From positions 186,001-250,000 of the forward strand of contig CM074821.1 in assembly GCA_037447605.1 (NCBI GenBank): a stretch of DNA of 64,000 bases, written 5' to 3'. This stretch comes from Zygnema circumcarinatum SAG 698-1b (lineage: Eukaryota > Plantae > Zygnematophyceae). Made by a program: the position numbers and the translations under genes. Shown here one piece after another: positions 1 through 64,000 of this stretch; the stretch's first letter is position 1; each line of letters starts with the position of its first letter. The notes under the pieces are model-generated. The model saw only the letters and a list, made by a program, of their open reading frames with translations. It made no database searches and was not told the origin of the DNA.

Positions 1-53
1 AGGGAGGCAAGACTCTGGGAGAGAGAGCCCCATCAAGTAGTCCTTTAGCGCAC

Positions 54-1896
54 CTGTAATTTGGGAACCCTAGTGGCCCCTCCCACAAGTTCGAATGCGT
101 CGATGTCGGCCACCGTCATATTCACATCTTCCAAGACCTGCTTCAAGGGCTGCACCGCTCGACTCCAAAACTCCGAACAGAGATCTTCAAACTTCTCTCT
201 CGTTATACTCGTCCTGCAAAGATCATCCTCTAAGCTGAGAGTAAACGTCCTGATGCAGAGATACGGAGTAATCGCAGAGGGAGCCAGGGGGGCGGGCGAG
301 AGAGAGGAGGGGAGAGAGAGAGAGAGAGAGAGATTGAGAGATCCTGCCAGTATACATCTCAATTAGTCATGGACAGACCCTCCGGACGATCTTACCGGAA
401 ATCTACATCTTCAAATAGAGACTCCGCTGAGAGAGGGGCCTCTGTATTGGCGCTCAATATCTCCTTCGTGCGCTTCACTTCCTTCCGAAGCTTCGCCATG
501 GCTTTAGGGGAGGTCCGCACATCCGCTTCGAGACCTGATTTCTTGTTAAATTCGTCCGCAAAATACTCCAGCAGTTTTCGCTCGAGGGTTTGCCCTCCGA
601 GCTCTGAGTCCCACCTCACTCCCTTTACCTGCACAAGTAAATAATTTTAGGCCCATAAAATACCAGCAGTTAGGCGCAAAACATAGACTATAAGCTCGAC
701 AACATAAGTAATGAAGGATAAGGTTGATAGTACATCCTCTCCAATAATTTAGAGCATAGTGGAAATCTTGGACATAAGAAGCCAGCATCCTAAAAAAAAA
801 GTTAAAAAAAACTTTTAATATAAATGAAGTATGCATATTAAGACAAAAGCCGCCCCGAAGAGTCCTCAACCGTTTCAATGCATTACTTGTCAAGAGTTTG
901 ATCCAGCTATACACATGAATGCAAGATCTTTAGCACCAGTAGTGTGTGTGAGACGCAGGGGAAAGAGAGAGAGGGAAAGAGGAAGAGGAAAACTGCGAGG
1001 CAGAGAACAAGGTAGCTATCACGTTCCAGAATGATTCATTGAACTTCTTATCTACAAACCACGCTGGTTCCAACGCGCCACTCCCCCAAATCCTACAAAA
1101 GTACTACCACTCTAATGATCACTCTCACCTGAAACTGATTAGAAGACACATTCTTCCCCCGATCCCGCGTCATATACGCCGAATAATGTATCACAGCCGC
1201 ATAAACACTATTAGCCCCCATGTCATAAATCACCACATTCTTGCTCCCGTTCGAAAAGTCCTTATCAATGCCGTACTGCAGGGCCACCCCTGCGTGCTCC
1301 TGAATGAGGCCCAGCACACTGATCCCCACCATCTGTGCTGCATCCAGTATGCCCTGCCTCTGACTCTGCCCAAAGTACGGCGGAACACTCACAACCGCAT
1401 CCGTCACAGTGCCCTTCACATGCCCCTCTGCCAGCCGATGAGCGTAGTCCAAAATGAGCGCCAAAAGCTCCTCCGCCGTGTACTCCGTCTCCCCGTCTTG
1501 CCCTAAAATCTTCACTGTGGAGCGCTCCGCGTCTGCAGAGAGCTTGTACGGAAGGTAATTCTCCCTTGTAATAGGCAGCACGTCCTGCAGGGGCCGTCCG
1601 ATAAAGTCACGCAGGCGCGAGAACACGCGGTCGGGGTAGCGCGCGGCGATCCCGATCGCCTCCTCTGAGAGGAGGCGGTCGCCGTTGGAGATGGCGACGA
1701 TGGCGGGGGACTTACGCTTCGACATCTCGTTGATGGCAATGTCGATGGGGGCGCGCCCGGGTTTAGGGTTTACGACGGCGACTTTCAGAGCTTCCGAGCC
1801 GAGGTCCACTGTGAACACGGCCGCGCTGCAAGTGGAGGCCATGGCGGTGAGGAGGAGTAGGAGGGGGAGGAGGGGGGAAGGGGGAGGGGGAGCCAT
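54..1896 (-). CDS. HSP70-17: ER-lumen Hsp110/Grp170 chaperone (HSP70-17/HYOU1), 5' part only; exons 1896-1129, 628-396, 213-54; continues off the left edge
   Basis: Signal peptide MAPPPPSPLLPLLLLLTAMASTCSA followed by VDLGSEALKVAVV, INEMSKRKSP, VPPYFGQ, YDMGA, ILSANTEAP and ELVGGATRVPKLQ; GT-AG junctions in phase. Confidence 0.93.
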
Positions 1897-1918
1897 GGGA
1901 GGGATGAGGGAGAAGAGT

Positions 1919-1953
<35 letters not shown>

Positions 1954-2529
1954 NNNNNNNNNNAGGGAGGAGGTGAAGGGGTGAGAGGAAAAGGGAGGGG
2001 GGAGGGAGAAAGAGAGGTAGAGAGGTAGAGAGAGAGAGGGAGAGAGTGTGAGGGAGAGAGGGAGGGAGGGAAGGAGAGCACAGGGCAGGCAGAAGCCGGG
2101 TAGGAAGAGCGGGGAGTGAGCTAGCCGGAACGGTAACCGTACAAGAAAAGTTGACGGCTGGCAGGGAAAAAGGTGCTGACGACGGACGGCCGGCAGATAA
2201 ACTGGACCTTTCCATGCAGTTAGACGACAGTTCGTCACATGTAGCGGGGGGCAGTTTGACCTTCTAGAAGGTTGCCCCTTGTTGAGTGACGCGGCTCGAC
2301 GAGTTTCGACCAATCGCAGGGCAGGAAACTGCCACGTCGGATAGTACCGCCTGAAATGGCCGGTCAAGATTGACCGGCGAAAGGACGCCTGTTGACGTTT
2401 GATTTCAGATTAACAAATTTCATACCTGGTCTGGACAGCTTAAAAACAATCGCATGCATATATTTTTCTTTGTACCGGCAGTTGAACAAGGGAAAGGGTG
2501 TGCGCCTTAATACCGTGTTCAATCGACTG

Positions 2530-2582
2530 CCAATAAGGGCCTGCCACAACATCAACATGCCTACGTGACATTCTGTGATTGG
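2530..2582. promoter_or_regulatory. ER-stress elements in the HSP70-17/CcmE divergent promoter
   Basis: Minus strand CCAAT-N10-CACG at 2582-2564 (plant ERSE-I consensus) and plus strand CCAAT-N9-CCACA at 2530-2548, upstream of an ER chaperone gene. Confidence 0.55.
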
Positions 2583-2889
2583 CTGATCTAGACACTCGTT
2601 CAATTTAGCCTTCCCCACAGCCACGATGCCGTACGGTACGGCATGACTTTGTAGTATAACTTTATCGCGAATATTTTATAAAGTAATGCTATAATCTCAA
2701 ATTTTCAAGCGGGCCGGCAGGTTTCTCGCCTTGGCTTAAGTTTATCCGTAGAGTCATATAAAGTCACATTGTAGTTTCAAACGAGGCTGGTTTGTTGCCT
2801 GGCCGGCCCTGGAAGCCTGCAAGGCTGCCTCCCTCCCTCCCTCCCTCCCTCCCTCCCTCCCTTGTATTTTATTAGCAAGAAGGAAGACG

Positions 2890-5239
2890 ATGCTGCTCAG
2901 ACGCATGCGCAAGGGCGCTTCGGCGCTCCTCTCGCCACAGAATGTAAGAAGGCAGTGCGATCCATGATTAGGGATTTTAAAACCATGCTTTGGTACAGAT
3001 ATTGACTTCTCTGTCTGAAATGAAGAGAGGTAACTCGTTGTGTTTCTTGCTGCTTTTCACAAACGTGCGGTTGTGGCTGCAGGGTCGGTTTCCTCCTGCC
3101 GCTGCTGAATCCAGACAACGACTGGCTGACTCCTCTGCGGGAGAAGGTGTGCATGCTTGCTCAGCTGTCGTTTGCTCACAGAAGAGGTCGGAGAAAGTAG
3201 GCGGGAGAGAGTCAGGGAGAGGGAGAGAAGGGAGAGGGAGGAAGGGAGGCTGGGAGAGATAGGGGAGGGTGGGAGAGTGATTGCTTGGAGTTTGTTTCCT
3301 CATTATTGATGTTTTCATCTAGGCTTTTCGAAGGAAGAGAAGGTAAGAAAGTAAAGTGCAAGCAGTGAGTATTAACTAGGATAGAAACACACAAAAAAAA
3401 AATTCCACGGCTGACTGCCAGATGTCAAGCCGGGGCAGTGCGTGCAACTTGCAGAGGCTTTGAAGCAGGAAGTAGCAGCCATGCTAGAATCCTTCTAGTG
3501 AGGTGCTTCCCCCTCGGCAACCCCTGTGCTATGCGATCTGGAGCAGTCTTTCAACAACAAGCACTGCCGTTTAGGTGATTATTTTTTCTAAATTGACGTG
3601 GTTGATAATTCATGCGCATATGCGTGGTCTGTTCGTTGGTGATATCAATTTTTCTCTGTCATTTGACTTGTACAGTGAATCTGCTTCGTCTCCTTAGGTT
3701 CTTTTGAATGTCTTCTTGAAATTGAACTCGGGCAGGGGAGCAGGACTATAGCTGGAAGAGGATTTGCTTCATGGGCGGGTGGTCGACCGGACATTGGAGC
3801 ACGAGCACGGGCTTTGCAGCAAAAGCGAATGTGGAGTCTTGCTCTCGGAGGGGCCACTGTTGCGGGATTTGTTATAGTCGTGCTGAATACTTTTCAAGAG
3901 AGCCTTATGTTCTACATTACTCCTTCTGAGGTAAGAACAAGCGCCTTGGGAGGATACGCTTGGGGCAATTTCTTGATTGGTGAGGGTGGTCGGTTCGTGC
4001 TGAAGTAACAAAAGAAGAGCTTCAAAAGGTAAGGAGGACAAGCTGACTGGCAAAGTCGCTTCTGCATCTTCAAATGGCATAAAGACACTAGAAGTGATAA
4101 GTTACGAGGTGTTCGTTCAGAGCCAGCATTTATTGTGATTTTGTAGTGTTGCAGGCTTTGCAAAAATTTAGCGCAGAAACATCGCGGAAACGGTTTCGCC
4201 TTGGAGGGTTGGTGCTTGAAGGAAGGTGGGATATCTATGCTCGTACAATGCTATCATGTTGCTCACATGTCTCTCCATGCTAATGCAGCAAAGGAACTAA
4301 CGAAGTGGGTATGCTGATGTATTGAACAGTGTGCGGCATTATTCTGGTGCTGCTGAGATGGAGTTTGTTGTAACAGACCTGGCAACAGATGTAAGTATAT
4401 TCTGCTTGTCCCAGTTTTCGTCCACTAGTTGACAGTGGCTTTTTCTACAAGAATGATGCCTCCTGTACGCTACCCTTCCGCCAGTTGCACTTTGTATGAA
4501 ATTTGTTTCCTTATGAACTCTGCCTTTTGTATAATTGTAGTGAACATCGAACAGTTTGGCTTTGTTTTGTCCTTCATCTCATCCTTTGTCTCACTGTCAC
4601 TCCATGGGGCCCGATGTGCAGATTTTGGTGCGATATAGAGGAGCGCTGCCCGACCTGTTTCGTGAGGGCCACAGTGTAGTGGCTGAAGGGTTCCTGAAGC
4701 CCCTGGCAGAGGAGAGGGAGGGGAGGGAGAGGACCTCGGAGGCTGCCATTAGTGAGAATGCAGAGACGCAGGAGAAAGCTAGAAGCCTAGGCTGCTACTT
4801 TGCTGCGGCGGAGGTTTTGGCTAAGCATGACGAGGTAACGACTAAGATCTGTAGATCTGTATATCCGTATCATCTCCCACTCCCTCCCTCCCCCGCCTTC
4901 CTCTCCATCTCCCTCTCTCCCTCTCCCCCTCCCTCTCCCTCCCCCTCTCTCGCATTAGATGTCACTGATTAATCTAAAAAACTATCAATGTTTTTGTCAG
5001 TGTTCTTCCCTCATTGATATATGGTTTTTGTTCCACTGCAGAAATACATGCCCAAGGAGGTGGCTGCAGCCGTGGAACGGAACAGGATTGCGTTGGAGGC
5101 CACAGAAAAGGCTGCCAAGGAATCTGATGGTGCTCTCATTGCAGCGCCTGTGATGGCTGCCAAGAGCGGGAAGCCAAGCAAGCTGAGCAAGGTCGCTCAG
5201 TCTCCTTCTCAAGCGCAACAGTATGACATGAGTGGCTGA
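2890..5239 (+). CDS. CCME: Mitochondrial cytochrome c maturation heme chaperone CcmE; core exons ~3698-3930, 4155-4225, 4330-4390, 4622-4834, 5042-5239; 5' presequence exons and the start at 2890 are tentative
   Basis: Spliced translation RPDIGARARALQQKRMW...FYITPSE/ALQKF...FRLGGLVLEGS/V...MEFVVTDLATD/ILVRYRGALPDLFREGHSVVAEG...VLAKHDE/KYMP contains the heme-binding HDEKYMP motif; Arg-rich MLLRRMRK start. Confidence 0.92.
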
Positions 5240-5696
5240 ACGCGGCGGGGGGTTCCATGTTATGTTCTTTGAAGCTGACAAACGGGAACAATTTGAACAT
5301 TTTTTCTCTTTTAAAAAAGAAGTCCTGTCTCACGGCGAGATTAACTGTGCCTTCTGCCCATCAAAGATGTCATCCGACACAAGTATCGACACAAATATCT
5401 AATGGCAGGAGCGGGTAGGCTTTTGGTCCTGGCTACTTGGGAGTTCGTTTGTCAAGGCTTTCCAACTATTCAATCACAAATTCTACCCACCTACACTTTC
5501 CGAAAAATTCCAACGCACCCAAGTGTTTAAACCCCGAACATTCCTTCCCTAGAGCCACTTAACGCCACAACCCCCCTCTCCCTAATCACCTACAATTTGC
5601 AGTCACCTCTGGAATCCACCACCACCACCACCACAACGCCCTCAAGGCTGCCATAAATCACACCGCCCCATCTCGTACCGTATCGCCAACCTTCCT

Positions 5697-7098
5697 CTAG
5701 TCCCGAGGAAACAGGCGAGCGTCGAGCTGGAAGGTCGGCGTGAAGAGGCGGCCCCACGCGAAGAAGGTGGCGGCGAGGCTGCTGATGGTGCCCGTGCCGA
5801 TGACCATGTTCACCACCACGATCTGCACGCACGCGGCGGAGAAGGGGGACACGCCCGCCATGATGAGGCCCGTCATGGCGCCCGGGAGGGAGATGAGCCC
5901 CACCGTCTTCGCATTGTCCAGCACGGGGGCCAGCGCCACCGTCAGACACCGCCGCATCTGCTTCGCCATGGCCTGCCGGGGAGTCGCGCCCAGGGCCAGG
6001 GCCGCCTCCACCTGCACACTCCCTTTCGGCAGAGGTTAGTGTCAAGAGCGAAGTTGTAAGGAGTGTAGATAGAGAGCGAGGGGAGGGGGGAGAGAGTGGG
6101 AGGGGGAATGGGAGAGAGAGAGTGGGGGGGAGAACGGGGGTGTGAGAGTGGGTGGGAGAGGGAGGAACGGGAAGGGGGAAGGGGATGGAGGGGGGGGCGG
6201 GATGGAGGGAGGGAGTGGGAGAGGAGTGGGAGAGAGCGAAGGAGGCGGAGAGGGAGAGAAGAGAGCCCCAAAAGGAGAAAGTTAGTCTACACTCACTCTG
6301 TCCTTCTCCAGGCGGACCTCCTCCAGCATGCGTTTCAAAGTGACCCCGGTGACAGTCATAGAGTTTCCCACCAGCATGCCGGCCAAGGGAATAACGTACT
6401 GCGCCCGTAAAGGAAAGATTTGGAGCGACAGAAGCACTACCAAGCTCCCGCTGCTCCCGCAGAGGACAGCTAGCCCAGCCACCATATGGCTTCCTGGCAG
6501 CCCTTTAGCACGCTCTCCAGCAGTGTATGCAGCAGCGCTCACCTGGCAAGCATTCAAGATATAAAAATCGTTAACTCACTTGATTACAATCACTGTATTG
6601 AACATACCATTCAAATTGCAGCAGAGGGAGAATGGAAAGCAAGTACTCCAGTCCAAAGTTCGGACATTCTGGCCACTCCTGACGCTGCTAGTGAATGAGT
6701 TGATTCAGACTGCCTTAAACAAACATTGAGGCGAGATTAGATCTCAATAATTTGATGTCAAACGACCTCACCATGATGCAGTAGGCCGTCATACATGCCA
6801 ACACGCCCATCGCTCCCTCCTGAGCGAAGACGAAATGGAGGAAGAACCCGACAATACAAAGTTGCACAAAAGCCCGACCAGCTGAAAAAGCAATGTCTTT
6901 CCCAAGACCCAGTTTCTGCCAATACGAAAGCCCGAAAGCAATGGCCACTAGCAGCAGGGCCAGTGATGCTTTCACCAGTCCATCCTTAAACGATAGAATC
7001 ACAGGTCCGCCCACCATCAGATCTTGGCTCTCCACTTTCCCCATGGTTTCCAACTCCGGCAGCATTGTTAAGAAGAGATCCTGCATGCCAGCCATCAT
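5697..7098 (-). CDS. ALS3: UPF0014 membrane subunit of bacterial-type ABC transporter (ALS3/STAR2/ABCI16, FetB-like); exons (7098 or 7044)-6772, 6542-6297, 6011-5697
   Basis: GLVKASLALLLVAIAFGLSYWQKLGL, RAFVQL, VSAAAYTAGERA, YVIPLAGMLVGNSMTVTG, VEAALALGATPRQA and KTVGLISLPGAMTGLIMAG; best Kozak start ACCATGG at 7044. Confidence 0.93.
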
Positions 7099-8787
7099 CT
7101 TTGCTTCTTGTATCGAGCAATAGCGGCTGCTCCTCTCCTTTGTCTGCGTCTTGCTTCACAGGATACTCCGAGTGGAAAGAGAGCAGATCCTTCACGGGGA
7201 TAGAGGAGCTTCTTTGCGCAAGTTCAGAGGGTGAGCAGATGTCCACAATTTCGCCGTTGTTCAACACAACTACGAGGTCAGCAATTCGCTGGACCTGTTC
7301 TATGCTATGTGATGTCCACAGAGCAGTAAGCCCGTTAGAGTCTCGCCGATTCCGAATTGTGGCTTCCACGTGCAGTGTAGCACGCTGATCAAGAGAACTC
7401 GTCGGTTCGTCAAGAAGGAGAACCTGCATGTCGGGATTTTTCGAGTTATTTAAAGTTATTTAAGAATCACCAGTGCACCGAGAACAGAAGTGACTGAAGT
7501 TTAGAAAACAGCCGTCAATGGCAGTGCACACTCGAATGGGGCAGCCGTCACATCAAAGCTCATTTAACATCAACCGTCATTTAAAAAGTTGCGATAAGGA
7601 AGGTTCAGCACGTTGTGCAGAACCGTTCAGAGAAAGAGATACAAAAAAAAAAGGTACCGTAAAAGTATATATGAAAGTTACCTGTGGGCGGTTTGCAAGA
7701 GCTCGTGCAATAGCTACAGACTGTGCTTCACCTCCCGAAAGCGTGCGAGCCTGTCGCTTTGCAAAAGTGGGCTCTAAATAGACAGAAGCCAACAAGTTTG
7801 AGACTTCCTTCTCGCTCAGCTGCTTCCCCTGAAGCCGCAGACCGTAAGCCAAATTTTCTTCAACTGTTTCTGTTGTCATGACACAAAGAAGCCCCTCTCA
7901 GTTGAAGCGTGGAAACACTATTGTTGGACTTCTGGCAGTTTGTAATAAGGACTTTAGTAGATTTGTCAATTGGAAATAGCTCATGGAATGCTGTTGTCTA
8001 AAACAACTAAACAATTGCTCATCCTCAACAACAAAACAAAAAAGTGCAACGACAGCGGAGAACGGACCGTCAAACAAAGCTGGGTTCTGAGGGACGATGC
8101 CGACTGTTCGACGCAGATTAATCACATTCCGTTCAGTGACATCGCAGCCGTCCAGAAACACGGAGCCCTTAGGAGGCTCCCACAACCGATTGATGGCGCG
8201 TAGAAGAGTTGACTTTCCACTGCATCCCTTGAAACCCCCCCAAGCCTCATTAGCTTCCGTGTACGGACTCAAGCATCCCCCTAAACATGCGCTTCAGACA
8301 TGACCTTTCCGACCCGACCAAATGTAGACCTTTCCTTCGACCATGTGAAGGCAGTGAGATTTTGTTTCTCCCTCTCCCTCTCCCTCTCCCTCTCCCTCTC
8401 CCTCTCCCTCTCCCTCTCCCTCTCCCTCTCCCTCTCCCTCCCCCGCCCCCTCGACCCCGCCCTCTCTCCCTCTCCCTACCCCTCCTCAGTCTCCCTCCAC
8501 CCCTCCTTCCCTCCCTTCCCGTCATCTTCCCCCTCTACCCCTCTACCCCTCCCTCCCCACTCCCTCTACCACTCTCCCCTTCCCCCTCTCTCCCTCTAAT
8601 CTCTCCCCCACACCTCCCCTGCAGCTTCAACCCCAAATGCACACCTGCCACTAGGTCCAATCAGGCAGACTATGGCGCCACGTGGCACGTCCAAAGTACA
8701 GTCCCGCAGCACGAAGCCGTTGCTCAGGCCTCGCAGAGAGATCCGCGCCTCGCCCCCCCTCGCCGCTGCCTCCTCCCCGCCCGCCAT
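6986..8787 (-). CDS. STAR1: Stand-alone ABC nucleotide-binding subunit STAR1/ABCI17 (FetA-like); exons 8787-8645, 8219-8068, 7869-7682, 7423-6986
   Basis: Walker A GPSGSGKST formed across intron 1, LRAINRLWEPP, signature LSGGEAQ, Walker B VLLLDEPTSSLD, H-loop TSHSIEQVQRIAD; all junctions GT-AG and in phase. Confidence 0.93.
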
Positions 8788-9193
8788 TGCCGCGCCCTGC
8801 AAGCTCCACCCCTTTCAAGTCGAGAGAGCCGTTCCATGTCCATGTCCTCAACGGCCTAAAGTTCACCGACATTCAATTGCGTCACATGCTGAATTTCGCA
8901 GTTGACCCGTAAATTTTGAAGAGTTTCTGCATAGATAATGGCCGTTACAGGTCAAAGTCAATACCGACGTGACGTCGTTCGCAACGCTGATTGGCTTTAG
9001 GGGTTCCACGTCAGCAGAGGCGCGTGTCCGGCACGCAGTTGCCAGAGTGTCGGCGCGCGTTCGCCGCCTGCCCGGCGCGCGATTGGACGGACAGTGCTTC
9101 TGACGTGATGCTTGCTCGTTGGTCCAAACCCTGTACGGATTGGTTTCTTGTCGGTATCCGTACGGATGGAATGGATAAGAAAAAGGAATTTGT

Positions 9194-9815
9194 CGATAGT
9201 GATAAATCCACCCCTTGTTTGGATCGACAAACCCCTTTTTTCACCGGGCAGATTTTAAAATAGACAAAAAAAGGTTAATAACGGAAAGTGGGAAAATGCA
9301 TTTTTCCCACTTTTTTGAAATCGATACACACCTTTTTCCGTTGGGCAGATTTTATTTTTGCTAACCAAGGAAAATGATATCCCGTCACCCCATTTTGAAT
9401 CTCCCACCCCCCTGAATTTTTTTTTTTGGGAGCGTCCGCTACGAGATCGTTAGCAAGTGTGCGTCCTTCACATGTGCGGTAAATCTCAGCCGCCGATTTT
9501 TTTGCAGAAAGCAGCACGACAACCGTTCGATATGTAGACGGGCTCGTTCCCAGCGAATGGCACGCGCCCACGTGTCCCACCAAAGCCGGCTTGTACGGGC
9601 AGACGCTCGTACGGGCAGACGCACTCTATAAATTTTTGACCTTATGTTTGTAAAATAAAATCTGCCCGACGAAAAAAGGCGTGTATCGACTCCAAAAAGG
9701 TGGGAAAAAAGCATTTTCCGTTTTTAAACCTTTGTTGCCTATTTTAAAATCTGCCCGGCGAAAAAAGGTGTGTGTCGAATGTCGATCCAAAAAAGGGCTG
9801 GATTTCTCACTACCC
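9194..9815. mobile_element. Degenerate fold-back MITE of the same family as 28415-29353
   Basis: Arm ~9194-9360 is the reverse complement of ~9650-9815 (TAGTGATAAATCCACCCC... versus ...GGATTTCTCACTACCC); internal similarity to the 28-29 kb copy; no clear TSD. Confidence 0.75.
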
Positions 9816-11493
9816 TTCATTTTTTTTTTTGAAAATGGAAAAATGAAAATGAAAAGTTTTCGTTTACGAATTCAGTTGCCGTCAACACAATCAGATGTTA
9901 GCTCGATTCCAAAGTAACAAGCCGGGCTGCGCCGGAAAGTTTGAAAGCGCCTATGAACGTGGTCATGAGTGGCTGCCAACGGCCGACCGAATATTCTATG
10001 GCGAAAATCCGTCGATTGCGCAATTTTCCAACAGCGACACGCATCGTTCACGACAGACGTTCACTTGGCGCGGGGCTATGGCTTTTAGCAAACTCTACAA
10101 ACTCGACAGAGAGGGAAGGGGCTCAATGCTGAATGCTCTTTCTATAAAAGAGGGGTAAAGTTCACATCGCCGGATTCTCTTTTTTTGAGACGTTCAGCCT
10201 ACGTATTCAAGAGTTGCGAACTTGCTAACATTAGAGATCTTAGCGACTCTTAATCCCACTCCTGATGTCAGCTTCCTCCAGTTCATTGTGGAGGAATGGG
10301 AGTAATGGAACCGCCATTTTTGCCACGTGGGTGCACAGCATGCATTCTTCTTTATTTCTAACTTGAGTATCCGATTATCGTGACACAATGAACATAGGAA
10401 CTTTTGCTGTTTCCAAAACACAGCTTGTCAAAATTACGAACCTGAAACCGCACACCAGTTTTCTATACGAGCAGGACCACTGAGATGCACTTGGTTTTAA
10501 CAGAAACCAGTCGACCGCACCAGTAAACAGCCAACCCAAGCTGATCACATGGAAATAAGGGCCTTAGATAGGCAATGTCTGTGGCGGCAAAGCTTAAGCT
10601 CAAAGAACGACCAATACACAAAAAACCGCCCTGCTGACATAGCCGATGCGACCCCATTGTATGACAGAAAAGTGAATGCATCAGCCCTAAGTTTCCTTTC
10701 AGTAAATTGAAATCATCAAACTTACCTCTCCACGCAACTCACGACGGAGCAGAGCAATGAGGGACAAGCGGCAAAAAGGAAGAGCAAAAGAGTGGAAAGG
10801 AAGAGAGAAAGAGAGTGATAAGGAGAGAGAACGACGAGCGAAATGAGGGAACGAGTAGGTTCTGTGAGAAAAGTGAGAGATGGAGGAACAGTGACACAGT
10901 GAAAGAGAGGGGGAAAGAGAGAAAGGGAGATTCGTTGAAACCGTCTCATATGCTGCACTTTCATTACCAACATCACCAGAGCTACATGAAACCATAGGGA
11001 GGGTCACGCAACGAGCCGTGTCTGCAACGCTCTAACGATGACTCTTATTCCTTTCACAACAAAGGAATCACCCAATGCGCTCGTCTACCACATGTCATTT
11101 GCCAATCCAAAGGACACAGGTCCAGGGAACCACAGGGAGGGAAGAGAGGGAGGGAGAGGGAGAGGGACAGGAACAGGGAGAGAGAGGGAGAGGGGGAGGG
11201 AGTGGGAGAGGGAGAGGGAAAAGGAGGGAGGAAGTGGGAGTGGGAGAGGGAGAGGGAGAGAGAGGGAGTGAGAAGGGCGAGGGAGAGGGAGGGAGAGAGG
11301 GAGAGCATGCATGCCACTGCTGTATCAAGCAGCCCACGGCTGCCTACAGGGGAGCTTTTGAGCCTCACTCTAGGAGGTCTCTGAACTTCACCTTCGAAAC
11401 TGCAGCTAGTTCTCAGTCTTATGCTTTCATGCGGCCTCGCAGGAGAAAGAGTTTGATGCGGAACATGACGTTATAGGGCGAAGAACTTCAGCC

Positions 11494-14400
11494 TTAGTCG
11501 TCGAATTCAGCCGCGTGTTCTAGCAAATAATTGGCTGCCAGCTGCTCATTCTTGTCGCATGCAAAGAAGGCTTCAATCACAAGCGCTCTGTCGAAGCCCA
11601 TGCCTTCCAACTACACCAGCACACAAACCTATCGGTAGTAAGCAAAAGCGAGGAGCGAAAACAGCAGAAATCTCTGCCTTAAGCTCAATGGCTATGAGGG
11701 GACAGCCAAGACCCACCATTCACATCAAAGCAACAGGAGCAGAAAAGTCACTCACCCTGTCAATAGCTTCCTTCTCTTCTGGTGTTACATTGATGGCTTG
11801 GGGAACGCCACCTCCCAGCTGGGCCAGCGGATCCCTGAGCCAAAAAGCCAATAAAGTTTCTAAGCATCATCTCCATAAGAGATCAATTTGCACCAACCTT
11901 AAAGAATGTCACGCTGGACAGTACGGATTAAAAAAGGAGAGCAGTCAGTGTAAGGAAAAAAATACTCCGAAACAGTAAGCAGATTGAGCTTACCCTTGAG
12001 CTTCACCAATATCCTCATTAATAAGACGAAGAAACTCGGCCTGATTGCCATTGATAAGCTGCAACAATTGCGGGTTTTGTTTTCCCAATTCCTGCAGCAT
12101 GGGCTGCATCACGTTGCACCACCCACCTCCACCAATTTAACAGGGCTGTCTTGAACAAACCAGCTAAGGTATTCACAATGACACACGTCAACCATGTCGC
12201 GCGTTAGGTCGCTGGAATGGGATCAGGTTTGAAAACTTGCTCTACTCAGAAAATACGGGAAGTTGACAACATTGCTAGCCTGCTATATCACTTCTTGTGA
12301 TTTATGTGATACGACACAGTCCTGCAACATTTAATGGCGGAAATTGAACGATAATCATGCCACACTTCGCAACAACCTGATTCTTTCAATCCTTCACAGA
12401 CTGCAAAAAGGATCGGAAAGAATAAGACCAAGTCACGAATAGGACCATCTTTAAAAGGCATGCTGAATCTCCAATTTACCTGCAGAATTTGAGGATTCGC
12501 CTGAACCATCGTTCTCAAGGCTTGAAACTGTCCTCCCACATGCCCCGTGACAAAACAAAATTAGTTCCGGCAAAACTGCGTGATCTCGAAACTGTATTAA
12601 GAAGCACTCTATAAGCTCTATAAGCTCTAAAACGATCATAATTTTCCAATCGGTCTCCCACCTGTGCATTATTTCGAAGGAAATCCAGTGCTCCAGGGCC
12701 AGCTGCTCCTGCCCCTCCAGCTCCTAGACCGGGCATTCCCTGCTTCCAAACAGAGGCAGATACCAAAGTTCAGAATAGACCAACAGCTCCTACAGAATAG
12801 TACATCAATGTTATCATCCTCGGTTGAAAGCTTTCATACCATACCATCGTACAGAGAAACGCGATAAGTGTGAGAAAATTGCATTTTCAAGAACAAGAAT
12901 GCACAGATGACCAACAGTTGACATGCAACATCAGCAAAAGTCCAAGGCCACATTAACCAGATCACGAGCCGCAACAAGGTGGCACTGATTAAGAAACTCT
13001 CACATGATCCACCACTCGAGATATCCATCCGAATTCATCACGGAAATCAGGAGCCAATAACTTGAAAGTAAACTCGGTCAGCTTCGGCAAGATCTTTTTC
13101 GCAATAAGTCATGTTTGTACGAGTGCAAACATCCAAATCCAAACGGGTGGACATTGTGGCAAAGAAGATAAGTGGAAGTTTTACCTGTGGAAACAAGTCA
13201 AGAGGTGCAGCATTCGGCCCTCCTCCAGACGCAGGGGAAGGCACTGGAGAAGCTGCTGCAGGTGCTCCTGGACCAGAAGCAGCTGCTTGCCCAGCAGGAG
13301 CCCCTTCAGAAGGTGCACGCGCGACGGGAGGAGGAGCTTCTGCTACTTCGGGTATACCCTGTTGCTCCCAGCCCTTACATAGATCACACATTCCATTCCT
13401 CCCCAAAGACTACTGGACAAAACACTCCCTTTCATCGCCTTCTGACAACGTATCTCACTACAGTAGGAAAAACGAAAGCCAGCGTCTCAAACACATGAAA
13501 TGATGAACCGCATCACTGCGTTTGACAAGGCTGATCAAGTACGCTTTTTCTTGAGGAAAATGGACCAGCATCTAATCTGAGAAGGCATCGAGGCTTGCTC
13601 CCTACAGAATATAGGTACTCCACAGCTCGTTCTGGATTGTTAAATGCAGCTCGTAGGGCTCGCACAACAAGGTCACGTTCCCAGGAACCTCCCCCCATGT
13701 CCATAATCTGCTGAATTGTGTTCTCCAAATGCGACCCAGCCACCAAGTTTGAAGCTGCTGTGCCGTACGCATCTGCAGTTGCTGAAGCATCGACTGGCCT
13801 GCATGCAGAGAAATGGAGGCAGGCAACACAACTTGACAGTCAAAAACTTTTAAAGTAGTCGAATACCTACTTCACTCATGCATATAAAACAACGCTCCCA
13901 CGGGAGCTGCTTACTGCAGTTATTCGCAGTTGAAATACATCATATTCTACTTCTGCAGGAATGAATACACCAGAACTTTGAAGCAAAATTGAGAAGCCAA
14001 AACGACGAGAAGAAAAGCTGACAAAAATAACCTCTGCAGCAAAAAATAATGCATGCAAGAAAAACAATTTAGTATGTCAGGTCTCAATAGTAAGATACTA
14101 ACTCTGCTTCTAAAGGAGCAGGGGCTGCTGGTGCAGGGGAAACAGCTGGAGAAGGAGAGGGAGGGGTCGGGGCTGCATCATCTGGGAGAGGAGCGGACTG
14201 ACATCCAAGCCCAAACTATTTGTCAGCACTAGCGAATCCTTCCAGGCTCTTAGCCAAGCCAAAGACGGTAACAATCTAGTACAGATATTTGATACTTAAT
14301 ATTGATCTCTACGCCCAAACCCCAGCAGCTCCTCCATGGGAAAGCAATGTTCCCAATTAAGTCGAAACAATAGTGAGTGGCATGAATGTCAGTGCAAAAA

Positions 14401-15141
14401 GTTGCTGTACAAGACTGATTGACCTGGGACGCTGACGCTAGCGGCGGAGCGGGTGCCGCAGGAGAAACGACAGGAGTGGGAGCTGCAGGTGCTGGCGCTG
14501 GAGCAGGGAAAAAAGGGGGGGAGGGTTTTGCCTGTAAAACGAAAAAAACGATACGCTTAAGTTCAAATTAATAAAAAAGAAATAAAACTAAATAGCTGCA
14601 CCGCACAAGTAACAACCATATTCAAGCGACAAGGCAAACAACCAATTCAATGTCGTTTACTAAACAAGCATGGATGCTTCTGACAATTTCCTGCACCCGA
14701 GAGGTCTCGTCCAAACAGAATACGCTTACCTTAGTTGTTATAACTACAATAAATCCACTCTCGCTGACGCTGTTCTCTTCCAGCGTCGTCTCATCCTTGA
14801 GCACCTTCCCTTTATGTATCAGAAGCTGTTGGCCGTACGGAAAAGCATCTTTTCCAAGCTGTTCTTCTATCTGCTTCTTCACTGCCACGATCTGCAAGGA
14901 CCACACATCAAACCATTCATGAGCTACCCTGTCAGCCATCCACTCGCAGCACATGCCATGCCATGCCATGCCAGCACGCCGTCCCCAAATGCGCAAACCG
15001 TCTACATACATGGCAACTTCAGCCCTGAGCCATAAGCCATGCGCCATGGCTACCATCCAACAGACATCCGCTCACCGAGTCTGCACCGTCGACTGTGAGT
15101 TCAAACTGCGCCCCCTTCACCGTCTTCACCGTCACCTTCAT
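11494..15141 (-). CDS. RAD23: Ubiquitin receptor RAD23 (UBL-UBA-XPC binding-UBA), multi-exon
   Basis: [10 protein letters not shown]..., [132 protein letters not shown]; TAA at 11496-11494. Confidence 0.96.
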
Positions 15142-15563
15142 GGCGCCTCCTTCAGGCTTCCCTCTCAATCTGGCTTCCCTCTCTCCTCTGGCTTCCCTGC
15201 CACGCTTTCGCACTTCCTCCCTCCCTCTCTGCGCCCTCCCTCTCCCTCTCCAAGACGCTGCCCAGCAATTCAGCCTTCAGGTGGCGACGGCTCGTTCTCG
15301 GAAAGCCCCCTTCTCATCCGCTTTCGCACAGGAACTGGGCCAAAAGCCGTACAGTTCGTACGTTTACTGTTACACTGTGACTGCAACTGTAACTGAAACT
15401 TTAATAACTAATGTCAAATAGTTGTCGGAGCAGCCGCACGGGCACGTAAATGTACTGTACCATGGAAATACGGTTCATGGTGAATGTCCTTGACCGGGGC
15501 TTATCGGCGAGCCAATCACTGATCGCCACGAGTACCAATTTTCCGATATATTTGCAGATTTAG

Positions 15564-15940
15564 TAGAGTAGCAGTCAAACATATGAAGCGCTCAGACGAC
15601 CACCACCGCGCTTTCCGCTCAGCTTTTCTTTTGCTTAGGTCCTCTGCGACCACTTCCTCGTGGTTCCCCATGCTGACTTTGTCCATGTACATCTGATGGC
15701 ATCGCCATCGTGAGATCAATTCCGCATCCAATCGTGTGCTTTTAAAGCCGTGCTGTGCTAGTAGAGGCCTGAGAAAGCAGAGTTTCGCTCATAAGCCCTT
15801 CTTTAAGAGAAAGAAATTGCCCGTCGTACGAGAGATGATGTGGTATTAAAATTTGCCCTACTTTCGTTTATTGGTTCTACATATTGTCTTTGTCCATGGA
15901 CATTTGATGGCGTCGCCATCGTCAGAAGAATGCCAATCCA
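15564..15940 (+). repeat. Dispersed repeat family 2, two tandem copies (15564-15725 and ~15860-15940)
   Basis: Core TTCCTCGTGGTT..CCCATG...TTGTCCATG.ACAT.TGATGGCnTCGCCATCG is shared with copies at 25.3, 25.5-25.8, 29.7 and 63.4 kb. Confidence 0.75.
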
Positions 15941-16667
15941 CACTTACCTCTTTAACTTGAACAGAAAGCACGGTCAGCTAGTGACGGATGGCATATGAAT
16001 GACACAAGACAGTCTCCCGTGGAATGGTCCTCAAGAACAGATCGATAATTGGGCAGAAATCTTCACCAAGGAAATGCCCATTCGTGTCAAAATTCCGATA
16101 GTAGAATTGTTCAGTATCAGGCAAGAGGAGTCGAGGGCACAAGGGCACTACCGTAACGGTTCCACAGGCATACTTTGGTCAGTCGTGCTTGTTCAGGGTT
16201 TAGGGCTTTAAGTTTAACCATGCATGCTATGCGCAGAAGAGTCTTTCCTTGTGTATGCCGCAGCTCATCTTTCCCTCCCTCCCTCATTAATTGAAGGGTT
16301 TTTCTTAGCCACGAGGGCTCACTCATACAAAAGCCCATGTGCTCTGAGAAAAGATGATTCCATTTCAGTGATAATAACCTGGCTATATTTTCAATGCTCG
16401 CATTACCTAACAAACAATGGACGTACCGCTGCCGATCTGCAAAAAAACGAACTACCTCGGTGGCCTTACACCCTCCTCTTAACTGGATGTCTGTCAGCCA
16501 AACAATTTCAGCCCCGCCACAATCGCTAGTTTCTCTCGATTTCTAAAACCAACCAATAAATCCGCATGCTTGTTCTACCAATAAATTGCGCGTACTTGAA
16601 TGGGACCCCCATTGGGAGAATTATACCTGGAATCCGTACATGGCCTGGCCTCGGTAACGCCATCAAC

Positions 16668-24690
<8,023 letters not shown>

Positions 24691-25292
24691 GGATTGCATT
24701 TCGAAATGTCTACTGCTGGTGTTGATCAAACAGCTCTTCAGAGAGCCGAACAAATCAATACGGTATCTATTCTCAAAACTATTAACAACAAAATTCTTCT
24801 CCCAAAAATATAGTTCTCCCAGAGATAGCCTTCAGCTGTCCCTTCCAAACAGCAGCCGCGAGAGCTAGGGGCAGAGGCTGCCTCCTTGCAGCAACAGCAG
24901 GGGCGTCCAATTTTTGTTGGGACCAGTTTTGAGAATACTTTTCCTTCAATTTTTCCGCCGTTGTGGATGGAAGATGCCGTTGGAGGATCCGGCGAGTCCT
25001 CGCGCGGCGCCACGTGTTCGCCTGCGCGGTGGTCCGGCCCGCCGCAGATCTCACTGGCGGCTCCGCCATCGCCTGCTAATCTCAAATTCTAAAATTTTGC
25101 ATTCGTCGCAAAATTTCCGGCGCTGCCCGCGTCCCCGGCACAACAAAAGACTTTTTTATTTTGTTAGGGAAGTGGCCACATATGTTGGAACTTGACCAGC
25201 TTGAAACCATGAATCTCGTGGTTCTTTGAAGCATGTGGATAAGTCAAAGCATCTACCTTGAATTTAGAAGCAGAGTTCAACTCATAATTTAC

Positions 25293-25828
25293 TGGTCCTT
25301 TGTGAGCGATTTGGTTCCTCGTGGTTCCCCATGTTGTTTTGTCCATATATATTTGATGGCAGCAAGAGATCAAGTTAGATGTAAGCCATACGCTTGGCAG
25401 CATTGAGTTTCACGCGCATGGAAACTATGCCCTTAAAGGCACGTCTACTATGTAAATTTTATTAGGCGATGGACATGATGTGCGTGCCTACCAAACTGAC
25501 AGGAATTACACACAGTGCCATTCCATGGATAGTTTGACCTGCGAGAAGGAAGTGGCATTGATTTGACGATGGCGAGGCCATCAAACATACATGGACAAAA
25601 TCATCATGGGAAACCACGAGGAACTGGAAACCACGAGGAACTGGAAACTACGAGGAACTGGAAACCACGAGGAACTGGAAACCACGAGGAACTGAAAACC
25701 ACGAGGAACTGGTCGCGAAGGACCTAAGGACATTAAAAAAAAAGTTACGAGCGGAAAACTATGCCTAGGCTCAACAACGCAGCCCTAGACGCAGCCGCGA
25801 AGGCTTGCGAAACTTACTGTCTACTCTA
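25293..25828. repeat. Two inverted copies of repeat family 2 (25293-25375 forward, 25541-25828 reverse)
   Basis: Reverse complement of 25541-25828 matches 15564-15725, including the TAGAGTAG terminus. Confidence 0.7.
25609..25710. repeat. 17-bp minisatellite (GGAAACCACGAGGAACT) x6
   Basis: Six head-to-tail units with two single substitutions and no spacers. Confidence 0.95.
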
Positions 25829-26459
25829 ATGAACACGGGAAGAAAGAGGATGAGAGAAAGGATAACTGACAGAACGACGAGGTATGACAAGAGCACTTTG
25901 AATCAAGTCAAAGGACGACGTTTCGCACTGCAGACTGTGCTTCCTGGTGTGCTTTAGCGCATTTGCGCTCGGCCAAACAATAGCAGCTTATTCCTGCAGA
26001 TAGAACTCAAGTAGAAACATTGAAATATTGTCTATACAGAGTAAAGGTTGCACATCTTGGACTTCGAAGTGGCTTAGACATAAACATCATTTCCGGACAA
26101 AGAAACCGGCGCTTATTGGAGGCATCTGCATACCATAGCCACGTACAAGTGGGCCTTAAGGTAGAGAAACCCTACTTGATGCATCTGAACTGATTGGTTG
26201 CGCATGGAGTGTGAACTGATTGGTTGCACATGGAGTGTGAAAGCCGGAGTGAATGTAAGAGTGCGTGAATAGCGTTAAGTCGTCAATATCTGACGAACAA
26301 TGCCATGCAGCAAAATGATCACTCCTGGTGCCTTTGGTGAGGCAAAGTAAGTGCATGGTCAATACGATAAACTTTCACCGAAAAAGAAGAACGTACCAAT
26401 TTCGCGTACATAAACTCCACCTGCTCGTCCACACTTCCGGTCTTCGTCGCCTCTATTAT

Positions 26460-27764
26460 TTACACTTGAGCCTTCAGTGACCGAAGACTCATTTCATAGG
26501 CAGCGAAGATTGAAGCATTGACCACAAAGGCTCGAGCAACGGTTACTCCGAGACCCCGGCTCAGTACCCCCCAGCCCTCCTCAGCTACACTTTTCCGAAA
26601 GCAATCTACAATGCCGGTATACTTTGTTGAGCTACCTGTCCCTTGTGCTTGAAGGCGTGATTTGACCACATCAATAGGATAACAAATCAACCAACTCAAG
26701 GATCCTGCCAGCCCACCGGCTGTTAACATTGTCCAGATCCCCTCATCCCCACTCGCGCGACATCCGGGTTCAATCGTCTCTCTTGCAACCTCATATATTG
26801 TAAAATATGAGGAAAAACCAGGAGCATCCCTAAGAAGGGTAACTCCCATGCCCCTGTACAAACCCCGGATACCCTCGATCCGAAGAATTGTGCGAAGAAT
26901 TTGAAGAGGACGTGGAGTTTGACGGCTTGGGTTATCAATTGCTGCACGGTCTGCAGCAGTTAGAGATGGACCTGATATCGGCAGGCGGGTGGCGGAGATG
27001 GCATTGGATAGAGCGAGCTTTGACGCTGCAATTTTGGATGAGCTCACAGGTTCCTCCGCCACTTGTAGGCGAATTTTGAGAAGATCAACAGGGGTAAGGA
27101 TTAGAGTTTGCAAGATGCCAGCGCCTGCTCCTGCCAAAGCCACGGTGGCATAGCTGGGGGCAACTCTTGCTTGATCGAGTTCCTCTGGGGATAAAGTTCG
27201 GATGAGTGAAGCATAGGCTTGAAAGCTCACCGCATTCTGTGAAGAAACGCCAGGACGCCCATAATGAGGCATGTGGGAAAAAAGGGCAGAGGGGGAAGAG
27301 GATGGGACAGAGGAGGCAACGGAAAGGAGGCAGGAGGAGGAGGAGAAAGAGTAGGGGAGGAGGGGACGGAGGCAAGAAAATGATCATACAGACTTAATGT
27401 CTTTTTTGGAGCGAGCAGACAACCACAATCACACCCCCGTCTCATTAAATTCCCTTCTCTCCTATGTCTCTCTCCTTCTCCCTCTCTCTCTCTCCCTTCA
27501 CTGCTCTCCTGGTCCCTTCATCACCTGAAAAGCGACCGTGGCAACCGGAGCTCCCATGCCTTTGAAGAGGGCCGTCGGCCCCTCTGTCCGCCACATCCTC
27601 CGGAGAACAGCCATGGCTCCTCCTTCTTGACCAGGCTGCTGCAGGCGCACCTTCAGCGTATCCAATGGATGGCCTGAGACCACTCCAGCCATGCCTCCTA
27701 CACCTCCTGCTACAAACTCCTTCCACTTGCTATTTTTAGCAAGAAATTCGGGCCAAAACTCCAT
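26460..27764 (-). CDS. BAC2: Mitochondrial carrier (SLC25), basic amino acid carrier BAC2-like; exons 27764-27525 and 27236-26460
   Basis: MEFWPEFLA...EFVAGGVGGMAGVVSGHPLDTLKVRLQ; three PxDxxKxR signatures (PLDTLKVR, PVDLLKIR, PIDVVKSR); phase-0 junction AFQ/NAV. Confidence 0.88.
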
Positions 27765-28180
27765 CTGTCTTTAGGCACCGTCGAACTCACAAACAAAGGG
27801 CTTGATTCCACTTCTATTGTGCAAACTGATTAAAAATTGTTGGACTTCGGCCAACTATCATCACTGCATAATTATGCAGTATCTAAATTCTAAAGCACTG
27901 ATGACTGAGCAGCCTCTCTCCTCACTCGTCTCACTATCTCTCTCTCACACACATCTCAGCATCTCTCTGAATGTTTCCCGCCCCCTTTCTCTTGGCGCCT
28001 ATCTACCTCTCTCTTTCACATTCTCCCCTCAGAGGGAGAGAAAGGGAGAGCGTGTCGTGAGAGTTGTGAGGGAGAGGGAGGGCTCGAGAATGGGAGAGCG
28101 ACGGAGAGTAGTGGGAGTCGTAGTCAAATAAGAATCTCGTTCGACTAGTACCACAGCCCACAGGGCCTGTCAGACACAGG

Positions 28181-28316
28181 GATGGACAATTTTTAAGGCA
28201 GTGTCGTGTATTAGAATTCCAATAAAAAATTCTTAAAATCAGGTCGCTTTATAAAACTCTTTTGATACGCCGTACAATCATACGATGGTACGGCTGGTAT
28301 CTGGCGGGCCAGCGCC
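28181..28316 (+). repeat. Dispersed repeat family 3, copy 1
   Basis: GATGGACA...GCAGTG.CGTG.ATTA.AATTCCAATA...TCAGG..G.TTTATAAAAC.CTTTT...CGGGCCAGCGC aligns with 63856-63997. Confidence 0.65.
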
Positions 28317-28414
28317 AATTTGCCGACCCTAGGACCGTACATGAATTTCAGAGGTCTACGAACATTCTAAAAGTGTTCTAAGACCTTGAAGCTTTTAGAT
28401 ATTAGAAAATTTTA

Positions 28415-29353
28415 GGGTAGTGATATTTCCACCCCTTTTTTGGATCCAAACACCCCTTCCCGGCCGGCCAGATTTCAAAAAGGATTAAAACCGGAAAATG
28501 CTTTTTTCACACCTTTTTGGAATCGATACCCACCCTCCATCGGCAGATTGTATTTTTGCGAAACAAGGAAAATTATAACCCTTCACTCCATTTGAATATC
28601 CCGCCTACCTGAATTTTTTTTCACGCGTGCGGTCAATCGCAGCCGTCGATTCCCTCGCAGATCGCAACGAGGCAGATCACTATTTGATCTGCAGCCGGGC
28701 TCGGTCACAGCGAATGGCACGGGCCCACGTATCCCGCCAAAGTCGTCTAAAAAAATTGTCCGTACAAATGTCGTACGGTCGTACCAAAATTTTTGTTCAT
28801 TGAGAGTTTGGACCAATCAAAAATTTCCACGTCAAAAATGTAACACGTGGCAAATGTTGATTGGTTGGGAGCTGACAATACAACAAGATCTTGGGCCGAG
28901 GTACGCGCGCACTCGCACGTGCGATCCGGCTTTGACGGGACTCGTGGGCGCTTTCCATTCGCTGCGATCGAGGCCGGCTGCAGATCGAACGGTGATCTGC
29001 AGTGGTGCGATCTGCGAGGGAATCGACAGCTGCGATTGATACACACGTGTGAAGGACGGACACCCGCGAACGATCTCGTGGCGGACGGATCTTCCGCTCC
29101 GAGCGGATTCGGGCAGGCAGATATTTCTTTTCCTCAAAAAAAAAATTCAGGTAGGCGGGATACAGTATTCAAAATGCGGTGACGGGGTATCATTTTCCTT
29201 GGTTAGCAAAAATAAAATCAGCCGACGGACGAAGGTGGGTATCGATTCCAAAAAGGTGTGAAAAAAGCATTTTCCTTTTTTAATCCCTTTTGAAATCTGC
29301 CCGGCCGGGAAGGGGTGTTTGGATCCAAAAAAGGGGTGGAAATATCACTACCC
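28415..29353. mobile_element. Non-autonomous fold-back DNA transposon (MITE), 939 bp, long TIRs, 8-bp TSD AAATTTTA
   Basis: Perfect termini GGGTAGTGATATTTCCACCCC...GGGGTGGAAATATCACTACCC; arms ~28415-28745 and ~28928-29353 are complementary; AAATTTTA at 28407-28414 and 29354-29361. Confidence 0.92.
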
Positions 29354-29677
29354 AAATTTTAATTCTGAAATCTAAAACTCTAAAAAGTGCCTTGTACTGT
29401 ACGCACTTTTTGCCATCCCTACAGTACTGTATCGTACTGTACTGTAGTCAGAACCAGAATCATCAGTACGGTATGCCCGCCCTCGAGGCACACCCGTGTC
29501 CTACATGGCACGAGAGCCTGCTCCACGTGTCGTCAGTCCAGCTGGCTCGCGCACGGAGCTGTACGGTCAGGGTTCTTTTTGCCACGTTGGTTTTGAGGTG
29601 TGCCTCGAGAAGTTCGTGGTGCGCCTGAAGGTCGATCCATCTACATGTACTAGTAGAACTTGGAACACTAGTACCCC

Positions 29678-29770
29678 CTTAGGCCTTTCGAGAGCGGTTT
29701 GGTTCGTCATGTTGTTTTTTTCCATGTACATTTGATAGCATCGCCATCATAAGGTCAACGCCAAATTCTT
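29678..29770 (+). repeat. Dispersed repeat family 2, degenerate copy
   Basis: TCCATGTACATTTGATAGCATCGCCATC core. Confidence 0.6.
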
Positions 29771-30409
29771 TTTTCTCTCTAGTCATCCGAAAGAGGGCCG
29801 TTTAACTTAGGTGTGTGACAGCGTGCTAACTTAGTGAGTTGTTTAACACTCATAGGGCCACTTCCACTAGAGTGTGAAAGTTCAAGGGAAATTGTCGTCC
29901 TAACCACATTGTGTCCCCTCGCCCACCCTTGGGAACCGCCAACAGAGAATGCCTCCGTTGTCGACACTCACATGGAACGCAAGCACGTGATTGGCCTTTT
30001 TTGTCCATGTAGAACACACGTGTATAAACGCTCTCTGACTGGTTAATGGAATGGCCGCACGTGTCGACATGCTTCCTATTGGCTCCAACTTTCCTTCGCT
30101 GGAGCGTTTTCAGAGGCTTCTTGCATCCTGTTTTAGAAATGCTGTGACTGCCAAGGTCTTGGTGTTTGACTGTAAGAATGTGACGAAGCAAAGCCCCGGA
30201 GCTCCTTGAAAAGCAAGCATTGAAAACCTGATACAGCGGAGAATATCTCAAAGTGAGTTCTGGTTTCCAATGCTGTTTGGCTGTTGAGTTTTCTTGCATC
30301 TCCTTCATATTCTTTTGCGCAGAAAGATCACACATCGTACCTATGGTCTCGATTCATTTCCGTTTCAATAGCATGGACACTAATCGACTATGATTCACTG
30401 AACATGCAG

Positions 30410-31417
30410 ATGAACGGAGATAAAAGGCATACGATTATTCTTTTGCAAGCGACAGCGAATCGCTCGGGTCGGACATTTCTAGACTACGACACAACTTCAG
30501 AAGCAATGGATGGTGAGCAGAGACATTCTCGCGGTAGATTTTTCTTTATCGTTTTTGGTGACTGCTAGCAATGCTTACATTCGTGGTCTTCAGCTTTCGT
30601 GCATTCGTGGTCTTTTAGCTCGGTGTGTTTTAACTTGCAGGCAAATTATGGCTATAGCACTCAATATTTTTTTCACAGCTGGAGTTGTGCAACCCCCTTT
30701 TTTTTTTATCATTCCTGCAAGCCGAAGCTTTTTTTGGCAGTGGCTCAAGTTTGGAGCTCCCTCATCTACGCTCTCGTTCCGTTTTTGCAGCTGCAACTAT
30801 TTTCACAGCAGATAGGGGTATATGTTTCGTCCTGTTGACTATGTTGCTACGTGCATCAAGAACGTACCGAAAAAGCATCACACTTCATGTTAGCTCCCGT
30901 TGCAGGAATTTGCGGTTTGTTTGAGAAGAGGCTTAGGGATATCAACCCGACGCTGCGCAACATAACATATGACATTTCAGACCTTTACAACTTCATTGAC
31001 AGCCTTACAGACATAACTGCCCTTGTGTGAGTATCGCCTCTTGCGTTAACAGTCCATGCCTTGCAACTGCAGGTGTTTGGAACAAGGGTTTAAGGAAAGA
31101 AGACGTTGAATCATGTTGAACATCCGTCTGGCTATGTCTCTCGCTATGGAGGTATTTTGTCAAGAGGAAGCTAGGACCGTACTATTAATGGGTAGACAGG
31201 CATGAGTAGAAGCCTGATTAGTGGAGTTAAAAGATTCTTTCAAAATTTGGGAGTTCCCCAGAGTTTTATTTACTTTAAACGGCAGCGCTCTAAGTTTTGA
31301 ACCTTTTGTGTATTTGGATGCAGGTTTGATCCAATGATAAACGCTTACACTCCTTATGATCGAGAGTGGGTGAAGAATCGAGCGTTCAACCATTTGAAAA
31401 GACTCGCAATACCGTAA
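30410..31417 (+). CDS. ERH: Enhancer of rudimentary homolog (105 aa); exons 30410-30512, 30906-31026, 31324-31417
   Basis: MNGDKRHTIILLQATANRSGRTFLDYDTTSEAMDGICGLFEKRLRDINPTLRNITYDISDLYNFIDSLTDITALVFDPMINAYTPYDREWVKNRAFNHLKRLAIP*; 318 nt total; the whole gene is not visible as one ORF in the track. Confidence 0.95.
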
Positions 31418-32130
31418 CAATTATGGCGTTTCGTTTTCCTTAAATGGTTTTCCTCGGCTCCAATGTCTACCACAGTTTCGTTGCACACGCGGGGCTAAGG
31501 AAGCTGAATGAGGATGCAGAAGATAGCCTCGAAGTTTTCCTTTTCCTGGAAGACAATTGTTCTGCCAGGCTTCTGTCCTGTTGAGCTTAGACACTTCCAG
31601 AGCGAAACAAAATCTCTATCTTTCTTCTGGCGAGCTCACTCGATGGAGATTGTTTTTTCCAAGTGCGATGAGCTGACTGTAGACTATGCAGACTGGCCGA
31701 ACCTGAAACCACTGCGTATATATTTTGCAGGCTTGCTTCTGGATGAGCACGAGTTCGGCTATGTAGAAACCGCTGGCTTTTCACATGAAAAAGGAAACAG
31801 GAGAAGAGCGTAGGCTTAGGTTAGGTTAGGCGGAGACAACCAGCCAACTTGTGATAGAGCGCAGAAGACAAGCGGGTGGTGCTTACATCAATTGTGAATT
31901 TCGGTCAAGTGTGGCTACCCAATCGCATTTTGGAAATTGATGTCTTTTGGCAGCAATCTTTCGTTTCTGCGTTGTCTGGTGAGGACATTGCCCTTCATGG
32001 CATGCAGTGTATGGGCTGAGCATGGCGTTTGCATGGCCATGTATAAACTAAATAGAGTCAAAGATAGCAGCCCCTTCGGCATAGTAAAGAGCTTTAGCGC
32101 TGTTCCCTTGATGGACCTCATAGTTCTTCA

Positions 32131-34965
32131 TCAACCTTCATGATCACCATCTCGTGCAATGTTGGCAACAAGGGCTTCCAGGAGGTTGAAGTAGGCGTAT
32201 TTGACGTCAAACTGCATGTCATACCCTGCACATGTGAGAGGTAAATGGTTGGTTCAGAGACGTGCACACTCTAAGAACCCTAAAAAACCGCGGGTGCTGA
32301 CTTAACGAGGCTTCGTTTCTTTTGTCCGCCTCCCATTGTCCTTGCTACGACTTCACTTCAGTCACGACCCCCACTGTGGTACACACTTACACAGGCAGAA
32401 AAGCAGCAACGTGCAAGAAGCCACCCAGTAATACATGAGCATTTCTCAAAGCCTCTCAGACCGACCTCCCTTTCACAACTGGGGGCTTCAGGCTTGACAA
32501 AATGCATATGACATTTGTTGTTTTGAAAGAAGTACTTTTTATTTTTCAGTCAGCTGTCTGTACTTGTTTCGCAAAAATGCGAGTACTGTTTCGAATATCA
32601 GAACTTTGAAACTTTTCTAAGTCTGACACCCTCTCGATTAACTTGAAAGTCTATTGAGAACATTGGCATCCTATTAATACGGTCTGTTGATCCTCTTCAG
32701 CTGCTTCGGGAACATACTCAAAAAACAGAGATGCTCACACTAGAGGATTTGTTTTGTTTTCATTTCTCCTCTCGGCTCTCCTCGCTCCCTCTTACCCCTC
32801 TCTCTTCGTATCTCTTTTCCACTTTCAGAGCAGAGGAGAGGGTAGAGCTCACAGAAGTTGATGGCGATGGTGCGCCTTTCTTGGTCAGGGCTCTGCCTTA
32901 CATGATGGAACCACATGCTCGGCCTGCCCCACCCCACACACCCCCTCCTTCCTCTCTCTCACTTCAACTCAGACTGAAAAAAATCTCCCAGCGATGGTAG
33001 CAATATGGCATTCAACAGTTCCTAGAATCCTCGCTCAGTAAGCCGGCGAACGAGGGAGTGGGTGAGGGGGAGGGGGAGAGGGAGAGGATGAGGGAGAGGG
33101 AGAGGGAGAGGATGAGGATGAGGGAGAGGGAGAGGGAGAGGGAGAGAAAGAAGGAGAGAGAGAGGGAGGGAGTGAGGGAGGAGAGGAGTGGGAGAGGGAG
33201 AGAGGGAGGGAGCAGGAGAAGGGGAAGAGTGAGAGTAATGCTCACAAGTACAGGAGCTCTCCTTCTCTGACGGTGCATGTAAGAGGAGGAGGCCCATTGA
33301 AGTAGAGGGGAAATTTAGACCTGGCAGCCGATTCGTTCTCTTTGGAAGGGTAGGGATCCACGGGACACCACGGAACAAGGCGGAGGGGCTCCTCAGGCAC
33401 GATTTCGAAAGGCTGGTCTTCCTGATACAACCCAAAAGGATATTGAAAAAGCCTCTTGGATCCTTTTATCTGTCTTCACCTTCATACTCCCTCCCTCCTC
33501 GCCCACATTCCTCCCCTCCACCATCGTCTTCCTCTCACAATCCTCTCTCCCACCGCACTTCCTTTCAATCCTCTCCCACTCGTAGTCCCTCACTCCTCTT
33601 CCGCCGTCGTCCTCTGACTCCTTTCCGACCCTCCTCGTCTCTCACCCTTTCCCACGGTTTTCCTTGTACTTCTCTCACACCATCCCTCTCTCCCCGTCTC
33701 TCTATCCTCTCTTCTCCTCACCACATGAGATAAAAAAAGCCCATACCAGTTTCGTTCATTCTTTACCCTGAAAAACCTTACAAAACCTGAAAAACCCAAT
33801 ACATTTTGATTAACTTTCCAATTAATCCTTAAGCTTTCTATAAAATTATTTATCTTCCATGTTTTTAAGATTTCCGCACCTGCATCTGAGAGTACCGCGC
33901 GGCAGGAAACTCCTTGATGTACATTCGAGGGAGGTCCGCAGGAGGCAGCAAAGTGAAATGCTTTTCTCCCTTAACCACAGCATACATATTCTCATAGTGG
34001 TCTTTATGGAAGGAGGTTATGGACCTCTCATCTCCAATCCAAAGGTTTACAGCTTCAGGGTGACACCCAAAGGCTTCCGAAGCCCAAGAAATTTCGATTT
34101 GGGCGTCATCACTTAGTAGAGAATATTCCGATAAGAAGCTGCCATTCTGGTGCTGTGCATAAGGTATTCCTTTGGAGGGGTTCTCCTTTGTGTCCTCTAA
34201 CATTTTCAGGAAGTCAGAAAACATCATTCGGCGTTCGTGTGGCATGACGAACCACCGCTCCATTTTGGAGTCAAAGCTTTCAGTACAAGATGAGAAGCTT
34301 TTGAACTTTTTGAACGAGTCTTTGTATACTTCATTAAAATCTTTAATGCCTTCTTTCAAGGAGTGAATCTCACTCTCTCCTGGTGGTAAGGTAGAGGGAA
34401 CACTCCCTTCCGCTCTCTCCTTTCCCTCCTCCCCCTGTGTCCCCTCGTGTCCGTCGTCCCACTCCTCTCTCGCCTCTCTCTCTTCCCCGTTCTCTCCCAC
34501 CTCCCTCTCCTTTCCCACTTTCCATTCTGCCCCCTCGTTTCCGTCCTGCCTGCCCTCCCTCTCCTCCCAACCCTCCCACCCTTCTCTCTCTCCCTCCTTT
34601 CCTCTACCTCCTCTCCCCTCCACTCCCGGTCTCTCCCTCACCCTGCAGCTATGCTCTTTAAAGATCTTAGATACATCGACTACGGAGTCGCCTCGACCAT
34701 CGGGAGTTACATCAACAGAGACTACAGTGGATCCTATTCTTGAAACTAAATATTCATTTGTCCAATTTTGCACTGCGGGCCATTTATCAATAGCTGAAGT
34801 GATGATGCAGGGTCGGTTCGGTGCCACAAAATTTCGATAAAAATCGAGCGGTTTCGGAGGGCCACGAATGCGAGGAATTGGCATTGAGAGAGAGAGCTCT
34901 CTCAACTCAGCGGAAAGGGCAGAGAGAGCTTCAGGAATCCGTTCTTTTCTGCCCATTTCCTTCAT
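32131..34965 (-). CDS. JMJD7: JmjC-only 2OG/Fe(II) hydroxylase JMJD7 (JMJ32-like); exons 34965-33880, 33421-33246, 32923-32853, 32225-32131
   Basis: FYRNFVAPNRPCII, VDVTPDGRGD, PEAVNLWIGDERSITSFHKDHYENMY (HxD), LYLPSMWFHHV (distal His), INFWYDMQFDVKY. Confidence 0.92.
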
Positions 34966-35932
34966 TCGATTAAGCGTTGAAACACTTTTCGGTTTAAACT
35001 CAGAAAGGCGATGTAGAGAGAGGAGCGTTCTTGGAAGGCTTCTCCAGAAACGTTCCCTGTAAAAGGGAGAGAGACGGGGGAGTGGAGGGAGAGGGAGAGG
35101 GAGAGGGAGAGGGAGAGGGAAAGGGAGAGGGAGAGGNNNNNNNNNNGAGGGAGAGGGAGAGGGAGAGGCAGAGGCAGAGGGAGAGGGAGGGGGAGAGGGA
35201 GAGGGAGAGGGGGAGAGTGGGAGAGAGAGAGAGAGAGTGAGAGATTATTCTTGAAAACAGTCAGTCATACATGATTAGTTGAAGCTGAAGAAGAAAATTA
35301 AAAATCAGGAAATCTGCCCTTCATCGACTTCACTACATAACCTAGAACCCAAAAACCACAACAAGCTAGAAAAAACTGGAAAAAAACTTAAAAACCACGA
35401 AAGCCCAAAGCTTTGAAATTACAAAAGTTCCGACAATAGAACCAGAGTACGGAAGACAGCAAACAAATTCTGAAGGGATTGGAGACGGAGAGATATTTTC
35501 TGAAGAAGCTTGTGCCTACTGGTTTAAACATCCCATTTCTCTTTTTACATTTTAATTTTTTCCTTAAGTCACTTTTGAAGATGGGCACTAGTATTTGCTA
35601 CGGCAGTAAAGTACCTGTTCCCTTTCCCTCTCCCTCTCCCTCTGCTAGTCTGTGCTTTGCCTTCTCTCGCTTTACCTCTCACTCTTCCACCCTCGCTCGC
35701 TTGCTCGCCCACCCTCTCCCCACTTCCTCTCTCCCTCTTCTCGTCAGATCTCTCCCTCTTTCTTTCTGCTCCGCTGCCTCTCCTCTCCACCCGTCCCTCT
35801 CCCTCTCTCTCTTCTTCCTCAGCGTCCCCTCACTTCCTTTTCTCCTCGTGTCCCTCTCCTCTTCTCACTCGTCCCTCTCCCCTCTCACTCTCTCATCTCC
35901 CTCCCAATTTCCCCTGTCACTCTTCTATCTCT

Positions 35933-36019
<87 letters not shown>
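35933..36019. repeat. (GC)7 fused to a (GA)n microsatellite in the JMJD7/SET divergent promoter
   Basis: Seen directly in the sequence. Confidence 0.9.
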
Positions 36020-36021
<2 letters not shown>

Positions 36022-36299
36022 TCTCTAAACGGCTATATCCCCCCCTCCGTACCTCCTTCCCCTTTCAGATCCACCGCAAGCTGTTCTTCACGCCTCCCCT
36101 CCTTTCGCGCCCCTGCGAGTGGCTCCTTACTTTTACTTTTCTCGCCCTTCCGCTGCACTCACTCGAGATCGGTTCTTGAAAACGGAACTGAATCCGTTCT
36201 GCATGTGAAGGCACTGAAAGCGCCGAAGCCTTTTTAGGGCTTAAGCTCTCGTGCTGAGCAGGTGGGCTACCACAAAACCCTGCTCCTTAAGCTCCAAAG

Positions 36300-37170
36300 C
36301 CCTGAACCCTAAACCCTGAACCCTGATCCCTGGACCCTGAACACTCAACCCTGAACACTAGACCCTAAACCCTGAATCCTGAAATCTGCGTCAAAAAAAA
36401 TCTCCAAGCTATTAATCATGAACCCTGAACCCTGAACTCTGAACTCTAAACCCTGAACCCTGAACCGTAAACTCTGAACCCTGAACCCTGAACCCTGAAC
36501 CCTCAACCCTCAACCCTCAACCCTGAACCCTGAACCCTGAACCCTGAACCCTGAACCCTGAACCCTGAACCCTGAACTCTGAACCCTGAACCCTGAACCC
36601 TGAACCCTGAACCCTGAACTCTGAACCCTGAACCCTGAAGCCTGAACCCTGAACTCTGAACCCTGAACCCTCAACCCTCAACCCTCAACCCTCAACCCTG
36701 AACCCTGGACTCTGAACCCTGAACCCTGAAGCCTGAACCCTGAACCCTGAACCCTGAACCCTGAACCCTGAACCCTGAACCCTGAACCCTGAACCCTGAA
36801 CCCTGAACCCTGAACCCTGAACTCTGAACCCTGAACCCTGAACCCTGAACCCTGAACCCTGAACCCTGAACCCTGAACCCTGAACCCTCAACCCTCAACC
36901 CTAAACCCTGAACCCTAAACCCTGAACTCTGAACCCTGAACCCTGAACCCTGAATCCCCAACCCTGAACCCTGAATCCTAAACCCTGAATCCTGAATCCT
37001 GAACCCTGAACCCTAAACCCTAAACCCTAAACCCTGAACCCTGAACCCTGAACCTTATACCCTAAATCCTAAACCCTAAACCCTAAACCCTAAAAACCCT
37101 GAACCCTGAACCCTGAACCCTGAACCTGAATCTTAAACTCTAATTCTGCCCTAAACCCTGAACCTTAAAC
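36300..37170 (-). repeat. Interstitial telomere-like heptamer array, mostly (TTCAGGG)n with TTTAGGG, TTGAGGG and TTCAGAG variants
   Basis: Roughly 110-120 CCCTGAA/CCCTAAA units on the plus strand; degenerate units trail to ~37475. Confidence 0.93.
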
Positions 37171-37526
37171 CCTCACCCGGCAGAACCCTAAAGGTTTTTA
37201 GCCGCTGAACTCTTAAACCCAGAGATAATCACTGCTCAAAACGAAATTTTCATAGCCATACAATGCATCCACACCCTCCATTTTGGGAAAAGTCAAACTT
37301 TGAGCTTTATGGCCCTTAAACCCTAAACCTCTGAACCTCGGACTCCTAAACCCTTAAAACCCTAAAACCCTAATCCTTCAGACCTTGAAATTGAACCGCT
37401 TTGTGAGGAATTTGAACCGCTAAAACCCCAAACCTCCCAGCCCTAAATCTCTGAAGCTGTGTGAGTCTGAACCCTAGAATTCTGACTAACTCTTTGAGTT
37501 CCATGACTTTCAGTTTTGCTGCTGTA

Positions 37527-39051
37527 ATGTCGGCTGTGCCCTTTTACGGTTCTATGCAGCCCCTCCAACTGAAGAACCATTTCGACGTTTCCATGACAGT
37601 GCGAGTTACGCTCCAATTCGACAGCAAGGATCCTCTTCTTCCACAGAAGCAGGCAAGAGGGGGCATGCCTCTCTCTCTCTCTCCCTCCCCTCTCCTTTCC
37701 CTCTCTCCACTCCTCTCTTCATCTTCTTCCACAAAAGCAGGCAAGTGAGGCATCTATTTCTCTCCTCCCTCTCTCTCTTTCATTCTCCCCTCCCTCTCGC
37801 GCTCGTTCCCACTTTCTGTCCACCTTCTTCTCCTTCTTTCTTTTTCTCATCTCTCTCCCTTTCTCCTTCTCCTCCCCCTCCCCCCCCCTCTCTTTCTCAA
37901 TCAGTTTGTTTCAAGTGCTTGTATGAACTTGGAGCCAATGTACAGAATAAGCCCTTAAGAGGGAGTCCTTAATCGTTTGCTTCTCTCCCTCCCTCCCTCC
38001 CTCCTTCCCTCCCTCCCTCCCTGCCCTCCCTTCCTCCCTCCCTCCCTCCCTCCTGTTCAGGCCCTTTTGGAGCGCTCGGGCGGCTCTTTGGAGCATGAAC
38101 TGACGGACCCCAAAAGCGAGGCCCAATGGAAACTTTTGGTTTCTGCTGCCCGAATCGTTGAGCTGACGGAGGTGCCTTTCAAAAATGCTTTACTTTCTTA
38201 TTTCACTTATTATTGAAAAAAGTAAAAAAAGTACATCAAATTTGGTTATATTTAGATTGTTTTTGTGTTTTGTTTTCTCTGTCAAGTTTCTTCAACAGAG
38301 TCTATTTTCCGGCGGGGGTTGAGGAAGGGAGGGGGGGGGTTACTTGTGCTCTTTTAAGAGTTTTCAAAGGTTTTTGAGATTCTTCTGATCTTAAAGTGGA
38401 CGGGTATAAATGGGGTATTGCGCAGACCGAGCTGTACTTTTTTTACGATGGAGCCCATCTCCATTCAATTTCTCCCCGAAATGAATGCCAAGCTTTGGCC
38501 CTTGTCTTTGAGAAAATCCGCCACGTGGCAGAAATGGAGGGGTCGGAGGAGGCTAAAATTTTGCAGAAAAGGGCAGAAATGGAATTAAATTCGCTCGGTG
38601 GAGAGAGAGGGGGAGAGGGAGAGGAAGAGGGTCGTGTGTGTTCGGGGAGCGCTGAGGTGGCACTTCAGGATTGGGCGGAGCAAATGGGCATCAGCTGCAA
38701 GATAAAGATTGCTGGTTGGATATGCAGCCCTCCTCGTGGTTTATCTCTGTGATTATTTTTGCAATTATTTGATTCTTGTTATTGTATGTGTGTTTGTTGT
38801 GATTGGAGGATAAGTTTGATGAGTGCTTTTTCCTGGTATAGGGCAATTGGTGCCGGAATTACTATTTGTGAGAGACGAGTCGATATGTGCCCGAACACTC
38901 TGGAGGGAAGAGGGAGGAAGTGCGGACAATGAGGGAGAGAGGGGGAGGGGGCAGTAGAGGAGGAGAGAGGAGAGGAAAGAGGTGCAGGATGGAGAAGCAG
39001 AGGATCAGGGAGAACTGCGGAAGCGGGGAGAACAGGGTCGTCAGTGTGAGC

Positions 39052-39082
<31 letters not shown>

Positions 39083-41691
39083 GAGAGAGAGAGAGATTGA
39101 GAGAGAGAGAGAGAGCGTGGTCTCCCTCCCCTTAAGGCCCTCCCTCCCTCCNNNNNNNNNNCTCCCTCCCTCCCTCCCTCCCTCCCTGACGGGTGGTCGG
39201 TTGGCAGAGTTCGCTTCAAGCGGTCGCGGCGCGCGGGCGGCGGCGGAGCTGCGCTTCGGCGACTTTGCGGCGGAGGTGCCGAGGGGGGCCCTGCTCTGCG
39301 CGGAGGAGGTGGGGGGAGGGAGGGAGGGAGGGGGGGAGGGAGAGGGAGAGGGTGAGGGAGAGGGAGAGGGAGAGGGAGAGGGAGAGGGGGGCAAAGTGAT
39401 CGACGGGAAGGAGAAGGAGAGAGAGTGGAAAGAGGTGGGGGATGAAGAGAGAGGGAGAGGGAGAAAAAAAAAACTAAAAATAAGTGAATAATCGAATAGA
39501 GAGAACACAAAACCAAAGGAGATTGGAGGTAGTCTATAGATGTTGACACGATCTTGTTTTGTTCGAGCAGGGGCTCATTCAAATCTTTATATATAACCAT
39601 GTGGCTACCCCGCCCTCCCTCCCTCCCTAGCCTTGCTCACGGGCTCTCTCTCTCCCTCTCTCGCCCACCCTCTTCCTCCCCCACCTCGTTCCACTCGCTC
39701 TCTATGTCCCCCATCGATCGGTTTGCCACTCTCTCTGCCTCTCTCTCCCTCTTCCTCTCTCTTCCTCCCCCACCTCTTTCCACTCTCTCTCCTTCTCCCC
39801 CGTCTCAGGCATCTTCATTGAGTGCGGAGGAGGGGCTCGATGAAGAGACCAAATCTCTCCTTTGGACCATTCGCGAATCCAAAAATGCGGCTTCCCCCTA
39901 CGCTCCATTTTTTGCCTCCCTTCCTCAAAAATTGCACACAGGCTCGTGCCAATTTCTTGCCCCCCCTTTGAACCCAATAACGGAATGAATAAAAAAAGTA
40001 CATTTTTTTGTTTTGTTTTGGTTATCTACTTTTGTTAAAATACTCAAATACGCGAAAAATATATCACCTTAGTAAGCTTCATGGCGCTTACATGATTTCA
40101 AAGGAAATGTTCAAAAAAATATATATATGTCGATTTCATGAGTTACATATATGTAAGTGTAGCTATCTATGAATATGCAGATCGAAGTTTTTTTTTTTTT
40201 TTGCAATTTTAGGGCTGAGCTTCAGCACGGAGACGCTGGCGGAGCTTATCGGAACTCCTCTGTTCGACGAGATCATGGCTGCGCGACAGGTGGCGCTCGC
40301 TGCTTCTGCCACGTGGCATGTGCCAGCTCAGCAAAGATTGATGTTTTGGTAGGCTTTAGCCAAAGAGCAGAGAAGCAAGCTTGAACAAGGAAAGGGGAGG
40401 GGGGAGAGAGGGGAGAGATAGAGAGAAAAAGGGAGAGGGAGGGAGAGGGGCAGGGGAAAACAGAGGAGGGAGGGGAGGGAGAGGAAGGAGAGGGAGAGAG
40501 AGAGAGGGAGTGAACTTTTCTCCATTCGTGCCCCACCTTCCACCAAATTAAGACCATTTTCCCTTCACCCCCTTCTCTCTCTTCTGCGTTCTATTGTTTA
40601 ACTTCTCGTCTCTTTTTTTGGCGGGCGGGCAGCACATCCGGCGGCAGTACGACGAAACTTTTCAGGCGCTCAGTGAAGCGCTTCCAGAAACCTTTACCGG
40701 GCAGGTTTACACGTGGGAAAATTATTTGTGGGCAGCCGAGCTGTGGTATTCCTACGGCATGCAGGTCATGTTTCCCGAAGAGGGGGCCGTGAAAACGTGC
40801 CTTGCCCCCCTCGCCTCGCTCTTCAACCATGCGGTATGGGGGGGAGAGGGAGGAGGGAGGGAGGGAGGGGGGGAGAGGGAGAGGGAGAGGGAGGGCGAAG
40901 GGAGAGGGGGAGGGGAGGTGGGTGGGAGGGAGGGAGGGAGGGAGAGGGAGAGGGAGAGGGAGGGGGAAGGGAGAGGGGGAGGGGAAGTGGGTGGGAGAGA
41001 GGGAGGGAGAGGGAGGGAGAGGGAGAGGGAGAGCGAAGGGAGAGGGCGAGGGGAGGTGGGTGGGAAAGGGGGGGGGGGAGGGCAGGTGGGAGGGAAGGAG
41101 GGAGAGAAGTCACAGGGAGGAGTGGCAGTAAGGAGGGAGAGAGTGGGCGGGAGATGGATGTCACAGCGAGTGGGGAGTAATGGAGGTGTTGAGAAGGGCG
41201 AGAGGGAGAGCGCGAGAGGAGAGGAGAGGGGAGGATGGAGACGTTGAAGAGAGAGTGGAGTGAAGGGAAGAGAGAGGAGGGCGCAGGAGAGGGGAGACCG
41301 AGGAGAGAGAGAGGAAATGGAAGGAGAGTGGTAGTCAGATTGATCTGAACCACACCTTACATCGGAGGCTATTTGCTGCATCCAGTAGACTCCGTGAGAC
41401 CAAAGAATAACACTTCTTTGTACTTATCTTCCGTTCCGTTCCGTTCCTTTCCGTTCCGTGACAGATATATCCGCATGTAACGGCGTTCAGTCGCATCGAC
41501 CCGACCACCCAAACCCTAAACCTGCGAGTCCTCCGCACGTGTCCGTACGGACGCGAGTGCTTTCTCAGCTACGGCCCTCTCCCCAACTCGCGCCTTCTGC
41601 TCGACTATGGCTTCGCACTAGCCGACAATCCGTACGATGTGGTCCCTCTTGGTGGGCTCTCTCTCTCTCCCGCACCTCTCCCTCCCTCCCC

Positions 41692-41728
<37 letters not shown>

Positions 41729-42778
41729 TCTCTCTCGCTCCCTCCTGCGCACTCTCTACCTCTCCGACTCCTGCACACTCTATCCCGCTGCCCCGTCGTC
41801 AGTCTCGCCTCTCCCTCTCCCTTTTCAGCACCTGTTATCTCCCTCTTCCCTTCCTCCCCTTAACAATGTTGTACACCACATGCATACTCTTCCGATGACT
41901 TTACCTCTCTCTCTCTCTCTCTCTCTCTCCCTCCCTCTCAGGAATAGCCTGAATCTCTCATTGCCTCCTTTCCTCCTATCTTGGACCTGTCTTCTCCTCC
42001 CCTCCTTCGCTTTTGCAGCTTTCGAACTTCCGGACGACGAATTGAGAGAACAAAAAGAGCACCTTCTCCGCCGCTTCTCCATCGATCTGAGCGCTCAAAT
42101 GATAAGAAAGTGCACAAAAGATGCTCCGTTGTTGCCGGCTCCATTGCTCGGAGCAATGCGGATTTTAACTATGGATGCGGGGGAGCTCTCGACTTACAGT
42201 GGCAATCCCCTCAACATGGTGAGAAAAACCCTAAAAACCCTATTCACAGGATTCAAAAATTGCCATAGAGCTTCAAACTCAATGAACACTTTAAAGCTTG
42301 AAGTAAAAGCTTCTTAAAGAGCAAAAAAAAAGACCATTTTGTGGGGTCCTGAATTACGGCTGGTGTGTTGGTCAACGCAGGTCAACCGGAGAAATGAGGC
42401 CTTGACTCTTGCATCTCTCCAAGATGCCATGGAGACCCTTTTGGAAGAAGTACCTCTGCTCGCGCCTGAGTAAGTTGGGATGTGTACTCGTTTCGAAACA
42501 AAACTGCCATAGAAAAGTTAAAGCGGGGTCCCAAAACCCTAAAAAGCTTAAAGCCTGGAAGTAAGGACCCTGCCAGGCACTAGCTCCGTTATGGCTGACG
42601 CAGTCGCAGTTTGCCGTTGTGTTATGTGGGACGGAACAGAGACATGGAACGGCACTCGCTCGACGAGACGGACCGTGAGCTGCAGATGGCGAGGATATAT
42701 CGGGCGGGATATCGCGATATTCTCGTGTCTGTCGCCGGGGTTTGCAGGGACATGCAGAGGGCCCTTGGGGAAGAATGA
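37527..42778 (+). CDS. SET-domain protein lysine methyltransferase, Rubisco-LSMT/SETD3-like; exons 37527-37652, 38061-38171, 38426-38714, 39208-39308, 39809-39941, 40213-40289, 40633-40833, 41465-41651, 42019-42218, 42381-42469, 42610-42778
   Basis: GRGARA SAM-binding motif, YLWAAELWYSYGM, PLASLFNHA, FLSYGPLPNSRLLLDYGF, NPYD, and C-terminal MARIYRAGYRDIL typical of the LSMT substrate-binding domain. The start, a possible missing micro-exon and the last acceptor are uncertain. Confidence 0.85.
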
Positions 42779-43035
42779 CCGCCCGGGGGAGGGTTCAGGG
42801 CCTCCAGTTGTGGCGCCATGTTTCATGCTTGGATAATGTCGCTAGACGACAATAGCACATTGTTTCAAAATGTGTGCCCAACGGGACCCGTTTCGAATAA
42901 AGTACATTTTTTGCGCTTCTTCTGTCGTTAAAAGTACATCTTTCGAATTCGCCCTGTTATGGAATCTTGTCAAGATTCACCAAAATTGATGTTTACTTCA
43001 ATGTGGAATGTCCGTATGACGGCTGCCGTGCACTC

Positions 43036-43202
43036 GCCACGTGGCTCCTCCCGAGAGTTCGCTCCGGACAAAACGGCACCACGTGGCCGGTCCTCGCGGT
43101 CTCCCCACCGACCATGTCGACCGCGGCCACCAGCTGGGTTGCGCTGCCACCGACACCACCGACATTACCGACATTGGATTCTGGGTGACTCTCAGTGCCG
43201 AC
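43036..43202. promoter_or_regulatory. Cluster of G-boxes and DRE/CRT cores
   Basis: GCCACGTGGC at 43036, CACGTG at 43080, RCCGAC at 43107, 43149, 43158, 43167 (within TACCGACAT) and 43197. Confidence 0.4.
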
Positions 43203-44230
43203 ATTTTGGATCCTTCCGTTGACGCGATTCCGGGACGGCTGGTCCGTACACGTCACCGCCGGAGCGCCCTTGCGGCATTGACTTCGCACATGTAAATGAG
43301 AAACCCCATTGGAGACGTACATGCGCGTGATGATTCTTTGTCGTTTAGTGAAGTGGCCGTGTACAAGTTGGGACGTGACGACAGCTTGGAATCATCGCCG
43401 AGTTCTTAAACGTCGTCGAGGCCGCTTGGGAGCTTCGGAAAAAACAAATGCTGGATATTTGGACTAAGCCTAAACGACAAGATCATGAACCGGGCGGGCA
43501 ACAGGCGGAGGCAAAACTTTTGATCCGGGCAGCTCTCCAATAGGCATTGATATAAATTTGTGAATTTTTACTTTTCCCATTGCCGTAAAACCGAACATGT
43601 TGAGAAATTATACTTGATTTCTCAATTCTCAATCTTATTGAATACGGTAGAACTCTGAACACTCGAGGTCGAAACTTTTTCGATTTAAGAAAGCGAAAAG
43701 TTTTAAAGAAAAAGTTCAAGGACACAATCGGTTTGGTCGCAAGTGTGGATTCCAATTTCTGCCACGTTGGTTCCGTGCTATTAGAGGGATCCGGTTAGCC
43801 CTGGATCCAGTCTTGCCGTACGACTCTTCCAGCCAGCCGATCAAAAATTTCTGTACGACCCTCCGAGTCCACGCCGTTTACGATCCGCTAAAATCTCACT
43901 GTTGATCAGTGGACCTCAGGAAAACTGAACTTGAACACGAACGATAATTAATTGTTCAATGTTCAATTGGTTCTCCATAAAAATTTGTATTGAGAAAAAA
44001 AAATAGGAATTCATTTCTCATTTCTCATATTGAATCGTGTTCGCAAATGTAGGGTTGTTATTTGAGAAACTGGTTTTAAATTTTTTTTGAGAAGCCAAAA
44101 TATATAATTTATTTTTTTCTCAACCTGTTCGGTTTTACGGCGACTTACTTTCAGAAATTTCTCGTTGACCAAGTGCTTGGCAGACAGCTACCACTCACTG
44201 CTATCTTGTCGTATCAGCAGCGACTCTTCA

Positions 44231-44412
44231 CACGTGTCGCCATCGCACGTGCTTAGCCAACCGCGGGCCACGTCATCCACTTTCAGCGAATTCCGTGCTC
44301 ATTTTGCACGTGCGATTTTCTGCCACGTCATCACAAATCTCTTGGCCACCGGCAGTATCTGCCGACCATTTAATCAATGCGATCGTGCGTGTCGGTGGAC
44401 CGCTTGACCGAC
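44231..44412. promoter_or_regulatory. ABRE/G-box cluster in the proximal promoter of the histidine kinase
   Basis: CACGTG at 44231, 44246, 44307; GCCACGTCA at 44267, 44322; RCCGAC at 44361, 44407. Confidence 0.4.
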
Positions 44413-44772
44413 ATGGAACTGAGTCCCGTCAAGCACAACAGTCTCGTGTTGCAGGGAACGCTTCACTGGGCCGTTCTGTGTCGGCCAAGGGCCCCCTTCC
44501 CCCTCGTGCGATTCCTTTGGCCGGCGGCGAGCGAGGAGGGGCAGTGGCAGGGAAGGGCGGGGGGAGGAGAGGGAGGAGCGCCAGCTGGCAGGAGGGGGGA
44601 GAGAGGGAGAGGGTTCGGAGGGGGAGAGGGAGAGGGAGAGGAAGAGGGTGAGGGAGAGGGAGAGGGAGAGGGAGAGGGTGGGGAGGGAAGGGGGGGAAGG
44701 GGAGCAGAGGACACGTGCCGTACTCAAGGGGATGAAGGAGAGGAGAGGGAGACAGCGAAGCGGGAGAGCGAG

Positions 44773-57981
<13,209 letters not shown>

Positions 57982-59918
57982 TCAATCAATCGATCGATCA
58001 ATCGATGTCTTCTAACCAGCGCAAAAGAGAGTGTACTTTTCCTCCCCTCCATTCCAATCACAGCATTCCTTTGTACAATTCGAGGCCCAATTTCGGCATT
58101 TTCGCAAACTGCGGCGAGTGCGCATGGAACCTGCAGTTCAGTTCGCATGCTGTGAACTGCGTGCAACAGCAACAGCACATGGAACATGGTCAGAGGGGAC
58201 GGAAGATCGCGTTCTATGTGCGGCGCGTTGAACGGAACTGCGTCACATGGAGCGAGAGCGAGCGAGCACAGGACCCATTCTTTGTTGGGCAATGCAGGTG
58301 TGGAATCCTGGAAATGGAAATGTAGAATTATGGGAGTGGGGGGGGGGGGCAGGCTTATAATAAAAATGAGGTGAGGGCTAAGCTTGAACTTTAGACTGTT
58401 TCATATCCTGTTTGCCAAACTTAGGCAAATAAATAAATAGTCAGTGAATGAATGAACGAATGAAAGGATATGGGTCTGAAAGCAGGTTTAAAAAAATCTA
58501 TGTTTTTTGTCAAAATGAAAAAAGCGGTTTGGTAGGGACTAGAACACAGATGCAGGATAAAGCCTTTTTTTTCTTTTTCCCTTCTTTTGTCACCCTGTCA
58601 AGATATGTAACATATATGCATCGGCTTTTTCAGTCGGTGCTGAAAATGTGAGCACGTTTTTCGAACATGATAAAATATCTAGCTTGTTCTTGTTCGACTT
58701 TAGAGTTTCTTTTCTTTACTTTTCTATAATTTTGACACTTGCTTCTTTGTTTGAAATGGTCTCATTGTTTGGTTTACGTGCGCATTATTCTTGAAGTTAG
58801 GGTTCAAAAAGGATTCAAGATGCGAATAAAATCTGGAGCATAGAAACCCTCGTTTTGAAAATTAGAATTTGAATTCTGAAAGGGCGGGAAAGCTCCGGGC
58901 ACCAAACGTGAAAGTATTTGACTGCCCGTCAATAGAAAAAAAAGGCACGGCGATTGGATGGATGTGCTCGGGCAGCAAAAAATGAGGTCAGGCCGTGAAC
59001 AACGGTCAACGGGACAAAGTTTTTAGGGTTGCCCAGAAACGGAGGCCGTACATCTAAAAAACGCTAAACGGCTCTGAGCGGACAACGATCCGGCCGTTGG
59101 CGCCTCGGCGGACTTTTCCCCCCCTGTTACTTAAAATTGGTTCGAATTCTTCCAATGGCGGTCGGTCACGTGTACAAACTTGCACATGCGGCGAGTCGCG
59201 ATTGGACGACGCTCGAGGTACCAGTTTGCAGAAGGCCCCGAGTGGGACTGGGCAGGAAGGGGATGATGAGAGAGAGTGAGAGAGCGACAGAGAGGCGAGA
59301 GGAAAGAGAGGGGAGAGGAGAAAGAGCAAGAGAGAGAGCAGAGCGGCGAGAGAGGAGAGAGAAAGAGAGAGGAGCACCCCACAGTGGTCACTATTGTTCT
59401 GGCATGAATGGGGCGAATGAATGGTATTGAAGTGTATTCATATGCGAATCAAAAAGACGAAGAAGAAGAATACGGGCGCTTCAAGGTATAATTGGACCCT
59501 TACCCATAACTGTGGAACGTTCGTACAGGCAACATTTGCTACGTGTCTACCAAGTGCTGTCGTAGATTGGGACTCCGCCTGTAGGTTTGCAACCGTGACT
59601 GAATTGCGAATTGCGAATTATGCAATGCCTTTCCTTAGCTTTATAGAGGGAGGGAGGGAAAAAAAAGGCAACGCTTTTATAGAGGGAGGAAGGGAAAAAA
59701 AACGGCAACGCTCACTTCTTGAGAGAAACCTTGCAGTCAAATTACACACCTCAATGTTGAGTTGGATCCGATCTGCGTACCTCATTCTTCAAGTAGTTCT
59801 AAGCTGTAAATCTACATCCAAGAGTTCAGATTAAAGTCTGCCTCTTCAAAATGAAACTGAAAGAATGCACCGGGTGAACCAAAAAGGCACACTTCCAATG
59901 TGGCGGCAGGAGAAAATG

Positions 59919-60088
59919 TCACCCATTTTTGGCCCTGCAGAGCAGCCAGAAGCCAAATCTTTGCTACAGTCACCAATCTCTCCAAAATCATTGAAGTATG
60001 TGTCCCACTGGACAAACAGTACGGACAAACGTTCGAGTATCGAGTCCATGTGACAAGTGTTGGTGCATCTCAATCAACCGAAACTAGC

Positions 60089-60124
<36 letters not shown>

Positions 60125-63013
60125 GAAGGAGAGAGAGAGAGAGGGAGGAGAGCGAGCGAGCGAGAAAGATTGTCAGCTATGTGTCGCAAAAGGAGCACCT
60201 CGAGCATCAGAATGGCTGTAAAAATTGGTGTACCGTGTTATGTAGGAGTGATCCGAGGTCTCAACGATGATAAGGTCTCCTTTCTCAACAAAACCTGGTA
60301 CCTGCCCTCAATAACATCAAACTATACAATTCAAGCTAAAACTTGGGACCTGAAGTAATCAAACTCGCTATACTGGCTACCACTTCATGCCATTCATGAG
60401 ACAAGCGGCAGAGAAGCAACACGATTACTCGGAAGTGAACTTTCCTTTAACTGCAGGGCTGCATCTGAAGTGGGACGCCATGTTGACGTACCTGTACTAG
60501 CTGTCCATTGTCAAGGGTCACCTTCTTATACCTGCATGACCATCACTTACATTATTACAATACTGCCTGATGAAAACAAAGGTAAAGAAGGAAACAAACG
60601 GCGGGAGACCTCATGTGGACAGACCGGCTGGATCTATCATCGGAAGCATCCTAAATCACATAACCTGGCACTAGTAACAAGGTATTGCTGCCTGTGAATC
60701 ATGTAGCTTCACTTACGTTGAGGTGACTGACTGTCCCTTAAAATACGGCTCTGCATCCGCAACTGTGCAAGTGACTCGAGCAGGAACCGCTGCAGAAAGC
60801 GGTTCATCATTGAATAATTGTACTGTCACCGGCATACCATCTGCGGCGAAAAGGAAAAGTGCAGCCATTATGAGCTACTGTTGCTTTCTAAGCAGACATT
60901 GCATAGAGATTTAGCAAGTTAAATGTACAGTTGTGCTTGGGTGTCGTTTGTGTCTCACCAGCAAGGTACACCTTCGACTCCCCAAACAAACTTGCTGGTA
61001 CGTTCACTTGTTCAAATGTTGAAGGCCTGCAACAATCCATCATAGGTTAATTCCACATCGGCATTACCAAGGATTCATTGACTGTTATCTGAGGACGGCA
61101 AGGGAACAAAATAGTGAAAATGACTGATAAGGTCGTCCTGTAGGTAAACATCCCCTTGTTGACAGCACTTTCCTTTGAAGGATAATGATGCACTTACAAT
61201 AGAGCAAACACCTACTCAAGCTGCAGAAGGGGCTATTAGTGGACACAAAAAATAAAGGTTGCCATAAGAACTAGTCTGACGTGAGGTAGAAACATAACTT
61301 GCAAACTTGCAAAATAATCTTCTTGTGCGGTGATCAAAACCTAAGGGGCGCAATCAGAATGAACTTACTCCATCAACACAACATTGTCGCCATCACTATA
61401 CAAGAATGTGAAGCGCTTTTCATCGACAAACACACCTGCCACGCTTCCCATTCACTTTCACCCGATAAATCAGCAATTCTCATAACCAATGACGTCCTGT
61501 AAAGCAAGATAATGACAATACGCTCTTATCTATGGTTCTGTTAAGCTTGGACTTTCATTGGTAACATTGTAACCATCAAACATCGTTCATCCTTACGTTC
61601 AATACTTTCTGAAGTTCGAAGCCTTTCACTGGACTTCAAGCCGCTATGCACATCCCTGAGTTCCACCTGTCACCTTAAACTGGCTTCAGATCAGTAAAGA
61701 AAAAAAAGTGACTCGCGTTCTTATGCTTGCATGCTCAGTTCAGCAAACGAAAAAAGGCAAACAAACAAGCTTGACCCTGATCCATCGGCAAACAATCGAT
61801 CAATCGGCAACATTACGCTTATGCACTCCATAAAAGGCTGACTATTCTGTCAATAAGGGAGCATCTAAGGCCAAGTTATCTCCAAGCTGCTACTTGTCCT
61901 GCCACAAATTCATTGAACCTCCTTTGCCAAGTTCGTGCTGCCATCTCTATGGTGGAAAAAAGGCAGGATCCACTACAGAAAGAATCAGCGTTGCATGACA
62001 GTGTGATGAGATGTGCCTGGATTGTAGCTCCACCTCGCCCCTGCTGTGTGTGCTGCGTCTTGATGACCTGACACAAGGAGGAGCCTTTGGTGAAGCCTTA
62101 TGTGCCAGATACAACTAGACAAAGGTTCGAGATTTTTCTTATTCTACTTAAAATGGCGTTAGGCGATTCCCTACGGTTGCTACTATACACCTTGCGCAAT
62201 ACTTGACCTACATCAAATATGCCCTTCAATATGAGAAAAGAAGAGAGTCATGAGGCCTAGTTCTAAAAGCAATTCATTCTTTCCTCAATGTCAGTTCAAA
62301 TGCAACGACGGGTATTCCCTTTTTCTTAAAAAAGAAAAAGTATTGGCTGAATTGCAAAATCTCACATATCTGATCCATTTGGACTGACGTTCTAGGCTCC
62401 AGTCACTGCCACCTTAAAGGATTGTTTACCTGATGCATCTTCCCTGTATTCACAAAGGACCACATTTAATCATAATATGCATCAGTGGATATGCAAAACA
62501 TGTAAGCGGCTCCACACAAAACGATATAAAACAAGCATGATCTGATGATGACAGGACTAAGCTGACGGTTTGTCACCACAGAACGGCAACATAACATGTA
62601 CTAAGTCCACAAGTTCCTCACCTCTCCGCTCAATTATATTCCCAACCTTGACCTGCAAGAACAGGTTCGAGCAAATGTGTAAGCCTGGCATCAAGGACTG
62701 CTCAAGTCAAAAGAACACGATCAACAATAATGCTTTAGAGACCGAATAACCAACTGCACAATGCAACTGGTCAAGTTCAAATTTCTTCAAATACTTGAAA
62801 AGGCATTCGCTGAAGCTCACAATCTACCTCTGATCCGTTCACTCGCACGTGTCGGACAATTTGCAGGAGGCTCAGGTTCAGAAATGCATTTGGAGACTCC
62901 AAGCGCATTACAGACTGCTGATTCTCTCTCGCCAGCGTCCCTTTCAGAGACGAACACATGCAGGCGGCGCCTTGCAAAAGCTGGCGTACTGACGTAATCT
63001 TGAAGCGGCCCAT
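59919..63013 (-). CDS. EFP: Mitochondrial-type elongation factor P; exons 63013-62828, 62652-62622, 62443-62430, 62067-62017, 61666-61597, 61435-61369, 61026-60959, 60840-60717, 60531-60492, 60301-60234, 59934-59919
   Basis: Spliced translation ...VRVNGSEVKVGNIIERRGKMHQVIKTQHTQQGRGGATIQVELRDVHSG...FLYSDGDNVVLMEPSTFEQV...YKKVTLDNGQLVQVPGFVEKGDLIIVETSDHSYITR; Arg-rich presequence. The start and last exon are less certain. Confidence 0.9.
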
Positions 63014-63436
63014 TCTGCGGCTTTCCCTTGAGCTTCCAAGCAAAAAGTAATGCCAAATACAGCAGGATTTTTGCGCTTATTCGGCAGGCTTCACAATTTC
63101 TGAAAAGCTTATGAACGTTTCAGGAGTTGGAACAGATAAGGCCCTGCACAGTATCTGCCAAGGCAGGCAGGAAGAGGAGGGAGACTACTCCAGGACAAGC
63201 AACAAGCCAAAAGAAGTACCTCTCTCTGGACCAAGGAGAATCCCAACTCGTGAGGGACTCCCCTTGAGAGCACAAGGGGGCTTCATGGCCTTTCTGGCCC
63301 GCTTTGCTTTTCTACCATTTCTAAAAACAAAAAAGAATTCCGAAATTCGTCCAGAATTTAGTCGGAATTCGTCAAAAACTCGTCGAAATTCGTACAACGT
63401 GTCGTGAATGGTTCGCACGGATTCTTTTGTGCTCAA

Positions 63437-63535
63437 AGTCCTTTGCTACCAGTTCCTCGTGGTTTCCCCATGCTGATTTTGTCCATGCACATTTGATGGC
63501 CTCGCCATCGTGAGATCAATGCCACTTCCCCTCTC
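63437..63535 (+). repeat. Dispersed repeat family 2 copy
   Basis: CCAGTTCCTCGTGGTTTCCCCATGCTGATTTTGTCCATGCACATTTGATGGCCTCGCCATCGTGAGATCAATGCCACTTCC. Confidence 0.78.
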
Positions 63536-63855
63536 TCACGGAATCAATTCGGATTCGGAACCTGTCGGCTTCTCACCGACTCCTCCGGGAAGAATTTTAC
63601 CGTACGCACCATCAAAGGAAGGCCTGATTTGCCACTGCTCAATCGAATCATGGCCACATTTCAAGAGCAGAAGCGAACCATCAAAAAATCTTCTTGTTTC
63701 TCCTCCCAGAAGGATGCTAATGGTTCAATTACCATACACTTCAAACTTTTGTTGTAATAGTCTCATAGCCACTCGCAACAACAACATGGAGAACGAACTA
63801 CGAATAGCCAACCGCTCCCAAATGACCTAGAGGGCCGGCATGCCTCCCCATTAAA

Positions 63856-63997
63856 GATGGACATTCGAACGCAGTGCCGTGCATTAAAATTCCAATACAT
63901 GTACAGTAAGAAATTCTAGAAGTCAGGCCGTTTATAAAACACTTTTAGAACGGTTGTACGTACGATCGCACGGCGGCCTCTCTGACGGGCCAGCGCT
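63856..63997 (+). repeat. Dispersed repeat family 3, copy 2
   Basis: Aligns with 28181-28316. Confidence 0.65.
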
Positions 63998-64000
63998 AGG

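Follow-up and report, generated by a model that had tools for sequence, protein, structure and literature searches.

In plants, the nucleotide-binding subunit (NBD) STAR1/ABCI17 and the transmembrane subunit (TMD) ALS3/STAR2 form a bipartite ABC transporter (PMC6168647; PMC11528361), whose complex and whose role in aluminium, iron or phosphate responses are known for rice and Arabidopsis only (PMC6168647; PMC11528361). In the alga Zygnema circumcarinatum, the window analysed here (the whole stretch of 64,000 nucleotides) carries both subunits on one strand, in overlapping frames of a single exon. This arrangement raises the question of how two proteins are made from such a locus, and of where the arrangement comes from. 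The original prediction, made from the sequence, proposed a retained bacterial operon layout expressed by re-initiation on a bicistronic mRNA, by +1 frameshifting, by alternative splicing or from an internal promoter; it omitted leaky scanning, which is the mechanism best supported by our analysis.

Two reading frames in one spliced locus

Firstly, we recomputed the gene model. The minus strand from 8787 to 5697 holds six coding exons separated by GT-AG introns of 425, 198, 258, 229 and 285 nt, in that order (Table 1). The frame opened by ATG 8787 encodes a 306-aa ABC ATPase ending at TAA 6988-6986, in which sequence inspection identified all the expected motifs (Walker A, Q-loop, signature, Walker B and H-loop). 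Profile searches of the spliced model, done exon by exon, gave Pfam and NCBIfam ABC matches for each exon, with the ABC_tran domain matched in exons 2-3, and the protein is a stand-alone NBD of the STAR1/ABCI17 type. The ALS3 frame is +1 relative to STAR1 and is open from 7155 (following TGA 7158-7156) to TAG 5699-5697. Its ATGs at 7098, 7095, 7086, 7065, 7044 and 7017 give proteins of 295-268 aa, and the UPF0014/FetB-like domain is complete over the three ALS3 pieces (profile positions 3-66, 69-151 and 154-242 of 242); no solved structure was found for an ALS3-type TMD. Depending on the ALS3 ATG, the two coding sequences overlap by 32-113 nt, both frames are open together over 167 nt (7155-6989), and the STAR1 stop lies 214 nt ahead of the next exon junction. 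The exon coordinates, start codons, stop, overlap and stop-to-junction distance of the original prediction were all reproduced by this recomputation. Out-of-frame ATGs upstream of STAR1 open short ORFs that overlap the STAR1 start and end within exon 1; they matter only if the transcript starts upstream of them, and the 5' ends of RNA-like contigs lie at about 8779 and 8758. As for the neighbouring genes, a CcmE gene converges on the locus from below and a RAD23-type gene lies upstream.

Table 1. Features of the STAR1-ALS3 locus (positions in the window)
Feature	Position	Strand	Evidence or remark
Exon 1, coding part: STAR1 ATG 8787, first half of Walker A	8645..8787	-	loose ends in X7, X8 and X12 show the joint to exon 2
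Exon 2 (STAR1): rest of Walker A, Q-loop	8068..8219	-	gene model, domain matches, run contigs
Exon 3 (STAR1): ABC signature motif	7682..7869	-	gene model, domain matches, run contigs
Shared exon 4, 652 nt: Walker B, H-loop, STAR1 tail and ALS3 start	6772..7423	-	unbroken in DNA and RNA contigs
Exon 5 (ALS3 middle)	6297..6542	-	gene model, domain matches, run contigs
Exon 6 (ALS3 end), TAG 5699-5697	5697..6011	-	loose ends show the joint from exon 5
Probable remnant of an intercistronic spacer, without ATG and purine-rich (0.66)	7099..7165	-	inferred from alignment of C-termini; today translated within the extra STAR1 tail
Overlap coding in two frames: STAR1 tail in frame 0, ALS3 N-terminus in +1	6986..7098	-	four runs free of indels
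Upstream out-of-frame ATGs: 8872 (73 codons), 8843 and 8837 (39 and 37 codons)	8651..8872	-	sequence
Acceptor-like motif resembling the true acceptor at 7424	7081..7089	-	no splice to the motif detected

Secondly, we compared the assembly with independent sequencing runs. The stretch was found in 20 runs from eight studies, and the contigs of four of them, each from a different study (X6, DNA; X7, X8 and X12, RNA-like), were compared over 6270-8360. No letter is inserted or missing over this interval in any of the four. X6, which may itself be an assembly source, crosses it in one contig with a single substitution at 7078, which leaves the ALS3 protein unchanged and replaces a Ser of the STAR1 tail by Pro. 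Introns 2, 3 and 4 are kept in X6 and removed exactly as modelled in X7, X8 and X12, which behave as RNA; loose ends of the RNA-like contigs show the joints to exon 1 and exon 6. In X12, a spliced contig of 1132 nt starts in exon 1, crosses exons 2-3 and reaches 6767 inside ALS3; being an assembled product, it does not prove a single molecule. The structure, the splicing and the absence of an indel are thereby confirmed, and the observed gene arrangement is real. A single indel would join the two frames, so that the overlap could be mimicked by an assembly error of one base or by a fusion gene broken in one strain, but this explanation was rejected and has practically no chance of being right, as the DNA run and the three RNA-like runs agree with the assembly and the relatives described below carry two separate ORFs.

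The run contigs also bear on alternative splicing, whereby donor 7681 joined to a second acceptor at 7081, or a hidden intron, would fuse STAR1 to ALS3 in frame. The sequence ahead of 7080 is similar to the acceptor at 7424, and the join would encode an in-frame product of 450 aa; however, this product would be devoid of Walker B and H-loop, the pyrimidine tract is missing before 7081, and no such joint was found in the three RNA-like runs, although their assemblies do contain forms that keep an intron, at about 1-5% of exon depth. The contigs of X7, X8 and X12 have no joint inside the exon 7423-6772. A hidden intron in this exon was rejected likewise: 157 frame-restoring GT/GC-AG pairs can be drawn on paper, none of which is used in the RNA contigs. 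We therefore regard splice fusion as most improbable. At the other end of the shared exon, intron 4 is covered end to end by one low-depth contig only, the run contigs hold no sign of a 3' end within it, and there is neither AATAAA nor TGTAA between the STAR1 stop and 6772. STAR1 mRNA either ends within 214 nt after its stop or continues through ALS3.

Linkage in algal relatives and in bacteria

We searched for relatives using the ALS3 part of exon 4 and then full-length matches; the homologue searches covered proteins up to about 530 aa, longer fusions lying beyond this range. The order STAR1-stop-ALS3 on the same strand was found in four other eukaryotic loci, L001, L002, L017/L020 and L019, with spacers of 217, 71, 155 and 241 nt, respectively. 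The linkage is thus conserved, and since the two genes encode subunits of one complex and recur in the same order, their pairing is not due to chance. All four spacers are free of ATGs, and downstream of each STAR1 stop the first ATG to appear is in the ALS3 frame. L001 is genomic, and its shared exon is flanked by introns at the same positions as in Zygnema. L002 and L017-L020 have no ALS3 introns and are probably transcript contigs, a reading tempered by the loss of these ALS3 introns in mosses as well; their source organisms are likewise probable assignments. In the ALS3 tree, the four loci fall into one clade with Mesotaenium (SH-aLRT 95), the ALS3 of L019 being 81% identical to that of L020, and Zygnema ALS3 forms a long branch within the group above Klebsormidium, inside the streptophyte ALS3 clade (SH-aLRT 99), which makes it a member of the ALS3/STAR2 family. 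In a quick STAR1 tree, Zygnema is a long branch that is not separated among algal STAR1, land-plant STAR1 and Chloroflexota NBDs; its nearest row is L001 (56%), with which it has an intron position in common. The first ALS3 intron position is common to algal and angiosperm genes, and both ALS3 positions are common to Klebsormidium nitens.

Alignment of the C-termini revealed that the STAR1 of the relatives stops 10-17 residues past the conserved end, while Zygnema STAR1 runs about 60 residues further as an extra C-terminal tail. Since STAR1 of the relatives ends where it did ancestrally and is followed by a spacer, the 32-113 nt overlap is probably derived, through a later loss of the STAR1 stop in the Zygnema lineage. 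At the N-terminus of ALS3, a phmmer match to L001 reached into the overlap, but the BLASTP match did not, which leaves 7098 to 7017 as candidate start positions. RNA structure at the Zygnema junction does not exceed that of shuffled sequences (z = 0.0), and no structure common to the spacers of the relatives was found. These observations weigh on programmed +1 frameshifting between 7155 and 6989, which would yield an NBD-TMD fusion protein. Such a shift could take place wherever both frames are open over the 167 nt, and fusions do occur naturally, in frame in 2/80 prokaryotic loci and possibly as TMD-NBD in K. nitens; but in the relatives the stop and a spacer with ALS3-frame stops make a shift into ALS3 impossible, the junction is without stimulatory structure, and frameshifting gives no reason for the ATG depletion described below. 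Neither a conserved overlap with a shift site nor a frame-joining junction was found, and we give frameshifting as little credence as splice fusion.

The linkage does not extend to the land plants sampled. No STAR1 was found near ALS3 in the land-plant loci examined, including Physcomitrium (none within 10 kb of ALS3), nor beside ALS3 in eukaryote-like metagenome loci of land-plant type, and the locus tags of Ceratodon place the two genes on chromosomes 10 and 4. Nor is there a STAR1 in the 394 nt upstream of L183, a second algal paralogue of ALS3, and ATGs are frequent in those 394 nt. In K. nitens the order is reversed: STAR1 is closely preceded by an ALS3 that is missing from the annotation and has one surplus G in a G-run. 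What is annotated as the first exon of STAR1 continues this ALS3 in frame as its tail, so that splicing would produce a TMD-NBD fusion. Because of this reversed order, an ancestral NBD-TMD order in streptophytes is not proven.

In prokaryotes, the NBD directly precedes the TMD in 76/80 GTDB loci, with a 4-nt start-stop overlap in 41 of these 76; the remaining loci are in-frame fusions (2/80) or too short (2/80). The closest prokaryotic relatives of both subunits belong to Chloroflexota (Anaerolineae, Caldilineaceae) and Desulfobacterales, with identities to the algal queries of about 50% in the TMD and 55-66% in the NBD; the trees for both subunits are quick and midpoint-rooted, and we claim no donor. 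One bacterial-type contig carries a Fur gene adjoining the NBD-TMD pair. The algal TMD is FetB-like but not FetB, as its score of 176 falls below the FetB equivalog cut-off of 410 (P0003). A review considers ALS3/STAR1 a probable horizontal transfer early in streptophyte evolution, absent from chlorophytes (PMC11528361), and co-transfer of both genes as an operon would be the simplest reading of our comparisons. The proposal of a retained operon layout is therefore supported by the adjacency and the NBD-then-TMD order, which match 76/80 loci, and by the closeness of both subunits to the same bacterial groups, but not by the overlap, which is of 4 nt in 41 of the 76 bacterial loci and absent in the relatives.

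Start-codon depletion and the translation of ALS3

Thirdly, we counted the ATGs that a scanning ribosome would meet between the STAR1 start and ALS3, taking expected counts from dinucleotide shuffles. In Zygnema, the 805 nt from the STAR1 start to ATG 7098 contain 2 ATGs versus 8.9 expected (P=0.003), both in exon 2 and out of frame, at 8142 (6 codons) and 8127 (1 codon). The same depletion was found in L020 (3 versus 8.7, P=0.005), L001 (0 versus 4.5, P=0.001), L019 (1 versus 3.8, P=0.046) and L002 (0 versus 2.3, P=0.041), giving observed/expected ratios of 0-0.34 across the five algal loci. In control regions the ratios are near 1 (3' regions 0.82-1.39, introns 1.11); 66 bacterial NBD genes have a median of 0.86, with 4/66 below 0.4, and the STAR1 of K. 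nitens, which is not an upstream ORF, has 9 ATGs versus 7.4 expected. At the protein level, Zygnema STAR1 has no internal Met, versus 2-7 in 44 full-length homologues, and a Met that is invariant in 23/23 land-plant rows is Ile. Within Zygnema, the depletion is strongest in exon 4 (0 versus 4.3, P=0.001), and exons 1-3 alone do not reach significance (2 versus 4.4, P=0.12); in L020, the 5' half of STAR1 is depleted (2 versus 5.7, P=0.027). Synonymous shuffling of out-of-frame ATGs, a weak test alone, gave P=0.048 for Zygnema and was not significant for the relatives. The locus thus has the ATG depletion that marks green-algal leaky-scanning bicistronic loci, for which medians of 0.49 and 0.43 were reported in chlorophytes and leaky scanning was demonstrated by mutation (PMC11291117).

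We consider it rather likely that a bicistronic STAR1-ALS3 mRNA has been kept from a transferred operon and that ALS3 is made by scanning. One RNA polymerase II unit would give a spliced six-exon mRNA carrying STAR1 and then ALS3, and we infer that single molecules hold both ORFs and serve for ALS3 translation. Part of the 40S subunits would initiate at ATG 8787, whereas others would bypass it, by leaky scanning or, if the leader reaches 8837-8872, by re-initiation after a short overlapping uORF; the bypassing subunits would scan about 800 nt of near-ATG-free STAR1 coding sequence and start ALS3 at 7098/7095, so that both subunits of one ABC transporter would come from one message. Scanning allows the ALS3 start to precede the STAR1 stop, a placement that termination re-initiation handles poorly. 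Several points count against it. The STAR1 start context looks adequate (-3 G, +4 G; ALS3 ATG 7095 has -3 A, +4 G, and ORF1 of L020 has -3 T), and ribosomes would leak past it only with a very short leader or by way of the uORFs at 8872-8837. The first ORF, at 306 aa, is longer than the typical chlorophyte ORF1 (medians 600 and 291 nt, PMC11291117). Lastly, the STAR1 stop 214 nt before a junction is a potential trigger of nonsense-mediated decay (NMD), which the mRNA may escape if ribosomes on ALS3 clear the downstream junction marks.

The main rival to a scanned bicistronic mRNA is a pair of overlapping monocistronic RNAs, with ALS3 made from a shorter mRNA whose internal promoter would lie in intron 3 or exon 4, and STAR1 from a long or truncated mRNA. 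In its favour, exons 1-3 taken by themselves show no significant depletion, the loss of ATGs is heaviest in exon 4 ahead of 7098, as it would be in a 5' leader, intron 3 contains a TATA-like hexamer at 7671, contigs merge overlapping RNAs, and the ent operon, once transferred to yeasts, turned mostly monocistronic while some of its RNAs overlap (10.1101/399394). Against it, intron 3 coverage is no higher than that of intron 4 and is nil in X8, and a spacer of 71 nt, as in L002, is too short for a terminator plus a promoter. Moreover, the loss of Met and the depletion of ATGs reach the 5' half of STAR1, as the lost Q-loop Met of Zygnema and the counts for L020 show. Junction contigs on either side of exon 4 are similar in depth in three studies, a weak argument given that depth is poor for ranking. 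Taken together, we judge this alternative unlikely.

Re-initiation of ALS3 after STAR1 termination, with backward movement, or internal ribosome entry on the same bicistronic mRNA appears less likely still. In its favour, ribosomes leaving the STAR1 stop of the four relatives would first meet an ATG in the ALS3 frame, and inducible 80S re-initiation has been described on a transferred operon in yeast (PMC11952965). In Zygnema, however, all the ALS3 ATGs precede the STAR1 stop, by 32-113 nt, and the first ATG close to that stop, at 6983, opens 3 codons outside the ALS3 frame. The junction RNA has no unusual structure and the spacers have none in common; the loss of ATGs inside STAR1 would also be left unexplained. 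Of the bicistronic mRNA with re-initiation that was originally proposed, the mRNA is likely and the re-initiation awkward.

Relation to known systems

The scanning model brings the locus close to the chlorophyte bicistronic loci (PMC7896298; PMC11291117), which likewise combine two independent ORFs in different frames of one spliced locus, a short or absent spacer and ATG depletion before ORF2; structurally, the STAR1-ALS3 locus belongs to this green-algal type. It differs in occurring in a streptophyte, in its long ORF1 encoding an enzyme, whose start context is not clearly weak, in encoding two subunits of one complex of bacterial origin, and in an overlap of up to 113 nt where the chlorophyte stop and start touch; the chlorophyte cases have long-read and proteomic proof, whereas the Zygnema transcript is known from assembled contigs. 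The NBD and the UPF0014 TMD are homologous to plant STAR1/ABCI17 and ALS3/STAR2, but in the sampled land plants the genes are apart while here one exon is common to both, and the 60-aa tail and the lack of internal Met set Zygnema STAR1 apart from plant STAR1. FetA-FetB (YbbL-YbbM)-like operons have the same NBD-then-TMD order on one strand; in bacteria, however, a 4-nt overlap or a short gap with internal ribosome binding prevails, and the algal locus has five introns. The ent siderophore operon of Wickerhamiella/Starmerella yeasts (10.1101/399394) is likewise a bacterial operon kept linked in a eukaryote, but its RNAs are mostly monocistronic, some being possibly bicistronic, whereas the Zygnema ORFs share an exon and carry the scanning signature. 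According to a 2025 paper, there is no known case of a transferred operon that has retained a polycistronic structure (PMC11952965).

The linkage would accordingly descend from a bacterial NBD-TMD operon acquired by an early streptophyte, have been kept in the Zygnema lineage and in zygnematophyte-like relatives, and have been broken in land plants, the 110-nt overlap arising later in the Zygnema lineage via loss of the STAR1 stop. A bolder history is nearly as easy to entertain as to doubt: the operon may have been translated from one bicistronic mRNA ever since its entry, in the algal sisters of land plants, while introns were gained and start codons purged from a 300-aa ORF1, Klebsormidium probably fusing the genes (TMD-NBD) and land plants splitting them.

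Our literature search found no description of STAR1-ALS3 linkage or co-transcription, and a shared spliced mRNA for this bacterium-derived gene pair has, as far as that search goes, not been reported. The two halves of a transporter that may also serve in metal stress in the alga appear to share one spliced mRNA, joined as in the ancestral operon. If true, this would be a natural and long-lived case of a bacterial operon that, after its transfer to a eukaryotic nucleus, is still translated as a polycistron, and leaky-scanning bicistronic expression would extend from chlorophytes to the algal relatives of land plants. The locus would also offer a testable system for the setting of subunit ratios and the avoidance of NMD on one mRNA, and would document an intermediate step in the evolution of a transporter of central importance for crop aluminium tolerance and phosphate sensing.

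Surroundings of the STAR1-ALS3 locus

The genes and elements that surround the pair are listed below. The fold-back element is built of nested inverted arms (45-68 nt, 78-90% complementary) with subrepeats inside. Farther along the window, a very long CT/GA repeat, spanning about 50900-53400, breaks up a cytokinin-receptor-like gene (48029-53500, + strand) in which a CHASE-domain exon is followed by a histidine-kinase-like exon, and the plant telomere-type heptamer forms two short interstitial runs at 37011-37094.

Features in the window and at compared loci
Feature	Location	Strand	Remark
CcmE gene	window 3771-5240	+	convergent, ~460 nt from ALS3 stop
Fold-back element, MITE-like	window 9180-9830		~400 nt upstream of STAR1 start
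RAD23-type gene with XPC-binding domain	window about 11490-12760	-	other flanking gene of STAR1-ALS3
ALS3 + STAR1 pair, Klebsormidium nitens	L181:6288-10149	same strand	DF237259.1
Fur-family gene	L182:220-654	divergent from NBD-TMD pair	bacterial-type contig

In the RNA-like sequencing run X8, two contigs, at window 7343 and 6508, match the exons over about 30 nt and then continue into unrelated sequence. These divergent contigs were found in X8 and in no other run; they are probably library chimeras.

Reversed gene order in Klebsormidium nitens

In K. nitens, an unannotated ALS3 of three exons lies immediately 5' of STAR1; this TMD-NBD order is the reverse of the bacterial NBD-TMD order. A single surplus G, possibly a sequencing error, breaks the ALS3 frame within a run of Gs near position 7721 of L181. 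Since the exon annotated as the first of STAR1 (at 8001) is in fact the in-frame tail of ALS3, splicing could yield a TMD-NBD fusion protein.

Paralogues and prokaryotic relatives

Loci L003 and L183 represent a second ALS3 paralogue of algae, one that has no STAR1 upstream of it; L003 shares one metagenome with L001, a eukaryotic locus of STAR1-stop-ALS3 order. Mesotaenium carries two ALS3 copies (P0012 and P0272). Natural in-frame NBD-TMD fusions of the same transporter occur at L132 and L170, in one genome of the Thermoleophilia and one of the Nitrospinales, and the Fur-family neighbour of the pair on L182 fits an iron-related role.
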